Shown here: positions 1 to 64,000 of the stretch, piece after piece
Layout: each line of letters opens with the position of its first letter
How positions within the stretch are numbered: the stretch's first letter is position 1
Assembly (NCBI GenBank): GCA_023432985.1
Contig: JAEZEQ010000040.1
Span: forward strand, 9,190-73,189
Direction: 5' to 3'
DNA: 64,000 nucleotides
DNA from: Bacteroidota bacterium
GTDB lineage: Bacteria > Bacteroidota > Bacteroidia > CAIKAF01
Notes under the pieces: generated by a model
What the model saw: only the letters and a program-made list of their open reading frames with translations
What the model was told of the DNA's origin: nothing
Database searches by the model: none
Translations under genes and position numbers: made by a program

Positions 1-1047
1 TGCTGCCAAAAATGAAGTATGTCCCTGCGCAGCTTGCCACATATAGGTACTTCCGGTAACCTGAGAAGGCGAAAAGCTAAAGCCGTTGTATATTTTTCCG
101 TACACGATTTTATTGGCAATCAACGCCGTCGGAAAACGGTAAAATTTCATACTACTGCCTCTGGCCACATTGGGATGAGACAAAAGACTATTCGACAAAT
201 GGGGATTTACAATCTCGTATTTCTCTTTATCCGGCAAGCCTAATCGCTGATACTCCATTACCAATCTATCCATCAAACGGGCACAAATCTGTTTGGACCA
301 GGTTCGAATTCCCTTTCCATAGACCGATACATTGGGCGAAACCAATTCATCAACAAATTTTAATCCCATCAATAAAAACACCAATTGATCCTGACTCATT
401 TCGTTGGCATAATACATTCGGTGGTTATCTTGTGCCCAGCTTTCGGCGTGAGAGGAGGCTATTTTCTTCACGCCTTCCAATTCATGCTTCATATAAACCG
501 GCACGTCATCACGCACGAAAAATCCGTCTAAGGCCTGACTCTGATAGCCAGGTGCTCCAATCCACTTGCCGCTAGCACTGTCGAAATAAGCCGGATTCAA
601 TGCCAAATAATGCGTATATCCGGGTTCGGTAGAATAATGACTTATCTGCGACGGCAATTTATCATTTGGGAAATTGTACCAACTCCACATAGCACCGCTC
701 ACACTGTCTAGCCTTTCTATCGCACGAAGGGCATAATACAATTCCACTTCTGTATTATGGGCCGGCTTACCGTGCAAATCGAGCAGTTTCCACTCACTGG
801 CCAGGATAGAAATATACCATCCCAGCCTGATGGTGCCATCACCAAAATGCGACATACTGTCCTTCTTATTATAATAACCGGCCGGTATACTATTCCCCGC
901 CTTAGCACCTACAACCAAATAATGCTCTTTCTGACGTTGTCGCGCCAACCAATATTTTTGCATATTCAACTTGTCGGACCCTTGTCCCCACAGCTCAGGA
1001 AATGCCAATAACAATAAACACCCCCATACTCCAATCAGCCTTTTCAT
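1..1047 (-). CDS. hypothetical secreted protein; gene start (N-terminus) is inside the window and the 3' end runs off the window start
   Basis: Manual reverse-complement translation gives an open frame from ATG at 1045-1047 (MKRLIGVWGCLLLLAFPELWGQGSDKLNMQKYW...) to position 1 with no stop codon. The N-terminus looks like a signal peptide. It is missing from the ORF track only because no stop falls inside the window. Its start overlaps the stop (TGA 1044-1046) of the upstream gene in an ATGA arrangement. I do not recognise the family. Confidence 0.5.
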   Translation of the reverse strand, partial: MKRLIGVWGCLLLLAFPELWGQGSDKLNMQKYWLARQRQKEHYLVVGAKAGNSIPAGYYNKKDSMSHFGDGTIRLGWYISILASEWKLLDLHGKPAHNTEVELYYALRAIERLDSVSGAMWSWYNFPNDKLPSQISHYSTEPGYTHYLALNPAYFDSASGKWIGAPGYQSQALDGFFVRDDVPVYMKHELEGVKKIASSHAESWAQDNHRMYYANEMSQDQLVFLLMGLKFVDELVSPNVSVYGKGIRTWSKQICARLMDRLVMEYQRLGLPDKEKYEIVNPHLSNSLLSHPNVARGSSMKFYRFPTALIANKIVYGKIYNGFSFSPSQVTGSTYMWQAAQGHTSFLAA

Positions 1048-1889
1048 AAATCCTCCTTTCTTCCCTTGGAACGGGATTTTGATTTCTCTGTCTTTCGAAG
1101 ACGTGCATCCAATTGCAATATATAGAGGTGCAACTCCTCCACTTTACGCAATAATTGCAGATTCATCTCCATCAGGTTCACACTCGAGCGGGCCAATACC
1201 TCCGTTTCAGATTCTATATGAGGCAAATGTTTGTTGGTGGCAATAAAACTGCGTAAAGAATCTAAAGGCATTAAAGCATAGCTTTCATTAAAAACAGAAT
1301 CGCACCAACTGTTGATATTCACTTCTATTTCCTGCGCATAAAGTTTGCCCGAAACGCCCATCAATGCATCCTGGGGTACACATTCCGACCCGACGGATAC
1401 TTTCCCGTCATTACGTAAATAGAGTACATAATTCTTGAATCCATTACCTCCGTTGCCATCATCACTGAGCCAAGGTTTCCAGAAATTCATCCCACCGGGT
1501 TGATCGCCCTGAGGAGGTAAATATTCGAGTCCATACTGCATATAATAAGGAAAATTCGTATTTACATCATGGGTCCAATACATATTGGCATTGAAATTCT
1601 TATCTCCTTCCATCAGTAAATTCCCACCCCTTACATGCAATAATTCCACCGGCTTTTGCGTACCTATACCCCAATTTCCCAATTGTCCGTCCACTACCCC
1701 TCTGGGCACATTGTCGGTATAAAATACAATGGGATTTGGCGTGGTAAAACCCAGTCCCCCCGTTGCTCCAACCGGATAGGCACTGTTTAAATCGAGATTC
1801 CATGTGCCCACTTGCGCATGCAGGAATCCCATGCTACATATCCATAATAGGAATGCACTCTTCAATTCTTTGTTCCATCTTGTTTTCAT
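1044..1889 (-). CDS. tail-fiber-domain-containing secreted protein (GNxGIGT motif, C-terminal coiled coil / intramolecular-chaperone-like region)
   Basis: 281-aa ORF with a signal peptide (MKTRWNKELKSAFLLWICSMGFLHAQ). The motif GQLGNWGIGTQKPVELLHVRGG resembles the GNVGIGTTxP motif of Bacteroidota tail-fibre-like proteins. The C-terminal region LMEMNLQLLRKVEELHLYILQLDARL is coiled-coil, as in tail-fibre and endosialidase chaperone-like ends. Confidence 0.5.
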   Translation of the reverse strand: MKTRWNKELKSAFLLWICSMGFLHAQVGTWNLDLNSAYPVGATGGLGFTTPNPIVFYTDNVPRGVVDGQLGNWGIGTQKPVELLHVRGGNLLMEGDKNFNANMYWTHDVNTNFPYYMQYGLEYLPPQGDQPGGMNFWKPWLSDDGNGGNGFKNYVLYLRNDGKVSVGSECVPQDALMGVSGKLYAQEIEVNINSWCDSVFNESYALMPLDSLRSFIATNKHLPHIESETEVLARSSVNLMEMNLQLLRKVEELHLYILQLDARLRKTEKSKSRSKGRKEDL

Positions 1890-1962
1890 AGTTACTCGTT
1901 TTAGATTAGATGTGCAATTTCCCCCTCTTTTCTATGGAGACAAAAACACGTAAACGACTGTG

Positions 1963-2039
1963 TTGCAAGACTTGCAAGAAGGATGCAGATTAAGAAAACC
2001 TATTGCAATTCATGCAAGAATGTTGACTTTTCTGCAAAA
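1963..2039. repeat. phased array of 6 TGCA(A/G)(G/A)A direct repeats (about 10-bp periodicity) in the promoter region of the 1044..1889 gene
   Basis: TTGCAAGA at 1963-1970 and 1972-1979, ATGCAGAT at 1983-1990, TTGCAATT at 2003-2010, ATGCAAGA at 2012-2019 and CTGCAAAA at 2032-2039. The spacings are 9, 11, 20, 9 and 20 bp, all close to multiples of one helical turn. Confidence 0.45.
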
Positions 2040-2061
2040 AAAAAGAGGTCAAACGACCTCT
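2036..2061 (-). terminator. rho-independent terminator downstream of the ppiD-like gene (also reads as a hairpin on the + strand)
   Basis: An A-run at 2036-2043 is followed by a perfect 7-bp stem AGAGGTC/GACCTCT around a 4-nt loop AAAC, then a T-run at 2061-2066. Read on the minus strand this is a stem followed by UUUUUUUU, 25 nt after the stop of the 2086..4242 gene. Confidence 0.6.
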
Positions 2062-2085
2062 TTTTTCTTTATTTAAATTTTATAT

Positions 2086-4242
2086 TTATTGATATAATTT
2101 ATATCGCATATCACGTGCATGTGCATCACTCAATAATACAGTTTGTAAGCTATTCATAGCTTGTTGCACCAACATGGAAGCAAACTGACGTTTCATCGCC
2201 CCATCAAATACCGGAGGCGCTGTACCAACGGTTTTGGAATCAACCACCAATACATATACTCCACCGCGACCAATTACAGGTCCGGCCAATTTTCCACTCG
2301 GCGCACCGGCGGCATAACCCAATACGGCTGCGTCATTTCCTAATCCGGCCACACTGTATGAATTCATGTTTACAACTCCGCTCGACATTACGGCTGTATT
2401 CATTTGCGAAGCCAGGTCTTCTATTTTCCCGCTACCCATTGCCGATTTCAATTGCTCGGATAATGTAATGCCTTTTTTATCTCTTTTGGCAAAATTTTCG
2501 AAACTTGGATCTCCTTTTAATTCTGACAATTCGGGTATACCCGGCTTACGAGCATTTGACACGGCAGCCACAACATAATTATTTCCCAATAATTCTAAAT
2601 CGCCAACCTTACCTTTCTCATTCGAAAATGCCCAGTATACCATTTTGCGCGAATTGTCTATTCCGGTTAAACCAGTTCCGGATTCACGCAATAAATCTTC
2701 ACGAATTAAATATTTTCCGGTTTTTTGCAATCTGTCAAAATCTTCAGGGGTCTTAGCTTCAGCTATAAATTCATTGGCTTGTCCGAAGGCAATACCCTGA
2801 CCATCTTCACTGTGTATTTCTTTATGCACAAATGCCATTTCTACTTGCTTAGAAGCAGAGGTTTTGGCTTCTACATGCACTATAGCAAATCCAGATGGCA
2901 AACTCACCATGTCTATTGCTCCTGTATTCATCGCAAATATACTGTCGAATATAGGGGCTTGTGCAATCATATCCCAGGTAATCCATCCTCCGGCTTGTAC
3001 AAAACCTGAATCTGCTTTTAATGCCGGATCATCATTGTATTCTGCCGCTAATTGCTTCACTGATACACCTCCCTTTGCCAAGGCAAATATAGAATCGGCT
3101 TTGGCCGATGCATTAGGCATTTCGGCACCGTTGGCATCCATGGAAGCTATAAATACCATTCTGGCTCTTGCACTGTCCGGCAACATGCGCTCGCCTGTTT
3201 TCTTGGCTAAAACGTATGAACTGCCATCTAAATATGGTCCGAATACAGACCCCGTAGCAGCCTGAAAAGCCAAAGAATCAATGGCCGAAATCAACATGCC
3301 TTTTTTATAATAACCCGGCTCACGACGTATATCGGAATGCTCGTTTACAAAATAAAGTGCATTCTCGTTTGTGATAAATTCTTCTTTCAATTCTGATACA
3401 GAAGCTAAAGCCTGCGCTGAATCAGCAGCAGATGGAACAATACGAAATACACCGTACTTCACATAACGAACTGCTTCCGAGCTTTTAAATAAATGCTTGT
3501 ATTTAGCATATGACGCTTTATAATCAGCATCATCAAGAACTACAGAACTGTCAGGAATTTCGAAATAATTCTTGGCAACAAATCGGAATGAAAAGGTGGT
3601 TCCATCGTTCACAAACTGATTCTTAAGCTCGGTAGAGGTTACCTGTATCCCTTTTTCAATTAAGGTGGTATACTTGGTCAACGCTCTATTCTGAGCAACC
3701 TGATCTTCAAATGTTCTCCATTGCTTACGTTGCATTTCCCATTCGGCCAACTGGTCTTCAGGCACTGATGACTCATCAATAAACATATTGATGGTCTGCT
3801 CTAAAGCCTGATAGTTGAACATGCCCGTTGCCGGATCGGTAAATTGCTGACGCACATTCTGATCGATAAATACACCACTGAATGCATCCTTTAATTCCTC
3901 ATCCGAAACGCTTATCCCCAACTCGGCTAAACGCGGTGCATATACATATTTATACTGATACTCTCCCCACAATTGCTCCTCTATAGATTTACGCACCTCT
4001 TCGGTAAATTCCATTTCCGGATTCAATTGTTGATAATATCTTTCTAGATTTTCTAAATCAACCGAGTATCGATCGGCCTTAATTTCTTCACCGCCCATAA
4101 TACCCACGGTATTTTGTTCGCTGTTAAAAAAATAAGCGCCGCTGGTTAACAAATCGCCTAAAATAAACGCCAATAGCGCCATTCCTACGAATACAATCAT
4201 AAGAACGCCCATGCGATTTCGAATCTTTCCAATAACTGCCAT
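2086..4242 (-). CDS. periplasmic peptidyl-prolyl cis-trans isomerase / chaperone, PpiD-SurA-like (N-terminal TM anchor)
   Basis: 718-aa protein with an N-terminal TM helix (MGVLMIVFVGMALLAFILGDLL) followed by a long SurA-N-like chaperone region and a parvulin-like region. This is the size and architecture of Bacteroidota 'peptidylprolyl isomerase' (PpiD) proteins. Confidence 0.6.
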   Translation of the reverse strand: MAVIGKIRNRMGVLMIVFVGMALLAFILGDLLTSGAYFFNSEQNTVGIMGGEEIKADRYSVDLENLERYYQQLNPEMEFTEEVRKSIEEQLWGEYQYKYVYAPRLAELGISVSDEELKDAFSGVFIDQNVRQQFTDPATGMFNYQALEQTINMFIDESSVPEDQLAEWEMQRKQWRTFEDQVAQNRALTKYTTLIEKGIQVTSTELKNQFVNDGTTFSFRFVAKNYFEIPDSSVVLDDADYKASYAKYKHLFKSSEAVRYVKYGVFRIVPSAADSAQALASVSELKEEFITNENALYFVNEHSDIRREPGYYKKGMLISAIDSLAFQAATGSVFGPYLDGSSYVLAKKTGERMLPDSARARMVFIASMDANGAEMPNASAKADSIFALAKGGVSVKQLAAEYNDDPALKADSGFVQAGGWITWDMIAQAPIFDSIFAMNTGAIDMVSLPSGFAIVHVEAKTSASKQVEMAFVHKEIHSEDGQGIAFGQANEFIAEAKTPEDFDRLQKTGKYLIREDLLRESGTGLTGIDNSRKMVYWAFSNEKGKVGDLELLGNNYVVAAVSNARKPGIPELSELKGDPSFENFAKRDKKGITLSEQLKSAMGSGKIEDLASQMNTAVMSSGVVNMNSYSVAGLGNDAAVLGYAAGAPSGKLAGPVIGRGGVYVLVVDSKTVGTAPPVFDGAMKRQFASMLVQQAMNSLQTVLLSDAHARDMRYKLYQ

Positions 4243-4471
4243 AAATATAGTTCTATTCAGAATTTAGGGGGCGAATATACATGCAAATTTTCTAAATCAG
4301 AAATTTTATTCTATTTCATTTTATCGCCACTGCTTTTTCTTTTTTTTTTAATTTTACACACTCCCATTTTCTAGTCCATACACACTTTCTTATCCTGAAC
4401 GGCTTTTGTTTTTTGCATTTTAATAGCTTTTACGGAATTTAATTTCCCCAATAGACGAAAAATTTGGACTT

Positions 4472-6769
4472 TTGCATGCTATGATTTCTCGTGATACAAA
4501 TTGGCTCAATGAACTGAATGATATTCAGCGCGAAGCCGTAACTCATATAGACGGACCATCTATGATTATTGCCGGCGCAGGTTCCGGTAAGACCCGCGTT
4601 ATAACCTATAGAATCGCTTATCTCCTCAGTCAAGGTGTCGACGCTTTTCAAATTCTTTCGCTCACTTTTACCAATAAAGCTGCCCGCGAAATGAAAGAAC
4701 GTATCGTGAAAATTACCGGTGAAAAGGAGGCTAAAAATTTATGGATGGGTACTTTTCACTCTATTTTTTCCCGTATTCTGCGCGTGGAAGCGGAAAAAAT
4801 TAATTACAATACCAATTTCACTATCTACGATACGGAAGACAGCAGAAGCCTTATCCGATCTATTCTTAAAGAAATGAACCTCGATGATAAGGTCTATAAA
4901 CCCAATCAGGTTCAAGCCCGCATCTCGGAGTCGAAAAATAAACTGATCTCCGCTACCGCATACCTACAAAATGAACATATTATTGCGGATGACTATGCCA
5001 ATGGTAAACCCAAATTAGGCGAAATTTATATGGCATACCAAAAAAGATTATTCAAATCTTCGGCCATGGATTTCGATGATCTGCTCTTTAAAACATACGA
5101 ACTATTCCACCGATTCCCCGAAGTACTCCATAAATACCAACAGCGTTTCAAATATATTATGGTCGATGAGTACCAAGACACAAACTTTGCTCAGTATATT
5201 ATCATTAAACTCCTCGCCGACCTTCACCATAACCTGTGTGTAGTGGGCGATGACGCTCAAAGTATTTACGCCTTCCGCGGAGCTAGTATCGAAAATATCC
5301 TGAATTTCGAAAAGGATTATCCCAATGTGCGAACCTTTAAACTCGAACAAAACTACCGAAGTACACAACATATCGTAGAAGGTGCAAATACCATCATCCG
5401 AAATAATAAATTCCAACTCAAGAAAAATGTATTTACGGAAAATGAATCGGGAGATAAAATTGCTCTCTATAAAGCCCAAAGCGATAATGAAGAAGGACGC
5501 CTTGTGGCTCAACTGATTTTTGAGGAAAAGAATAATACGCATTGCCCCAATAAGGATTTTGCCATTCTCTATCGCACCAACTCTCAAAGCCGTAGCATGG
5601 AGGAAGCTCTCCGTAAAATGAATATCCCCTACAGGGTTTACGGTGGAGTAAGCTTTTACCAACGCAAGGAAATTAAAGACCTTTTGTCTTATTTCAGATT
5701 GGCGCTGAATTTTAAAGATGAAGAAGCGCTGAAAAGGGTTATCAACTACCCCACTCGAGGCATAGGAAATACTACGGTCGAAAAATTAACCGTATTGGCC
5801 GATAAACATAATACGGATATGTTTACTGTCGCCGCGAATATTCAACGCGTCCCCGAAAATGGGATCAATGCCGGCACTCAGTCTAAACTGAATCAATTCA
5901 CTACGATGATTCAAAGTTTTGCCATTCAGGTCAAAAATCGAAATGCCTACGATGCCGCACAAACTATAGCTTCCGAAAGTAAAATCCTCAAAGATCTCTT
6001 CGACGATAAAACCCCCGAAGGTGTTAGTCGCTACGAAAATATAATGGAATTACTCAATGGTATTAAGGAGTTTAGCGAAACCCCAAATGAAGACGGCGAA
6101 CTCCAAACCCTGGATAAATTTATGGCCGATGTAGCCCTGCTTACGGACGCCGATAAGGACGATGATAACGACGATAAGGTAAGCCTTATGACCATCCACA
6201 GTGCGAAAGGACTCGAATTCCCCCACGTCTTTGTTGTGGGTATGGAAGAAAATCTATTCCCGTCTCAACTTTCTTCAACCTCGCGAAGCGAACTCGAAGA
6301 GGAAAGACGCCTGTTTTATGTCGCCCTCACACGCGCCATGACCAAGGTAAACCTTTCTTATGCCCAATCCAGATACCGCTGGGGGCAATTATCTTTTACC
6401 GAACCCAGCCGCTTTTTGTCGGAACTTGATCCCAAATTGCTCGATGTGAAATTTGCTCAACATGGTCCCAAAAAGGATAACTCAAATCTCGACCAAATGC
6501 GCGAAAATTGGGGCGGAAAAATGAGCTATAACTACTCTAAACCTCCACAATCTTCTACGCCCAAAGCAGACGAGAAATCTGATTTTATCCCCGATAATCC
6601 CAAAATTTTCAAAGAAGGAATGGTCGTACTCCACCAACGATTCGGCAAAGGAACCATTCTCTCGCTCGAAGGTTCGGGTAATGATCGATTGGCTACTATC
6701 CGCTTCGATAATGCCGGCGAGAAAAAATTATTGCTCAAATTTGCAAAGCTTAAATCTTTTGAATCTTAA
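4472..6769 (+). CDS. uvrD: ATP-dependent DNA helicase, UvrD/PcrA/Rep family (superfamily 1A)
   Basis: Walker A motif AGAGSGKTRV near the N-terminus (helicase motif I) and a TFH motif further on (TFHSIFSRIL), with helicase motifs running to HSAKGLEFPHVFV. The C-terminal 100 aa form a small extra domain. The true start may be the internal Met at 4481. Confidence 0.85.
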   Translation: MHAMISRDTNWLNELNDIQREAVTHIDGPSMIIAGAGSGKTRVITYRIAYLLSQGVDAFQILSLTFTNKAAREMKERIVKITGEKEAKNLWMGTFHSIFSRILRVEAEKINYNTNFTIYDTEDSRSLIRSILKEMNLDDKVYKPNQVQARISESKNKLISATAYLQNEHIIADDYANGKPKLGEIYMAYQKRLFKSSAMDFDDLLFKTYELFHRFPEVLHKYQQRFKYIMVDEYQDTNFAQYIIIKLLADLHHNLCVVGDDAQSIYAFRGASIENILNFEKDYPNVRTFKLEQNYRSTQHIVEGANTIIRNNKFQLKKNVFTENESGDKIALYKAQSDNEEGRLVAQLIFEEKNNTHCPNKDFAILYRTNSQSRSMEEALRKMNIPYRVYGGVSFYQRKEIKDLLSYFRLALNFKDEEALKRVINYPTRGIGNTTVEKLTVLADKHNTDMFTVAANIQRVPENGINAGTQSKLNQFTTMIQSFAIQVKNRNAYDAAQTIASESKILKDLFDDKTPEGVSRYENIMELLNGIKEFSETPNEDGELQTLDKFMADVALLTDADKDDDNDDKVSLMTIHSAKGLEFPHVFVVGMEENLFPSQLSSTSRSELEEERRLFYVALTRAMTKVNLSYAQSRYRWGQLSFTEPSRFLSELDPKLLDVKFAQHGPKKDNSNLDQMRENWGGKMSYNYSKPPQSSTPKADEKSDFIPDNPKIFKEGMVVLHQRFGKGTILSLEGSGNDRLATIRFDNAGEKKLLLKFAKLKSFES

Positions 6770-7392
6770 GCACTTTTCAATATGCTTTGAGAGGAATCCT
6801 GTGCTATTACGAATGCCGCAGCTAGCATTATGATGTCTTTTATTACCAAACGTCCCGCACCGGATAAATAAGGAAATCCATACTGCGGTGTTGGTCCGTC
6901 CCCACCCAAATTAGGCACATATACCTCGGGCGTAGTAATCAGAAAGGAAAGGGTTACTATAGACATTATTATGGTCAGTACAGCCCCCAGCAATCCCACC
7001 CGGGGATACCAAATCCCCAGTAGAACCAATATGCCGAATAACACAATAACGCTTCCTAATCCATAGGAAAAAATATAGGTATTGTTGGATGTATGCCAGG
7101 CAATATTCTTGTGTATTACCTTGCCTTCAGGGTTTTTATGTAAGGTATAAGCCGGCACTAATTTCCCATTTGCATCGGCCATTTGTTCACCCGAATGTGC
7201 ATAGAAAAATTTCATGAAGGGACTATTGGTCACAAAGGGAACAATTCCGTCGGCTTCATACTGAAATGCCTTCAATCCCCCTATCCACGCCATTACCACA
7301 AAAATGGAAATACGCAATAAATGTACCTGATTCATAGGAATCGATACGAAAAAATGAGCCGCTTTTTGAATCCATGTATTTTTCATACGCAA
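6766..7392 (-). CDS. DUF417-family (YkgB/RclC-like) inner-membrane protein
   Basis: 208-aa polytopic membrane protein with 4-5 hydrophobic segments and WIGGLKAF and KDIIMLAAAFVIAQD motifs typical of DUF417 proteins. Its stop overlaps the stop of the convergent uvrD gene by 4 bp. Confidence 0.4.
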   Translation of the reverse strand: MRMKNTWIQKAAHFFVSIPMNQVHLLRISIFVVMAWIGGLKAFQYEADGIVPFVTNSPFMKFFYAHSGEQMADANGKLVPAYTLHKNPEGKVIHKNIAWHTSNNTYIFSYGLGSVIVLFGILVLLGIWYPRVGLLGAVLTIIMSIVTLSFLITTPEVYVPNLGGDGPTPQYGFPYLSGAGRLVIKDIIMLAAAFVIAQDSSQSILKSA

Positions 7393-7650
7393 TGTTTACG
7401 AACGAAAATACATGTATCTTTCTAATGGAAAAATTACTTAACGCAGTTTTAGCTTTTATTTGGGCGGCATCAAGGCTTATCTCCTTTTTACCCCCTTCTC
7501 TCGCTTTCCGCTTCTAGTGCTGCGCAGCTATACGCTGCAATCGAGGCCGTGGCTCAACCCCATTTCCAATTTCAGCCCTTTAGCCCCTGCTCAATAAAAA
7601 TTTTACAGTCCGAGAAATGGGAATATTTTCTAATTAAAAACCCTCGATCT

Positions 7651-8649
7651 TTATACCATACGATAACCTACGGCTTGACCTACGGCTTGCAGACTATCAT
7701 ACAAAGCAATAAACTCATCGTGATTCAATTGCTGCGAAGCATCAGATAAAGCCACTTTCGGATTGGGATGGGTCTCTATCAATAAACCATCTATACCCAT
7801 AGCCATACATGCACGGGTTAAATCCGGAACTCCGTATGCATATCCCATGGCATGACTCGGATCTAGTATCACGGGCAAATTGGTATGCTCCTTCAAATAG
7901 GCTACCCCACACAAATCAAGCGTAAATCTTGTTTTGGTTTCAAAGGTACGTATGCCTCGTTCACATAATACTACATTGGGATTTCCTCCGCTTAATACAA
8001 ATTCTGCAGCCTGCACAAATTCCTGCAAGGTGCTGCCGAAGCCCCTCTTTAATAATACCGGCTTTTTTACCTGACCGCAACGACGTAATATACCCTGGTC
8101 GTACATGGCCTTAGCTCCTACTTGTATAATATCGGTATACTCAATTACATCATCTACATGCGAGGCATCGCGAACTTCGGTTATCACTTTCAATCCGTAT
8201 TTTTCACGCATTTGCGCCAAGAGTTTCAATCCCTCTAAACCCAATCCCTGAAAAGAATAGGGCGAAGTACGCGGCTTATAACAACCGGCTCTTAAAATGC
8301 CTATATTTTTGGATTTACATAATTCTGCACTTTGGGTAATTTGCTCGAGACTCTCTACCGAACAAGGTCCGGTTATCATCACCGTATTACGTGTTTCTCC
8401 CCCAATTTTGGCAAAACCTAAATCTATCTCTCTCCGATCTTTTCGGTATTCTTTCGATGCCAATTGTATATCGCTCGAGGTAATAAATGAGGTCTCTGTA
8501 TAAGCCGCCAATGATTCCGGCAACACTTTTACCGAAGAGGCCGAAACCAAAATGAAACGCCCCTCTTCTTCAAATACGATACAACGTGCCTGCTCGGCTA
8601 ATTCAATTGCCTGCGAAGCTTCTATTTCCTTTTTTAACTCTATGACCAT
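7651..8649 (-). CDS. 3-deoxy-7-phosphoheptulonate (DAHP) synthase, type Iβ, with an N-terminal ferredoxin-like regulatory domain
   Basis: GPCSVES motif and a KPRTSPYSFQGLG phosphate-binding region of the AroA(G)/KDO8PS-like fold. About 80 aa at the N-terminus resemble the Thermotoga-type DAHP synthase regulatory domain. A KdsA-type function cannot be fully excluded by eye. Confidence 0.7.
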   Translation of the reverse strand: MVIELKKEIEASQAIELAEQARCIVFEEEGRFILVSASSVKVLPESLAAYTETSFITSSDIQLASKEYRKDRREIDLGFAKIGGETRNTVMITGPCSVESLEQITQSAELCKSKNIGILRAGCYKPRTSPYSFQGLGLEGLKLLAQMREKYGLKVITEVRDASHVDDVIEYTDIIQVGAKAMYDQGILRRCGQVKKPVLLKRGFGSTLQEFVQAAEFVLSGGNPNVVLCERGIRTFETKTRFTLDLCGVAYLKEHTNLPVILDPSHAMGYAYGVPDLTRACMAMGIDGLLIETHPNPKVALSDASQQLNHDEFIALYDSLQAVGQAVGYRMV

Positions 8650-9653
8650 TATTCTCCCTTTATTAATTGCTGAAATGTTAATGCTCCGGTTAATTCATGG
8701 GCCTGATTGACAACCGGAAGGTACAATACAGGAAATTCGGCTGATTTTACATGGGATAACATCTCTCCTACCTGCATATTTTCTGTACATGTAAACGGAT
8801 GCGGATTGACAAAATCCTCTTTGACAATATTCTCTATTTTTCCGCCTCTCTTTATCAAGGCCCGACGTAAATCGGCATTGGTCGTCATCCCACACAATTG
8901 ACCGGAATGATCGGTATAAAACATAAAGCCGAATCTATATTTTTCTATCATCTCTACCGCTGCAAAAAAATCGGCATTCTCTATAGACATAACGGGAATT
9001 TCGTCCAAAGGCATCATGAAATCTTTTACTTCAAAAGCACCGTGTATCTCTCTGTGTAATAAATCCAACATGGCCAAAGCCGGATTCTCATGTCGTACTA
9101 AAAATGAGCCCGATATAATACAATCTACACCCAACGTACGCAAAATAAACGAGACTTCCCCGTTCACCCCACCATCAACATGCACACGGGCTGCAGGAAA
9201 ACGGTTCTTAAATGAACGAATTTTTCTGAAATTTACCGGATCGAAATAACCTCCGCTCTTCCCCGGTGTGGTGGCCATAAATAAAACATGTCTGCACTTT
9301 TTATAATAAGGCTCAAATGCCCGCCAATCGGTTTCTGATACTATACTTATTCCGGTTTTACTATGAGCGAAAACAGGATAATCGAAACCCTCCGGTAAAT
9401 CTTCCAGTTGAAATTGAACGTATTCGGGCTTATGCTTTTCTATTAATGGTATAAAGAGCTCGGGACGCGAACTGATTATATGTAAATCAATAGGCAAGGC
9501 CGTATAACGACGAATCTCTTCTATCTTTTCAAATAGCTCCGGCTCGTCTGAACAATCAACATGCAACATGTCGACCTTACATAACTCCAGCATTTTCACA
9601 ACCTCCTTCAAGGGTAGATTTGTATTGCTGAATACCGAAGCGCTTACTTTCAT
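8649..9653 (-). CDS. ribulose-phosphate 3-epimerase-like TIM-barrel domain fused to a C-terminal CBS-domain pair
   Basis: The N-terminal 200 aa align by eye to Rpe. HVDCSD matches the HxDxMD metal and acid-base motif, IDLHII matches the second His ligand, HVDGGV matches EVDGG, and a TTPGKSGG phosphate loop is present. The C-terminal 130 aa carry a tandem CBS pair. The start ATG overlaps the next gene in the operon by 1 nt. Confidence 0.5.
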   Translation of the reverse strand: MKVSASVFSNTNLPLKEVVKMLELCKVDMLHVDCSDEPELFEKIEEIRRYTALPIDLHIISSRPELFIPLIEKHKPEYVQFQLEDLPEGFDYPVFAHSKTGISIVSETDWRAFEPYYKKCRHVLFMATTPGKSGGYFDPVNFRKIRSFKNRFPAARVHVDGGVNGEVSFILRTLGVDCIISGSFLVRHENPALAMLDLLHREIHGAFEVKDFMMPLDEIPVMSIENADFFAAVEMIEKYRFGFMFYTDHSGQLCGMTTNADLRRALIKRGGKIENIVKEDFVNPHPFTCTENMQVGEMLSHVKSAEFPVLYLPVVNQAHELTGALTFQQLIKGE

Positions 9654-9656
9654 TTT

Positions 9657-10511
9657 CTATGCGTTGAATATGGAACCGTAACGAGCTTCCTGAGTGCGCG
9701 GTATCACACTCAATACCGGAATTTCTGATTTGTTGATGATGTCCTGAGCCTGAGAACCGATAAATAAATCGGTAATGTTCTGCTCCTGTTGAGTCATAAT
9801 CATAATCAAATCTATTTCATTGCTGTTGGCATATTTCAATATAGTTTCGGCAATGGAACCACTCTTCTCTAAGAAACTGTCGACTACTTTTATATTATGT
9901 GTTTCTAAATAACTCTTCACTTGCAACATCTGACGCGTTAGTGCACTGGCCTCAAATTCATCCGTTTCTCTTACACTCACTACATGAACCTCGGCACCGT
10001 ATGCACGCGCAAATTCTAATGCACGAGCCACTTTCTCGCGTGTCTCTTTGGTCAGATCTAAAGGCAATAATATGCGATCACATCCTTTTTTATGACTCTT
10101 CCCTTTGATGGTGATGACCGGAGTCGAACTCTGGCGAACTACCCGCAACGAGTTGGTTCCCAAAAATCGTTTGAAGCTCGAATGTTTATTCGAACCCATA
10201 ACTATCAAGGACGCATCTTTCTCGGATGCAGAATCTATTATTTCTTGATAAGGCTTGCCATAACGAATCTCATAGCTCACTTTTAAATTATATTCTTTAC
10301 TCAAATTCTGAGCATATACTTCCAATTTATCCTTGATTTCATCTTTTAATTCTTTATGATATGCCTTTGCTGAAGCCGAACTTCCGGGCTCATCCATTAC
10401 ATGCAAAAGAATTACTTCAGAGTTTAATACAAAAGCCAAATTGCCGGCTTGCTCTAATGAAATCATCGATTGTTCATTAAAATCAATGGGGACGATAAAT
10501 AGGTTACTCAT
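9657..10511 (-). CDS. tandem universal stress protein (UspA-domain x2)
   Basis: 284 aa containing two Usp-like halves (ILLHVMD...VMGS and RILLPLD...IMIMT...PVLVI). It is the first gene of the minus-strand operon usp, rpe-like/CBS, DAHP synthase. Confidence 0.65.
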   Translation of the reverse strand: MSNLFIVPIDFNEQSMISLEQAGNLAFVLNSEVILLHVMDEPGSSASAKAYHKELKDEIKDKLEVYAQNLSKEYNLKVSYEIRYGKPYQEIIDSASEKDASLIVMGSNKHSSFKRFLGTNSLRVVRQSSTPVITIKGKSHKKGCDRILLPLDLTKETREKVARALEFARAYGAEVHVVSVRETDEFEASALTRQMLQVKSYLETHNIKVVDSFLEKSGSIAETILKYANSNEIDLIMIMTQQEQNITDLFIGSQAQDIINKSEIPVLSVIPRTQEARYGSIFNA

Positions 10512-10577
10512 AAATGTGTTAGTTGTTAATGTTTTTTACTTTTCGCAAAGTCGACATTTTTTTTTAATTCTTATTCT

Positions 10578-10598
10578 TTGCGCTTATTTATATTTTTG
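10578..10598 (+). promoter_or_regulatory. candidate Bacteroidota sigma-A promoter (-7 TAttTTTG element, upstream TTG) for the nucleoside phosphorylase/queE transcript
   Basis: TATTTTTG at 10591-10598 fits the TAnnTTTG -7 consensus about 18 nt upstream of the ATG at 10616, and there is a TTG at 10578-10580. The -33 spacing is shorter than ideal. Motif-based only. Confidence 0.3.
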
Positions 10599-10615
10599 AC
10601 AAAATTAATAATATT

Positions 10616-11488
10616 ATGCTAAAAGCATCCGAACTTATTTTAAATTCCCGTGGCGCCATATACCACCTCGATCTATTGCCTTCTGAATTAGCGAATACCG
10701 TATTTTTAGTGGGCGACCCCGACCGGGTAGAAAAGGTTTCTGCTTATTTCGACCGTATTGAACATAAAATACAACACCGTGAGTTTATTTCGCATACCGG
10801 ATTTATTGGTCAAAACCGCTATACGGTGATCTCTACCGGTATAGGCCCGGATAATATTGATATCGTGATGAATGAACTGGACGCCCTTTGCTCTATTGAT
10901 TTCCAAACCAGGTCTTATCTTGCCGAAAAACGCAGCCTCCGAATCATACGTATAGGCACTTCCGGCTCCCTTCAAGCAGATATTCCGGTCGACTCTTTTG
11001 TGGCAAGCGCCTATGCATTAGGCACCGACGGAGTTCTCAATTTTTACCCCTTTGAACCCAATGAAAGGGAATTGAAAATGCAAAATGATTTCATTCGCAG
11101 TATGGCATATCCTGCCGAACTCGCTAAACCATATTTTGTTGCCGGTGATGAAGGCTTATTGAAAGCCCTTACCCAAAATGCATTCAGCGGCGTTACGGTT
11201 ACCGCACCAGGATTCTATGCACCGCAAGGACGTAATTTGAGGGGCGGACTTAAATATCCCCAACTCATAGACCAATTTCAACATTGGAAATCGGACGAGT
11301 TACGTATGACGAATTTCGAAATGGAAACCAGTATGATATACGGACTCAGCCGTATGTTCGGACATAAAGCTTGCAGCATGTCGGCCATTGTCGCAAACCG
11401 AGCAAACGGCACTTTCTCCACCCAAGCAGCTGATACCATCGACCGACTTATCCGATACACTCTCGATATTGTTAATCGATCATACTAA
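10616..11488 (+). CDS. nucleoside phosphorylase, PNP/UDP family 1 (uridine/purine nucleoside phosphorylase-like)
   Basis: VFLVGDPDRV and TGIGPDNIDIVMNEL motifs of the phosphorylase 1 fold. The protein is 290 aa. Confidence 0.6.
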   Translation: MLKASELILNSRGAIYHLDLLPSELANTVFLVGDPDRVEKVSAYFDRIEHKIQHREFISHTGFIGQNRYTVISTGIGPDNIDIVMNELDALCSIDFQTRSYLAEKRSLRIIRIGTSGSLQADIPVDSFVASAYALGTDGVLNFYPFEPNERELKMQNDFIRSMAYPAELAKPYFVAGDEGLLKALTQNAFSGVTVTAPGFYAPQGRNLRGGLKYPQLIDQFQHWKSDELRMTNFEMETSMIYGLSRMFGHKACSMSAIVANRANGTFSTQAADTIDRLIRYTLDIVNRSY

Positions 11489-11512
11489 AATTTATCCTAT
11501 TTTCGTTTTTAA

Positions 11513-12148
11513 ATGCGCATGAATTCAAAGCAAACGCCAATACTGTCCCCGGGAAAACTTCCGGTAATGGAACATTTTTATACCATTCAGGGTGAAGGTT
11601 TCAACAGCGGAACTCCTTGCTATTTTATCCGATTGGCAGGCTGCGACGTTGGCTGTGTATGGTGCGATGTGAAAGAAAGCTGGGACGCCGATGCACACCC
11701 CTATCTCCGCATTGACGAAATCGTTGACCTGGTTAAAAAAAGTGGAGCACCCTACGCCGTAATTACCGGCGGCGAACCGCTAATGTACGATTGTGGCGAA
11801 CTTTGCGCTGCATTGCATAAGGAAGGCATTCAGACTTTTATCGAAACCTCCGGAGCTCACCCGCTCACAGGGGAGTGGGACTGGATTTGCCTCAGTCCCA
11901 AAAAATTTAAAGCTCCATTGCCCGAAATATTCAAAAAAGCAGACGAACTGAAAATTATTATTTTTCATAAATCGGATTTTAAATGGGCCGAAGAATTTGT
12001 ACCACTCCTTAAACCCGATGCCCGACTTTATCTGCAACCCGAATGGAGTAAGTCGGACGATGTATTGCCCATGATTATTGATTATATCAAGGAAAATCCC
12101 AAATGGAAATTGTCCTTGCAAACCCATAAATTTATTCATATTCCATAA
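11513..12148 (+). CDS. queE: 7-carboxy-7-deazaguanine synthase QueE (radical SAM)
   Basis: CDVGCVWCD radical-SAM cluster motif preceded by FYTIQGEG. The 211-aa size is typical for QueE. Confidence 0.8.
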   Translation: MRMNSKQTPILSPGKLPVMEHFYTIQGEGFNSGTPCYFIRLAGCDVGCVWCDVKESWDADAHPYLRIDEIVDLVKKSGAPYAVITGGEPLMYDCGELCAALHKEGIQTFIETSGAHPLTGEWDWICLSPKKFKAPLPEIFKKADELKIIIFHKSDFKWAEEFVPLLKPDARLYLQPEWSKSDDVLPMIIDYIKENPKWKLSLQTHKFIHIP

Positions 12149-14094
12149 TGCAAACACTGAAATATTTTTTAATTTCTCCCCTAATCCTGCTCCTGCAAAT
12201 CAGTTGCTCCGCTCAAAAATTTACTCTGAGCTCAACGAATAAAAAAGCGCTTAAGGAATTTCAAACCGCCGATGCATATTACCGCAGCGGACAACCTCTT
12301 AAAGCGGAAACGCATTTCAGAAATGCCATTCAATACGACTCTACTTTTGCAGAAGCTTATTTTGCATTGAGCACTATTCTTACGGATACAAAAAGAGGAA
12401 AGGAAGGCAATATGTTCCTGAAAAAAGGACTGAAGCAGAATGATGCCATTTTTCCATATGGATACAAAAGTGCGGCTGATTGGGATAAGAAAAATGGCTA
12501 TTATGAAGAGGCTGTTCGCTATTATAATCTGTTCCTCGAAAAGAATAGTAATGGAGATAAGGAGGACCTGGATCTGGTCCGAAAACTTAGGGATGAAGCC
12601 TTATTGGTAAGTTTTATGGTGAAAAATCCGGTTCCATTTTCACCCCAAAATGCCGGCCCTTCTATTAATACGGAATATATGGATTATCATCCGGCTTTGA
12701 GCCTGGACGAAAAAACTATGCTGTTCTGCCGCACCGAACCACCAACCATCCCCCCCACTTGTCCGGGTAGAAATAATATGTGGGAAGATTTTTATTTCGC
12801 ATACAGAACTGATTTAAACAGCCCCTGGGATAAAGCACAAAATGCGGGAGAACCACTCAATACGGGTTGTAATGAAGGTACGCCTTTCATCTCTCCGGAC
12901 GGACGTTTTCTGTTTTTTGCCGCGTGCGAACGCCCCGACGGAATGGGCAGTTGCGATATTTATATGAGCAGAAAAATGGGAAATTCCTGGGAAAAACCTA
13001 AGAATATAGGACAACCTGTCAACTCTTCCGCATGGGAATCTCAACCCTCTTTCAGTAGCGATGGAAAAACGCTTTACTTTGTAAGCAACAGAGGTGGGAA
13101 AAGAGATATTTACAGCTCGGAATGGAAAAGTGACGGTAGCTGGTCTAACCCCGTTAAACTTCCTGCAACCATAAATTCCGACAAACAAAACCACTTCCCC
13201 TACATACACCCCGATAACCAAACTTTATATTTTGTGTCGGACGGACACTATACGGTAGGCGGTGATGATATTTTCTTTGCTAAAAAACAAGCAGACGGAA
13301 GCTGGGGACAAGCCAAAAACCTGGGCTATCCCATCAATTCGATTATGAACGAACAAGCACTGATCGTTAATGCTAAAGGTAACCTTGCCTTTGTGAGCAG
13401 CGACCGACACGGTGGATACGGAAATATGGATATTTATTCTTTCGAATTATATCCGGAAGCCAGACCTAATGCGGTGACTTATTTTAAGGGTATTATTCGC
13501 GATAAAGAATCTCAACTGCCCCTGGAAGCCGACTTCGAACTTATAGACCTCGAAAGCGGACAAATTACTACTGCCTCTAAATCGGATAAAATAAATGGAT
13601 CTTTTCTCCTCGCTTTGCCTACGAATCGCAATTATGCATTGAATATCAGTAAGGACAATTATTTGTTTCATTCCGAAAATTTCACACTGCAAGGTCAACA
13701 CGAAGCCGGACAAGCTTTTGTGAAAACGGTAGATCTTGTTCCCATAAAAGCCGATATTCCTATCGTACTGAAAAATGTATTTTTTGAAACCAATAAGTAC
13801 GCACTGCTCGATAAAAGTAAAATCGAACTCGATAAATTGGTCGACTTTATGCAAAAAAATCCGAGTGTGAAAATTGAAATAGGCGGACATACGGATATTG
13901 TCGGCTCAGCTGCCGATAATAAAGTCTTAAGCGAAAACAGAGCAAAATCGGTACAACAATATCTTATTCAAGCAGGTATTGAGGCCTCCAGACTACGCTA
14001 TAAAGGCTACGGAAGCAGTCAGCCCATCGCCGATAATAATACCGAAGCCGGACGTGCAGAAAACAGAAGAACTGAATTTAAGATTGTAAAATAA
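12148..14094 (+). CDS. OmpA-family outer-membrane/peptidoglycan-associated protein with N-terminal TPR repeats and TolB-like beta-propeller repeats
   Basis: Signal peptide, then TPR-like helices (AETHFRNAIQYDSTFAEAYFAL). Repeated PxxSxDGKxLYFxS WD40-like/TolB blades follow. The C-terminal OmpA domain carries GHTDxxGSxxxNxxLSxxRAxxV and NRRTEF. TAATG overlap with queE. Confidence 0.75.
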   Translation: MQTLKYFLISPLILLLQISCSAQKFTLSSTNKKALKEFQTADAYYRSGQPLKAETHFRNAIQYDSTFAEAYFALSTILTDTKRGKEGNMFLKKGLKQNDAIFPYGYKSAADWDKKNGYYEEAVRYYNLFLEKNSNGDKEDLDLVRKLRDEALLVSFMVKNPVPFSPQNAGPSINTEYMDYHPALSLDEKTMLFCRTEPPTIPPTCPGRNNMWEDFYFAYRTDLNSPWDKAQNAGEPLNTGCNEGTPFISPDGRFLFFAACERPDGMGSCDIYMSRKMGNSWEKPKNIGQPVNSSAWESQPSFSSDGKTLYFVSNRGGKRDIYSSEWKSDGSWSNPVKLPATINSDKQNHFPYIHPDNQTLYFVSDGHYTVGGDDIFFAKKQADGSWGQAKNLGYPINSIMNEQALIVNAKGNLAFVSSDRHGGYGNMDIYSFELYPEARPNAVTYFKGIIRDKESQLPLEADFELIDLESGQITTASKSDKINGSFLLALPTNRNYALNISKDNYLFHSENFTLQGQHEAGQAFVKTVDLVPIKADIPIVLKNVFFETNKYALLDKSKIELDKLVDFMQKNPSVKIEIGGHTDIVGSAADNKVLSENRAKSVQQYLIQAGIEASRLRYKGYGSSQPIADNNTEAGRAENRRTEFKIVK

Positions 14095-14095
14095 T

Positions 14096-15058
14096 ATGAG
14101 AAATTTTTTAATTACATGCATAGGAACTGGTGTTTTTATAGCTTCATGCGGAAATAACAACAGCAATACTTCCAATCAAAATCCCGATGAAATTAGCCTG
14201 AACAATGAATACACTTTGCCGGAAAATTTCGATTTACAGGCCCATAGGGTTGGCAGAGGCATAGCCCCGGAAAATAGCTTATTCGCCATTCCGATTGCGC
14301 TGGATATTCCGGAGGTCACAACACTCGAAATTGACCTCGCCATTACCCGCGATAAACAGGTAATCTTATCCCATGAACCCTGGATGAGCAGCGGCTATTG
14401 CGACCATCCGAATGATGACCGCATTATGCCTTATGAGGATGAAAAAATTATAATCTATAATATGGATTATGCCCAAATTAAAGAGTTCCGCTGCGGGGGA
14501 AGAAGGGATAAAAATTTCCCCGACCAACGATTGAAATATGCGCCTAAGGCCTTGTTGGACACTTTCTTTGTGGAAACAAAAAGGGTTTGCGCCGAAAAAA
14601 ACAGGGAATTACCCCATTTTAATATCGAAATTAAATCGGATCCGGAATGGGATGGTTTCTATACCCCAAAACCGGCAGAATTTGTAAGCCTGACTCTGGA
14701 AATTATTAAAAAACACGGACTCGAAAATCAATGTACGATTCAGAGTTTTGACCCCAGAAGTCTGGAAGAAGTGAAAAAACAAGCACCTCAAATGCGCATT
14801 TCTCTACTCGGTAAAGAAGGAGCGAATTGGAATGATGACCAAAAATCATTGACTTTTAAACCCGATATTTATTCGCCCTATTTTACTCAAATATCGCCTT
14901 CTCTGGTAAAAGAATTACAGGATAATCAAATTCAGGTTATCCCCTATACCGTGAACGATAGCCTGTCTATGCGCAGAGTAATTGAAAGTGGTGTAAATGG
15001 TCTCATTACCGATTTCCCGGATAAGGCAGCTCAAATTATGGGCATTTATCGCCAATAA
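14096..15058 (+). CDS. glycerophosphodiester phosphodiesterase family protein (lipoprotein)
   Basis: QAHRVGRGIAPENSLFA plus ExDLAxTRDKQVILSHEP, the GDPD catalytic HR...E/D signature. Lipobox FIASCG. Confidence 0.7.
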   Translation: MRNFLITCIGTGVFIASCGNNNSNTSNQNPDEISLNNEYTLPENFDLQAHRVGRGIAPENSLFAIPIALDIPEVTTLEIDLAITRDKQVILSHEPWMSSGYCDHPNDDRIMPYEDEKIIIYNMDYAQIKEFRCGGRRDKNFPDQRLKYAPKALLDTFFVETKRVCAEKNRELPHFNIEIKSDPEWDGFYTPKPAEFVSLTLEIIKKHGLENQCTIQSFDPRSLEEVKKQAPQMRISLLGKEGANWNDDQKSLTFKPDIYSPYFTQISPSLVKELQDNQIQVIPYTVNDSLSMRRVIESGVNGLITDFPDKAAQIMGIYRQ

Positions 15059-15282
15059 ATCGCATAAATTGGCAAATTTTTCCCGTTTACTCCCTGTTTA
15101 TAAGGCATAGACTGCATTATAAATTTTCCGAACACTCAATATTTAAGGCTATTTAATCAGTTCAATTGCAATCCACAATTCCCGCCTATCCCTTGCTCAC
15201 AAAGGAATAGACAATAAAAACTCTATTTAAAAAGCAGGCTTAACTCTCTATCGATGCCTAAAGAATAATGCATCTTTGAGGC

Positions 15283-18200
15283 ATGAAAAACGCAATGCTT
15301 ATATACTTGTTATTGTTTCTGTCTCTTGGCGGCAATACACAAATCTGGGAAGATTTCTCCGATGGCGATTTTCATTCCGATTATGTGTGGAGCGGAACAG
15401 ATTCTGATTTTGTGGTGAATATGCAAAAGCAATTGCAATTGTATAAAAACACGGCAGGCATTTCTTATCTCTCTACCTATTTACCATATGCTTCAGTCGA
15501 TACTATGGTATATGAGTTCTGGTATAAACTCGATTTCGACCCAAGTTCCAATAATCAGTTTCGTTTTTATTTAAATGCCAATCAACCCGATTTAACTTCG
15601 ACCAGCCTCAAGGCTTGCTATATACAAATTGGCGAAAATGGGCAACAGGATGCGATTCGATTATATCAACAAAATGGTTTATCACACACCCTTATAGGAT
15701 CAGGTTCGGCAGGCAGCATCGCAAGTTCCGTTCACCCCAAACGCATACGAGTAGTACGGACCGCCGCCGGCCTGATTTTTATTTCTTTAGCCCACACAGG
15801 TGCATCCTTTTTTCAATATGAATTTCAGGCTGTGCTGACTGATTCCTTATATCCTTACTTAGGCATATGGGTTAAAAACACCCAAAGTCAGTCCCAACAT
15901 TTCTATTTCGATGATATCATAGTCAGCCCTTTCAATCCCGACACCACAGCCCCGCGCCTCATGCATGCCCGGGCATCCGGAAATAAGAAAGTTTCTTTGC
16001 AGTTCAATGAAGCCTTATCCTGGGTCGAGGCTCATAGCTTACAAAACTATATTTATGCAGGCAATTATTTTCCCATTCAAATCGACCTGAATCCCGATCG
16101 CGACATGGTTGAATTGACCTATCCCGACATCTGGTTAGATCATGAAAATATATCCATACATCTGAAAAATATAGCAGATACAGCAGGAAATTATATGGCC
16201 GATACAAGTCTGCAGCTCACCTATTATCAACCTCAGGCATACGACTTAATCATAAGCGAATTTCTTGCGGATCCAACTCCTACGATTGGATTACCCAATA
16301 CAGAATTTGTAGAAATATACAATCGAATGAATTACCCGATTGAATGCTCGGCCTATAAATTATGTGTCAACCAAAACTGCATTAAGCTGCCCGCATACAG
16401 CATTGCCCCAAAATCGTACGCATTAATTATTCCGGAAAACTATGTCAATTATTTTCCGGGATTACCTCTATTGCCGGTGTCGACTTTACCAACTATAACT
16501 AATGGAGGGGCTGTTATAGAAATAAGAGATACCGGCAATTTTTCAATACACAAAATAGAATTTTCTACCACATGGTATAAAGATCCGATGAAGGATGATG
16601 GTGGCTTTACGCTGGAGAAAATAAATCCGGATGAGTTGTGTGGCACAGAAGACCAATACCTCGCAAGTAAGAGTTATACCGGCGGCACACCGGGTTATGT
16701 GAATTCCGTACACGATTCGAGCCCCATCCCTTTTCGGTTTCGTTATATCCTGATTGATGCCCAAAAAATCTTATTTATTTTTAATAAACGCTTTACATCA
16801 TCCGATTGGAATGTGCAGGATTTCAAATCCCAAAACCAACCCATTTTTCAAAGCTTGCACTTCCTTTCGGATGATTCTATTTTGGCTGAGTGGATTTATC
16901 CCCTTGCGCAAAATCAATCCCTGCACCTTAGCGTAGAATTCAATGGCCTGGATTGTGCATCGATGCCATTACAACTCGATACGCAACTGTATATTCAAAA
17001 CTATGAAGCGAAATATGGCGATTTAATCATAAGCGAAATAATGGCTAATCCTTCCGGAAACACGAATTATCCTTTCGAGTTCATAGAAATATATAATGCT
17101 TCATCTTTAACATTGGAATTGGATCAATTTGCCCTGCATATAAATTCCTCTTCTTATGCTTTACCTCAATACCATATTTCACCCGGCGAATTTGTAGTAA
17201 TATGCGGACAACTCAACGCCATCCCCCCATTTCTCTACTGCAAATTACCAAGCTTATCGAACGAAAACGGAATATATAATTTAATTCACCTGAACGGTCA
17301 AATTATACATCATGCGCAATACCGCAATTCTTATTTCGAAGATGCTCTAAAAAAAAACGGAGGTTATTCTTTAGAGTTAACCGACCTGAATGCCATTTGT
17401 CAGCAAAAAAACAATTGGAGGGCGAGCGCAGACCCCAGAGGTGCCAGTCCGGCCGAAGCAAATTCCCATTCTACCCAACTGGAGCCAGTAGCCTCACCCA
17501 AAGCTATATACAGAGGCATACAACAAGACAGTATTATTTTATACTTCGATCAGGCGATAAATCCCACCTATATACAAGAGGCCGAAATACAAACTACGCA
17601 GGGCAAATTAAACGGGGAATGGATCTCGGATCGAGGAAATCTGAAAAAGGTCTATTTTCGAAGTCAGCAAGGGATACCATGGGGACAATCATTGGAAATT
17701 TCAAAGCTCAAGAATTGCGAAACCGGAGAAATAAGTGCGACTGAAATTCGACTTCCGCAGAAGTCTGCACCAAGCGAAAAAGGCATACAAATAAACGAAA
17801 TCCTATTTCATCCCGAAAGCGGGAAATCGAAATACGTCGAGTTTCTGAATACAGGCGAGGAGGCTGTAAACATCGAAACGCTCTATTTAGGCCGTTACGA
17901 TACACTTTTGTCCATGTATAGCTCGGGCTCAAAACCATTTCCTGAAAATTTATGGTTATTACCCGGCGAAATCATTTGTCTGAGTACAGATCCGGCGGAA
18001 GTTTCAGAAAGCTTTATCGGCTCGAATCCATCCCACATTTTGTATAGCGGCAAGCTGGATTTGCCGGGGAGTTCGGGAGGCATTTTGCGCCTGCAAAACA
18101 GCAAAAATGAGGAAGTAGACATAGCAGCCGTCTTGCCGGAATGGCATAGCACTTTTCTTACAGAAAAGAAAGGCGTAGCCCTTGAGCGAATTGGGCTAAA

Positions 18201-18621
18201 AAGGGAGGGCCTTTCGAGATACAGCTGGTTATCTGCTGCGGCAAATATGGGTTATGGAACGCCGGGTAATGAAAATTCGCAATGGGGAAATTTCGGTGAG
18301 GCAGAGAAAATACTCGAACTAAACACGCCAATTTTTTCACCCGATATGGATGGATATATGGATTGGGTGGAAATACGCGGAAAAATGCCGGAGTCCGGTT
18401 TGCGTGCCAGCCTATTTATTATAAATGAATCCGGGCAAATTATACGCTCATTAATGCAAAACGAAATTTGTGGCTCAGAGCTTTCCTTTATTTGGGATGG
18501 TGGAAATAGCCTCGGTCAAAAAGTACCCATAGGTATTTATAAAATCTATTTAAAAGCGCTCAATGCAACCGGAAAAAGTTGGCAAGATTATAGGGCAATC
18601 GTCGTGGCCGTGAAAAAATAA
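15283..18621 (+). CDS. large secreted protein with three lamin-tail-like (LTD) domains and a T9SS type-B C-terminal sorting domain
   Basis: Three ISEF/ISEI/INEIL...EF(V/I)EIYN motifs (ISEFLADPTP..EFVEIYN, ISEIMANPSG..EFIEIYNAS, INEILFHPESGKSKYVEFLNTG). The C-terminus FSPDMDGYMDWVEI...FIWDGGNSLGQKVPIGIYKIYLKA resembles the gliding-motility type-B CTD (FSPNGDGIND...WDGxxNGxxxxxGTYFY). Confidence 0.6.
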   Translation: MKNAMLIYLLLFLSLGGNTQIWEDFSDGDFHSDYVWSGTDSDFVVNMQKQLQLYKNTAGISYLSTYLPYASVDTMVYEFWYKLDFDPSSNNQFRFYLNANQPDLTSTSLKACYIQIGENGQQDAIRLYQQNGLSHTLIGSGSAGSIASSVHPKRIRVVRTAAGLIFISLAHTGASFFQYEFQAVLTDSLYPYLGIWVKNTQSQSQHFYFDDIIVSPFNPDTTAPRLMHARASGNKKVSLQFNEALSWVEAHSLQNYIYAGNYFPIQIDLNPDRDMVELTYPDIWLDHENISIHLKNIADTAGNYMADTSLQLTYYQPQAYDLIISEFLADPTPTIGLPNTEFVEIYNRMNYPIECSAYKLCVNQNCIKLPAYSIAPKSYALIIPENYVNYFPGLPLLPVSTLPTITNGGAVIEIRDTGNFSIHKIEFSTTWYKDPMKDDGGFTLEKINPDELCGTEDQYLASKSYTGGTPGYVNSVHDSSPIPFRFRYILIDAQKILFIFNKRFTSSDWNVQDFKSQNQPIFQSLHFLSDDSILAEWIYPLAQNQSLHLSVEFNGLDCASMPLQLDTQLYIQNYEAKYGDLIISEIMANPSGNTNYPFEFIEIYNASSLTLELDQFALHINSSSYALPQYHISPGEFVVICGQLNAIPPFLYCKLPSLSNENGIYNLIHLNGQIIHHAQYRNSYFEDALKKNGGYSLELTDLNAICQQKNNWRASADPRGASPAEANSHSTQLEPVASPKAIYRGIQQDSIILYFDQAINPTYIQEAEIQTTQGKLNGEWISDRGNLKKVYFRSQQGIPWGQSLEISKLKNCETGEISATEIRLPQKSAPSEKGIQINEILFHPESGKSKYVEFLNTGEEAVNIETLYLGRYDTLLSMYSSGSKPFPENLWLLPGEIICLSTDPAEVSESFIGSNPSHILYSGKLDLPGSSGGILRLQNSKNEEVDIAAVLPEWHSTFLTEKKGVALERIGLKREGLSRYSWLSAAANMGYGTPGNENSQWGNFGEAEKILELNTPIFSPDMDGYMDWVEIRGKMPESGLRASLFIINESGQIIRSLMQNEICGSELSFIWDGGNSLGQKVPIGIYKIYLKALNATGKSWQDYRAIVVAVKK

Positions 18622-18636
18622 AATGAGCCCGGGAAA

Positions 18637-19383
18637 TTGCTAACTTTGCCCCGCATGTTAGACTGGAATCAAATTATAGAAGGCGAAATTATACTGGTGG
18701 ACAAGCCTCAGGGCTGGAGTTCATTTGATGTGGTAAAAAGAATAAAAGGTTTATTTTATCGATTAAATAAAACCAAATTAAAAATTGGTCATGCCGGCAC
18801 TTTAGATCCGCTCGCAACGGGATTAATGGTGATTTGTACCGGAAAAAAAACCAAAATAATAGAGGGATTCCTCCACGACGATAAAAGTTATTCCGGTATC
18901 ATTTATATAGGAGCCCAAACAGCCAGTTATGATTTAGAAAGCGAACCCGAAAACTTTAGAGATATTTCGCATATCACAGCTGAAGAAATACAAAAAGCGG
19001 CGGCATCCTTTATAGGGGAACAAGAGCAATATCCTCCGGCCCATTCTGCTGTAAAAATCAACGGAAAAAGAGCCTATAAAATGGCACGCCAGGGCCTGGA
19101 AGTCGAGATAAAACCACGTATAGTGAATATTAAAAAATTCGACATACTCCGGATAGACAAAAACGAAATACACTTTTACATCACTTCGTCTAAAGGCACT
19201 TATATACGCAGTATCGCTTCCGATTTTGGTAAAAAACTGGGATGTGGTGCTTATTTAAAATATTTACGCAGGGAAAAATCGGGAGAATTTTCCGTAGAAA
19301 ATGCAAGGCAAATGGATGCATTATTAGACGAAATACAACAAGTATTCCAAAAGCATAACGAATCGCAGGATTTGAATGGATAG
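18637..19383 (+). CDS. truB: tRNA pseudouridine(55) synthase TruB
   Basis: ILVDKPQGWSSFDVV and GHAGTLDPLATGLMVICTGK, the TruB catalytic Asp motif. Confidence 0.85.
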   Translation: MLTLPRMLDWNQIIEGEIILVDKPQGWSSFDVVKRIKGLFYRLNKTKLKIGHAGTLDPLATGLMVICTGKKTKIIEGFLHDDKSYSGIIYIGAQTASYDLESEPENFRDISHITAEEIQKAAASFIGEQEQYPPAHSAVKINGKRAYKMARQGLEVEIKPRIVNIKKFDILRIDKNEIHFYITSSKGTYIRSIASDFGKKLGCGAYLKYLRREKSGEFSVENARQMDALLDEIQQVFQKHNESQDLNG

Positions 19384-20050
19384 CAGAAAATCGAACATAC
19401 TGCTGGTCTTAATGGGCTTTTTTGTGACCAATGCAATAGTGGCCGAACTTATAAGTTCGAAACTCGTGCAATTAGGTCCTTTTACTACCATTGTAGGCAT
19501 ACTGCCCTGGCCTTTAGTTTTTTTGGCTACAGATACGATTAATGAATTTTACGGACCAAAAATTGTGCGTAAAATATCCTTTATCACCAGTGCATTAATT
19601 GCGTATACCTTTTTCATTATAATTAGTGCCATCAATTTACCGGCCGCTCCGGGTAGTCCCGCCGATGACCTGATATTCAAAACCGCATTCGGTCAGAGTT
19701 TATCCGTGATGTTGGGTAGTATTACGGCCTTTTTATTTTCTCAATTACTCGATGTTACCGTTTTCTGGTATATACGTAAACGTACCAAAGGACGACATAT
19801 CTGGCTCAGGGCAACAGGCAGCACCTTGATTTCTCAATGTATAGATTCTTTTATCGTATTGGGTATAGGTTTTTATCTGCCGGGAACCTTTAGCTTCGAG
19901 CAATTCCTTGCCGTGGGATGGGATAATTATACCCTTAAAATTCTGGTCGCAATTGGATTGACACCTTTTATTTATATCAGTCACCATTTCCTGAAAAAAT
20001 ACTTCAGAGAAACAAGTCCCGAAGTAGATCCGGGAATTACCAATCAATAA
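19376..20050 (+). CDS. queuosine precursor transporter (YhhQ/DUF165, VUT family)
   Basis: 224-aa polytopic membrane protein whose conserved N-terminus (AELISSKLVQLGPFT...PWPLVFLATDTINEFYG) is typical of YhhQ. It overlaps truB by 8 bp. Confidence 0.65.
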   Translation: MDSRKSNILLVLMGFFVTNAIVAELISSKLVQLGPFTTIVGILPWPLVFLATDTINEFYGPKIVRKISFITSALIAYTFFIIISAINLPAAPGSPADDLIFKTAFGQSLSVMLGSITAFLFSQLLDVTVFWYIRKRTKGRHIWLRATGSTLISQCIDSFIVLGIGFYLPGTFSFEQFLAVGWDNYTLKILVAIGLTPFIYISHHFLKKYFRETSPEVDPGITNQ

Positions 20051-20549
20051 AGGCCCTATTGAAAACATCTTGGGCTAATTGTTCCTGTATCTCGAGTAAT
20101 AGATTTCCCTCCACAGCAGACAGGGTCTGATTGGCCGGAAAATCAGCAAAACGAGAAAAAGACTGCGTAAAGTTTTTATCCGGTTCCAGATTATTCATAT
20201 AACTCACCGTTACAGAGACTGTCAATCGGTTTGTACTCGCTGTTTGGTCGCCCTGAATGGCCATAGGCAAAACGGTATAACCCGAAATACTGCCTTCAAA
20301 TTCCAAATCGGCATTCGAGCCGGTCAGCTCTAGCTTGGTTTCACGTTGAAATTTATTCTTCAAGTGTTCTGAAAATTGTTGTGCAAAAATCGGATTTGCT
20401 AAAGGGGCCTGATTGATAAAGGGCTTCACCGAAACGGTCCTCGCTAAATCGGGAATACTTTGCCCCGAAAGAGTAATCTGCATTTTACAGGAATAGAAAA
20501 AACAGATTAAAAATCCGCTCATTAAAAATAATATGCCCCTATTTCTCAT
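20037..20549 (-). CDS. LptE-like LPS-assembly lipoprotein (Bacteroidota family found next to a sigma-54 activator)
   Basis: 170-aa lipoprotein (lipobox FFYSC). Family recognised by composition and by its conserved position downstream of the sigma-54-dependent regulator. 4-bp overlap with the upstream gene. Confidence 0.45.
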   Translation of the reverse strand: MRNRGILFLMSGFLICFFYSCKMQITLSGQSIPDLARTVSVKPFINQAPLANPIFAQQFSEHLKNKFQRETKLELTGSNADLEFEGSISGYTVLPMAIQGDQTASTNRLTVSVTVSYMNNLEPDKNFTQSFSRFADFPANQTLSAVEGNLLLEIQEQLAQDVFNRAFIDW

Positions 20550-21754
20550 CCTTTAATATCGTATTCCTTAATTTTTCTGTATAAGGTTCTTTCCGAAATA
20601 CCTAATTCCTGAGCGGCATTTCTTCGTTTACCTTTATGCTTCTGCAAAGCTTTTTCTATAGCCGATTTTTCTCTGTCGCTCAAGGACAATACCTCTTCTG
20701 TTTCTTCCACCAATTCCTGATCTTCAATACTATTATCGGCAAAAACATCGCTGCTTACCGTTGTGCCTTTTGAAAGTGGAATATAAGACGGGGAATCGAG
20801 TCCTTCGTTAAAACTTAAGGAATCCGGATTAGCATGCATCAAGGTGCGCACCACACTTTTGAGTTCGTTCACTTCCTTGCGCATTTCCAGCAAAGCTTTT
20901 AATAAAAAGTCTTTATCTGCCGGCATATCATCGGAAGCCATACCCGACAAAACGGGCAAATTTCTTTCATTATAATCGGGTAAATATTTAATCAGTATGT
21001 CTGTATGAATATTTCTTTCCTTTTCGAGTATACTGATTTGCTCGGCCACATTTTTCAATTGGCGAATATTCCCCGGCCAGCGATAATTTTCGAGCATGGT
21101 AACTGCATCGGAACTTAATTTAATCACCGGAATTCTATATTTTTCGGCAAAATCGCCGGCAAATTTTCTAAACAATAAATGTATATCTTCTTTTCTTTCG
21201 CGAAGTGGTGGAATACGAATAGGAACGGTATTCAAGCGGTAAAACAAATCTTCTCTAAATTTTCCTTTTTCAATGGCCAAGGGCATATTCACATTGGTTG
21301 CAGCCACAACGCGAACATTCGTTTTTTGGACTTTACTTGCACCCACGCGGATAAATTCGCCCGTTTCCAATACACGCAAAAGGCGAACCTGAGTGCCATG
21401 AGGCAATTCAGCCACCTCATCCAAAAAAATGGTACCACCGTCCACAACCTCAAAATAACCCTTACGGGCTTCCGTAGCACCGGTAAACGATCCTTTCTCG
21501 TGCCCAAACAGCTCACTATCTATGGTCCCTTCCGGTATAGCTCCACAGTTTACCGCAATAAAATTATTGTGTTTACGCGGGCTATTGAAATGAATAATTT
21601 TGGAAAAAACTTCCTTTCCAACTCCACTTTCTCCGGTTATTAAAACCGACAAATCGGTAGAGGCAACCTGATTCGCAATTTCCAATGCCCTATCCAGTCC
21701 CCCGGAAACACCAATAATTCCAAACTTATTTTTCAGCTCCTGCATCGTATTCAT
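20546..21754 (-). CDS. sigma-54-dependent Fis-family transcriptional activator (AAA+ domain plus C-terminal HTH; no N-terminal sensor or receiver domain)
   Basis: Walker A GESGVGKE, GAFTGA-type motif GHEKGSFTGA, arginine finger region and a C-terminal HTH (AAQELGISERTLYRKIKEY). The AAA+ domain begins within the first 15 residues. Confidence 0.8.
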   Translation of the reverse strand: MNTMQELKNKFGIIGVSGGLDRALEIANQVASTDLSVLITGESGVGKEVFSKIIHFNSPRKHNNFIAVNCGAIPEGTIDSELFGHEKGSFTGATEARKGYFEVVDGGTIFLDEVAELPHGTQVRLLRVLETGEFIRVGASKVQKTNVRVVAATNVNMPLAIEKGKFREDLFYRLNTVPIRIPPLRERKEDIHLLFRKFAGDFAEKYRIPVIKLSSDAVTMLENYRWPGNIRQLKNVAEQISILEKERNIHTDILIKYLPDYNERNLPVLSGMASDDMPADKDFLLKALLEMRKEVNELKSVVRTLMHANPDSLSFNEGLDSPSYIPLSKGTTVSSDVFADNSIEDQELVEETEEVLSLSDREKSAIEKALQKHKGKRRNAAQELGISERTLYRKIKEYDIKG

Positions 21755-21762
21755 TTCCTAAT

Positions 21763-23208
21763 TTATTTCACGATTACGCCCTTTAATGTAGCTGAAGTAC
21801 AATCCTTAATTTCTACCTGAACATAATCTCCTTTACGCACATTTTCTTTCGGGAAAACAACCATTTTGTTCTGACTGGTTCTCCCGCAAAATTCCTCGGG
21901 ATTTTTCTTGGATGGACCTTCTACCAACACTTCGAACTGCTTGCCTAAATCTCTTTTATTGCTTTCCAAAGACATTCTGCTTTGCAAGTCGATTACTTCC
22001 TGCAAGCGCCTTCCTTTCACATCTTCCGGCACATCATCTTCCATTTTCTTCGCTGCCGGTGTTCCCGGTCTTTCGCTGTATTTAAACATATAGGCATAAT
22101 CGAATGCACTATATTCCATCAACGACAAAGTCTCCTGATGATCTTCTTCTGTCTCTGTACAAAATCCGGTTATTATATCGGTAGAGATCGAACAATCAGG
22201 CATTATACGACGTACCGCTTCCATTCTTTCCAAATACCATTCCCGAGAATATCCACGATTCATCACCGATAAAATGCGCGTACTTCCACTTTGTACCGGC
22301 AAATGAATATACTTACAAATATTGGGATAAGCTGCCATGGTTTCCAATACCTTATCGGTCAAATCGCGGGGGTGACTGGTGGTGAAACGTACGCGAAGCT
22401 CCGGACTTATAAGGGCAACTTTCTCTAATAAATCGGCAAAATCTACTGCTTGTGCCTTCTCCTCCGGAGTCAGCTTTTTAAATTCTTTTTTCGGACCGCC
22501 GCCAAACCACAAATAACTGTCGACATTCTGACCCAATAAGGTTACCTCCTTATATCCCGCTTCGAACAATTCCCTGGCTTCTTTCAAAATACTATCTACA
22601 TCACGGCTGCGTTCACGTCCTCGGGTATAAGGCACCACACAAAATGTACACATATTGTCGCAACCTCGCATTATGCTTATAAATGCCGAAAGTCCATTCC
22701 CGGTTAAACGCACCGGAGCAATATCGGCATAAGTCTCTTCCAGGCTCAAAAAAACATTCATGCCCTTCTCTCCATCCGTGGCCTGATTCACCAAATTTGG
22801 CAAGTCGCGATATGCATCGGGACCCACAACCATGTCTACGAGCTTTTCTTCCTCCAAAAATTTCTCTTTCAAACGCTCGGCCATACAACCCAAAACGCCT
22901 ACCAATAATTCGGGCTTATTTTTCTTACTCGCTTTCAATTCGCCCAATCTATGTCGTATCCTCTGCTCGGCATTATCCCGAATAGCACAAGTATTCAGAA
23001 ATATTACATCGGCCTCTTCCATATTGCGCGTACCGGCATAGCCACTTTCGGCCATTACCGAAGCTACAATTTCGCTATCCGAAAAGTTCATCTGGCAACC
23101 GTAACTCTCTATATATACTTTCCCTTTTTCGTTTGTTACAGCCGATGAAACAACAGTGGCCTCGCCCTGACGACTTTCGTCTATTACTTTATTTTCTGAT
23201 AAATGCAT
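21763..23208 (-). CDS. miaB: tRNA-2-methylthio-N6-dimethylallyladenosine synthase MiaB
   Basis: MTTase N-terminal domain ([12 protein letters not shown]), the radical-SAM CxxxCxxC motif ([12 protein letters not shown]), and a C-terminal TRAM domain. Confidence 0.85.
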
Positions 23209-23309
23209 GTCTTCTTTTTATAGGTTTGCAAATATACACTTTTTCTATACGTCCTCTGTCATTCTGTCAGCATTTAACAGCATTTAAACGCTTAACATGT
23301 AAATGCTTA

Positions 23310-25055
23310 TTATTCTGCCGTATAGAGCACATATTGCAGATCCTCGACGGAGAATTCTGCTTCCTTGGGATTATAAATAAAACAAGAAAAATCGCTGTCC
23401 TGAATATGGTTACTTTTCAGGTACAGATCGACGTGAAATGTATATAATCCATCCTGAAAAGGTTGTAAGCCCAATATTAGTCGCGCATGCCTATCCGGGT
23501 GTCCGAGGGGATTATGGTCTTTGAAAATGAAATCTATACCCGCATGTTTATCGGCTTTAATTCTCACTTCCATACAAAGTCTAAGATCTTTTCCATCATA
23601 CTTATTCGCTTCCTTAGCTTTCCAAACATCCATATACATGGTATTGGTCAGCCCGCTTCTCACCGAACCCGAATCGGCTCTGCTCCATACAACGGGTATC
23701 TTTTTTTTCCAAACAGATTTTCTACTTACAGGATCTTGCATAATCAGGGTATAATCTCCATGATGTTGCAATGTATCATAATGTTCGCTAATAATATAAT
23801 CGGCCTGTGTATAGTTATAATCGATAGAAATAACATCTCCGGCCGACCTTCCCCGGCGATAATTCTCATATGGCAAAACCAGTCCGTTCATTTTATACCC
23901 GGCAATCATGGGACTATGAATGGAAGCATCGGCAAAAATGCTATTGTATAATTCTTCACTAATATGTTCATGCCGCCAAAAAGTGCTATGGGTCAAATTC
24001 ATATTCAGCATAAACAGGAATAACTGTCCCAATACAGCCATGGAAAAAAGCCATTTTCTATTCCGAAAAAGTCCGACCGATAACAAAAAAAGCAATATAA
24101 AATAAAGATGAAGTGCGGTTCGGTCGGTTGGGAATTTCACGCCCAGGATTGCGTGCATAAGAAGTATTGCAGCTATATTTCCCCAAAATAAAACAAAGAA
24201 AAACAATCCGTTAATCGTGCGATTTTTCTTATACAAAGGCAGGAATAAGCTCAGCATAGCCATGAGTATAAGTATCCACATTCCGGCTTGCGGATTTTGG
24301 GGTAAAAGCAGGTCGGCCAGACTTTTAACCGTATCTTCCAAAAAGCCTGTATCTCCGCCATAATAAAGCATACCCATAGCTTTCAGGCGGAAACTATACC
24401 AAATAAAATACCCGAAAATGATGCTATGCAGCAGGAAAATGGGCAGATATGTATACTTCTTTTGATACAAGCAAAAAAGCAGACTAATGCCGGAGGCCAT
24501 AAGACAAATCAAGAGTAAATTTAGTCCCGAAGCCAAACTCAGCAAAAGAAACAGCGCTTGAAAAAGCAAAAAGCCGGCTTTCATTTCTTGCAGTCCGCGC
24601 AAACTATAATACAGAAATCCGCTCAAAAAGGCGAAGCTCATGCCATAACCTCTGAGCAGCGAAAAATATTCGATGACAATCGGAATACAGAGCATAAAAA
24701 TGCTGAAAGAGAGTCTGAAATTTTTCTCGATAAAAGCAGTAGAAATGCGATAAATAAAATAGGCATAGATTAAAAAGCTGATTGCGGAGGGCATGCGTAA
24801 AAAAGCCATGTCGGCACCAAATAATTCGTACATCAACAGTCCGAATATGGAGCTTGTCAAATGGTTATTGGCGTCTAAATGTGCCAGACCGGGGATAAAA
24901 TCCAGGCTACGGATATACAATAAAAAAGTAGCTACTTCGTCGTGTACGGCCGGAATATACACAGCCCGTAAAACGATATATACAAAAAGCAATGCTGTAA
25001 TAAAGCCATGTCGGCGTGCATATGGGCGATTATCTTCCCTCAATCGGTTTTGCAT
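23310..25055 (-). CDS. polytopic membrane protein, GT-C/ArnT-like glycosyltransferase candidate (N-terminal ~11 TM segments plus C-terminal soluble domain)
   Basis: 581 aa. The hydrophobic N-terminal 350 aa carry an early acidic motif (AVHDEVATF) as in PMT/ArnT-family GT-C enzymes. The C-terminal 200 aa are hydrophilic. Family call is tentative. Confidence 0.35.
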   Translation of the reverse strand: MQNRLREDNRPYARRHGFITALLFVYIVLRAVYIPAVHDEVATFLLYIRSLDFIPGLAHLDANNHLTSSIFGLLMYELFGADMAFLRMPSAISFLIYAYFIYRISTAFIEKNFRLSFSIFMLCIPIVIEYFSLLRGYGMSFAFLSGFLYYSLRGLQEMKAGFLLFQALFLLLSLASGLNLLLICLMASGISLLFCLYQKKYTYLPIFLLHSIIFGYFIWYSFRLKAMGMLYYGGDTGFLEDTVKSLADLLLPQNPQAGMWILILMAMLSLFLPLYKKNRTINGLFFFVLFWGNIAAILLMHAILGVKFPTDRTALHLYFILLFLLSVGLFRNRKWLFSMAVLGQLFLFMLNMNLTHSTFWRHEHISEELYNSIFADASIHSPMIAGYKMNGLVLPYENYRRGRSAGDVISIDYNYTQADYIISEHYDTLQHHGDYTLIMQDPVSRKSVWKKKIPVVWSRADSGSVRSGLTNTMYMDVWKAKEANKYDGKDLRLCMEVRIKADKHAGIDFIFKDHNPLGHPDRHARLILGLQPFQDGLYTFHVDLYLKSNHIQDSDFSCFIYNPKEAEFSVEDLQYVLYTAE

Positions 25056-25101
25056 ATATGCGAAAGTACGAAATTATCCGGCTCTAAAATGAACTAAGGC
25101 T

Positions 25102-26307
25102 TTAATGCGGGGTCAGGGAAACATACTTTCGTCTTAAAAAAAAGAAAAGCAAAGAAATAATAATGGCGATGAGCATACCAACAATAAGAAAATCGACCTG
25201 CATATTACCCATCCAAAGCACAAAAACAAATAATGCTACCAGACGAAAAGGCTCAAGTTTAAGTGCCCATGCACGCTGCTCGAATTGCAGTCCGACCAGA
25301 CTCATATGACCAATTAAAAAAAGTGTGACAAAGATGATACTCTCCAGCGGAAATTGAGATTGAAACCAAATAAAATAAAGAGCGGGAAAAGACAAACTCA
25401 GGAATGCCCATCCCAATCGCAGGTTTTCGAAAGAAGCCAGAGGCGGATTATACAAGGCCGGCGGAGCGGAGCTTCCCTGCACTGTTTCGGGGTTCCATGC
25501 CGGACCTTTGAACCAGACTTTCAGCTTATTGATTCCTTTCAAAGACTTGGTTCTCTTCCACAAATCTTCAAAATAATGGGTATTGATTCGAATGGGGTTA
25601 TACGTTTCCAGTCCGGTTGTAATTCCATATTCGGGTCTTTCCTCTTCCTCTTTGAAAGTGCCGAAAAGTCTATCCCAGATAATGAAAATTCCCCCGTGAT
25701 TTTTATCGAGATACTTAGTATCAATACCGTGATGCACGCGGTGATGGCTGGGTGTATTCAATACGAACTCGATTACTTTTCCCATTTTAGGAATATATTC
25801 GGTATGGATCCAGAACTGATATAAAATATCGATGGCTGAGACAAGGACAAACATCTCGACCGGGAAGCCCAGAAAAGCTAGGGGCAAAAACAACCAGGCA
25901 GTGGTAATGGGTTGAAACCAGGGCTGACGAAGAGCGACGGTCAGATTATATTCCTGAGAAGAATGATGCACAATATGCGTGGCCCACATAAAATTAATTT
26001 CGTGCGAGAGGCGGTGTGCCCAATAGTATAGAAAATCGAATAAAATCAGTAATACAATCGTATTAAGCACATTAAACTCTATAGAAAATAAAGCAAAGCG
26101 TTTCCAAAGAAAAGCGTAAAAGACAAGGAGAAGTCCCTTTATGGCTATACTAAAAATCTGTTCACCCAGTCCGATTTGCAAATTGGTCACACTATCATTC
26201 ATTCTGTAAGCCCGACCTTGCTTCACTTTTGCAGCCCATATTTCGAGGGCAATCATCAGAAAAAACACGGGGACTACCCATACGATATATTTACCGGCAT
26301 CTTGCAT
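25102..26307 (-). CDS. fatty acid hydroxylase / sterol desaturase superfamily di-iron membrane enzyme with a C-terminal TM extension
   Basis: Histidine boxes HRLSHE, HIVHHSS and SHHRVHHG. There are 4 TM segments at the N-terminus and about 140 extra hydrophobic residues at the C-terminus. Confidence 0.65.
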   Translation of the reverse strand: MQDAGKYIVWVVPVFFLMIALEIWAAKVKQGRAYRMNDSVTNLQIGLGEQIFSIAIKGLLLVFYAFLWKRFALFSIEFNVLNTIVLLILFDFLYYWAHRLSHEINFMWATHIVHHSSQEYNLTVALRQPWFQPITTAWLFLPLAFLGFPVEMFVLVSAIDILYQFWIHTEYIPKMGKVIEFVLNTPSHHRVHHGIDTKYLDKNHGGIFIIWDRLFGTFKEEEERPEYGITTGLETYNPIRINTHYFEDLWKRTKSLKGINKLKVWFKGPAWNPETVQGSSAPPALYNPPLASFENLRLGWAFLSLSFPALYFIWFQSQFPLESIIFVTLFLIGHMSLVGLQFEQRAWALKLEPFRLVALFVFVLWMGNMQVDFLIVGMLIAIIISLLFFFLRRKYVSLTPH

Positions 26308-26356
26308 TGGTTTGTTAAGAAGTTTACTCGTAAAGGTAAAAAAAGCAAGGAAATAA

Positions 26357-27658
26357 TTACAGCAATGACACCCATTGCATTAGAATTCCGCAAATATAAG
26401 CAGCATATGTACCCAAGGCATAACCTAAAACAGCCAATAACACCCCTACAGATGCCAAAGCCGGATCGAATGCCGCTGCCACGATAGGTGCAGATGCGGC
26501 GCCACCCACATTGGCCTGACTTCCGACGGCGGCGAAGAAAAAGGGTGCTTTAACCAATCGGGCTACGAGCAAAATAACAAATGCATGAATGGAAATCCAT
26601 ATAAGTCCCGTTATGAAAAAATGGGGATTATTAAAAATTGCGGTAATATCCATTTGCATACCAATAGTGGCCACCAGTATATAGAGTAAAACACTTCCCA
26701 CATTACTTGCTCCGACTCCTTCGAGTTTGCGTGCGGGCGTAAAACTCAGTAAAAGTCCGGCCGTAGTTGCAATTAAAACTATCCAGAAAAAGGCAGAAGT
26801 GAGACTAAATTTTTCCAATTGCGGATAATTTTGAGCCAGATAAGGTGCGGCAAAATCGGCAAAAATATGAGAAACGGCTACGGCCCCAAAGGCCACACCC
26901 GAAATAATCATTAAATCTTTGGTATTGGGTATACGCAGAGATTGTTCTCTGAAAGTAGCCATTCTTTGTCTGACATCATCAATCAAACTAGCATCGGCAC
27001 GAAGCAATTTGTCAATTTTAGGCGAACGTCCGGCTCCAAAAAGGAGGACAGCCATCCATACATTGGCCACCATAACATCCACTGCAATCATAATCGAAAA
27101 CAAAGGTCCTGAGGGCTGGAATACCTCCTTCATAGCGGTTTGGTTTGCTCCTCCCCCGATCCAAGATCCGGCGATGGTGCTTAATCCGCGCCATACTTCA
27201 TTTTCGCCACTGCCCACAAAAGCCTCCGGGAACATGGCTTGCGTAATAAACAAAGCAATAGGTCCGCCTATTACAATGCCGAGCGTACCTGCTAAAAAAA
27301 CAATAATAGCTTTGGGCCCCAGGCGCATTAAGGATTTAAAATCAATACTCAGCGTAAAAAGTACTAACGAAGCCGGTAGTAAATAATTCTTGGCCATGGT
27401 ATACAAACCTGAATTTTCGCCATCAATAACCCCAAAACTATTGAGCATACCGGGTAAGAAATAGCACAATAAAAGAGCCGGCACAAAGGTAAAAAACCGT
27501 TTCAACGCAGGATGCGGGTGAGACGACAAATAAAAAACCAAGGCCAAGATGCCTACCAATACACCAAATACAACGGTGTCATTACTAATCAACACTTGTT
27601 TGCCGGGGCTTTCAGAAAGAACAGGTTGTAATGCAAAAACCAGAAAACTATTACTCAT
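26357..27658 (-). CDS. DUF819-family integral membrane protein
   Basis: 433 aa, about 12 TM segments. The N-terminal pattern and size match DUF819. Recognition is by memory only. Confidence 0.4.
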   Translation of the reverse strand: MSNSFLVFALQPVLSESPGKQVLISNDTVVFGVLVGILALVFYLSSHPHPALKRFFTFVPALLLCYFLPGMLNSFGVIDGENSGLYTMAKNYLLPASLVLFTLSIDFKSLMRLGPKAIIVFLAGTLGIVIGGPIALFITQAMFPEAFVGSGENEVWRGLSTIAGSWIGGGANQTAMKEVFQPSGPLFSIMIAVDVMVANVWMAVLLFGAGRSPKIDKLLRADASLIDDVRQRMATFREQSLRIPNTKDLMIISGVAFGAVAVSHIFADFAAPYLAQNYPQLEKFSLTSAFFWIVLIATTAGLLLSFTPARKLEGVGASNVGSVLLYILVATIGMQMDITAIFNNPHFFITGLIWISIHAFVILLVARLVKAPFFFAAVGSQANVGGAASAPIVAAAFDPALASVGVLLAVLGYALGTYAAYICGILMQWVSLL

Positions 27659-27726
27659 ATCTTTACAAAATAAAAAAATGAAGCTGTCGATATATCAACA
27701 GCTTCAAAAAAAATAACAATATATAC

Positions 27727-28293
27727 TTATCTGTTTTTCCAGCGGCTTAACAAGCTGGTATTGGCTATATCACCGGCAGAGCTAACCGAGGTGGAATAGG
27801 TAAGCGTTTTCATTTTAGAATCCCATAATACAAATGGAGCCGAATCGGCAGACTCTCCATTCGTAGAGCTAAGGGTTTCGGTAAAACTGCTGCAGAAATC
27901 TTTTATAATAAACTTCTTTTTTGCATTATAATACAATTTTGCATCGGCTATTGAGGGGAATTTCAATTTCACTTCTCCGTTCAACACACCATTATTTTCG
28001 TACAATCTTTTCGATTCTACAATCACATTATTATAATCACTTTCGGGATTAGAACCACCTATATAATTCGACATCAAATCTTCATAATCGGCTTCTAATG
28101 TTGAAGCGCTGGTCGATTCTTCTTCTTCGGATTCAGAATAATTGCTCATTATATTATTATAAATAATAGTCAAGTTTACACTGCCATCTTTATTGATCAC
28201 GTAGGTAAAGTCCTTAGATTCACAAGTAAGACAACCGCTAAACAAGGTCGAAATTGCAATAAGCAGGGTCAGGAGGATAGATTTATTTTTCAT
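27727..28293 (-). CDS. hypothetical lipoprotein
   Basis: Signal peptide plus lipobox (LFSGCLTC). Acidic Ser/Glu-rich linker. No recognisable domain. Confidence 0.5.
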   Translation of the reverse strand: MKNKSILLTLLIAISTLFSGCLTCESKDFTYVINKDGSVNLTIIYNNIMSNYSESEEEESTSASTLEADYEDLMSNYIGGSNPESDYNNVIVESKRLYENNGVLNGEVKLKFPSIADAKLYYNAKKKFIIKDFCSSFTETLSSTNGESADSAPFVLWDSKMKTLTYSTSVSSAGDIANTSLLSRWKNR

Positions 28294-28371
28294 AGTTTTT
28301 ATAATTATTCAGTAAATGAACAGAAGATTTTTGAGCCTGACAAATGAAATACAGAAAAATGAAATATTTTT

Positions 28372-28983
28372 TTATTTCACTGACATACGAAATAGTTCGC
28401 GCCCTTCCAATCTTCCGACCAAAAGGTCATTTAGTTGCACCTTAGCCACGCCTGCAGGCGTTCCTGTATAAATCAAATCGCCCACCTTTAAGGTGATAAA
28501 ACGGCTGACATAACTAACCAGGCTGTCTATATCAAAGATCATAAGATCCGAACTTCCTTTCTGAACGCATATTCCATTCTTTTCCAACTCAAAATGAATG
28601 GGAAAAGAGAGGGATGAAATGGGAATAAAAGTACCAATAACGGCAGATCCGTCGAAGCTTTTGGCTTTTTCCCAAGGCAGTCCCTTTTCTTTCAGGCGGT
28701 TTTGCACATCGCGCGCCGTGAAATCGATACCCACTGAAATTTCGGAATAATAATTTCGGGCAAATTCCTTTTCGATATGCTTTCCGGCCTTCGAAATTTT
28801 CACGACCAATTCGATTTCATGTTGTACATTATCCGAAAAATCGGGCAGATAAAAACTGTCGCCCGGCCTCAGTAATGCCGTATCGGGCTTCATAAACACA
28901 ACCGGTTCTTCGGCTTGTTCGTTATTAAGTTCTTTCACATGATCGGCATAATTTCTGCCTATACAGATAATTTTCATATACAC
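28372..28983 (-). CDS. fumarylacetoacetate hydrolase (FAH) family protein, short single-domain type
   Basis: IICIGRNYADHVKE, FMKP and HEIELVV are FAH-fold metal and substrate motifs (YcgM/FAHD1-like). The start may be Met3. Confidence 0.7.
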   Translation of the reverse strand: MYMKIICIGRNYADHVKELNNEQAEEPVVFMKPDTALLRPGDSFYLPDFSDNVQHEIELVVKISKAGKHIEKEFARNYYSEISVGIDFTARDVQNRLKEKGLPWEKAKSFDGSAVIGTFIPISSLSFPIHFELEKNGICVQKGSSDLMIFDIDSLVSYVSRFITLKVGDLIYTGTPAGVAKVQLNDLLVGRLEGRELFRMSVK

Positions 28984-28989
28984 TTTAAA

Positions 28990-30231
28990 TTATTCGTGGC
29001 GTAAGGCTTCTACAGGGTTTAATCGGGAAGCGCGTATAGCAGGGTATGCTCCGGCGGTAACACCCACCACAAAACATAAAATAACGGCGAGTGTCATCCA
29101 TAACCAGGGCACAACAAAGCTGCCACCTATAATCAGCGCCACCAGGTTACCTATGATCAATCCGAAAAATATCCCCATTAATCCGCCCATTTGGCAAATC
29201 AAAATACTTTCGATCAAAAACTGCATGGCAATATGTTGCTTTGTAGCTCCTATAGCCATACGTACACCTATTTCTCTGGTTCTTTCATTCACCGAAACCA
29301 GCAAAATATTTATAAGTCCGGTCAATGCACCCAAAATAGTTACCATACCTATAACCAATGCACCCAGGGCCATAATATCGGTCAGACTGGAAATCTGGTT
29401 GATCAGGCCGTCACTTCTTTCAAAATCAAAATCATCATCTTCGCTTACTTTCAATTTTCGAATAGAACGAAATACACCTTTAGCTTCCCCGATGGCAATA
29501 TCCATAAAGGCTATATCTGCAACCTTGACTTGAATTTTATAAGAAGTATTTCCCGATGCAAAAAAGGCTCTATAATTTCCTAAAGGGATAATAACCTCAC
29601 GGTCTCTACCTCCACCGAATCCGGATCCGGATTTTTCGAGTACGCCCACTACCAAATAGGATCGGGATCCAAGCATCACACTTTTATTCAGGGCCTGATT
29701 TATATTTCCAAATAAATTTTCGGCCGTTTCTCCACCCAAAATAATCACCCCCGAAGCCGTTTGCATTTCATTCACCGAAAAAGAACGTCCCCCCGCTAAT
29801 TTCCTGCCCGAGACCTCGAGATAATTTTCATCTCCGGCCCAAACGGTAATATTAGGCTGAGTTTTAACGCCCATATATTGCAAAACAGCAGTGGAGGTAA
29901 CCTGCGTAGATACCGAAACCAAAGCCGGATAGGTATATCTTTCCTTAAACAAACGGGCATCATCCCATTTGATTTCGGGTCTGTCTTCTTTGGCACGCAC
30001 ACCACCACGATGCTGTACGCCCGACCTCTGATTCACCAGCGTAAAGGTATTGGCACCGAGCGAACCAAAACTGGAATTTAAATTCTGTTCCAGCGCATCA
30101 ATCGACGTAAGCATACCCACCAAACTCATAATACCAAAAGCAATAATAAGTACGGTCAACAGCGTACGCACAAATTGCCCTTTGATTGAGTTAATCGCAA
30201 TTATTAAATTTTCTCTTAATACAGCATTCAT
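28990..30231 (-). CDS. ABC transporter permease, MacB/FtsX type (type VII; large periplasmic domain between TM1 and TM2)
   Basis: N-terminal TM helix, a periplasmic domain of about 230 aa, then three C-terminal TM helices with the FtsX signature region (ERTREIGVRMAIGA). Confidence 0.8.
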   Translation of the reverse strand: MNAVLRENLIIAINSIKGQFVRTLLTVLIIAFGIMSLVGMLTSIDALEQNLNSSFGSLGANTFTLVNQRSGVQHRGGVRAKEDRPEIKWDDARLFKERYTYPALVSVSTQVTSTAVLQYMGVKTQPNITVWAGDENYLEVSGRKLAGGRSFSVNEMQTASGVIILGGETAENLFGNINQALNKSVMLGSRSYLVVGVLEKSGSGFGGGRDREVIIPLGNYRAFFASGNTSYKIQVKVADIAFMDIAIGEAKGVFRSIRKLKVSEDDDFDFERSDGLINQISSLTDIMALGALVIGMVTILGALTGLINILLVSVNERTREIGVRMAIGATKQHIAMQFLIESILICQMGGLMGIFFGLIIGNLVALIIGGSFVVPWLWMTLAVILCFVVGVTAGAYPAIRASRLNPVEALRHE

Positions 30232-30300
30232 TGCGCATCTAAGGTAAGAAGCAAATTTATAATTAGAGGTCGAATTAGACGAAAATATGCGAATTTGCGA

Positions 30301-31371
30301 CTATTCATCCAATTTCACCTTAAGAATAAATCCTTCGAAAATTTGAGATATATAGAGATATGACCCGTGTTTTAGAGCCGTAGAGGCCGTACTGATATGG
30401 GCTCCAGAATCGGAATATACTACGCGTACGGCATGTGTTTTTTTATGAATAGCATAGACTACGGAGGGAGATTCTTTTTTGGCATTTCGGGCGTGACCAA
30501 TAAACTTAAAGGGCTTAATATGTGCAGTAACAAGCACCTCTTCTCCGGCATCTATCAAATTATCGCCCCCTGGAATGCGAGCCACTTCCACCGGTTTTGC
30601 CGATAAATCGCCCTTTGGAAAACAGAAAACACGATGCTGACGAACCGTTGATACCCAAAGGTCTGAATCGACCTCCAGAACCCCATTGGGATAGGCCATT
30701 TTATAGTCGGAAACAGCTTGTATTTTCCCATTCGAAAATTTACCCGCCCAGCCCGATTTCATTTTCCATATAGCTTCGCCCATTCGCCCATTTCGACTAA
30801 AATCGTTGCTCCAATATAAAACCTCACCCTTCCCTACACAAACATCATTAGCCGTAGTAAATGGCGCTTTAGCTCCCAAAAACAATGTATCTGTTTCGAA
30901 AGAATTGTCCCCGGCGAAGCGGTAATAATTACCCGAAAAATCATAATATAATTCTTCCACCCATTCCAATGCCGAGCCGTTCCACCTATACTTTAGTATA
31001 GATTGTCTTTCATTCCCTTTAATATTGCGGTGATTTACCACATATAGATACATATTTCCATCGACATAATTCAGGTCTATGCCGTGAGGTGCAAAATGAA
31101 AAGGAGTTTCCGGTTCGCCTATTCTGGGAATAATATAAGCTGAATCCTTCTCCAAATCCACACCCCATATTTCGGCATGCGGAGCTAATTCGGCCCGTCG
31201 CTGACTACAAGAGACAATAAGGCGATTTCGTCCCTTAAAAGTATCCAGGGCTATATCCTCGGGTCCGGGTCCAACCGGCAGTCTATGCGATACATAAGGC
31301 GTATAAGGTGGTACCGTATAGCAGGAATATAATCCCATTATAGCGATGAAAAACCAGAAAATATTTTTCAT
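30301..31371 (-). CDS. six-bladed beta-propeller lipoprotein, SMP-30/gluconolactonase/arylesterase (PON)-like
   Basis: Signal peptide plus lipobox (GLYSC). Repeated propeller-like segments. The region NMYLYVVNH...ILKYRW resembles the arylesterase/strictosidine-synthase-like fold. It lies between the ABC ATPase and the permease. Confidence 0.45.
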   Translation of the reverse strand: MKNIFWFFIAIMGLYSCYTVPPYTPYVSHRLPVGPGPEDIALDTFKGRNRLIVSCSQRRAELAPHAEIWGVDLEKDSAYIIPRIGEPETPFHFAPHGIDLNYVDGNMYLYVVNHRNIKGNERQSILKYRWNGSALEWVEELYYDFSGNYYRFAGDNSFETDTLFLGAKAPFTTANDVCVGKGEVLYWSNDFSRNGRMGEAIWKMKSGWAGKFSNGKIQAVSDYKMAYPNGVLEVDSDLWVSTVRQHRVFCFPKGDLSAKPVEVARIPGGDNLIDAGEEVLVTAHIKPFKFIGHARNAKKESPSVVYAIHKKTHAVRVVYSDSGAHISTASTALKHGSYLYISQIFEGFILKVKLDE

Positions 31372-31383
31372 AAAAAATTAGAT

Positions 31384-32010
31384 TTATATCCGATCCAGGT
31401 CCAGGGTATGCGTACAGAAAAAATGCTCTTCGGGCAGATTATTGCTGCATACAATCCACGTTGCTGGGAATTGCATACGGCGTTCCACCAATTCGCGATA
31501 AAAAGCTTTACCGTCGGCGTCGAGGTTGCTGCACGGTTCATCCAAAAAAATACATTCCGATTCTACACAGAGGCAAAGGAGTAATTTTGCTTTTTGTTTC
31601 ATTCCGGACGAAAGTTGCCCCAGGGGCCTGTGCATGGCTATATCGAGCTTAGAACGGGTAATCCACGCATTAAATTCTTCCGGAGTAAACAACAATTTTT
31701 TGAATCGAAAATGAAATTCTATTTGTTCGGCCAAGGTAAAATCCGCAATCAAATCGGTATAAGGTGTAGTGATAGAAATATGCGAATAAACCCTTGAAGC
31801 ATCAAGAGTTTGTCCGTTCAATAAATGAAAATCAATACGGCCTTTATCGGGTGTAATAAAAGCGGCCAGCATTTGCATAAGGGTACTTTTACCTTTGCCG
31901 TTGGAGCCTGCTATATGCCATTTTTCTCCGGATTGAATACGTAAAGAAAAATCACGAAGGACAACTGTATTCCCGTAACGTTTGGCAATATGGGCGCTTT
32001 CAATTTGCAT
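31384..32010 (-). CDS. ABC transporter ATP-binding protein (short, 208 aa)
   Basis: Walker A GSNGKGKST, signature LSSGMKQK, Walker B IFLDEP. 4-bp gap to lpxA. Confidence 0.8.
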   Translation of the reverse strand: MQIESAHIAKRYGNTVVLRDFSLRIQSGEKWHIAGSNGKGKSTLMQMLAAFITPDKGRIDFHLLNGQTLDASRVYSHISITTPYTDLIADFTLAEQIEFHFRFKKLLFTPEEFNAWITRSKLDIAMHRPLGQLSSGMKQKAKLLLCLCVESECIFLDEPCSNLDADGKAFYRELVERRMQFPATWIVCSNNLPEEHFFCTHTLDLDRI

Positions 32011-32013
32011 GCT

Positions 32014-32808
32014 TTATTCGGTGCCGTTATCGGAACCGCCTCTTTTCATAATACCCTTTTTACTGCGCGAAATAAACAATAAAATCTCATCCCTTTCGGT
32101 GGTTGGCTTCATCTCGGTTTCTATAATTTCGAGGGCCTGACTCAAATTATTATTGCGCAAATAAATGGTGCGATAAATATCTTGAATTTCGTTTATTTTT
32201 TCCGAACTCAATCCCCTTCTTCGCAGACCAACCGAATTAATACCCATATAGGTAATCGGTTCATGTGCCGCTTTCACATAAGGCGGAATATCCTTGCGTA
32301 CGAGAGAGCCGCCTGCAATATAGGCATGTTGGCCTATATGAATAAACTGTTGCACCGCAGTTAAGCCTCCAATATTGGCATAATCTCCGATTACAATATG
32401 GCCGGCCAGGGTTACTCCGTTTGCCAAGATGCAATGATTACCGACTATGCAATCGTGTGCAATATGACAATAGGCCATGATTAGGCAATGTGAACCCACT
32501 ACCGTTTTCCATTTATCGGCAGTGCCTTTATTAATGGTTACAAACTCTCGTATGGTCGTATAATCACCAATTTCGACCGTAGTTTCTTCTCCTTGATATT
32601 TTAAATCCTGAGGAATAGCAGAAATAACAGCACCCGGAAAAATTTTGCAGTTTTTTCCGATTTTAGCGCCTTCCATAATGGTAACACTACTTCCTATCCA
32701 CGTACCTTCGCCAATTTCAACATTCTTGTGAATCACCGAAAAAGGATCAATCGTAACATTAGGGCCAATTTTTGCAGAGGGGTCAATGAATGATAATGGT
32801 TGTATCAT
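32014..32808 (-). CDS. lpxA: acyl-ACP--UDP-N-acetylglucosamine O-acyltransferase LpxA
   Basis: Left-handed beta-helix hexapeptide repeats (IGPNVTIDPFSVIHKNVEIGEGTWIGS...) and a C-terminal helical LpxA domain. It sits directly downstream of lpxC-fabZ. Confidence 0.85.
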   Translation of the reverse strand: MIQPLSFIDPSAKIGPNVTIDPFSVIHKNVEIGEGTWIGSSVTIMEGAKIGKNCKIFPGAVISAIPQDLKYQGEETTVEIGDYTTIREFVTINKGTADKWKTVVGSHCLIMAYCHIAHDCIVGNHCILANGVTLAGHIVIGDYANIGGLTAVQQFIHIGQHAYIAGGSLVRKDIPPYVKAAHEPITYMGINSVGLRRRGLSSEKINEIQDIYRTIYLRNNNLSQALEIIETEMKPTTERDEILLFISRSKKGIMKRGGSDNGTE

Positions 32809-32812
32809 GTAT

Positions 32813-34219
32813 TTAGTTCGTTTGTTCGTTTTTTACAATTTGAGCCATCATTTCGCCTTCCATAACCTCTTTTCCGTCTACATATCCTATCCCTTTCATA
32901 TGGCAAATACCCCTGCGAATCGGAGTCACCAATTCCACAAAAAAGACAAGGGTATCGCCCGGAGAAACTTTACGCTTAAACTTCACATTATTTACTTTCA
33001 TAAAATAAGGCGTATAATCGGCCGGATTATCGAGTGTATTCATAACCAAAATACCGCCAACCTGAGCTATAGCCTCAATCATCATTACGCCGGGCATAAC
33101 AGGATTTTCGGGGAAATGGCCTGTGAAAAAAGGCTCATTCATGGTTACGTTTTTTACACCAACCACACGATCTTCGGTCATCTCTACTATTTTGTCGACC
33201 AAAAGAAAAGGATATCGATGGGGAAGAATTTTCAGAATATCATAAATGTCATACAAAGGCTTTTTATTCAAGTCTATATATGGCATTTGATTTTCATTTC
33301 TTCTCTTTTTTACTTCATTGGCAATCATTTTTGCAAAGGCAACATTAACCTTATGTCCGGGTTTGGTTGCAATTATATGGCCTTTGAGACGTATGCCGGC
33401 TAAAGCTAAATCGCCGATTACATCCAATAATTTATGTCTTGCCGGTTCGTTCGGGAAACGAAGCGGATCTGTATTGATCATCGTTCCTTCTTTTATCTCG
33501 TGATTGGTCAGATTGAATTGTTCGCGCAAGGTAGCCAGATTCTGAGCTTCAATCATTTTATCGCAAAAAACAATGGCATTACTTAAATCTCCTCCTTTAA
33601 TCAGATTGTGATTGAGCAACATTTCCAATTCATGCAAAAAAGTAAAGGTCCGACATCGGGCTATCTCCTCCATATAATTGCCTTCCTGAAAATCGAAATG
33701 TGCATATTGAACGGGCAATGCTTTGGAATTGAAATCTACTATGGTAGTAATTTCATAACGGTCAGAAGGCAAGATTACCAGTTCAGACCCGGTTTCCTCG
33801 TCTTTGTATCGTATGGGCTCCGTCACCACAAAATAGTCCCTTTCGGCAGCTTGTTCAACTTTTCCGGCCTCTGTAATCAGATCTGAAAAAGGTTTGGCAC
33901 TGCCATCCAAAATGGGAATCTCCGGTCCGTCAAGTTCCACCAAAACATTATCCAACCCACAACCAATAAGTGCCGATAATGCATGTTCCACCGTGTGGAT
34001 TTTTACATCACCCATGCCTATGGTTGTGCCCCGCATAGTATCGGTAACCAATTCAGCTTTCGCTTTCACCTCCGGTTGCCCTTCCAGGTCTATACGCTTA
34101 AAAACTATACCCGAATTTTCGGGCAAGGGTTTAAATGTAAGTGTTACAGAAATGCCCGTATGCAAACCTTGTCCGCTTACAGAAACCGCATTCTTTAATG
34201 TATATTGTTTTTCGTTCAT
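32813..34219 (-). CDS. lpxC: bifunctional UDP-3-O-acyl-GlcNAc deacetylase / 3-hydroxyacyl-ACP dehydratase (LpxC-FabZ fusion)
   Basis: The N-terminal LpxC region (TLKNAVSVSGQGLHTG, HTVEHALSAL) is fused to a C-terminal FabZ hot-dog domain (HFPENPVMPGVMMIEAIAQ). This fusion is characteristic of Bacteroidota. Confidence 0.85.
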   Translation of the reverse strand: MNEKQYTLKNAVSVSGQGLHTGISVTLTFKPLPENSGIVFKRIDLEGQPEVKAKAELVTDTMRGTTIGMGDVKIHTVEHALSALIGCGLDNVLVELDGPEIPILDGSAKPFSDLITEAGKVEQAAERDYFVVTEPIRYKDEETGSELVILPSDRYEITTIVDFNSKALPVQYAHFDFQEGNYMEEIARCRTFTFLHELEMLLNHNLIKGGDLSNAIVFCDKMIEAQNLATLREQFNLTNHEIKEGTMINTDPLRFPNEPARHKLLDVIGDLALAGIRLKGHIIATKPGHKVNVAFAKMIANEVKKRRNENQMPYIDLNKKPLYDIYDILKILPHRYPFLLVDKIVEMTEDRVVGVKNVTMNEPFFTGHFPENPVMPGVMMIEAIAQVGGILVMNTLDNPADYTPYFMKVNNVKFKRKVSPGDTLVFFVELVTPIRRGICHMKGIGYVDGKEVMEGEMMAQIVKNEQTN

Positions 34220-34296
34220 TTTTTACAAAATAATCCGCAATCTTACTAAGAATTTTTCAGAGTGTCACAAATTTTCGTCAATTCGCACTCAGCCAG

Positions 34297-34941
34297 CTAC
34301 TTACGCCTCAACAACATGAGTCCGTCACGCACCGGCAAAAGCAGGGGCTCGAAACGAGAATCTGCATGCACCGTTTCATTAAACAAATGGATGGCTGCTG
34401 TGTCTTTATCTTTCGCTCTCTCTTTTTCATCCAAAACTTTTCCACTCCACAATACATTATCGGCGATTATTAATCCCCCTTTTTTCATGCGATCTGCCAC
34501 CAAATGAAAATAGTGTACATAATTCTGTTTATCGGCATCAATAAAAACCAAGTCCGGATTGCCGTTAATTTGAGGAATAATATCGATTGCATTCCCAAAA
34601 TGCAGGGTGATTTTATCTTGCATACCTGCTTTTTCTATAAAAGTACGTATGCGCTTTTCTTGTTCGGGATTGATATCAATACTGTGTAAATGTCCGTCCG
34701 GCGCTAATCCTTCTGCCAAACATAAGGCAGAATATCCGGTATAGGTACCGATTTCGAGTACAAATTCAGGTTGCAATATTCTACTTAAAAATGCCAATAA
34801 TCTACCCTGAAAATGACCGCTAAGCATGCGGGGAGACATGACTTTGGCATGAGTTTCTCGGTTTAATTCGGCCAAATAAGCCGGTTCTTTTTCGCTAAAC
34901 TGATCGGCATACATTTGCAATGCCTCGGGTAAAAATTCCAT
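34297..34941 (-). CDS. class I SAM-dependent O-methyltransferase (caffeoyl-CoA O-MT-like, family 3)
   Basis: SAM-binding motif VLEIGTYTGYS and FIDADK. 214 aa. Confidence 0.7.
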   Translation of the reverse strand: MEFLPEALQMYADQFSEKEPAYLAELNRETHAKVMSPRMLSGHFQGRLLAFLSRILQPEFVLEIGTYTGYSALCLAEGLAPDGHLHSIDINPEQEKRIRTFIEKAGMQDKITLHFGNAIDIIPQINGNPDLVFIDADKQNYVHYFHLVADRMKKGGLIIADNVLWSGKVLDEKERAKDKDTAAIHLFNETVHADSRFEPLLLPVRDGLMLLRRK

Positions 34942-35547
34942 CTATTTTGTATTTAATATATAATTTAAAAACTTTCTCATGGCAACACTGCGGTGACTAA
35001 TCCTGTTTTTTTCATCTGCATTCATTTCGGCAAATGCCCGGTTCATTCCTTTGGGTAAAAAAATCGGGTCGTAACCAAAACCGTTTTGCCCCCGTTTCTC
35101 CCTTAAGATTTCTCCGGATATTTCTCCTATAAACAATTGCGATTCTCCATCACAAACAAAAGCGAGCACGGTTTTAAAACATGCATCTCTTTCATTCACT
35201 CCTTCCAATTCGGATAAAAGCTTTTGGATATTGGCCTCGGCATCATTATGCGGACCGGCATAACGCGCACTAAAAACGCCGGGACTGCCACCCAGAAAAT
35301 CTACTTCTAATCCGGAATCATCCGCAAGAACGCATTTTCCCGTTTTTTCATATACATACATCGCTTTTTCGATTGCATTTTCTTCCATCGATTCATGCGT
35401 CTCGGGCAGCTCCTCAAAAATCTCAAGATCATCCAGGGTTATTATCTTGATGGGACTATCCCCCAGAACGGCTCTCAACTCAATCGCCTTTTTAGGATTG
35501 TGTGTGGCTAAAACAATTTCACTGATTTCTTTCTTCATCGCACACAA
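34942..35547 (-). CDS. rdgB: non-canonical purine NTP pyrophosphatase (RdgB/HAM1 family)
   Basis: IVLATHNPKK, LDDLEI, DDSGLEV and FGYDPIF motifs of the Maf/Ham1 fold. Confidence 0.8.
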   Translation of the reverse strand: MCAMKKEISEIVLATHNPKKAIELRAVLGDSPIKIITLDDLEIFEELPETHESMEENAIEKAMYVYEKTGKCVLADDSGLEVDFLGGSPGVFSARYAGPHNDAEANIQKLLSELEGVNERDACFKTVLAFVCDGESQLFIGEISGEILREKRGQNGFGYDPIFLPKGMNRAFAEMNADEKNRISHRSVAMRKFLNYILNTK

Positions 35548-35584
35548 AAATACATATTAATCCGTTTTCAACTGCGAAAACAAC

Positions 35585-37573
35585 TTGTTGATTCAGAAAC
35601 AAAATGTACTTTTGCAGGCATTGAAAAGGCTAATTTTCATATATTTCTTAGGACTTTGGACAATGTCGGCACATGCACAAACATTGACCAAGAAAGACAG
35701 TTTACGCATTTTACGTGATACGGCCGAAATGTATATATTGTCTACCTATCACCTCTATGTATTGGGAGAAGAAAAACTAAACAAGAGAGATAGCAGCTTA
35801 AAAAATGCCCATTTATACTATCAGGCACAGGAGGCTTTTCAGTATCCGGCTTCCGATAATCCAGGGCGCCCCGTATATCCCATTTTCTTCAGACCCGATA
35901 GCAGTATAGGCTTTTCTTTAGGTAAAGAAAATTTGGCTTATTACCGATATAACGGACGCAATGCACGCTTATTTAAAACCCTGAGACCCTATAGCGATAT
36001 TGCATATAATTTTGCCAATACGGGTATAGCAAAAGAAAATAAAAGACTCGAACAAATTCTGGAAGTAGTGCATACCCAACGTGTATCGAAAAGTGTGCAA
36101 TTGGGATTGGATTTTCGGCGCATCACGGCAACGGGGTTCTACAATCATATGTGGGCCGGACATACTAATTTACGCGTATTTGGGACTTATTTTTCGCCCA
36201 AAAATACCTATATCTTAGCCTCCAGTTTTTCATTCAACAACAGTAAATTATTCGAAAATGGGGGATTGGCTCCCGAGGTCGATTTTGCACAAAGTGTAGA
36301 AAATACAGGTAGCGGAACCATAGATTTGGTGCGTAGGGAACAATATGCAACCCGACTTTTGAGTGCGGTAAACGAAGGACAAAATTACGATTTGGATATA
36401 TTCCAGGCTTTTAACATCGGAAATAAGAGTTTTAGAAAAGACACAAACAGCGCGGAAGTCAGCATTCCCCTTTTCCGAATCGGGAATCGCTTTATTTTCC
36501 AAACAGAAAGATATAGGTATATAGATACCACGCATAGTGAAGATCAATTCTACAATGCCTATAATTTCGACACCAGTCGCACTTTCTACAGAGTCTATCA
36601 TCAAAATTTCGGAGGCGAACTTTCATTTTCCTTTTTTCCATGGCGCAATAAAGGCAGCTTCAATACCATTTCGGCCGGAATTAAAGCCGCATATCTCGAT
36701 GTATTGCAGGATAGTTTTTTCACCCAAACATACAATACCCAAATCTTCTCTCAATTCGATTTTCAATTTGCAGAAAGATTGCGCTTAAAAGGTAGGGTCG
36801 ACTATTTTCTTTTGGGTTATAATAGAAATGATTTACAAATTGAGGCGGATGTAGATTTAAATTTTGGTCGAAAAGACAAAGCCAAATGGATGATTTTGAA
36901 ACCCCATTTCCAATTTCGCCTGGCCGAACCAAGCTTTTTACAAAGCCAAACATACAGCAATCTCTTCATATGGAATCAGGATTTTGCCAAAGTCAGAACC
37001 CTGCAACTGGGCTTAAAAATCCACTTCCCTACCCTGCATCTAACTCTTGGCGGACAAGCTTATACATTGGGTAATTATGTCTATTACGACAGTCTGGCCT
37101 TTTCCCGCCAATCACCAAATGCCGTTTCGGGCTATGCCGCATGGATAAAACATGAACTGACCTTTGCCAAACATTTTCACTGGAATAATCTGGTCGTACA
37201 TCAAAAAAGCGATCGGGATATTATTCGCATGCCTCCTCTATATCTGAGAAGCAATTTCTATTACGAAAATAAATTATTCAAAAAACGATTATTATTACAG
37301 GTTGGCTTCGATGTATATTATGCCATGAAACATAAAGGCTATGCCTATATGCCGGCAAGCGGAGTTTGGCATTTACAGAACAGCGCCTATGTAGGCAATT
37401 ACCCATATATAGATGTAAATATTTCTATACGCATAAAAAGATTTAAAGCCTTTTTTGTCGTCAATCACGTCAATCAAGGCTTCCCCTCCAAGGCAGAATA
37501 TTTTATTGCTCCCGGTTACCCCACAGCCGACAGACAATTTAGGGTGGGAGCCAGTTGGGGACTATTCAACTAA
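35585..37573 (+). CDS. putative outer-membrane beta-barrel porin (Bacteroidota 'putative porin' family)
   Basis: Signal peptide (AHAQT). The 660-aa protein has alternating amphipathic beta-strand character, is rich in Y/F/N/G, and has an aromatic C-terminus. Confidence 0.45.
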   Translation: MLIQKQNVLLQALKRLIFIYFLGLWTMSAHAQTLTKKDSLRILRDTAEMYILSTYHLYVLGEEKLNKRDSSLKNAHLYYQAQEAFQYPASDNPGRPVYPIFFRPDSSIGFSLGKENLAYYRYNGRNARLFKTLRPYSDIAYNFANTGIAKENKRLEQILEVVHTQRVSKSVQLGLDFRRITATGFYNHMWAGHTNLRVFGTYFSPKNTYILASSFSFNNSKLFENGGLAPEVDFAQSVENTGSGTIDLVRREQYATRLLSAVNEGQNYDLDIFQAFNIGNKSFRKDTNSAEVSIPLFRIGNRFIFQTERYRYIDTTHSEDQFYNAYNFDTSRTFYRVYHQNFGGELSFSFFPWRNKGSFNTISAGIKAAYLDVLQDSFFTQTYNTQIFSQFDFQFAERLRLKGRVDYFLLGYNRNDLQIEADVDLNFGRKDKAKWMILKPHFQFRLAEPSFLQSQTYSNLFIWNQDFAKVRTLQLGLKIHFPTLHLTLGGQAYTLGNYVYYDSLAFSRQSPNAVSGYAAWIKHELTFAKHFHWNNLVVHQKSDRDIIRMPPLYLRSNFYYENKLFKKRLLLQVGFDVYYAMKHKGYAYMPASGVWHLQNSAYVGNYPYIDVNISIRIKRFKAFFVVNHVNQGFPSKAEYFIAPGYPTADRQFRVGASWGLFN

Positions 37574-37605
37574 TGGCAATTTCGGATAGAAAAATTTAAT
37601 TAATT

Positions 37606-38445
37606 TTGTACTACAAATCAAACATTATGGCTCAAAACTTATTAAAAGGAAAAAGAGGAATTATTACCGGCGCTTTGGATGAGAATTCAATCGCATGGAA
37701 AGTGGCACAAAAAGCAGTGGAACAAGGAGCACAAATTGTATTGACCAATGCACCTGTTGCCATGAGAATGGGGGCCATAAATAAATTGGCTGAAGAATGT
37801 AACACCATTGTGATTCCTGCCGATGCTACTAATCTGGAAGATTTAGAAAATCTATACCAAAAAAGTATGGATCATATGGGTGGTAAACTCGATTTTGTAT
37901 TACACTCTATCGGTATGTCTGTAAACGTTCGTAAAGGCAAACCTTATACGGATCTGGACTATGGATTTTTAGAAAAAACATATGATGTATCTGCCGTTTC
38001 ATTTCATAAAATGATGCAAACAGCATATAAATTAGACGCTGTAAACGAATGGGGTAGTTTTTTAGGACTTACCTATATAGCTGCACAGCGTATATTTCCT
38101 GACTACGGCGATATGGCCGATGCCAAAAGTTTACTCGAAAGTATAGCACGCGGCTGGGGTTATCATTACGGCAAAAAAGCCAAAGTACGCGTAAACACCA
38201 TTTCTCAATCGCCTACTAAAACTACGGCAGGAAGCGGAGTGGGTGGATTCGATGCCTTTTTTAATTATGCCGATACCATGTCTCCTCTAGGAAATGCTAG
38301 TGCTGAAGATTGCGCCAATTATTGCATTTATATGTTCAGTGAATTGTCGCGTATGATAACTATGCAAAACCTATATCACGACGGAGGCTTTAGTCAAATG
38401 GGCATCGCACCCGAAATCGTAAGTAAATTTTCCGACCCCAAATAA
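37606..38445 (+). CDS. fabI: enoyl-ACP reductase FabI (NADH-dependent)
   Basis: LLKGKRGIITG nucleotide-binding start and SDR-like core with Y..K catalytic pair. The real start is probably Met8 (ATG 37627, MAQNLLKGK). Confidence 0.85.
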   Translation: MYYKSNIMAQNLLKGKRGIITGALDENSIAWKVAQKAVEQGAQIVLTNAPVAMRMGAINKLAEECNTIVIPADATNLEDLENLYQKSMDHMGGKLDFVLHSIGMSVNVRKGKPYTDLDYGFLEKTYDVSAVSFHKMMQTAYKLDAVNEWGSFLGLTYIAAQRIFPDYGDMADAKSLLESIARGWGYHYGKKAKVRVNTISQSPTKTTAGSGVGGFDAFFNYADTMSPLGNASAEDCANYCIYMFSELSRMITMQNLYHDGGFSQMGIAPEIVSKFSDPK

Positions 38446-38654
38446 TGAAAATTGCAGGGGGCATATTATTGATTTGTCTGGGAATGATGAGTTCTTGTGA
38501 TACAAGATGTTATTCATGCACAGATGCCGAAACCGGAGAAGTTATCCAAAATGAACTATGTACCGATGATCCCTTTTACAGCACTGCCATAAGGGATGAT
38601 TGGCGTTATTCGTGCAATGCGGGCGGAGGGCTCGTTGATGAATATAAGAAATGA
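38445..38654 (+). CDS. small Cys-rich lipoprotein (69-aa precursor, about 52-aa mature), hypothetical
   Basis: Lipoprotein signal MKIAGGILLICLGMMSSC. The mature part has 5 Cys (CDTRCYSC...C...C). The start overlaps the fabI stop (TAATG) and the stop overlaps the next start (ATGA), which implies translational coupling. Confidence 0.45.
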   Translation: MKIAGGILLICLGMMSSCDTRCYSCTDAETGEVIQNELCTDDPFYSTAIRDDWRYSCNAGGGLVDEYKK

Positions 38655-39811
38655 GAATATATAGCCTACTTATTGCCTTAGTCGGATTTATGCCGGCATT
38701 CTTTTCCTGTCAATCGGCAAAACCGATTATTAAAAAGGAATACAGGGAGACCTGGTCAAACCGAACTTTGCCTGAAGATAAACCTATATATACCATTTTT
38801 GCCCTGGGCGATGCCGGCGATCCGGATACAACGAAGATGGACAGTAATTTCGGCACCCTACAGGAGCGACTTAAACAGCAGGATGAGGAAGCTTTGCTGA
38901 TTTTTTTAGGGGATAATATTTATCCGGCCGGACTCCCACACAATAGTCACCCCGACCGCAAAGAATACGAATTACACCTCGATGCACAAATCGCCATAGC
39001 CGACAGCTTCAAAGGCCGTACCATTTTTGTTCCCGGAAATCACGACTGGGACGATGGACACGATCAAGGCTATATTAGAGCCATTGCTCAAGAAAGATAT
39101 ATAGAAAATAAAATGCAAAATGCACGGGTATTCTATCCGGAAAACGGATGTCCCGGTCCTGAAGAAATTGCATTGACGGATGATATAGTGCTTATAGTAC
39201 TCAACACGCAATGGTGGCTGCACAAACACGCTAAACCCGATACAGGTATTTGTGATTTTGGAACGGATTTTCTCTTTATGCAGGAATTCGAAAATGCCAT
39301 GAAAAGAAATGCCGGTAAAAAGGTGATCGTTGCCGCACACCACCCTATGGAAAGTCAAGGCCCGCACGGAGGTAAATTTCCTGCTACCGCCCACTTCTTC
39401 CCCTTAAGGGAATTCAACCGAAACCTTTGGGTTCCCCTGCCCTTCTTCGGCAGTCTCTATGTCATTTACCGCAAATCGGGATATATACAAGACCTTACCA
39501 ACAAACGCTACAAAGCCATGCAAGCCTCATTTCAACGTGTAATGGAACAATATCCGAACACCATTTACCTGAACGGACATGATCACAGTTTGCAATATAT
39601 TCCCAAAAACAATGTACACTATATCACCAGCGGTGCAGGTACAGAAGTATCGCATGTGGTCGGGCATAAAAGATTGCATTTCGGATATGCAGGCAGAGGC
39701 CATACCGAAATAAAATTATATGCAGACGGACAAGTTTGGGTAGAATTTATACGCACAAATAAAGAGGGTAAAGCTGAAGTTTTATACAGAACCGAATTAA
39801 AAAACAATTAA
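38651..39811 (+). CDS. secreted metallophosphoesterase (calcineurin-like phosphoesterase)
   Basis: GDxGD...GDNIY...GNHD motifs (ALGDAGDP, FLGDNIYPAG, VPGNHDWDDGHD) and a downstream GHDH motif. Confidence 0.75.
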   Translation: MRIYSLLIALVGFMPAFFSCQSAKPIIKKEYRETWSNRTLPEDKPIYTIFALGDAGDPDTTKMDSNFGTLQERLKQQDEEALLIFLGDNIYPAGLPHNSHPDRKEYELHLDAQIAIADSFKGRTIFVPGNHDWDDGHDQGYIRAIAQERYIENKMQNARVFYPENGCPGPEEIALTDDIVLIVLNTQWWLHKHAKPDTGICDFGTDFLFMQEFENAMKRNAGKKVIVAAHHPMESQGPHGGKFPATAHFFPLREFNRNLWVPLPFFGSLYVIYRKSGYIQDLTNKRYKAMQASFQRVMEQYPNTIYLNGHDHSLQYIPKNNVHYITSGAGTEVSHVVGHKRLHFGYAGRGHTEIKLYADGQVWVEFIRTNKEGKAEVLYRTELKNN

Positions 39812-39823
39812 ACCTATACGCCC

Positions 39824-40705
39824 ATGGCACGCTTAAAAGGAACCGGCATTGCAATTGTAACGCCCTTTAAAAAAGATCTGAGCATAGATTTTGAAGCTCT
39901 TGAAAATCTGATTTCATTTTGGATAAAAGGCGGCGTAGAATACCTAGTGGTAATGGGCACTACCGGAGAAAGTGTCACCCTCAGCAAGTCGGAAAAAAGC
40001 GAACTCCTCGCTTTCGTTCTTGAAAAAGTAAACGGAAAAATTCCCGTTGTAGTCGGCATAGGCGGAAATAATACGGCCGAAGTAGTGGAACAACTAAAAA
40101 GCATGGACTTATCGAAAACCGAAGCCGTACTTAGTGTAGCTCCATATTATAATAAACCCAGTCAGCAAGGCTATTTCGAACATTTTATGCAAGTGGCCGA
40201 AGCCAGCCCCAAACCCATAATTTTATACAATGTACCCGGACGTACCGGCAGCAATATGAGCGCAGCTACCACGCTTAAATTAGCCAATGCCCATTCCAAT
40301 ATTGTTGCCATAAAAGAAGCCTCAGGGAATTTGGAACAAATCACCGAAATCCTAATTCATAAACCCGAACATTTTAAGGTAATCAGCGGAGATGATAATC
40401 TCACTTTACCCATGATTGCCAGCGGTGCCGAAGGTGTAATCTCGGTTGTGGCCAATGCCTATCCATATAAATTTTCGGAAATGGTACGCTTTTGTCTCGC
40501 CGAAGATTTTGAAGCAGCCAAAACGCTTCATTATGCCTTGTTCGATTTTACCCGAAATATATTCCTCGACGGAAATCCGGCCGGTATAAAAGCCGCCCTC
40601 TACAAAAAAGGATTGTGCCAAAATATAGTGCGCCTTCCGCTCACCCCGGTTAATAACGAAACCTACGAAAAAATTATCCGATCGGTTGAAAAATTGGAAA
40701 AATAA
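39824..40705 (+). CDS. dapA: 4-hydroxy-tetrahydrodipicolinate synthase DapA
   Basis: GTGIAIVTPF, VVMGTTGES and a Schiff-base Lys region (IVAIKEASG). 293 aa. Confidence 0.85.
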   Translation: MARLKGTGIAIVTPFKKDLSIDFEALENLISFWIKGGVEYLVVMGTTGESVTLSKSEKSELLAFVLEKVNGKIPVVVGIGGNNTAEVVEQLKSMDLSKTEAVLSVAPYYNKPSQQGYFEHFMQVAEASPKPIILYNVPGRTGSNMSAATTLKLANAHSNIVAIKEASGNLEQITEILIHKPEHFKVISGDDNLTLPMIASGAEGVISVVANAYPYKFSEMVRFCLAEDFEAAKTLHYALFDFTRNIFLDGNPAGIKAALYKKGLCQNIVRLPLTPVNNETYEKIIRSVEKLEK

Positions 40706-41303
40706 AATCGCCATTTTTCTCATCCTTGTATTTCTCATTCTACTGCCCTATTTTTTCCGATATTCTATTCTTAGAGCAGTATATGGAGGCTTAATAGATA
40801 TGGACTACAGCGAAGATTCCTTTCGTTATGGCATCATTCTATCCGGAAATGCAGGCGACAGAGCAAGCTTTGCCGCCAATTTATTCCACAAAAATAAAAT
40901 AGACACTCTCATCTGTCTCGGCGAAAATATTCCGCATAATCTGCAAGCCCTCGATATGCCCATTAGCGAAGCAGAAATCAGTAAGCATATTCTACTCAAA
41001 CACAATGTACCCGCCGAAAATATTTACTGCATAGAGAGAGGACATTCTACATACGATGAATTCGCTTTTATTCAATCCTTCCTGCAAACTAAAAATGCAA
41101 GTGCCCTGCTCATTTCCTCCGATATACACAGCGCCAGAATGTCCTGGCTCCGAAAACATTTCGAGCTGTCTGAGGATAAAGTGCAGATAAAAGGAGTCCC
41201 CTCCGAAAAATTCAACAGCGAGAACTGGTGGCAAAGCGAAGAAGGCCTGATTGCCGTAAGTAATGAATGGGAAAAAAGAATCTATTATCTCCTGAAATAT
41301 TAA
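40686..41303 (+). CDS. YdcF/ElyC/SanA (DUF218) family protein
   Basis: N-terminal TM segment followed by a DUF218-like core (GIILSGNAGDRASFAANLF...LICLGE). 20-bp overlap with dapA. Confidence 0.55.
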   Translation: MKNWKNKIAIFLILVFLILLPYFFRYSILRAVYGGLIDMDYSEDSFRYGIILSGNAGDRASFAANLFHKNKIDTLICLGENIPHNLQALDMPISEAEISKHILLKHNVPAENIYCIERGHSTYDEFAFIQSFLQTKNASALLISSDIHSARMSWLRKHFELSEDKVQIKGVPSEKFNSENWWQSEEGLIAVSNEWEKRIYYLLKY

Positions 41304-41567
41304 AATATTTTCCCGTTTTTTACACGCACACTTATCAACAATCCATCCCTGAGAAATGGGAATTAAATTAGTTATCAACAAAACAGCTCGCATACAAAAA
41401 CCTGATAATAAGGCATATACCAAAACAAAAAAACAACCATACACAGAAACAAGTTTTCAACCTATTAAAAAACAAGGGCATGCGAGCAAGTCAGGAAAAT
41501 CGTGAATAAAATGTTCATAAGATTTTTGCTTTAAAAAACGGAACAGGTTCCGTATTTTTGTTCGAGT

Positions 41568-43067
41568 ATGAATGAAAAGAATAATATACAATCTCGTCGC
41601 AATGTGCGGAGCGGATTTCAGGGTATAGAAAACAGTCAGGTCAGCCGTATGCAACCCCAGGCTATCGATTTAGAAGAGGCTGTATTGGGTGCCGTGATGA
41701 TTGATAAAGAGGCAGTGATTACGGTATTGGAAATTGTAAAGCCTGATTTTTTTTATTTAGATCAACATAAAGAAATTCTGCAGGCTGTTTCTCAGCTTTT
41801 CGCCAATAGTCAGCCCGTTGACATAATGACGGTGACCGAACAATTGCGTAAAAACGGTCAGCTCGATTTTGTGGGCGGGCCGGTTTATATTACCCGACTG
41901 GCTTCGCGTGTAGGTTCTTCTGCCAATGTAGAATATCATGCACGTATTATTGCCGAGAAGTATATCAAACGCGAATTGATTTCCATTTCATCCAAAATTA
42001 TAGAGAATTCCTTCGACGATACCATAGATACATTCGAGCTCTTGAATGATGCAGAAAGCAAATTGTTCGGAGTCTCCGAAAAGAATATTAAAAGAGGATA
42101 TGAAGGCATAGATGCCGTTATTAAAAAGGCTTTTCAACAAATAGACCAATTGGCCAATAATAAGGACGGCTTATCCGGCGTTCCATCCGATTATGAAGAT
42201 TTGGACGAAATGACCGCAGGATGGCAAAAAGGGAATCTTATCATTTTGGCTGCACGCCCCGGTATGGGAAAAACATCCTTCGCCCTTTCTTTAATCCGTA
42301 ATGCAGCCGTAAAATACAATAAACCTGTTGCTATTTTCTCCTTGGAGATGAGCAATATCGAATTGGTAAACCGATTGATTATGTCGGAAGCTAATATTTC
42401 GGGTGAAGCATTGAAAAAAGGAAATTTGAGCGAACAAGAAATTGCATCTCTTCCCGCCAAATTGAGTGCGCTCGAACAGGCTCCCATATATATAGACGAT
42501 ACGGCAGGACTTACCATTTACGAGTTCAGAGCGAAAGCCCGGAAATTAAAAATGCAGCATCAAATACAGATGATTATCATCGACTATTTGCAATTAATGA
42601 CAGCCGGTATTGACTCGAAAGGACCCGGGAACCGCGAGCAAGAAATTTCGACCATCTCACGTACCTTAAAGGCCATTGCCAAAGAACTTGATATTCCCAT
42701 TATCGCCCTTTCTCAGTTGAGCCGTAGCGTCGAAACCCGCGCAGGGGATAAAAGACCGCAATTATCCGACCTTAGGGAGTCCGGCGCCATTGAACAAGAT
42801 GCCGATATGGTTATGTTTATTTTCAGACCCGAATACTACGGTATAGACAGCGACGAAAATGGAAATAGTACCCAAGGACTGGCCGAAATTATTATTGCCA
42901 AACACCGAAGCGGATCTACGGGCACAGCCAAATTACGCTTTATACCGGCACAAACCCGATTCGAAAATTATCATACCGAATATTCCATGCCTAATGGTAC
43001 ACTCGACCATATGGTATTCGACCACAAAACATTCACCTCAAAAATGAATGATGAGCCACCTTTCTAA
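41568..43067 (+). CDS. dnaB: replicative DNA helicase DnaB
   Basis: N-terminal IDLEEAVLGAVMID motif, Walker A ARPGMGKTSF, DYLQLM, SQLSR and RecA-like C-terminal motifs. There is no intein. Confidence 0.9.
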   Translation: MNEKNNIQSRRNVRSGFQGIENSQVSRMQPQAIDLEEAVLGAVMIDKEAVITVLEIVKPDFFYLDQHKEILQAVSQLFANSQPVDIMTVTEQLRKNGQLDFVGGPVYITRLASRVGSSANVEYHARIIAEKYIKRELISISSKIIENSFDDTIDTFELLNDAESKLFGVSEKNIKRGYEGIDAVIKKAFQQIDQLANNKDGLSGVPSDYEDLDEMTAGWQKGNLIILAARPGMGKTSFALSLIRNAAVKYNKPVAIFSLEMSNIELVNRLIMSEANISGEALKKGNLSEQEIASLPAKLSALEQAPIYIDDTAGLTIYEFRAKARKLKMQHQIQMIIIDYLQLMTAGIDSKGPGNREQEISTISRTLKAIAKELDIPIIALSQLSRSVETRAGDKRPQLSDLRESGAIEQDADMVMFIFRPEYYGIDSDENGNSTQGLAEIIIAKHRSGSTGTAKLRFIPAQTRFENYHTEYSMPNGTLDHMVFDHKTFTSKMNDEPPF

Positions 43068-43101
43068 TACTATATTCCATAAAATTTGCGTTCTTTAGCC
43101 T

Positions 43102-44367
43102 ATGTTCAAAAATGCACTTTTTATCCTTATCCTCATTTTCTCGGGAGGCATATACTCCGCAAATGCTGCATATATGCTTATTCCCATGGACGAAAAACAG
43201 GCAAATCACCTCAAAGCATACGGTATCGCTTATTATACGCTGAGCTATGATGTGGAAATGTATTGGTTACTGAATTATCGGGGCGGCTCTTTTATGTTTA
43301 AACATGCAGCGGAATTCGAAAAAGAATGTACTATTCGAGGGGTAACCTACGAAATTATAGCCGATGCCAGATCTAGCGCCATCCTTAGCGAGGTAGCCGA
43401 TCCCGAACTCAATGCCGATGCAGTGCGTATGGAAAAAGCACCTAAAATCGCCGTTTATAGCCCCAAAGACAAACAACCCTGGGACGATGCTGTAACGCTT
43501 GTGCTTTCTTATGCCGAAATTCCATACGATATTATTTACGACGACGAAGTGCTCGATGGCAAATTGGCACTGTACGACTGGCTCCATTTACATCATGAAG
43601 ATTTCACCGGACAATACGGGAAATTCTGGGCCTCATACCGAAATGCTCCTTGGTACAAAGAACAGGTGCGCTCTCAAGAAGCTACAGCCCGAAAATATGG
43701 GTTTACAAAGGTAAGTCAGCTCAAACTGACCGTAGCCAAAAATATCAAAAGCTTCGTGCAAGGCGGTGGTTATATGTTCGCCATGTGCAGCGCAACCGAT
43801 AGCTACGACATCGCCCTGGCAGCAGAAGGTGTCGACATTTGCGATTATATGTACGACGGCGACCCTATGGAACACGCCGCTCAATCAAAAATTAATTATA
43901 ACGCCACCATGGCCTTTCGCGACTTCAGTATCTCTACGAATCCACTCGAATATGAATACAGTAATATCGACGCCACTATGTGGAGAAATGTGCCGAAAAC
44001 ACAAGACTTTTTTACCCTATTCGAATTCTCTGCCAAATGGGATCCCGTACCTACCATGCTCACGCAATGCCATCAAGTGGTCATTCCCGGATTTATGGGA
44101 CAAACAACGGCCTTTAGAAAACAATTCCTGAAACCCGGAGTCCTCGTTCTTGCCGAAACTAAAATTGCCAATGAAGCCAGATATATTCACGGCGAATCGG
44201 GCAAAGGATTCTGGACCTGGTATGGCGGACATGATCCCGAAGATTATCAACATATGGTGGGTGACCCTCCCACCGATTTGGCCCTACACCCCAATTCGCC
44301 CGGATATAGACTTATCCTCAATAATGTCCTATTTCCCGCTGCAAAAAAGAAAAAACAAAAAACCTAA
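43102..44367 (+). CDS. secreted hypothetical protein; family often mis-annotated 'asparagine synthetase B' in Bacteroidota, possibly type-1 glutamine-amidotransferase-like fold
   Basis: Signal peptide (SANAAY). Two halves have KIAVY...DWLHLHHED and VLVLAE...GGHDPEDYQH motifs reminiscent of ThuA/GATase1-like domains. The family call is from memory. Confidence 0.35.
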   Translation: MFKNALFILILIFSGGIYSANAAYMLIPMDEKQANHLKAYGIAYYTLSYDVEMYWLLNYRGGSFMFKHAAEFEKECTIRGVTYEIIADARSSAILSEVADPELNADAVRMEKAPKIAVYSPKDKQPWDDAVTLVLSYAEIPYDIIYDDEVLDGKLALYDWLHLHHEDFTGQYGKFWASYRNAPWYKEQVRSQEATARKYGFTKVSQLKLTVAKNIKSFVQGGGYMFAMCSATDSYDIALAAEGVDICDYMYDGDPMEHAAQSKINYNATMAFRDFSISTNPLEYEYSNIDATMWRNVPKTQDFFTLFEFSAKWDPVPTMLTQCHQVVIPGFMGQTTAFRKQFLKPGVLVLAETKIANEARYIHGESGKGFWTWYGGHDPEDYQHMVGDPPTDLALHPNSPGYRLILNNVLFPAAKKKKQKT

Positions 44368-44391
44368 ATCTCCATTTCCTTTTTTAGCTTT

Positions 44392-46101
44392 GTGGTGTAC
44401 ATGAATCGCTTTCTATTCCATTTTATAAGCTACGCCAATACGCATAAAGCTCAGCTTTCCATTCTCGGAATCGCACTCTTTTATTTTCTTTTTTTGCCCA
44501 TTGATATCATGGACATCGATGCCGCTCAATATGCCTCTATTGCGCGCGAGATGACCGAAAACGGAAGCTATTTACAAGTCTACCAACGTGAAGCCGATTA
44601 TCTCGATAAACCCCCACTCCTTTTTTGGTTGGCCTCCCTCTCTTTTACGCTTTTCGGATTCACAAATGCCGCATTTAAATTCCCGGCCGTTCTCATTATT
44701 CTGCTCGGAATCTTCAGTACCTATAAGGCAAGCCGGCTTTTCTACAGCGAGAAAATATCCCTGACTGCCATGCTTATCCTCGCAAGCACGCAAGCCTATT
44801 TCCTTATGGCAAACGACGTGCGTACGGATGGCATTTTATCCGGTTTTACCATTTTTGCTACCTGGCAATTATTGCGATTCAGCATTAAACAAAATTTTCA
44901 AGCACTGGCCCTCGGCGCAACGGGTATAGCCCTGGCCATGCTCAGCAAAGGCCCTATCGGCGCCATTATTCCTCTGGCTGCTGTTATACCACACCTTATC
45001 CTTACAAGAAATTTTAAGGCTCTGTTTAATCCTCTTTGGCTCTTATTGCCTCTTATCGTCCTCCTTCTGCTCTCGCCTATGCTTTATGGCCTATACCAAC
45101 AGTTCGACCTGCATCCCGAGAAAAAAGTATACGGACTGGATGGCCCTTCTGGTATCAAATTTTTCTTTTGGACACAAAGTTTCGGACGTATTACCGGAGA
45201 TATATACTGGAAAGATGATTCGGGTCCCCTCTTTTTTCTTCAATCTATGGCCTGGGACCTGCAACCCTGGTTTATTCTCGCCTTGGCGGCTGTATTGATT
45301 TCTCTTTATTTTACAGGCAAATCGCTTATTCAACATAAAACGATCCACGAAGCATGGTCTTTGTGCGGATTCCTACTCCCCTTTATCGCATTAAGCAGCT
45401 CGCAATTCAAATTACCCCACTATGTTTTCCCGCTTTTTTCCTTCTTGTCTGTGCAAATAGCCCTGCTTTTTTTCGAACGCTTTATGCATTTACCCCGCTT
45501 GCTCAGATTAAGCCTTTGCTTTTTTCAAAGTATTCCCCTTTTTGCTTTTCCCATTTTAACCGCTTTAATTTTCCTGTTTGTTTTTACTCCCGATCCCATT
45601 TTTGTCACCCTTTTTTATCTGCTACTTGCCTGTATACTTTATCTGGTTTACAAACTATATAAAAAGCCTTTGGATCGACTGGTATATGCAAATATTGGCG
45701 TGGCCATGTGGTGCTCCCTCTTTCTTTCTCTGCATTTCTACCCCCATTTATTACGCTACCAGGGTAGTGCCCAGGCCGGGAAGTGGGTTAGTCAAGAAAA
45801 TATAGCGCAAGACCAATTTTATACCGTCGATGTGCACTCTTTTTCGCTCGACTTTTACGCCCGGCGCGTGGTGCCCTATACCCCATTCGACCAATTACAC
45901 AATCTTCCTGCCAATACCTATATACTCTTGAGCGAAGAAGCAAAAAACAAACTCATGCAAAATCACCCCTTGGCTTTTGACATCGTAAAAAAATACGACC
46001 AATACTCGGTCACTATTCTAAAAAAAGAATTTCTCCTGAAAGAATCCAGAGCAAATCAGCTTAAATCTATTTTTATTTTGAAAAAAAGAAATGAGAATTA
46101 A
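44392..46101 (+). CDS. glycosyltransferase family 39/83 (ArnT/PMT-like GT-C) membrane protein
   Basis: N-terminal motif IDAAQYASIAREMTENGSYLQVYQREADYLDKPPLLFW, typical of ArnT-like undecaprenyl-phosphate-sugar transferases. It has 11-12 TM segments. Confidence 0.7.
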   Translation: MVYMNRFLFHFISYANTHKAQLSILGIALFYFLFLPIDIMDIDAAQYASIAREMTENGSYLQVYQREADYLDKPPLLFWLASLSFTLFGFTNAAFKFPAVLIILLGIFSTYKASRLFYSEKISLTAMLILASTQAYFLMANDVRTDGILSGFTIFATWQLLRFSIKQNFQALALGATGIALAMLSKGPIGAIIPLAAVIPHLILTRNFKALFNPLWLLLPLIVLLLLSPMLYGLYQQFDLHPEKKVYGLDGPSGIKFFFWTQSFGRITGDIYWKDDSGPLFFLQSMAWDLQPWFILALAAVLISLYFTGKSLIQHKTIHEAWSLCGFLLPFIALSSSQFKLPHYVFPLFSFLSVQIALLFFERFMHLPRLLRLSLCFFQSIPLFAFPILTALIFLFVFTPDPIFVTLFYLLLACILYLVYKLYKKPLDRLVYANIGVAMWCSLFLSLHFYPHLLRYQGSAQAGKWVSQENIAQDQFYTVDVHSFSLDFYARRVVPYTPFDQLHNLPANTYILLSEEAKNKLMQNHPLAFDIVKKYDQYSVTILKKEFLLKESRANQLKSIFILKKRNEN

Positions 46102-46143
46102 ATTGCACCGAGGACTTTTAAAATTTTATACCTTAGTATTCTA

Positions 46144-47412
46144 ATGGAAAACCTGAATATATTCTTCATCCTTATTTCCTGCATACTTCTATCCGCATTT
46201 TATTCGGGCATGGAATCCGCATTTATTTCGGCCAATAAACTGAAAATTGAAATCGATAAAAGTTCGGGCAATTTCACAGGAAAAATCATAGCCTATATTA
46301 CCCGTCAACCGGCCAAATTCTACAGTGCATTGCTGGTCGGAAATACTTTGGTAATTGCCGTATATGCCATTCATTTCAATAATATACTCCTTCCATATCT
46401 GTCGGCATACATAAGCAATAGCTTTTTGATTGTATTGGTCGAGATTTTTATCTCCGCATTTATTTTATTGATATTCGGCGAGTTTATTCCCAAAGCTTTC
46501 TTTCAAATAAACCCCAATCGCATCATGCAAATATTTGCTGTACCCGCGTTTATTTCATTCATCCTTCTCTATCCCATCGTAATTTTGTTTACTTATATTT
46601 CTGAATTATTTTTAAAAATAATCGGACAAAATTATAAAGACCTCGACCTTTCTTTTGGACGTATAGACCTCGATCATCTGGTAAAGGAAGCCACGGAAGA
46701 AAATCCGGCCGCCAACCAGGAATACGTAGACCATGAAATTAAAATTTTTAAAAATGCGCTCGAATTTTCGGAATTGAAAGTGCGCGATTGTATGACGCCC
46801 CGAAAGGAAATTATTGCCATAGACCTGGAAGACGGAATCGAAATTTTACAAAAGAAATTTGAAGAAACCGGCTTGTCGAAAATCCTTGTTTATAAAGATT
46901 CTATCGACAATATTCTTGGATATGTACACAGCTTTTCTTTGTTTAAAAAGCCCACAGATTTAAGCCGTATTCTCATTAAACCTCTCGAAATGCGCGAATC
47001 GTATCCGGCTCAAAAAGCCTTGAGCGATTTGGTAAAAGATCGGAAAAGTATGGCGGTTATCATAGACGAATTCGGAGGAATATCTGGCTTATTGACTACG
47101 GAAGATTTAATGGAGGAGATATTTGGCGAGATTGAGGATGAACACGACACCGAAGATTTAAAGGAACAACGTATCGATGATAATGAATTTATCCTTTCTG
47201 CCAGATTGGAAATAAAATACCTCAACGAAAAATATAATCTGGGTATTCCCGAGTCGGAGGTTTACAGTACGCTCGCCGGATTTATTATTGATTCCTGCCA
47301 AAGCATTCCCACAAAAAATGAGGTAGTGCAAATAGATCAATTCGAATTTATTATTCTCGAAACCGGTGCTTCACGCATCGAAGAAGTAAAACTTACTATC
47401 AAGGAAGCATAA
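46144..47412 (+). CDS. hemolysin-family / CNNM-type protein (DUF21 TM domain, CBS pair, CorC-HlyC domain), GldE-like
   Basis: Four N-terminal TM helices, a CBS pair (KVRDCMTPRKEIIAID...LVYKDSIDNILGYV), and a C-terminal CorC/HlyC transporter-associated domain. This is the same architecture as gliding-motility GldE, but gldD is not adjacent. Confidence 0.7.
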   Translation: MENLNIFFILISCILLSAFYSGMESAFISANKLKIEIDKSSGNFTGKIIAYITRQPAKFYSALLVGNTLVIAVYAIHFNNILLPYLSAYISNSFLIVLVEIFISAFILLIFGEFIPKAFFQINPNRIMQIFAVPAFISFILLYPIVILFTYISELFLKIIGQNYKDLDLSFGRIDLDHLVKEATEENPAANQEYVDHEIKIFKNALEFSELKVRDCMTPRKEIIAIDLEDGIEILQKKFEETGLSKILVYKDSIDNILGYVHSFSLFKKPTDLSRILIKPLEMRESYPAQKALSDLVKDRKSMAVIIDEFGGISGLLTTEDLMEEIFGEIEDEHDTEDLKEQRIDDNEFILSARLEIKYLNEKYNLGIPESEVYSTLAGFIIDSCQSIPTKNEVVQIDQFEFIILETGASRIEEVKLTIKEA

Positions 47413-47448
47413 AAAAAAACAAGCTTCTGATTAAGAAGCCTGTTTTCT
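47412..47448. terminator. bidirectional hairpin terminator between the convergent GldE-like and LemA genes
   Basis: An A-run at 47411-47419, a stem AAGCTTCT / AGAAGCCT (one mismatch) with loop GATTA, then TGTTTTCT. Confidence 0.45.
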
Positions 47449-47467
47449 AAATATCCTGAGCGCTTAA

Positions 47468-48073
47468 TTATTCCTCTTTCAAATTACTGAATTCCAAATC
47501 CGGAACTACGTCCGCTCCTTCTTTTGCTTTGAAATAAGCTTTGCTGTCGAAGCCAAATATAGATGCAATTATATTAGCCGGGAATTTACGTATATAGGTA
47601 TTGTAATCCTGAACCGTTTCATTAAACCGCATTCTTTCTGTGGCAATTCTGTTTTCGGTTCCCGCCAATTCGTCCATCAATGAAGTATAGCCCTGTATAC
47701 TTTGCAATTGAGGATAATTTTCAGTTATCATTAATAAGCGACCCAATGCCTGGCTCAATTCGCCCTGCGCAGCATCAAATTTATCCAATTCTTCTTGGGA
47801 TAAATTCTTAGGATCTATGGTAACCTGAGTAGCTTTTGCACGAGCAGAAACTACGCCTTCGAGAATGTCTTGCTCGCGTATAGCCGCAGACTCAACCGTT
47901 TTTACCAAATTCGGAATCAAATCCGAACGGCGTTGATATTGGTTTTCTACCTGAGCCCATGCCCCAACAATGGCTTCTTCTTTTTGTACCATGCTGTTAT
48001 AACCGCAAGAGGGTAAAAACATGGACAGACCTAACAAAACAAACAATCCGAATACTACTTTTTTCATTTTCAT
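47468..48073 (-). CDS. LemA family protein
   Basis: N-terminal signal/TM segment plus a conserved LemA core (QVENQYQRRSDLIPNLVKTV...RMRFNETVQDYNTYIRKFP). Confidence 0.8.
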   Translation of the reverse strand: MKMKKVVFGLFVLLGLSMFLPSCGYNSMVQKEEAIVGAWAQVENQYQRRSDLIPNLVKTVESAAIREQDILEGVVSARAKATQVTIDPKNLSQEELDKFDAAQGELSQALGRLLMITENYPQLQSIQGYTSLMDELAGTENRIATERMRFNETVQDYNTYIRKFPANIIASIFGFDSKAYFKAKEGADVVPDLEFSNLKEE

Positions 48074-48244
48074 TTAATACAAATTTGATTGTATAAATAT
48101 AACAGATTTTCTTATCAATTTCGCAAGAGTCAACAAGAATTTAATTTTACCCTGCCTTGAAGTACTATTTGCAAAAAAGGCGGAAAAATGGAGAAATGAG
48201 GCGCATTCCGAGCTAAATTATTACTTTTGCCTGATTATTAGCAC

Positions 48245-49186
48245 ATGAAGGTTTACCGGGATTTAAAAGAATTTACAAAATTAGACAATGCGGTTGTGAG
48301 CACCGGCACCTTCGACGGGGTACACAATGGGCATAAAATTATTTTACAGCGTTTATGCAAAACGGCCGAACAAACCGGTGGTGAAAGTGTATTAATTACC
48401 TTCGATCCACATCCGCGCCTCGTTCTGAATCCCACAGGAAATACTGACCTAAAACTACTCACTACGGTAGACGAAAAAATCGCATTATTGGAAGCCCAAG
48501 GCATACAACATTTGCTGATTATTCCATTCACTCCGGAGTTTGCACAAACCAGCGGAGAAGCTTATATAAAAGATATTTTGGTCGACACCATTGGGGTTAA
48601 AAAGCTGGTGATTGGATACGACCATCGATTTGGAAAAGGGCGTGGGGGAAGTTTTAAAGAACTGGTCGAATTGGCTCCTACATACGGGTTTGAAGTGGAA
48701 GAAATTCCGGCCGTTGAAATCGACGACTCCGCCATCAGTTCTACAAAAATTCGAAAAGCCATAGCAGCCGGCGATATGGAAGGCGCAAACGAAAAACTGG
48801 GCTACCCTTATGCCCTCTCCGGAAGGGTTGTAAAAGGACACCAATTAGGACGCACCATACAATTCCCAACCGCCAATATTGAACCCGAAGACAGCCTGAA
48901 ACTCATACCGGCTATTGGGGTATATGCCGCAACGGTAGAACTGAACAACAAGGAATATTATGCTATGGTGAATATAGGAGTTCGCCCCACTTTCGGTGGA
49001 AATAAATTGAAAATTGAAACACATATTATTAACTTTGAGGAGGACATATATCATAAAACCATTTGCATTCGTTTTAGATCCAGAATTCGTCCCGAAATAA
49101 AATTTAATTCAGCCGATGATCTCAAAATTCAACTTCAAAAAGATAAAAATACCATACTTCGTATTCTTGCTGATATGGGTTGCTAA
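48245..49186 (+). CDS. ribF: bifunctional riboflavin kinase / FMN adenylyltransferase RibF
   Basis: N-terminal FAD synthetase region (GTFDGVHNGH) and C-terminal riboflavin kinase region (GRVVKGHQLGRTIQFPTAN). Confidence 0.85.
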   Translation: MKVYRDLKEFTKLDNAVVSTGTFDGVHNGHKIILQRLCKTAEQTGGESVLITFDPHPRLVLNPTGNTDLKLLTTVDEKIALLEAQGIQHLLIIPFTPEFAQTSGEAYIKDILVDTIGVKKLVIGYDHRFGKGRGGSFKELVELAPTYGFEVEEIPAVEIDDSAISSTKIRKAIAAGDMEGANEKLGYPYALSGRVVKGHQLGRTIQFPTANIEPEDSLKLIPAIGVYAATVELNNKEYYAMVNIGVRPTFGGNKLKIETHIINFEEDIYHKTICIRFRSRIRPEIKFNSADDLKIQLQKDKNTILRILADMGC

Positions 49187-49751
49187 TGCCTGCGTTTCAG
49201 CCCCGGCAGCTAAGGCTCAGGAATGGCAGGATGTGCCGGTTTATACAGATTTAAAGGAGGCTTTAAAAAATCCCAAATCCGTTAAAAGACTCGATCTTTC
49301 CAAACAAAAACTAAGTCGTATTCCTTCCGAAGTTTTCACTTCTTTTCCGAATATGTACGAGCTTGTGCTTTCAAAAAACAAACTCAAAACCCTACCCGAC
49401 GAATTGGGAAATCTTCGAAATTTGCGCATTCTGAAACTGGATCGGAATAAATTCGAAAGTCTGCCCGAAACTATAGGCAGACTCGAAAAGCTGGAAGTTT
49501 TAGACGTTAACCGAAGCAATTTATATTACCTGCCTGAATCTATAGGCAATTGTCATTCTCTCGAACGTATTATTGCATGGGATACCAATTTGATTACCTT
49601 ACCCAATTCGCTCAAAAAATGCCATTCTTTAGGTTATATAGACCTTAGAAATATAGAATTTAGTTCCTCTCTTCAGGAAGAATTAAAAACTATGCTGGCC
49701 GGTGTCAAAATTGAATTCACCAATAGCTGCAATTGTGGACCCAATCCTTAA
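49116..49751 (+). CDS. leucine-rich repeat (LRR) protein, secreted
   Basis: About 7 LRRs of the 23-aa LxxLxLxxNxLxxLPxxIGxLxx type (LVLSKNKLKTLPDELGNLRNLRILKLDRNKFESLPETIGRLEKLEVLDV...). N-terminal signal-like segment. Overlaps ribF by 71 bp in another frame, so the true start may be an internal alternative codon. Confidence 0.55.
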   Translation: MISKFNFKKIKIPYFVFLLIWVANACVSAPAAKAQEWQDVPVYTDLKEALKNPKSVKRLDLSKQKLSRIPSEVFTSFPNMYELVLSKNKLKTLPDELGNLRNLRILKLDRNKFESLPETIGRLEKLEVLDVNRSNLYYLPESIGNCHSLERIIAWDTNLITLPNSLKKCHSLGYIDLRNIEFSSSLQEELKTMLAGVKIEFTNSCNCGPNP

Positions 49752-52135
49752 GGAGCTTCCAATCGTATGGTCACCCCTCCGTTGAAATGTATGCCTGCCA
49801 TAGGATATACATAATTCACATCGGTACGTTCTCCACCCCAATAATAGCCGTAAGTATAGCCATTGGGTGCATAAGATGTATTGGTGACATTAAAGGCATT
49901 TGCAAAAAAGCTGATTCCCGCCCAATCTTTCACTTTTAAGTGATAACTCAGACGCAGATCTGCCGTAAAAAAGCCCTTTAAGCTGCGGCTTATTTGTTGG
50001 GTATTATCCAGATATTGGCGACTAACGCCTTTACCTGTTATATCAATAGCAAATCCCTTCACAGGCACTATGTTGATTTGGAATCCGCCCACCCAGCTTG
50101 GCGAAAACGCAATACTGCTGTTTTTATATATGGTTTCTAATTGTCCCCCATTATCATAATCGTCTATATATTCCACAAACTCTTTAATTCGGTTCTGACT
50201 AAATGCCAGGTTTGCCCCTATGCTGATTACCTTATGCAATCTGGCTTTGGCGGTTAACTCTATACCGGCACGGTAACTCACAGGCACATTTATGCGCGTA
50301 TAGGCACCCACGTCGTTGATTTTTCCGGTTTGTATCAATTGGTTCTTATAATGCATATAATACAAAGTGGCCGAAGTAGATACTTTCCCTTTTCTGAACT
50401 CGTAACCCAACTCGGTATCATACAAAGTTTCGGGAGTGGGAACCTGCGCCAGGCCTGCTTCCAAATCATCGCGATTGGGTTCTTTATTTCCCATTGCAAA
50501 AGAGGCAAATACGGTATGAGCCGGATTTATTCGGTATAATATTCCCGCTTTAGGGTTTACAAAATTCCAATGGAAATCGCCCTTTAGGGTGGGGTTTACT
50601 CTAAAACCATGTACTTTATAGTTCACATATCTATATTGCAAATCGGCAAAAACATACATTTCTTTCCATACTCTGTAATTCAATTTGGCATATATATTGG
50701 CCTCATTTTTAAATGCCGGAAAATAGTAATACCGGTGCGATACAGAATCCATACCCTTAGATGCCCAAATAACATCTCCATAATGTCGGCCATCGTAAGC
50801 AAGCCAAGCTCCGCCGGCTTTCAGGTTTACCCTGTTTTTCTCGTATTGAACCGAAAAAGTAGCCCCATAAAAATAATTATCCAGCGCCAATTGTCGAATT
50901 ATATCGCTTTGATAGTTCGTATCCTGTCCCGAAATCTGTGGTGGCAAAGCATAATCGGCATAATCTACATCGGCTTTATACTGCTCATAATGACCTTTAC
51001 CACGTGTAAGGAAAGTGGCTGCCTGCAGGTTTATATTTTCATTAAAACGATGAGTGAAAAATAAACGATAATAGTCCTGACGATAATTATCTGTTTCGTT
51101 GGCGTAAGGCGAACCGGGTTTTTCCATTCCCGATTCATTATAGGTTGGGATAGAATCGACCAAAGCCTGGGGGACTCCATTCCATGCCTGATAAGTTTTT
51201 TCTTTACCGGTAAACACATTAAAGCGAAGGCTGGTTTTCTTTCCCAGATAGTTAACTGAACCAAAGAGTGATTGAAGATTAGAGAAGGCTCTATCTATAT
51301 ATCCGTCTGAGGAAATTTTACTGGCACGTACATCTACCGTAAAACGATTTGCCAGTAGGCCCGAACCTCCGCTAAGGGCAACTTTATAGGTATTAAAACT
51401 TCCATAGGAAGCACTGATTTCGCCATATGGTTTTAGATTTTGTTGTTGGGTTTGCAGGTTGATTCCCGCTCCAAATGCGCCTCCACCGGTGGTGGATGTA
51501 CCCACCCCTCTTTGGATTTGAATGCTTTGTGCACTCCCGGCTATATCAGGTGTGTTTACCCAAAAAACGGCTTGCGATTCCGGGTCATTTACAGGTATAC
51601 CGTCGAAGGTCACATTGATGCGTGTAATATCACTACCCCTTATTCTCAATCCGGTATAACCAACCCCATTTCCTGCATCCGAAAAAACAACCGTACCCGG
51701 CGTTTGATCGAGCAAGACAGGCAAATCTTTTCCCGTATTCAACGGGGCTATATCTTTTGCCGTCCACTCTGTTTTCACAAAAGGATCGTTCTCGCCCACG
51801 CGCAAGGGGATTACGTGAATGTCGACCTTATTGAGCAATAATGGGGAAAATTGAAGTAGAATTTCTTTATCTATTCCCATTTTCAAGGTATCCTTTTTGG
51901 GCAAATAACCGAGACTACTCAGCTCTACAATCACCATGTTCTGAATCGATTGAATAGCAAATCGCCCTTCCTTATCGCTTGATGTTCCCGTAAAAGAGTC
52001 GAGCACCTTTACCGAAGCACCAACAATAGGTTCCTTACTTTTTTGGTCTAATATCCGACCTGTAAATTGATTTTGTGCCCATACATTCAGCGCACCAAAT
52101 GAGAATAAAATCCCAAAGCATACAGCATGTTTCAT
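49748..52135 (-). CDS. TonB-dependent outer-membrane receptor (carboxypeptidase-regulatory-like N-domain, plug, 22-strand barrel); predicted thiamine/thiamine-precursor importer
   Basis: Signal peptide. The segment GRILDQKSKEPIVGASVKV...TSSDKEGRFAI is a CarbopepD_reg-like domain, followed by a plug and a long beta-barrel. The C-terminal residue is not aromatic. It lies immediately downstream of the TPP riboswitch. Confidence 0.8.
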   Translation of the reverse strand: MKHAVCFGILFSFGALNVWAQNQFTGRILDQKSKEPIVGASVKVLDSFTGTSSDKEGRFAIQSIQNMVIVELSSLGYLPKKDTLKMGIDKEILLQFSPLLLNKVDIHVIPLRVGENDPFVKTEWTAKDIAPLNTGKDLPVLLDQTPGTVVFSDAGNGVGYTGLRIRGSDITRINVTFDGIPVNDPESQAVFWVNTPDIAGSAQSIQIQRGVGTSTTGGGAFGAGINLQTQQQNLKPYGEISASYGSFNTYKVALSGGSGLLANRFTVDVRASKISSDGYIDRAFSNLQSLFGSVNYLGKKTSLRFNVFTGKEKTYQAWNGVPQALVDSIPTYNESGMEKPGSPYANETDNYRQDYYRLFFTHRFNENINLQAATFLTRGKGHYEQYKADVDYADYALPPQISGQDTNYQSDIIRQLALDNYFYGATFSVQYEKNRVNLKAGGAWLAYDGRHYGDVIWASKGMDSVSHRYYYFPAFKNEANIYAKLNYRVWKEMYVFADLQYRYVNYKVHGFRVNPTLKGDFHWNFVNPKAGILYRINPAHTVFASFAMGNKEPNRDDLEAGLAQVPTPETLYDTELGYEFRKGKVSTSATLYYMHYKNQLIQTGKINDVGAYTRINVPVSYRAGIELTAKARLHKVISIGANLAFSQNRIKEFVEYIDDYDNGGQLETIYKNSSIAFSPSWVGGFQINIVPVKGFAIDITGKGVSRQYLDNTQQISRSLKGFFTADLRLSYHLKVKDWAGISFFANAFNVTNTSYAPNGYTYGYYWGGERTDVNYVYPMAGIHFNGGVTIRLEAP

Positions 52136-52189
52136 TTCCTGTCTGTTTTTTGTTCAACAATAAATAAATCGACAGGAAACACTTGGTGT

Positions 52190-52270
52190 ACCTGCCATTC
52201 CTACGGCGGCATTATCCGCATCAGGTTTTACGGGTGTATTCTCAGCCTTTTAAAGCACCCCGTGGCAAGA
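52190..52270 (-). promoter_or_regulatory. TPP (thiamine pyrophosphate) riboswitch, THI element, with RBS-sequestering expression platform
   Basis: Minus-strand RNA is UGCCACGGGGUGCUUUAAAAGGCUGAGAAUACACCCGUAAAACCUGAUGCGGAUAAUGCCGCCGUAGGAAUGGCA. This matches the Rfam TPP consensus blocks GGGGUGC, GGCUGAGA, ACCC and AACCUGAUCNGGAUAAUGCCNGCGNAGGGAA. The P1 pairing is UGCCA/UGGCA. Downstream, UUUCCUGUC (52179-52171) pairs with GACAGGAAA (52144-52136), which occludes the AGGAAA RBS just before the AUG at 52135-52133. Confidence 0.85.
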
Positions 52271-52366
52271 CGAATAGAAATTCGTAATGATGAAACAAAG
52301 GTATAGAGCCTTTTTGATTTTGCAAATTTTTGATAAAAAATGGGATGCTCTATCTATACTAAACGA

Positions 52367-53458
52367 CTATCTCTGGGCTGTGCGCGCTAAATATAAGCCT
52401 ACAAAAAAGAAGAAAACATTGGGCAACCATGCGGCAATAAAGGGCGACATGGTTCCATTTACGGCATAGGTAACAGCCACTTTATCGAAAAATATATACG
52501 AAAATCCGAGTCCGATTCCCATAGCAATATTCAGACCTATACCTCCCCTCACCTTTCGTCCGGCAAGCGGTACAGCAATCAGGGTAAGAATAATTGTAGA
52601 AAAAGGATTACTCCATCTCTTATATTTCTCGATTAGATACAAGTCGATATAACTACTCCCCGAAGCTTTTTCATTTTCTACAAATTCATTGAGCTGAAAA
52701 TAATCCATAGTCGATATATCTCTATTCATCACCTGAAATATTTCGGGCGAAAAAGGCAATAAGGTATCGACCTGTGTAGCTGTATAAATACGATCTCCAT
52801 TGTCGGCTGCTCGCCTTACCATATAATCGACCAGCGTCCATCGCTGATGCAAGGTATCGTAAATCACGGAATAAGCCATGAGTTTGCTTATCATGTTTTT
52901 GCCTTCAAATTGTTCTATAGACAATTTTTGTCCGTTCATGTTCTCATTATTCCAATACTCGATATACAAAAACTGTCCCGGTGAAATTTGCCTGTGCAGA
53001 TTACGTGGATTATAGGTTCCGTGTCCGAAATATTCTCTTTCGAATGCCGATTTTTTCTTATTTGATGTAGGAACCACAAAATTGCCGATAATGGCCAAAA
53101 ATATGGCAACAAATATGGCCGATCCCATAAAAGGCGCCAAGAAACGTCTATAACTTACACCCGATGCCAGGATCGCAACAATTTCGCTGCGCGCAGCCAT
53201 TCGGGAGGTGAAATAAATTACCGAAATAAATGCAAATAATGGAGCAAAAAGGGATGCAAAATAGGGTATAAAATTGGCATAATAAACCAAAACAATTTCT
53301 TTCAAAGGTGGCACTTTCCCTCGTCTGCCTAGGAAATCATCCACTTTTTCGGAGATATCGAAAACTACAGCGATAGCGATAATTAAGGTCAGACTTACAA
53401 AAAAAGTTACCAGATATTTCTTTGCTATGTAGCGGTCTATAGTTTTCATTGAATGCAC
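52367..53458 (-). CDS. LptF/LptG family LPS-export permease
   Basis: YjgP/YjgQ-type N-terminus (IDRYIAKKYLVTFFVSLTLIIAIAV), a periplasmic beta-jellyroll region between TM3 and TM4, and six TM segments. 363 aa. Confidence 0.75.
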   Translation of the reverse strand: MHSMKTIDRYIAKKYLVTFFVSLTLIIAIAVVFDISEKVDDFLGRRGKVPPLKEIVLVYYANFIPYFASLFAPLFAFISVIYFTSRMAARSEIVAILASGVSYRRFLAPFMGSAIFVAIFLAIIGNFVVPTSNKKKSAFEREYFGHGTYNPRNLHRQISPGQFLYIEYWNNENMNGQKLSIEQFEGKNMISKLMAYSVIYDTLHQRWTLVDYMVRRAADNGDRIYTATQVDTLLPFSPEIFQVMNRDISTMDYFQLNEFVENEKASGSSYIDLYLIEKYKRWSNPFSTIILTLIAVPLAGRKVRGGIGLNIAMGIGLGFSYIFFDKVAVTYAVNGTMSPFIAAWLPNVFFFFVGLYLARTAQR

Positions 53459-53518
53459 AAAGAAACAAAAACTAAATCGGACTTAAAACATTGTGTAAAT
53501 ATTCCGTAAAATTGCAGT

Positions 53519-54694
53519 ATGGAAATAGATTATCCCTATTTTTTTGAAGCCAGAACTTATCCGCTACACAACAAACCGGATGCATACGGACAATTTGTCC
53601 GCATGAAGGCCTATGCAGGGGAAAATGCTTTTCTGGCAAATAGCATCGAACTGCTGCAAAAAAAAGGAAATGGGAAATTTTTATGCGGATATTTAGCATA
53701 CGAACTCAATGCTGCTTTCGAAAAAATCCCTTCACCGGATTCGGGTAAATCTATAGCTCCATTGCAATTTTTCGAACCCGAAAAGATGCAGTTCTACGAT
53801 AAAATGGAAGAGGATCAGGATTGCGATTTTTCCGTTGAATGGATAGAAAAACCTCGTGCCGATTTCAGTAAAAAAGAATATATAAATACCATACATGCAA
53901 TTCAGGCCCATTTGCAAGCCGGGGATATATACGAACTTACCTTCTGTATGCAATTGAAAGGCAAAGCCCGCATTAGGAATCCCTATGCTTTCTATAATCA
54001 GCTCTGCCGACTGAATCCCGCACCTTTTTCGGCCTTATTGAAACAAAAAAATCTTTGGCTTTTTTCTGCCAGTCCGGAACGATTTTTGGTAAAAAGAGAC
54101 CGGCTTATCGCTTCCCAACCCATCAAAGGTACTATCAGACGGAGCTCGGATAAAACGGAGGACGAAAAATTAAAAAAGGAATTATTCCTCTCCGAAAAAG
54201 AAAGAGCAGAAAATGTAATGATTGTAGACCTGGTGCGAAATGATTTGTCGCGCATTGCACAGAAAAACAGTGTAGAAGTGAAAGAACTATTCGGACTCCA
54301 CACTTTCCCCACGGTTCATCAATTGATCTCGACCATTGAAGCCCGCGTAAAGGATGATATAGATACGATAGACATATTGCGAGCCTGCTTTCCTCCGGGA
54401 AGTATGACCGGCGCGCCAAAAATAAGCGCTATGCAGATTATTTCGGCATTAGAAAAAAATAAAAGGGGACTTTTCAGCGGTTCGGTGGGTTATTTAACCC
54501 CCGACGGTGATTTCGATTTTAATGTAGTGATCCGCTCCGTTATTTACGACGAAAATACCCACGAAATAAGCATCCCCATAGGTGGTGCCATTACCCTTAA
54601 AAGTAAGCCCGAAGCCGAATACGAAGAATGTAAACTCAAAGCTGCCGCCACGATAAAGGCATTGGCATTAGAAGCGGAGGATATCCTATGGTAA
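53519..54694 (+). CDS. pabB: aminodeoxychorismate synthase component I / anthranilate-synthase-component-I family (chorismate-binding enzyme)
   Basis: Chorismate-binding core motifs PIKGT (SQPIKGTIRRS), NVMIVDLVRNDL, PGSMTGAPK and GGAIT. It is shorter than TrpE (391 aa, no N-terminal regulatory domain), which favours a PabB-like enzyme. Confidence 0.65.
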   Translation: MEIDYPYFFEARTYPLHNKPDAYGQFVRMKAYAGENAFLANSIELLQKKGNGKFLCGYLAYELNAAFEKIPSPDSGKSIAPLQFFEPEKMQFYDKMEEDQDCDFSVEWIEKPRADFSKKEYINTIHAIQAHLQAGDIYELTFCMQLKGKARIRNPYAFYNQLCRLNPAPFSALLKQKNLWLFSASPERFLVKRDRLIASQPIKGTIRRSSDKTEDEKLKKELFLSEKERAENVMIVDLVRNDLSRIAQKNSVEVKELFGLHTFPTVHQLISTIEARVKDDIDTIDILRACFPPGSMTGAPKISAMQIISALEKNKRGLFSGSVGYLTPDGDFDFNVVIRSVIYDENTHEISIPIGGAITLKSKPEAEYEECKLKAAATIKALALEAEDILW

Positions 54695-55974
54695 AAACTT
54701 TTCCCATAGATTTTAGCAATTTTTTCCCCGACAAAAAGGAGAAAATTCTTTTAGCGCTCAGCGGTGGAGCCGACAGTATTTGTCTTTTGTTTCTGCTCAA
54801 AGAAGAAGGCTATAGGGTGAGTGCTGCTCATGTAAATTACGGTTTGCGTGCTGACGAAAGTGAAGATGATGAAGCTTTTTGCCGGGATATTTGCCGCAAA
54901 TGGAATGTGGAATTGTTTGTAGAAAAAGCCTCCATTTCAGCAAAGGAAAATATTCAAGCCAAAGCAAGAGAAATACGCTATCGTTTTTTCGAACAACTGT
55001 CGGCCACACACGGATTCTCATTTATTGCCACAGCCCATCATGCCAACGATCGCTTCGAATCGCTGCTTCTGAATCTGGCAAAAGGATGCGGACCCTACGG
55101 CTTTTTGGGTATGCCGGAAAAAAATGGGAAAATTATCAGACCACTTCTCTCTGTAAGTCGTCCGGAAATTGAAAATTTTTGTGCTCAAAACGAATTAAAA
55201 TATCGTCAGGATTCCAGCAATCAATCCCTTACCTACAAACGCAATCTGATCCGACACAGGATTCAACCCCATTTCGATGCGCTACATCCGGGCGCAATAG
55301 ACAATTATATACGCTCGACCCATCATTTGGAGCAATTGCTCAATTATTTCAGGGAAGCATACAAACAATTTCTACATAAGGAATTGCAAATAGAAAACGA
55401 TACGGAAAAGATTTCTGCACAGCACCGCATGCATGTATTTTTTGCTCAATGGCTTGCTGAAAAGGGTTTTGATGCGGCTGCAATCCAACATATATGCAGT
55501 CCGGATAATGCCTTTAAAGCAATAGACGGACCGGGGGGGACATTAATTTTGCATCAGGCTTATTTTATTTTTAAACCCAAATCGGAGGCAGTGGAAAATG
55601 AGTTTCTTTCCATAGACCGAGTCGGAACTTACCGTTTTATGGGTCGCGAAATTGAAATAAGCATCCTAGAGGAGCATCCCACATGGAAAGAAGGAGATAA
55701 TTACTGCTATTTTGCCGATGCGGAGGCTCTACATTTCCCATTATTATTTCGAAAAATACAAACAGGCGACAAAATGAGTTTGTGGGGAATGCCCAAAGGG
55801 CAAAAGAAAATCAGCGATATACTTAGCGATGCCAAATGGAATCGTTTTCAAAAAGAAAAAGCATTTGTACTATGCAAAGACGATACAATATTATGGTTGT
55901 GCGGATTAAGGCGTAGCGAGGCCTATGCCATTCGGAAAGAAAGCGGACCTATATTGCGTATTTGTCTTACATAA
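54688..55974 (+). CDS. tilS: tRNA(Ile)-lysidine synthetase TilS
   Basis: PP-loop SGGADS motif (LALSGGADSICLL) and a C-terminal TilS substrate-binding domain. 428 aa. Confidence 0.8.
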   Translation: MVKTFPIDFSNFFPDKKEKILLALSGGADSICLLFLLKEEGYRVSAAHVNYGLRADESEDDEAFCRDICRKWNVELFVEKASISAKENIQAKAREIRYRFFEQLSATHGFSFIATAHHANDRFESLLLNLAKGCGPYGFLGMPEKNGKIIRPLLSVSRPEIENFCAQNELKYRQDSSNQSLTYKRNLIRHRIQPHFDALHPGAIDNYIRSTHHLEQLLNYFREAYKQFLHKELQIENDTEKISAQHRMHVFFAQWLAEKGFDAAAIQHICSPDNAFKAIDGPGGTLILHQAYFIFKPKSEAVENEFLSIDRVGTYRFMGREIEISILEEHPTWKEGDNYCYFADAEALHFPLLFRKIQTGDKMSLWGMPKGQKKISDILSDAKWNRFQKEKAFVLCKDDTILWLCGLRRSEAYAIRKESGPILRICLT

Positions 55975-55975
55975 T

Positions 55976-57304
55976 CTATTTATACTTTAACCATTTAAAC
56001 AGCTCTCTGAAGCTAGGTTTTTTCCCATACATAAGTATACCTACGCGGTATATTCGGGCGGCTAACCAAGTAATGGCCACGAAGGATAAAATAAGAATCA
56101 GTACGGATGGAATAAACTCTGTCCATATACCCACCCCATGCGGAATACGCACCATCATAACAACGGGCGAAGTAAAGGGAATAAAAGAGAATACTTTCCC
56201 GGCGACCGACTCGGGATTCATCATTACGATAATAGCCGAAACATAGGCCAGCATAAGCGGCAAGGTCACGGGCATCATAAACTGTTGGGTATCACTTTCG
56301 CTGTCGACCATGGCTCCAATGGCGGCAAAAACGGCGGCATACAATAAGAAGCCCAGGCTAAAAAACAAGATAAATGCAAATGCCATTAATGCCCAGTTTG
56401 TACCCGAAAGTATATCGGCCAGTTGTCCGATATTCACCGCATTTTCGGAGGCATTATTGGCATTATATTGTTCCATTTCGAGCAATTTTTGCGAAATTTC
56501 GCTTGGATCTGCAAAACCAAGAAACAGAACGGATACAATTTGAAAAAGTATACCACTCATAAAAGTCCACACCAAAAACTGGGTCAGTCCCACCGCACCA
56601 ATTCCAATAATTTTACCCATCATAAGATAGAAAGGTTTAACCGAAGAAACCATTACCTCAATAATGCGGTTTGTTTTCTCTTCGAGTACGCCCCTTAATA
56701 CTTGCATTCCATACAATAAAATAAAAATATAGATTAGAATACTGGCGGCAAAGGAAATAATGCCGGCCACATCGGTATCGCGGGCATCGCTTCCTTTAAT
56801 CGGTTCAAGATGCAGGAATACACGAGAGCGAATTTTATCGTATTCATCCTTATCGATCGAACTCATTTCTATTTTATAGGCTTCGACCACTTTAGAGATA
56901 GTCCACTCCAACTCGCGCACTATAGATTGCGGCGGTTTTTGTCCGGCATACAACAAATTAATCCCATTTCCCACATTAAAAGGATCACGGTTTACATACA
57001 AAACGGCATCCCATTCTTTATCCTTTCCGGCTTTTTCCTGGGCTACAAAATAATCCGCTTCCTCTTGCACCAAAATTATATTTGCCGATCTATTTTCGGC
57101 CATAATGCGTTTTCCTATTTTCAAATCGCTATCATCCACTATATTGATGCGCACGCTTGGGGTACTTTCGTTCATAACCAAGGCTATCATTCCGCCATAA
57201 ATAAGCGCAATAAGTAGTGGACCCAGGAGCGTAAGCAAAATAAAACTACGTTTGCGTACTCTACTGAAATATTCTCTTTGTATAACTAAGGCAAGTGTCT
57301 TCAT
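55976..57304 (-). CDS. ABC-2 type transporter permease (NatB-like, large extracytoplasmic loop after TM1)
   Basis: N-terminal TM helix, an extracellular region of about 150 aa, then five TM helices carrying the ABC-2 signature. It is paired with the ATPase immediately upstream. Confidence 0.7.
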   Translation of the reverse strand: MKTLALVIQREYFSRVRKRSFILLTLLGPLLIALIYGGMIALVMNESTPSVRINIVDDSDLKIGKRIMAENRSANIILVQEEADYFVAQEKAGKDKEWDAVLYVNRDPFNVGNGINLLYAGQKPPQSIVRELEWTISKVVEAYKIEMSSIDKDEYDKIRSRVFLHLEPIKGSDARDTDVAGIISFAASILIYIFILLYGMQVLRGVLEEKTNRIIEVMVSSVKPFYLMMGKIIGIGAVGLTQFLVWTFMSGILFQIVSVLFLGFADPSEISQKLLEMEQYNANNASENAVNIGQLADILSGTNWALMAFAFILFFSLGFLLYAAVFAAIGAMVDSESDTQQFMMPVTLPLMLAYVSAIIVMMNPESVAGKVFSFIPFTSPVVMMVRIPHGVGIWTEFIPSVLILILSFVAITWLAARIYRVGILMYGKKPSFRELFKWLKYK

Positions 57305-57306
57305 TT

Positions 57307-58284
57307 CTATTCCGTTAAATCATTCGAAACCAAGGTGGCATCTCCGCCCACCGCTTTCACAAAAATCTGATGCATGGATGGTATATTCTCCTCTAAAGCC
57401 ACAATTTCAACGGCCGGCATCAAACTATGCAGAATAGTGTGCAGATTATTCCCGGGTAATAATTCCAACAAGGCCGTATGTATATCTCCTTCTGTTTTCT
57501 TTTCTACAATTTTAGCCGAAGTCCACAATGCATTCGAAAAATTCACCCAATTTCCTTTAAAAGAAATACGCCATGTTCCCGAGAAAAAACGCCTTTTCAC
57601 TTCTTTTACATTTCCGTAGAGTATGAGTTCGCCCTTATTCAGCAAAGCCATATCCGTACATAATTCCTCCACGGAATTCATATTATGGGTACTCAGCATA
57701 ATGGTCACCCCTTTTTTAGCCAATTCTAATATTTCATTTTTAATCAGCTCGGCATTAATGGGATCAAATCCGCTAAATGGTTCGTCTAAAATCAGAAAAT
57801 CGGGGTCATGAATTAAGGCGGCAATAAACTGAATTTTCTGTTGCATACCTTTAGAAAGATTTTCCACTTCCTTATTTTTCCAATCTGTCAACCCCAATTT
57901 CTCGAGCCAAAAATCGACCTTTACTTTGGCATCCTTTTTCGACAGCCCCTTCAGGCGCGCAAAATAAATCAATTGTTCGCCCACTTTCATTTTCTTATAC
58001 ATACCTCTCTCCTCGGGGAGGTAGCCCATACTACGCGAAAAGCCGGGCATAATCGGCACATTATTATATGTACAATACCCGTTATCGGGTGCGGTAATAC
58101 CTGTAAGAATACGAATAAGGGAAGTTTTTCCACTTCCGTTGGGACCCAATAATCCAAAAATAGAGCCTTTGGGTATATCAAAACTCACTTTTTTCAGGGC
58201 ATGATGACCCGAATAAAATTTATCTACCTGTGCTATTTCAACCAATCTTGACATATTATTCATTTTGGGGATTATCCGCAACAA
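57307..58284 (-). CDS. ABC transporter ATP-binding protein
   Basis: Walker A GPNGSGKTS, signature LSKGMQQK, Walker B LILDEP, and a C-terminal extra domain. The true start is probably at Met11 (about 58254), which avoids overlap with the upstream ftsB-like gene. Confidence 0.8.
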   Translation of the reverse strand: MLRIIPKMNNMSRLVEIAQVDKFYSGHHALKKVSFDIPKGSIFGLLGPNGSGKTSLIRILTGITAPDNGYCTYNNVPIMPGFSRSMGYLPEERGMYKKMKVGEQLIYFARLKGLSKKDAKVKVDFWLEKLGLTDWKNKEVENLSKGMQQKIQFIAALIHDPDFLILDEPFSGFDPINAELIKNEILELAKKGVTIMLSTHNMNSVEELCTDMALLNKGELILYGNVKEVKRRFFSGTWRISFKGNWVNFSNALWTSAKIVEKKTEGDIHTALLELLPGNNLHTILHSLMPAVEIVALEENIPSMHQIFVKAVGGDATLVSNDLTE

Positions 58285-58573
58285 TTATAAACACATCCTC
58301 ATCATCCTTCTTCATCATATATTTCTCTCGCGCCATTTTTTCAAGAGCCTGACGGCTATCATTCAATTCGTCCAATTTTTGAGTGGCTTTCAGGATCTCT
58401 TCCGAATAAAAAAGCGTATCCTTTTCCAGGGCTTCTAATTCTTTGTCGAGTTTTTGTTGATAAAAGAAATTCTGTTTATCGAAAAACACCATCCAAACAA
58501 GAAAAAAACCAATACTAATCAGATATTTATATTCCCAAAAACGGGTAAAAATAAGTTTAAGATAGTGTTTCAT
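58256..58573 (-). CDS. FtsB/DivIC-like septum formation initiator family protein
   Basis: 105 aa with an N-terminal TM helix (YLISIGFFLVWMVFF) and a coiled-coil region. The ending YMMKKDDEDVFII matches the 'septum formation initiator' family. Confidence 0.6.
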   Translation of the reverse strand: MKHYLKLIFTRFWEYKYLISIGFFLVWMVFFDKQNFFYQQKLDKELEALEKDTLFYSEEILKATQKLDELNDSRQALEKMAREKYMMKKDDEDVFIIVADNPQNE

Positions 58574-58647
58574 TGCAACAAAGTAAGAAAAAAATAAAGT
58601 TTCATTTCAAGTATAAAGGCGAATTTGTTAACCCCATACTGTGAATT

Positions 58648-60489
58648 TTAATTAAGCTTATCTCCCCTCAAAATTCTATATCGTTTGCGTGCTTCGGCAA
58701 CAAAAATACTGTCTTTATGTTCGAGCATTATTTTCTCATAAAGTTGCATGGCTCTTTCGGTATTATTGAGTTGAAACTGAAAAATATCGGCGGCCATATA
58801 CAAGGCATCATCTACCAAAACCTCGGTCGGAAAAGCCGTCCAAACTTTTTCCAATGCATCCGCAGCCTCCTTATATAGTCCGATCTTGCTGTATATCTGT
58901 GCTTTTCTGAACAAAACCTCGTCGCCTATATGGTGGTCGGGATAAAAATATATGAGCGAATCGAGCAATTGTATTGCCCGATTGTGTTGATTTTGGTAGA
59001 AGGCCAAATCGGCTTTAGAAAAAAACTGTAAAGGGGCCCTTATACTGTCCCTGCCCAAATTATCGGTAATTAGGTGCGAAAGCCACATGGCGTCATTCGA
59101 AAACAATTTAGACGTACTGGCTTTCAATACCTTCATTTGTTCATGAGCAAATTCAAACTCCTCTCTAAAATAGGCAAGGCGTGCCGATCTGAACTTGGCT
59201 TCCTGACCGGGCAAATCATTTTTAAACTCCTTTTCTACCTGACCATACAAGAGGGTCGGTTCCCACATATCACCCGTGAAGAGCATGATATCGGCCAGTT
59301 TCAATTTAGCCTCCGCCTTCTTTATGCGCGACACATTAGCCGAAGCCAAAATCTGATTCAACAGGCTTATTCCCGACTCCGGATCTTCCTCATAAAATGC
59401 CATTAAATCGGCATAGTCTACCATCAATAAAGCCGTATGATCGCCCAGTCCCATTTCGTCCAAAGTCTGTTGATACAATGCATGCAATTTAGATAAAGCT
59501 TCCTTATCCTCAGCATAACCTTTGTCGAGCTTTATACGCATGGTACGCACCAATTCGGTTTTTGCAGTCTGATAATAAATAGAACTGACTCCTTTATCAA
59601 CTATATATTCGAAACAAGAAACGGCCATGTCATAATCGCCATTTTCGCGGGAAATAACTCCCAGTTCGAACACTTCCCGGCCACCCCCTTTTTGCCTTTT
59701 ATCTATAGCTTTTGCCTGTATAAATGCTTGTTTGAATTGCATTTGTTGCATATATTGCCAGTAGAGCAATTCGTTGTACATGCTTTCACTCGGGTTATTC
59801 TGTGCTTCTTTCAAAACCGCTTTTTTCCACTCCACCTGAAAAGGCCCTTCCGGGTCATCTTCCAGATAAGTACTTAAGGTCGATTTAAGGGGACTAAGCA
59901 ATTGCATATCCGATTTTAGAGCCTGCAATAAGGTCTCTGAAACAAGGGCGTATTGCTTCAGGGTATAATATAAATCGGCTTTTTCGAAAGCATAGAAATG
60001 ACTCCCCCCTTGCTTTTCCCCTTTTTCGTATACCTGCAAGGCATAATCGGTTTTACCCATTTGCTGAAATGCCGACGCCGTTCTTTTTACCTGATCGGGA
60101 AAGAATGGCATATTTTTCAAGGCATCGTCGTATAATTTTTTTGCTTGGCGAGATTCGCCTTTTTTTTCTAACAAAGCCCCATATTCGATTTTATACCATA
60201 CCATTTCAGGGAATCGCTTAGCTTGTTTTTGCATGAGCGACTCGACCATATCATCCTTGCCCCAACTGCGATACACATCCAGCAACTTGCGATGATAGCG
60301 TTCGCTGTACTGATTTTTGCTATACAATTGCTCGTAAATAGCGGCGGCCTGACTATATTCTCCCTGATTCATATAAGCATCTGCAAGACGCTCATCCTGC
60401 GCAAAAACTCGAAAAGGAATGAAAAGCAAAAGAAATATAATACACCTCATATACGACATAATCATAAGTCGAATATACAGAGAAATCAA
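58648..60489 (-). CDS. tetratricopeptide (TPR) repeat protein, secreted
   Basis: Signal peptide (FAQDE). More than 10 TPR-like 34-residue units (AYMNQGEYSQAAAIYEQL..., W-LG-Y-A patterns) run along its length. Confidence 0.65.
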   Translation of the reverse strand: MISLYIRLMIMSYMRCIIFLLLFIPFRVFAQDERLADAYMNQGEYSQAAAIYEQLYSKNQYSERYHRKLLDVYRSWGKDDMVESLMQKQAKRFPEMVWYKIEYGALLEKKGESRQAKKLYDDALKNMPFFPDQVKRTASAFQQMGKTDYALQVYEKGEKQGGSHFYAFEKADLYYTLKQYALVSETLLQALKSDMQLLSPLKSTLSTYLEDDPEGPFQVEWKKAVLKEAQNNPSESMYNELLYWQYMQQMQFKQAFIQAKAIDKRQKGGGREVFELGVISRENGDYDMAVSCFEYIVDKGVSSIYYQTAKTELVRTMRIKLDKGYAEDKEALSKLHALYQQTLDEMGLGDHTALLMVDYADLMAFYEEDPESGISLLNQILASANVSRIKKAEAKLKLADIMLFTGDMWEPTLLYGQVEKEFKNDLPGQEAKFRSARLAYFREEFEFAHEQMKVLKASTSKLFSNDAMWLSHLITDNLGRDSIRAPLQFFSKADLAFYQNQHNRAIQLLDSLIYFYPDHHIGDEVLFRKAQIYSKIGLYKEAADALEKVWTAFPTEVLVDDALYMAADIFQFQLNNTERAMQLYEKIMLEHKDSIFVAEARKRYRILRGDKLN

Positions 60490-60631
60490 GAATTAATACG
60501 GACTAAAAGACGTTAATTAATCGTTAGAGTCGGAATAATACCTAATCGTTAATAAATAAATCGCCGTAAATTTGTGCGATTATACTTGCATGTGCATATA
60601 ATCTATTATTTTGTGACACGAATATTTCGTT

Positions 60632-62347
60632 TTGGGGGTTAAAATGAATAGAATTTTAAATTTCATATTTGGAGTTTGTCTGCTGGTCGGACTAAACGGG
60701 GTTTTCTATGCACAATCTTCGCACAATTTGGTTGAGACAATCAGTCTGTCCGGACTGGTGAAAACAGAAAGCGGTGTCGCTAGTCAGACCAAGATTGAAT
60801 TGTACCAAAACGGGAAAAAATTAAGAACCGTTTATCCGAATCCATCCGGTCGTTACGAATTGGAATTGAATTATCAGTCGGATTATGAACTGGTATATAC
60901 TTCTGAAGGGAATGTATCCAAACGCATGCTGGTAAACACCGAAACCAGCGGAGACGACGATGAATACGATATTCCTACGCTGAATTTCAACATAGAATTA
61001 CCCAAAGCAACAGGGGGACCTATTGACGAGGCATATGCACAACCGGTAAGCCGGCTTTTTATAAACGAGGAATTGGAAACCTTTGACCGCGATGCCAAAG
61101 TGGAACAACAATTTAAGAACACATTAAAACAAAAAACGGGCGAACAAAAAAAATGGATCCAGGAGCAAAAAGCCCTGGAGGAACAAAAGAAAAGAGAGGC
61201 TGAGGAGCTGCGTAAAGCGGAAGAATTGGCGCGCAGAAAGGCGTTGGAAGATGCAAGAGCGGCCGAATTGCAAAAGCAAAAAGCAGAAGCGGAACGTTTG
61301 AAACAGGAAGAAGAAGCAGCAAGAAAAGCGAAAGAGGAAGCATTAAAGGCCGAAGAAGAGCGCAAGAAACGGGAAATGGAGGAACAAGACCGTTTGGCAA
61401 AAGAAGCCTATGCCCAAAAACAAGCACAAGAAGCAGCTAAGAAACAAGCACTGGAAGAAAAAGCAAAAGCCGAATTAGCCCTTGCCGAAGAACGTAGAAA
61501 AGCCGAAGAAGCAAGAAAGGAAGAAGAGAAACGAAAGGCGATGAGTGAAGCTGAAGCCTTGAAAAACGCCCGCCTGCAAGCCGAAGCCGAAGCAAAACGT
61601 AAAGCCGAACTCGAAAGAGAGCAAATCGAAGCAAATCGGCTGAAAAAGGAACAGGATGCGAAGGAAGCTCAAGCCATTGCCGAAAGGGAAGCAGCCGAAA
61701 AAGAGGCAGAAAGATTACGCAAATTAAAAGAATTGCAAGAAATCGAAGAAGCCGAAAGAAAGGCCAAATTGCAAGCCGAACAAGAAGCCCTTTCTACCAA
61801 GAAAGCATACGAAATTAAGGCCGATGAAGAAATGGCCCTTTTCTTCAAGAGAATTATCGAAAGAGGTCAACGCAATCAAAGTCAAATCCTACAAAAAGCG
61901 CAACAAAAAGAGGCGGAAGAAAACAGCAAATTGCAAAAAAGAACAACCCAATACCTCGACGAAAAAAAGAAAATGGAGGAACTCGCCGAAAGAAAACAAG
62001 CCATGGTATTGCGGCAACAGAAAATTGCGACTGAGGATATGTCCTATAAAAAAGCAAATGAAATCAGACAAGGCAAACAAGATAAATTTGCAAAAGAATT
62101 AGCCGAAAGGGAAGCCAAAAGACAAGCCTTCCTGGCCGAGAAAAATCGCAAGGAAGAAGAAGCCGAAAAACAAAGAGCAGCCTTACTGGCCGAAGCCATG
62201 AAAAAGGGAAATAAACCCATACTCACCGTCTTTTCTTTTTATGACGGCAAATATTACGGCACGGTAAATTATAACGACGGCAAAGGAAATATTCCGATTA
62301 CGGAATCGGAATTCAAACAAATTCAATCTCAAATGGAAAATAAATAA
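60632..62347 (+). CDS. secreted protein: N-terminal carboxypeptidase-regulatory-like beta-sandwich, ~400-aa ER/K-rich single-alpha-helix (SAH) spacer, small C-terminal domain
   Basis: Signal peptide. GLVKTESGVASQTKIELYQNGKKLRTVYPNPSGRYELEL is a CarbopepD_reg-like fold. Residues 190-520 are almost purely E/K/R/A/Q with i,i+4 E-K spacing (EEARKAEELARRKALEDARAAELQKQKAEAERLKQEEEAARKAKEE...). A C-terminal module of about 45 aa follows. The multiple antisense ORFs in the track over this region are composition artefacts. Confidence 0.6.
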   Translation: MGVKMNRILNFIFGVCLLVGLNGVFYAQSSHNLVETISLSGLVKTESGVASQTKIELYQNGKKLRTVYPNPSGRYELELNYQSDYELVYTSEGNVSKRMLVNTETSGDDDEYDIPTLNFNIELPKATGGPIDEAYAQPVSRLFINEELETFDRDAKVEQQFKNTLKQKTGEQKKWIQEQKALEEQKKREAEELRKAEELARRKALEDARAAELQKQKAEAERLKQEEEAARKAKEEALKAEEERKKREMEEQDRLAKEAYAQKQAQEAAKKQALEEKAKAELALAEERRKAEEARKEEEKRKAMSEAEALKNARLQAEAEAKRKAELEREQIEANRLKKEQDAKEAQAIAEREAAEKEAERLRKLKELQEIEEAERKAKLQAEQEALSTKKAYEIKADEEMALFFKRIIERGQRNQSQILQKAQQKEAEENSKLQKRTTQYLDEKKKMEELAERKQAMVLRQQKIATEDMSYKKANEIRQGKQDKFAKELAEREAKRQAFLAEKNRKEEEAEKQRAALLAEAMKKGNKPILTVFSFYDGKYYGTVNYNDGKGNIPITESEFKQIQSQMENK

Positions 62348-62358
62348 TTGACGCAGCA

Positions 62359-62763
62359 ATGAATATAGACGAATTAAGGCCCGAAATGAAAGGAATTATT
62401 GTAGCCGCCATTATCGATACAGGCGATGTAAACCCGGGCGATTGGAATGTGTATCTGGCCAATAGCAATAATTTGCCTATAGAAAATGTAATGATTACCT
62501 CAAGAGGCTATGGCATACTCAATGATGAATCTCGAGAAACATCGACCATACGCTGGTTTTTCGAGAAAATAGAACCCCATACTTTTGTGATGATTGAACC
62601 CATTATGGAAGAGGTTTTCGGGCTTACCAACGAGTATTATGTCAGCTTTTATATGGACGGAATCATGTATGATAAAAAATATCTTTTTCTTCCCGAAAGC
62701 ATAGATCAAAAATACCTCACTTTGGTACCCGTAATTCAGGAAAAAGGCGTTATGCTCACCTGA
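62359..62763 (+). CDS. hypothetical protein (134 aa), co-transcribed with the SAH protein
   Basis: Starts 11 nt after the stop of the 60632..62347 gene. No signal peptide and no recognisable motif. Confidence 0.4.
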   Translation: MNIDELRPEMKGIIVAAIIDTGDVNPGDWNVYLANSNNLPIENVMITSRGYGILNDESRETSTIRWFFEKIEPHTFVMIEPIMEEVFGLTNEYYVSFYMDGIMYDKKYLFLPESIDQKYLTLVPVIQEKGVMLT

Positions 62764-63034
62764 TTTACACCCAAGTTTCGCCTTAATTTTGTTTTTGATG
62801 TATGTTTTTTAGGGCGCGGGAATTGCCCCTTTTCAATCCGCCATCCAACCGGCTAGCTTTGGGATGTACGCAGGCCTTTTCATGCACTATGGTCAAATCT
62901 TTTTCCCATTTCTCTCCCTCAATTTTGCCCGGCCTGCTAGCACCACGGCAGCTATCCGGCGCGCATTTTCGGGCCTCTTTGCTTTAATCCGCCCCAGGCC
63001 ATATTTTCCCATTGAGCATACTGTAAAACTGAGT

Positions 63035-63062
63035 AAAAAAAAGGGTCAAACCATGTTGACCC
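63035..63062 (-). terminator. rho-independent terminator of the OmpA-family gene
   Basis: On the minus strand: stem GGGTCAA / TTGACCC with a 6-nt loop, then UUUUUUUU (the A-run at 63035-63042 on the plus strand). It lies 18 nt downstream of the stop at 63080-63082. Confidence 0.6.
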
Positions 63063-63079
63063 TATAATTTTATTCGAAT

Positions 63080-64000
63080 TTATTCTTCCTCATCTTCCTC
63101 TGTATCTGTCGGCGCAGTGGGGTCTACCAGCTTAAACTCTACCCTTCTGTTCAAAGCGCGACCTTCGGCATTATCCGAACCATCCACATTTTTATTGGCA
63201 TAGGCGGGCTTACTGAAACTGTAATAGGTATATTTAATGCGATTGGCTTTTATGCCGGCATGGATTAACCAATCATAAGCCGCACGGGCACGATTCAAGG
63301 ATAATACCTTATTGTATTCATAGGTACCTAAAATATCGGTATGCCCACTCAACTCAACATGGGTTTCGGGGAAACGAGTCATTAATTGTTTCAAGGATTC
63401 CAATTCCTGAACGGATTCACTTTTCAAAGCATAACTGTCGAAATCGAAATAAATATTTTTAATGGCCATCAATTTACCATCCGATCTAGATACATAAAAA
63501 TCTTTCACAAACTCACTTGCTCCTTGAGCCACATTTATCTTCACGCGCTCTTCCAATATATTGTAGCCTTCGGCTTCTACCTTCACAAAATACACCTCAT
63601 TATTATTCAATTTTGTGACATATCCTGTTTCTGTTTCAGCCTTCAAATCGGCCAGTTTATCCTTATTTTCTTTATAGATGCTAATGGAAGCTGGAACACT
63701 TTGATTGCTGCGAGAATCAAATACCTTACCTTTCATGGTAAATACTCCGCTGCTTACTTGTTTGAATAGGGAAATATCTTTATTAATCACACCATACTCT
63801 ATAAGCGATTCATTGGTCGACAACATGTCGTCGTTACTTATAAATCCTTTCGATTCCGATAAAACAGAATAAGCTTGTCCGCGTGTCAGCGGAATGGAGA
63901 AACTCCCATCTTCATTCACCGTAAAACTGCGGGTTTCTTTGGTCATAATTTCAGATAGGGTAATCTTTCCGGCTATAGGTGTTTGTCCGTTCCCGTCGAG
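63080..64000 (-). CDS. OmpA-family protein (CarbopepD_reg-like beta-sandwich plus C-terminal OmpA peptidoglycan-binding domain); N-terminus lies beyond the window end
   Basis: C-terminal OmpA motifs (LSGHTDILGTYEYNKVLSLNRARAAYDWL...NRRVEFKLV) and an acidic tail (TEEDEEE). The frame stays open upstream of the first Met at 63946 up to the window end (LDGNGQTPIAGKITLSEIMTKE). No signal peptide is visible after Met 63946, so the gene is probably 5'-truncated by the window. Confidence 0.7.
   Translation of the reverse strand, partial: LDGNGQTPIAGKITLSEIMTKETRSFTVNEDGSFSIPLTRGQAYSVLSESKGFISNDDMLSTNESLIEYGVINKDISLFKQVSSGVFTMKGKVFDSRSNQSVPASISIYKENKDKLADLKAETETGYVTKLNNNEVYFVKVEAEGYNILEERVKINVAQGASEFVKDFYVSRSDGKLMAIKNIYFDFDSYALKSESVQELESLKQLMTRFPETHVELSGHTDILGTYEYNKVLSLNRARAAYDWLIHAGIKANRIKYTYYSFSKPAYANKNVDGSDNAEGRALNRRVEFKLVDPTAPTDTEEDEEE

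Follow-up and report, generated by a model that had tools for sequence, protein, structure and literature searches.

Does a TonB-dependent receptor gene in an uncultured, Flavobacteriales-like lineage stand under the control of a TPP riboswitch, how might such an element act on the gene, and which compound would the receptor bring into the cell? These questions arise from the 5' leader of a single gene in the 64-kb stretch of DNA analyzed here (the window), for which an original prediction had proposed a TPP riboswitch with translational control. With a probability of about three in four, we favor the interpretation that a TPP riboswitch with a thiM-like expression platform, transcribed from its own promoter, gates translation of a monocistronic receptor, the likely substrate of which is thiamine or a related compound. 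The features from which the argument starts are the following.

49748..52135, minus strand: TonB-dependent receptor gene, 795 aa (Pfam PF13715, PF07715, PF00593)
52191..52269, minus strand: TPP aptamer, bounded by the two strands of the extended P1 (RF00059 75.2 bits; covariance model R1 84.9 bits)
49116..49751, plus strand: LRR-protein gene, convergent and overlapping the receptor stop codon, with ribF beyond
52367..53458, minus strand: LptF/LptG permease gene, upstream of the receptor and co-directional

Identity of the TPP aptamer

The check that had been proposed along with the riboswitch call was a search with the Rfam model RF00059 (TPP). Run against the whole 64-kb window (Rfam 15), this model matches the minus strand at 52272..52181 with 75.2 bits, over its gathering score of 54.3 (E 5.3e-13), and it is the sole Rfam family above its gathering score in the 64 kb. 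The alignment is full-length, covering model positions 1-105, and the P1-P5 architecture with the CUGAGA, ACCC, ACCUGAU and GUAGG(G/A)A blocks is present when the element is aligned to the consensus structure. All of the conserved THI blocks listed in the original prediction, namely GGGGUGC, GGCUGAGA, ACCC and AACCUGAUGCGGAUAAUGCCGCCGUAGGAAUGG, can be read on the minus strand. Its P1 of UGCCA (52267-52263) with UGGCA (52197-52193) was likewise found as described, and can be extended to 7 bp (CUUGCCA, 52269-52263, with UGGCAGG, 52197-52191). A permissive Rfam scan of 52000-52450 also returned RAGATH-13 (26.5 bits vs 80), SpF10 and PART1 near the leader, all far below threshold, which we dismiss as chance matches.

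Full-length homologues of the receptor number in the thousands in Bacteroidota, and from these we fetched 92 related loci. Eighty of them derive from reference genomes, mostly of Chitinophagaceae and some of Sphingobacteriales and Flavobacteriales (46-53% receptor identity), and 12 are closer metagenomic relatives (51-70%); the closer clade includes a MAG labelled 'Flavobacteriales bacterium' (GCA_022402535.1). RF00059 scored above threshold upstream of the receptor in seven of ten loci tested with Rfam. A covariance model (R1), built from the Rfam matches in the relatives' loci, was then used to scan 88 loci, 86 of which have an aptamer directly ahead of the receptor; the contigs of the two loci that gave no match (L068 and L073) start within or just before the gene. 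With L089, which was added by hand alignment, the number of fetched loci with an aptamer ahead of the orthologous receptor rises to 87 of 92.

Covariation across orthologous loci had been named as a second test, and the pairings are maintained there. Standard pairs occupy 93.4% of the pair cells among 86 distinct family aptamers, changes on both sides occur in 8 of 16 base pairs, and P2, P3, P4 and P5 covary. The observed pairing and covariation values were reached in 0 of 500 shuffles, and slid controls were 22-58% paired. P1 shows a swap from A-U to U-A between the window and L088-L092. The RF00059 score and the covariation in relatives both support the original call, and at the level of sequence we regard the element as confirmed, that is, as a genuine TPP riboswitch aptamer that would be expected to bind TPP.

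The original prediction further described the aptamer as unusually compact, with about 75 nt and a 3-bp P3. The length holds, as 75 nt separate P1 from P1, and the P3 segment of 10 nt is indeed the minimum among the 86 family aptamers (median 21.5). P3 is, however, effectively 4 bp with a 4-nt loop, it lies only 3 nt below the Rfam consensus P3, and a 10-nt P3 is common to four other loci, having been kept in L082-L084 and having arisen separately in L071. The optional P3a is missing throughout the family. A P3 segment this short could be taken to mean that the aptamer is a decaying relic, in which the L5-P3 tertiary contact is weakened by the minimal P3, and that its promoter drives constitutive expression of the receptor. 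We find this hardly credible: no ligand-contacting consensus block is disrupted, the Rfam score exceeds its threshold by 21 bits, the short P3 has been retained in one group of relatives and has a separate origin in another, and the segments of the expression platform described below are invariant while the receptors diverge to 51% identity.

A thiM-like expression platform predicted between aptamer and start codon

The Rfam match ends 45 nt upstream of the gene, and the aptamer-to-AUG distance amounts to 45-57 nt. This interval and its borders hold three complementary segments: GGCAGG (52196-52191), overlapping with the 3' strand of P1, CCUGUC (52176-52171), and GACAGG (52143-52138), which ends 2 nt before the AUG in the window. 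The structures that they can form are as follows.

52171..52196, minus strand: predicted anti-sequestor hairpin H, GGCAGG:CCUGUC around an inner stem ACAC/GUGU
52144..52170, minus strand: U/A-rich linker GAUUUAUUUAUUGUUGAACAAAAAACA, loop of the predicted sequestor helix and U-rich in relatives
52133..52181, minus strand: predicted sequestor helix S of 11 bp, pairing 52181-52171 (UGUUUCCUGUC) with 52143-52133 (GACAGGAAAUG), in the MFE fold of the full leader

A 9-bp helix in the 3' half of the leader (UUUCCUGUC with GACAGGAAA) had already been proposed. It is part of the MFE fold, but its real length there is 11 bp and it takes in all three AUG bases (52135-52133); in the full leader fold, the unpaired probability is at most 0.12 at positions -8..+2. 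The original prediction had missed the anti-sequestor (GGCAGG with CCUGUC), as well as the promoter and the 5' hairpin to which we return below.

We compared the leader with those of 11 relatives whose receptors are 51-70% identical to that of the window. GGCAGG and CCUGUC do not vary among 11 leaders, and the third segment is GACAGG, UACAGG or GAUGGG, of which the GAUGGG variant retains all six pairs with CCUGUC via two wobbles. In ten of the 11 relatives, 0-4 nt separate this third segment (GACAGG or the wobble-compatible GAUGGG) from the AUG, and in L089 it overlaps the annotated start. Hairpin H alone folds with -10.4 kcal/mol in the window and with -10.4 to -13.6 kcal/mol in 11 leaders, and its inner stem varies in sequence among the relatives with the pairing retained. 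The sequestor comprises 5-11 consecutive bp across the relatives, with flanks that co-change in places (UUU:AAA, AUC:GAU, UUUU:AAAA). Its 6-bp core pairs in 59 of 60 cells, and GACAGG turns into GAUGGG only by wobble-preserving changes. No fully compensatory change was seen in this core among the 11 leaders, and sequestor covariation does not rise above shuffles (67 of 500 reach the score, in a small alignment that was built around the proposed pairing). It is conservation, register and folding that argue for the sequestor helix. A helix by the start codon that can occlude initiation, as originally envisaged, is kept in the relatives.

The two alternatives were also apparent when the leaders were folded in silico. 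All 11 leaders adopt the sequestor as MFE structure when the P1 3' strand is withheld, which mimics a P1 locked by TPP. Once this strand is supplied, nine of the 11 adopt the anti-sequestor as MFE structure instead, the exceptions being the window and L081, in which the sequestor stays. The folds of these 11 leaders thus display a thiM-type platform with three mutually exclusive segments. For the full leader of the window in the ligand-free state, the OFF fold has -42.6 kcal/mol compared to -38.0 kcal/mol with the anti-sequestor enforced. As the OFF fold is favored even when no ligand is bound, we rejected a thermodynamic two-state picture for the window, which leaves either a kinetic switch or an inaccurate energy model. 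The MFE structure of a 105-nt nascent transcript is the anti-sequestor with P1 open. That the nascent transcript folds into the anti-sequestor while the full leader prefers the sequestor points to a kinetic, co-transcriptional decision.

What the sequestor helix would bury is a separate matter. The original prediction took AGGAAA for a ribosome-binding site, yet ribosomes of Bacteroidia do not read Shine-Dalgarno (SD) sequences (PMC7797042, PMC6847099), and initiation in this class is tuned by the structure around the start codon (PMC6847099, PMC7797042). SD enrichment was not found in the window, where an SD-core 4-mer occurs at -18..-4 in 4 of 50 ORFs compared to 5 of 50 in a control region. 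The conserved block is moreover GACAGG, which, at 0-4 nt from the AUG, is too close to serve as SD and is exactly complementary to CCUGUC. It is therefore very unlikely that AGGAAA acts as a Shine-Dalgarno site, and the buried element is, as judged from the modelled folds, probably the start codon and its immediate surroundings.

A proposed mechanism of kinetic translational control

At high TPP, the aptamer would bind TPP and P1 (CUUGCCA/UGGCAGG) would be locked. CCUGUC, left without its partner in the aptamer, would then pair with GACAGG, giving rise to the 11-bp helix over the AUG that would block translation. Such an effect is to be expected of a helix that covers the AUG, because Bacteroidia initiate translation without SD pairing and need an unstructured start. 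At low TPP, P1 would be open during RNA synthesis and GGCAGG would capture CCUGUC in the local hairpin, so that the start region would be single-stranded and the receptor would be made. The choice between the two states might be kinetic and co-transcriptional: if P1 is locked before CCUGUC emerges from the polymerase, the sequestor would form later, and if not, the local hairpin would win. Our results demonstrate the identity of the aptamer, its conservation and covariation ahead of this receptor family, the conservation of the three complementary segments and the in-silico folds, whereas TPP binding, the sign of the control and the level at which it acts, kinetic switching and the substrate are inferred.

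The same three-part logic, with a P1 3' strand, a middle segment and an initiation region, is found in Escherichia coli thiM. In the thiM model, the middle segment pairs with the P1-overlapping strand when ligand is lacking, and with the initiation region when ligand closes P1. The two leaders differ in what is hidden, which is the Shine-Dalgarno sequence in thiM, whereas in the window the helix would cover the AUG together with the nucleotides that immediately precede it. The sequestor loop of the window is 27 nt long and U/A-rich, and an inserted hairpin extends it to as much as about 60 nt in relatives. With promoter, 5' hairpin, aptamer, anti-sequestor and AUG-covering sequestor all delineated, the leader could offer a convenient model for riboswitch gating of translation in bacteria that initiate without SD sequences.

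Translational repression by TPP, as suggested in the original prediction, is the most likely logic and agrees with the measured behavior of the Bacteroides thetaiotaomicron OMthi riboswitch, which represses a translational fusion while the mRNA level is unchanged (10.1101/867226). The spacing of the window counts against a translational reading, since a rule of thumb assigns aptamers located more than 40 nt from the AUG to the transcriptional class (10.1101/867226), and by this rule a distance of 45-57 nt would be transcriptional. One could accordingly propose transcriptional or mixed control, in which the hairpin at 52196-52171 and the U-rich tail at 52170-52155 constitute a real intrinsic terminator. 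The 5' arm of this terminator is the P1 3' strand, so that it would form in the TPP-free state and TPP would activate read-through (an ON switch); in a variant of this proposal, the terminator would cause constitutive partial attenuation, with translational regulation on top.

Sequence composition downstream of hairpin H is in keeping with a terminator. In 11 of 11 clade leaders, the hairpin (-10.4 to -13.6 kcal/mol) is followed within 0-3 nt by a 16-nt tract with 7-10 U, mostly 9-10, in which a UUUAUUUAUUAAC-like motif recurs, compared to a T content of 28% in the genome; the equivalent hairpin of L030 is followed by eight consecutive U. We know of no bacterial TPP ON switch, however, and termination when TPP is lacking combined with sequestration of the start codon when it is present would leave the gene off under all conditions. 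The U tract of the window is interrupted and offset by 2 nt, a consensus terminator scan did not flag it, and the conserved GACAGG beside the AUG would have no role if control were exerted by termination. A/U-rich leaders are, in addition, normal in Bacteroidia (PMC6847099). We therefore regard a terminator as distinctly improbable, and it is more likely that the U-rich tract is an A/U-rich, unstructured landing region. As such, the linker between hairpin H and GACAGG could be the place where ribosomes land.

A putative promoter and a conserved hairpin at the 5' end of the leader

Three further features were recognized in the region upstream of the aptamer.

52323..52326, minus strand: putative -33-like element TTTG (consensus match only), 19 nt upstream of the -7 box
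52296..52303, minus strand: putative -7 box TACCTTTG, fitting the Bacteroidota consensus TAnnTTTG
52270..52285, minus strand: predicted 5' leader hairpin ACGAA-UUUCUA-UUCGU, directly abutting P1

TTTG and TAnnTTTG are the -33 and -7 consensus motifs of Bacteroidota promoters. UAnnUUUG is kept in ten of ten clade leaders at a near-constant distance of 32-38 nt from P2, and TTTG recurs at a similar distance in several clade members. Across the wider family, 71 of 84 loci have TAnnTTTG in the 120 nt that precede the aptamer, compared to 5.5% of random 126-nt windows. A scan for sigma-70 consensus promoters and terminators, whose scope does not include Bacteroidota promoters, gave no minus-strand match in the leader. 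The presence of a putative Bacteroidota-type promoter of its own suggests that the unit is transcribed alone and not by read-through from lptG. A hairpin also folds at the 5' position of the leader in ten of ten clade leaders, with stem sequences that differ between them (in relatives, ACGAC/GUCGU, ACGGCAGA/UCUGUCGU, UUCAAC/GUUGAA and CAUCCGGC/GCCGGAUG).

The receptor gene is apparently monocistronic. The LptF/LptG gene had been described as a divergent neighbor, which is incorrect, as it lies on the same minus strand as the receptor gene and is co-directional with it. On the other side, the order of receptor, LRR protein and ribF is kept in the closer clade even where the upstream genes differ.

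The receptor and its missing neighbors

The receptor possesses an N-terminal signal peptide and CarbopepD_reg_2 (carboxypeptidase-regulatory-like), Plug (E 1.6e-8) and TonB_dep_Rec_b-barrel (E 3e-27) domains. Its AlphaFold2 model has a mean pLDDT of 77.8, with values of about 85-90 in the barrel and low confidence for residues 98-113, which lead from the N-terminal domain to the plug. Foldseek searches against the PDB returned TonB-dependent transporters with E values down to 1e-39 at 12-16% identity, including FhuA, FecA, BtuB and PqqU with E values between 1e-29 and 1e-39. Pfam domains and the AlphaFold2/Foldseek results agree on the organization of a TonB-dependent transporter, in which an N-terminal plug sits within a 22-strand beta-barrel. 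In a phmmer search of the receptor against PDB sequences no match was obtained, and no specific NCBIfam family claims the protein. Membership in SusC/RagA was rejected, as TIGR04056 scores 38.7 bits vs a cutoff of 368 and covers the N-terminal domain only, and the neighbor is an LRR protein and not SusD-like.

PqqU/YncD is among the best structural matches (PDB 9c4o and 6v81; E values of 1e-39 and 2.5e-35, target-based TM-scores of 0.80-0.81). The compound taken up by PqqU is a small organic cofactor and not an iron chelate. Identity to the receptor of the window is only about 15%, and the N-terminal extension domain has no counterpart in PqqU/YncD. Fold similarity among TonB-dependent transporters says nothing on the substrate.

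Genes that could act together with the receptor were sought by Pfam. In agreement with the original prediction, there is no thi gene and no gene for a known thiamine inner-membrane transporter beside the receptor, and no thiamine biosynthesis, salvage or known transport gene was recognized among the ORFs of at least 100 aa in the 64 kb. A Vut_1/YhhQ-family transporter is encoded 30 kb away and was considered as a partner, but this family presumably carries queuosine precursors and not thiamine. A gene for PnuC or thiamine pyrophosphokinase (TPK) was not found beside the receptor, neither in the window nor in the related loci. Nearly all 92 related loci lack a recognizable same-strand partner gene of the receptor, and the downstream same-strand ORFs that occur in a few of them have no Pfam match. 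The pnuT and tnr3 partners of the OMthi/omr1 arrangement were thus not seen in the window or beside the receptor in the related loci. Their absence at this position is not decisive, because the rest of the genome lies outside the window and B. thetaiotaomicron also splits these genes from its receptor (PMC5613172). The locus does stand alone, as the term orphan locus in the original prediction implied, but this is nothing special: it is the rule among the 92 loci and is known for Bacteroides OMthi (PMC5613172).

Comparison with OMthi and omr1 and the probable substrate

That TonB-dependent receptors under TPP riboswitch control exist in Bacteroidota (OMthi, omr1) was correctly pointed out in the original prediction. 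With a TPP riboswitch directly before a TonB-dependent receptor gene in 87 of 92 related loci, the arrangement is that of OMthi/omr1, and the view that the locus is a further example of it is well supported; existing knowledge of TPP riboswitches or of OMthi/omr1 is unchanged by the locus. In gut Bacteroidetes, 85 of 97 riboswitches associated with transport precede OMthi (10.1101/867226). Most of these bacteria possess OMthi-pnuT-tnr3 operons, while B. thetaiotaomicron splits OMthi from pnuT-tnr3 (PMC5613172), and a biosynthesis mutant requires more thiamine once OMthi is lost (PMC5613172). In contrast to the operons that prevail in the gut, such an operon was found in 0 of the 92 loci of the receptor family studied here.

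The closest parallel, as likened by arrangement and not by sequence, is the B. thetaiotaomicron OMthi gene BT2390 with riboswitch BtTPP2, in which a TPP riboswitch likewise directly precedes a standalone receptor. Fewer than 5 nt separate the BtTPP2 aptamer from the start codon, whereas 45-57 nt and a separate anti-sequestor/sequestor platform intervene in the window. BT2390 is also shorter, with about 741 aa according to published coordinates compared to the 795 aa of the receptor in the window, which has an N-terminal carboxypeptidase-regulatory-like domain. The gene omr1, named for a thiamin-regulated outer-membrane receptor, occurs with a nearby TPP riboswitch in Flavobacteriales MAGs and was described as a 'potential B1' transporter (PMC10881298), and its specificity was described as unclear (PMC12442306, Fig. 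2 legend). It represents the same pairing of a TonB-dependent receptor with a TPP riboswitch, and its substrate was likewise deduced from the riboswitch. Reports on omr1 are gene-marker surveys, which do not cover leader anatomy, promoter or platform, and omr1 is likened to the locus in the window by arrangement.

By analogy to what is thought for OMthi/omr1, thiamine or a related compound is the most likely cargo that the receptor carries across the outer membrane, as suggested only by the riboswitch and the OMthi precedent. A riboswitch links the gene only to the thiamine pathway, though, and the receptor might instead take up a precursor or vitamer, such as HMP, AmMP, a thiazole precursor or phosphorylated thiamine, as a member of a family that is distinct from OMthi but is controlled by the riboswitch as proposed. 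This would fit the unclear specificity of omr1 in metagenomic work (PMC12442306), the fact that pnuT/tnr3 do not accompany the receptor in the 92 loci, unlike in the gut OMthi-pnuT-tnr3 operon (PMC5613172), and the lack of a match to a specific NCBIfam family. Yet the one riboswitch-controlled receptor that has been tested genetically behaves as a thiamine importer (PMC5613172), OMthi is separated from pnuT in B. thetaiotaomicron as well, and nothing points positively to a precursor. We thus deem precursor import possible but doubtful.

A step further would be to propose that the family is a non-OMthi lineage, which imports another thiamine-related compound and hands it to a new inner-membrane partner, and, separately, that the leader, in view of its conserved terminator-like anti-sequestor, exerts control at two levels. 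We consider these ideas unlikely; we are not aware of a TPP riboswitch in Bacteroidota for which two-level control has been reported.

Under the preferred interpretation, in which TPP gates synthesis of an importer of thiamine or a related compound, the locus would provide a conserved example of riboswitch-controlled outer-membrane acquisition of vitamin B1 in an uncultured Flavobacteriales-like lineage. A TPP aptamer precedes this receptor family, whose members have about 790 aa and an N-terminal carboxypeptidase-regulatory-like domain, in essentially every locus examined, in Chitinophagales, Sphingobacteriales and Flavobacteriales. As the family is tied to the TPP aptamer almost without exception, it could serve as a reliable genomic marker for the use of exogenous B1 or its vitamers by environmental Bacteroidota.

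Expression platforms of the related loci

The receptor loci taken from reference genomes (L001-L080) are mostly from Chitinophagaceae, and the expression platform of most of these Chitinophagaceae relatives differs from that of the window (e.g., L024 5864-5920 and L013 1866-1917). Most of their leaders lack a sequestor beside the AUG, such as the helix predicted to bury the start codon of the window receptor, and have an A-rich unstructured run 5' of the AUG. C/U-rich segments (CCUCUCC, UUCCCUGUUCCC, and UUUCCCUCUU) that are complementary to the aptamer 3' AGGGAAGG are likewise found in most leaders of this set.

In L072, which derives from a single Chitinophagaceae MAG, about 290 nt of tandem repeats (342-632), with units like GGATTAAATGGATTTCACTGATTGGTGGTTCATTCTTGATCGCGGATTAAT, separate the aptamer from the receptor start codon. 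In L065, 338 nt (5644-5983) lie between the aptamer and the first start codon that is in frame with the main match; this interval holds an AUG that opens a reading frame resembling the N-terminal domain, apparently in another frame. Such a layout could reflect a frameshift or an error of assembly, or the gene could be a pseudogene. L063 contains a second, weak match to a TPP covariance model built from aptamers of related loci (6157-6245; 26.4 bits, E 1e-4). It is located approximately 2 kb downstream of the receptor stop codon (at about 4159) and is probably due to chance.

A further structured element abuts P1, the closing helix of the aptamer, in the window and its closer metagenomic relatives:

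52270-52285 (-), hairpin immediately 5' of P1; at equivalent positions in L082-L092

The hairpin is present in 10/10 clade leaders, and the sequence of its stem varies among them. Several relatives allow an extension of the hairpin base onto part of the P1 5' strand, e.g., by pairing of GCA with UGC in L090. Provided that the hairpin base does pair with this strand, each of the two strands of P1 would have an alternative pairing partner.

Genomic context of the receptor gene

48245-49751 (+), convergent pair ribF -> LRR-protein gene, ending at or overlapping the receptor stop codon
19376-20050 (+), Vut_1 gene (PF02592, YhhQ-type 'putative vitamin uptake transporter'), overlapping the truB end
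15283-18621 (+), 1112-aa ORF, sole Pfam match Lamin Tail Domain (residues 576-643)

The convergent ribF/LRR-protein layout also occurs in L083, L086, and L088-L092 and is retained down to 51% receptor identity despite differing upstream genes. Chitinophagaceae instead have convergent rhodanese, PASTA-domain, and D-Ala-D-Ala ligase genes 3' of the receptor. No functional link is apparent.

By family, we take the Vut_1 gene product to be a queuosine-precursor transporter; no riboswitch was detected near this gene. The 1112-aa ORF is without annotation outside its Lamin Tail Domain.

SD-core motifs were not enriched 5' of start codons across all window ORF starts (4/50 versus 5/50 in the control region). 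This result, a GC content of 41%, TAnnTTTG promoters, and receptors with a carboxypeptidase-regulatory domain jointly assign the window to Bacteroidota. Among named relatives, a 'Flavobacteriales bacterium' MAG is the closest for the receptor locus.

Follow-up and report, generated by a model that had tools for sequence, protein, structure and literature searches.

A candidate periplasmic tether from an uncultured Bacteroidota bacterium, with a carboxypeptidase-regulatory-like head and an ER/K-rich helical spacer

A 567-aa protein encoded in the window (the whole 64,000-nucleotide stretch of DNA that was analysed) joins a CRD-like beta-sandwich head to a 47-aa tail through a long ER/K-rich spacer that is predicted to be helical. 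It is tentatively read as a soluble, exported, anchor-less periplasmic tether with a single alpha-helix (SAH) spacer. According to this proposal, the protein would leave the cytoplasm through Sec, be processed by signal peptidase I and end up in the periplasm of its host, an uncultured freshwater Flavobacteriales/Bacteroidia bacterium. The ER/K helix, held by i,i+4 salt bridges, would span from head to tail, and head and tail would each bind an envelope partner. The helix would then act as a compliant connector with a long reach and not as a ruler of fixed length. The head itself defines a large family of exported proteins, apparently from Bacteroidota, that has so far gone without annotation and has no Pfam or NCBIfam model. 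Its members combine a head of the periplasmic docking type with an extended spacer that is hypervariable. If the envelope linkage holds true, they would matter for envelope organisation in Bacteroidota, where PorE has been proposed as the OM-PG tether (PMC12204202).

The 567-aa protein is the product of a real gene, with orthologs in the related genomes L011-L014. Its ATG at 60644 is used by independent gene calls on 20 public contigs, which give a product of 567-568 aa, and residue numbering throughout refers to the 567-aa form. The initial annotation had started the gene at an upstream TTG; both that 571-aa ORF and a 134-aa ORF 11 nt past its stop were recovered as first described. The gene and its parts are as follows.

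60644..62347, + strand: gene for the exported head/ER-K helix/tail protein, 567 aa from ATG (ORF list, public gene calls, orthologs)
60632 (ORF 60632-62347), + strand: alternative TTG start of the same gene, 571 aa
60644..60712, + strand: signal peptide, residues 1-23 (MNRILNFIFGVCLLVGLNGVFYA), predicted signal peptidase I cleavage before Gln24
60713..61093, + strand: head, residues 24-150 (LPKATGGPIDEAY..PVSRLF), seven-strand beta-sandwich plus family-specific extension
61094..62203, + strand: predicted helical spacer, residues 151-520 (AF2, charge-pair statistics, no heptad periodicity)
61124-61807, + strand: purest ER/K part, residues 161-388 (composition)
62204..62344, + strand: C-terminal module, residues 521-567 (…ILTVFSFYDGKYYGTVNYNDGKGNIPITESEFKQIQSQMENK), beta-hairpin/strand plus short helix (AF2)

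Antisense ORFs over the gene, such as 60883-61365 and 61113-61427, had been set aside as artefacts. Their translations are low-complexity and rich in S, A, F and L, and the coding strand is strongly purine-skewed, with an AT skew of up to 0.68; the antisense ORFs therefore fit artefacts. A scan for sigma-70 promoters, which is unsuited to Bacteroidota promoters, showed no excess over shuffled sequences.

The sole hydrophobic 19-mer of the protein covers residues 4-22 (KD 2.0; next best 0.56), and the hydrophobicity scan detected no TM segment in the 567-aa protein beyond this N-terminal signal. Cleavage had been proposed from the outset, and the comparison with relatives bears it out. The signal ends in VFYA↓Q, an A/S↓Q junction is conserved across the orthologs, and [AGST]↓Q signals occur in 48 of 49 dereplicated metagenome loci of the wider family. 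The family members seen carry Bacteroidetes-type signal peptides, and the few with names are Bacteroidota. The Q-rule for signal cleavage in Bacteroidetes has been described (PMC5837995). A lipoprotein was rejected: Cys12 lies within the h-region (FGVC, no lipobox) and is missing in ortholog P0066, and the junction is A/S↓Q. Rejected too was a T9SS cargo, with no match to Por_Secre_tail or to type A or B CTDs in Pfam and NCBIfam and a tail of only 47 aa. From its sequence, the mature protein is predicted to reside in the periplasm.

AlphaFold2 (AF2) confidently modelled a beta-sandwich at residues 32-118. Its fold is the seven-strand prealbumin-like sandwich of the transthyretin/carboxypeptidase-regulatory-like type. 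The window protein has no Pfam match in the head, where the gathering score of CarboxypepD_reg (PF13620) is not reached; its relatives P0078 and P0087 also stay below the cut-off of 32.3 bits, at 18.7-20.8. A fold search with the full-length model re-found the head only, and PDB sequence searches with the full protein, the head, both tails and the 134-aa ORF returned nothing significant. Bacteroidota use CRD-like beta-sandwiches as periplasmic docking modules, for example the N-terminal extension of SusC and the CRD of PorE. The head shares the carboxypeptidase-regulatory-like fold with the SusC/TBDT extension and the PorE CRD. Unlike these, it adds a conserved segment of about 50 aa, falls below Pfam thresholds and is joined to a helix instead of a barrel or OmpA domain.

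In a single-sequence monomer run (pTM 0.22), AF2 placed helices at residues 151-280, 284-388 and 395-520 with pLDDT of about 75-88. E, K, R, A and Q together account for 76% of residues 147-520, for 83% of residues 161-388 and for 67% of residues 395-520. The initial annotation had described about 330 residues made almost only of these five; this holds for about 230 aa, while the rest is less pure helix, with a break at about 389-394. Overall, the spacer contains 24% E+D, 26% K+R, 18% Ala, 10% Gln and 16% hydrophobics, and no Pro. The contents of hydrophobics and Ala both exceed textbook SAH levels. A repeat scan found no tandem repeat array at the DNA level in the helix region. At 0.15 nm per residue, the roughly 230 pure ER/K residues correspond to roughly 34 nm, and the approximately 370 helical residues to as much as roughly 55 nm if straight.

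Charge pairing in the spacer is strongly ordered. Opposite-charge pairs at i,i+4 number 86, as against about 47 in shuffles, and same-charge pairs 14, as against about 46; residues 161-388 hold 27 opposite pairs per 100 residues. The 3.5-residue hydrophobic periodicity is not significant, either in residues 161-388 (normalised power 0.5, p=0.59) or in residues 147-520 (p=0.06), whereas tropomyosin, the positive control for the heptad test, gave a power of 22 (p=0). Even in the best register, most windows have 2-3 of 8 a/d positions occupied, and none reaches 6, a number attained or exceeded in 25% of tropomyosin windows. Owing to this strong i,i+4 opposite-charge pattern and the lack of heptad periodicity, the predicted helix of about 370 residues looks like an SAH and not a coiled coil, as had been proposed. 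Both observations weigh against an oligomeric scaffold, in which the helices would assemble into coiled coils, bundles, or a periplasmic filament or sheet. Such assembly would be helped by the content of hydrophobics and Ala, above all in residues 395-520 (21% hydrophobics), which could pack into a bundle, and hinges could lie where AF2 interrupts the helix, at about 281-283 and 389-394. On balance, the scaffold is considered unlikely.

The SAH/ER-K helices known so far are mostly spacers inside eukaryotic cells. What defines them is a high content of R, E and K together with salt bridges (PMC5347031). The spacer resembles the SAH domains of myosin 6/10, caldesmon, CAF-1 KER and drebrin in being E/K/R-rich, in its enrichment of opposite-charge i,i+4 and i,i+3 pairs (PMC5347031), in having no hydrophobic seam, and in that long helices, predicted to be uninterrupted, join two functional ends. 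Those proteins are eukaryotic and cytoplasmic or nuclear, whereas this one is bacterial and exported. Relative to most characterised SAHs, the spacer is longer and richer in Ala and Gln, and its monomeric state is a prediction. Literature searches found no description of an SAH or a comparable periplasmic protein from Bacteroidota.

Word-indexed homology searches with the head and with a head alignment returned a fragment or short members only. The long ER/K proteins seem to be invisible to the word index, so an exhaustive phmmer search was needed. Its matches (E<=1e-3) group into 199 clusters at 50% identity. The proteins are 170-2300 aa long, and in all of them the mature form begins with the head. 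With a five-sequence ortholog alignment as the query, four GTDB species were found. The head also occurs alone in some short proteins and in SpoIIE phosphatases with a single TM segment (transmembrane PP2C), within the part predicted to be periplasmic. Because of its presence on these phosphatases, the head merits family definition even without envelope linkage.

Across the family, head and tails are conserved, whereas the spacer varies freely in length and even in its chemistry. The shortest spacers have 74 aa and the longest about 1000 aa or more; they can be ER/K-rich or proline-rich, and they lead to at least three types of tail. Among the orthologs the spacer measures 252-469 aa and in one of them is expanded by near-perfect repeats; in a sister subfamily it measures 74-991 aa and is ER/K- or Pro-rich. 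Identity to the closest ortholog is 74% in the head and 57% in the tail, compared with 40% in the spacer, suggesting that the spacer diverges faster than both ends. In more distant orthologs, the spacer is broken by a patch rich in Gly ('GTAGGGK.VYY') and by conserved 'ADSLF' motifs, and it is therefore no pure inert rod across the whole orthologous group.

These lengths bear on the molecular ruler of the initial annotation, in which the spacer would set envelope spacing at a fixed length. An ER/K helix that is long, looks stiff and has a globular part at either end would suit this role. In addition, a PG-binding PorE-like protein is encoded by an adjoining gene, and Bacteroidetes have no identifiable Tol-Pal locus (PMC12204202). 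Nevertheless, spacer length is not conserved even in orthologs, one of which is lengthened by repeats, and this argues against a precise ruler, as do the faster divergence of the spacer and its Pro-rich forms. A straight helix of 370 residues (about 55 nm) would moreover exceed the general figure for periplasmic width. The fixed-length ruler is thus an improbable reading and was not upheld. Since spacer length varies enormously in the family, the protein looks instead like a flexible periplasmic tether.

The extreme differences in length and the expansion by repeats also recall surface stalks, whose length varies. A 'periscope'-like cell-surface fibril or adhesin stalk would have to pass the outer membrane by an unrecognised export route. 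It is given a very low probability, the protein having no T9SS C-terminal domain, lipoprotein signal, barrel or autotransporter part and sharing its head with TM phosphatases that carry it on the predicted periplasmic side. Poor conservation of spacer sequence and length could also be expected of a disordered polyampholyte serving in hydration, crowding or buffering and having no mechanical function, with the head alone acting as a sensor or binding domain; the occurrence of the head by itself in short proteins and on signalling phosphatases would fit. Such a spacer is hard to reconcile with a highly non-random i,i+4 charge pattern of the helix-stabilising type, with the AF2 helix or with a conserved tail retained at the far end, and it is regarded as improbable.

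The tail had been noted as a small C-terminal module. In the AF2 model it is a beta-hairpin plus helix at residues 525-566, confirming a module of 47 aa. Its motif 'YG.VN[FY]GDG.G…TE.E[FY]' is kept in nine cluster representatives (alignment A3). The tail has no PDB, Pfam or NCBIfam match and no detectable relative of known function in these resources. Homology between this tail (type a, YG.VNFGDG.G) and type b (WGG.YYFKNG) was rejected (hhalign probability 1.4%). A weak profile match to the EF-hand of polycystin-2 in the PDB (E 0.5) raised a Ca-binding loop; it was ruled out, as the loop has no ligand residue at positions 1 and 5 and the AF2 model shows a beta-hairpin there.

Long periplasmic spacers are known mainly from the membrane-anchored TolA and TonB. 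An N-terminal hydrophobic segment, a long spacer and a small C-terminal domain are also the plan of a Tol/Ton force transducer or ordinary Tol/Ton component. As in domain II of TolA and TonB, the spacer is extended and of variable length, ends in a small domain, and in the family ranges from helical and charged to proline-rich (PMC12204202). The TolA model TIGR02794 matched weakly, at 17.2 bits (cut-off 59.45), and its match is confined to the low-complexity helix; no TonB_C or TolA_C was matched in Pfam. Unlike TolA and TonB, the protein has no inner-membrane anchor, motor-binding motif, TonB_C/TolA III domain or tol/exb operon. Its hydrophobic segment is a cleavable signal that is followed directly by the folded beta-sandwich. 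TolA was rejected on the cleavable signal in place of a TM anchor and the absence of tol genes nearby, and TonB on the absence of a PF03544 match at E<=0.1 (Pfam) and of Pro from the spacer. With no exbBD or tolQR nearby either, a Tol/Ton role is largely refuted and highly improbable, in agreement with the initial annotation.

The neighbouring features are as follows.

58648..60459, - strand: 603-aa TPR protein with its own signal peptide (…FRVFA↓QDE), divergent; Pfam TPR matches
62359..62763, + strand: 134-aa ORF, no signal peptide, of a wider family of unknown function
63042..63063, - strand: GC-rich hairpin then T-run, directly past the OmpA-family stop codon
63080..64000, - strand: OmpA-family gene, 3' part, running off the window, convergent; PorE-like/CHU_0125-like

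The 134-aa protein has 64 homologs and no Pfam domain. Its ORF lies 3' of the ER/K gene in five related genomes (including L011-L014), abuts the stop in L012 and is probably co-transcribed with the ER/K gene here. Five more distant homologs are found elsewhere, after topA or a beta-lactamase-fold gene, so the ORF is not the dedicated partner that had been suggested. Nor did the TPR gene prove a steady neighbour: it was matched in one of four related genomes (L011), partially and at a contig end.

At full length the OmpA-family neighbour is an 858-aa protein with TPR, PD40, CarboxypepD_reg and OmpA domains. Its beta-sandwich domains lie in the middle of the protein and not at the N-terminus, where they had been placed. 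Assignment to PorE itself (NF052230, 265 bits, cut-off 600; domain types shared) and to the CHU_0125 family (NF053607, 257 bits, cut-off 620) was rejected; it is a PorE-like paralogue. The adjacency of this gene is kept in L011-L014 but absent near wider-family members at the two loci inspected, and the gene is not among the annotated recurrent neighbour clusters of the wider family. The adjacency is lineage-local. The loci and neighbour clusters inspected show no conserved gene neighbourhood that would tie the family to an envelope system. A broader version of the tether, in which anchor-less tethers across the phylum would dock by their heads onto OM/PG-bound complexes (PorE-like, SusC-like, TPR) and by their tails onto a second envelope component, with the freely evolving ER/K- or proline-rich spacer as a spring-like coupling of long reach, is rather unlikely; if true, it would add a previously unrecognised element to Bacteroidota envelope architecture. 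The hairpin at 63042..63063 is probably the terminator of the OmpA-family gene.

The long charged protein (ER/K protein) is encoded in the following setting, coordinates for the first two entries being those of the ORF list.

Genes around the ER/K gene
60632-62347, plus strand: ER/K ORF, 571 aa from a TTG
62359-62763, plus strand: orf134, a 134-aa ORF beginning 11 nt past the ER/K ORF
Upstream of the ER/K gene, divergent, from ATG 60459: TPR protein, 603 aa
Upstream side, divergent: FtsB-like gene and an ABC transporter pair
63080-64000, minus strand, downstream and convergent: OmpA-family ORF, extending past the window end; full length in L001 (10723-13299, minus strand)

The first ATG of the ER/K gene lies at 60644 and is the start called on 20 public metagenome contigs with the same locus, giving proteins of 567-568 aa; residues are numbered here on the 567-aa form. 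Across the helix region purines strongly dominate the coding strand (AT skew up to 0.68), and the minus-strand ORFs listed there are low-complexity translations rich in S, A, F and L, so these ORFs are artefacts, as had been supposed. On the upstream side, the FtsB/DivIC-like gene (105 aa; 58256-58573, minus strand) overlaps the start of the ABC ATPase gene, next to which is an ABC-2 permease gene (the ABC pair at 55976-58284, minus strand). These genes are on the same strand as the TPR gene and downstream of it.

The ER/K protein is real and modular, with a head resembling a carboxypeptidase-regulatory-like beta-sandwich (CRD), a spacer of the single alpha-helix type and a small tail, and its sequence predicts export. 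Residues 1-23 are its sole hydrophobic segment (Kyte-Doolittle 2.0; elsewhere at most 0.56). The signal peptide ends in VFYA and is followed by QSS. The same junction of A or S with Q occurs in every ER/K ortholog inspected and in 48 of 49 dereplicated members of the sister (type-b) subfamily, which supports the cleavable signal peptide of the initial annotation. The junction obeys the Q-rule of Bacteroidetes signal peptidase I substrates (PMC5837995). Pfam, NCBIfam and hydropathy revealed no lipobox, T9SS C-terminal domain, transmembrane segment, TonB_C or TolA domain. The only Pfam or NCBIfam match was to TolA, at 17 bits against a cut-off of 59.45, and is compositional. Membership of the TolA/TonB group, which the initial annotation had rejected, fails on every defining feature tested. 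The protein would stay in the periplasm; a surface stalk is possible, with low probability.

AF2, run on the full-length single sequence, predicted helices at residues 151-280, 284-388 and 395-520 (pLDDT about 75-88), followed by a beta-hairpin or strand (525-552) and a helix (554-566) in the tail. Residues 147-520 consist of 24% E+D, 26% K+R, 18% A, 10% Q and 16% hydrophobic residues. Opposite charges are paired at i,i+4 86 times, compared with about 47 in shuffled sequences (sd about 3.6 per direction), while same-charge pairs number 14 against about 46; opposite-charge pairs at i,i+3 are likewise enriched. A 3.5-residue hydrophobic periodicity is absent, with a normalised power of 0.5 (p=0.59) in residues 161-388 and of 2.7 (p=0.06) over the whole helix. 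A tropomyosin control sequence, serving only as a method check, gave a power of 22 (p=0). The best heptad a/d occupancy per 28-residue window was mostly 2-3 of 8 and never as high as 6. The pattern is that of the salt-bridged single alpha-helix (PMC5347031) and not of a canonical coiled coil, in agreement with the earlier reading, the monomeric state being a prediction. An oligomeric bundle or a disordered polyampholyte is possible, each with low probability. The last third of the helix (residues 395-520) is less pure, with 67% EKRAQ and 21% hydrophobic residues, and could pack differently.

When the first 170 residues were searched exhaustively with phmmer against 1.84 billion cluster representatives, 199 proteins with this head were found at E<=1e-3. 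The head is N-terminal in almost all of them, and they range from 170 to about 2300 aa. It is usually followed by helical stretches rich in E, K, R, A and Q, which differ greatly in total length and in some cases alternate with TPR-like motifs. The C-termini fall into at least three kinds: that of the window protein, YG.VN[FY]GDG.G..TE.E[FY] (about 10 clusters), the commoner YKKV.H.WGG.YYFKNG..IS (at least 40 clusters) and one that is TPR-like (at least 13 clusters). No homology was detectable between the first two. The few named members bear the labels 'hypothetical' or 'TPR repeat protein'. A word-indexed protein search missed all the long ER/K family members, including the near-identical full-length protein, and exhaustive phmmer alone recovered them; the word index may under-represent low-complexity proteins. 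The ER/K protein belongs to a large family that is undescribed and whose spacer is hypervariable. Single-alpha-helix linkers and periplasmic spacer proteins are known kinds; the family itself is unannotated.

Single-pass SpoIIE/PP2C phosphatases carry the same head in what is predicted to be their periplasmic part, an arrangement that suggests a periplasmic sensing or binding module. Two proteins found with the head (window 60644-61153), P0196 (984 aa) and P0092 (765 aa), have a signal peptide, the head, a TPR-like or helical region, one transmembrane segment and a cytoplasmic SpoIIE domain.

Among GTDB species, scanned with one genome each, only four relatives of the ER/K subfamily turned up, all MAGs, labelled Flavobacteriales (two), Bacteroidia (one) and 'Candidatus Competibacteraceae' (one; this may be a mis-binned contig). 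Identity to the closest, L011, is 74% in the head, 57% in the tail and 40% in the spacer; for L012 and L014 it is 41-44%, 29-46% and 23-27%. Head and tail are better conserved than the spacer, which spans 252-469 aa in the orthologous group. In the more distant orthologs (L012-L014, P0068, P0069 and P0071) the charged helix is interrupted mid-spacer by a conserved Gly-rich non-helical patch (GTAGGGK.VYY) and by repeated ADSLF motifs; in the window protein only a short hydrophobic island is left there (EEMALFFKRIIERG, about residues 400-415). The spacer of the 699-aa P0071 contains near-perfect protein repeats, AARLKAEADAKAAAEAAAKKKAEEEA, indicating from sequence that in some lineages recent repeat expansion can lengthen it. 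The window gene lacks DNA repeats of this kind, and its helix region is no tandem-repeat array.

The initial annotation had proposed a molecular ruler. A ruler of fixed length is unlikely, because spacer length is not conserved and a straight 370-residue helix (0.15 nm per residue) would measure about 55 nm, more than typical periplasm widths. The helix would instead act as a long, compliant connector, with head and tail each binding something.

In L012-L014 the ER/K gene is followed by orf134, the convergent PorE-like OmpA gene, an aminotransferase gene and a polyphosphate kinase gene. The short L011 contig ends after the first three genes of this order, and in L012 orf134 begins directly at the ER/K stop. 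Co-transcription of orf134 with the ER/K gene is probable here. The orf134 product lacks a signal peptide and represents a well-conserved Bacteroidota family (64 matches) for which Pfam, NCBIfam and PDB offer no relative. Its homologs in five more distant genomes adjoin no ER/K protein; in three (L007, Solitalea lacus; L008; L017) they come directly after topA, and in two (L010, L018) after a beta-lactamase-fold gene. It is therefore not a dedicated partner. The initial observation is confirmed and its interpretation partly supported: the structure was right, and 'ruler' and 'partner' are unsupported.

The full-length OmpA-family neighbour (858 aa) has TPR, PD40, CarboxypepD_reg and OmpA domains and scores below the cut-offs of the PorE (265 bits; cut-off 600) and CHU_0125 (257 bits; cut-off 620) models, so it is classed by sequence as a PorE-like paralogue. 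PorE has been proposed to be a CpoB-TolB-Pal fusion that in Bacteroidetes tethers the outer membrane to peptidoglycan (PMC12204202). The ER/K head profile matches the neighbour's CRD domains weakly (E 5e-5 to 1e-3); the shared beta-sandwich type noted earlier therefore stands, but the domains are internal and not N-terminal. No OmpA-family gene adjoined wider-family members in two loci inspected or in the annotated recurrent neighbour clusters. A GC-rich hairpin at 63042-63063 looks like the terminator of the OmpA-family gene.

In the type-b sample (80 metagenome loci, 49 dereplicated groups) a divergent upstream set of small genes recurs. Its products are a TPR protein of 176 aa with a signal peptide (31 of 49 groups), a Cys-rich protein of 144 aa (28), a protein of 160 aa that has a signal peptide and matches no family (25) and, less often, a SiaC-family (PF09345) protein (10); on the downstream side, 10 groups have a PD40 propeller gene. 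Both the window ER/K gene and a short head-family member are also flanked by a divergent TPR gene, which may hint at a TPR partner. The window's 603-aa TPR protein was matched only in L011, partially and at the contig end, and not in L012-L014; the TPR link is absent from L012, where a flippase-like gene lies upstream.

Type-b spacers have a median length of 200 aa and range over 74-991 aa. ER/K-rich examples occur beside others with 11-49 prolines, covering the same helical-to-proline range as that described for domain II of TolA/TonB (PMC12204202).
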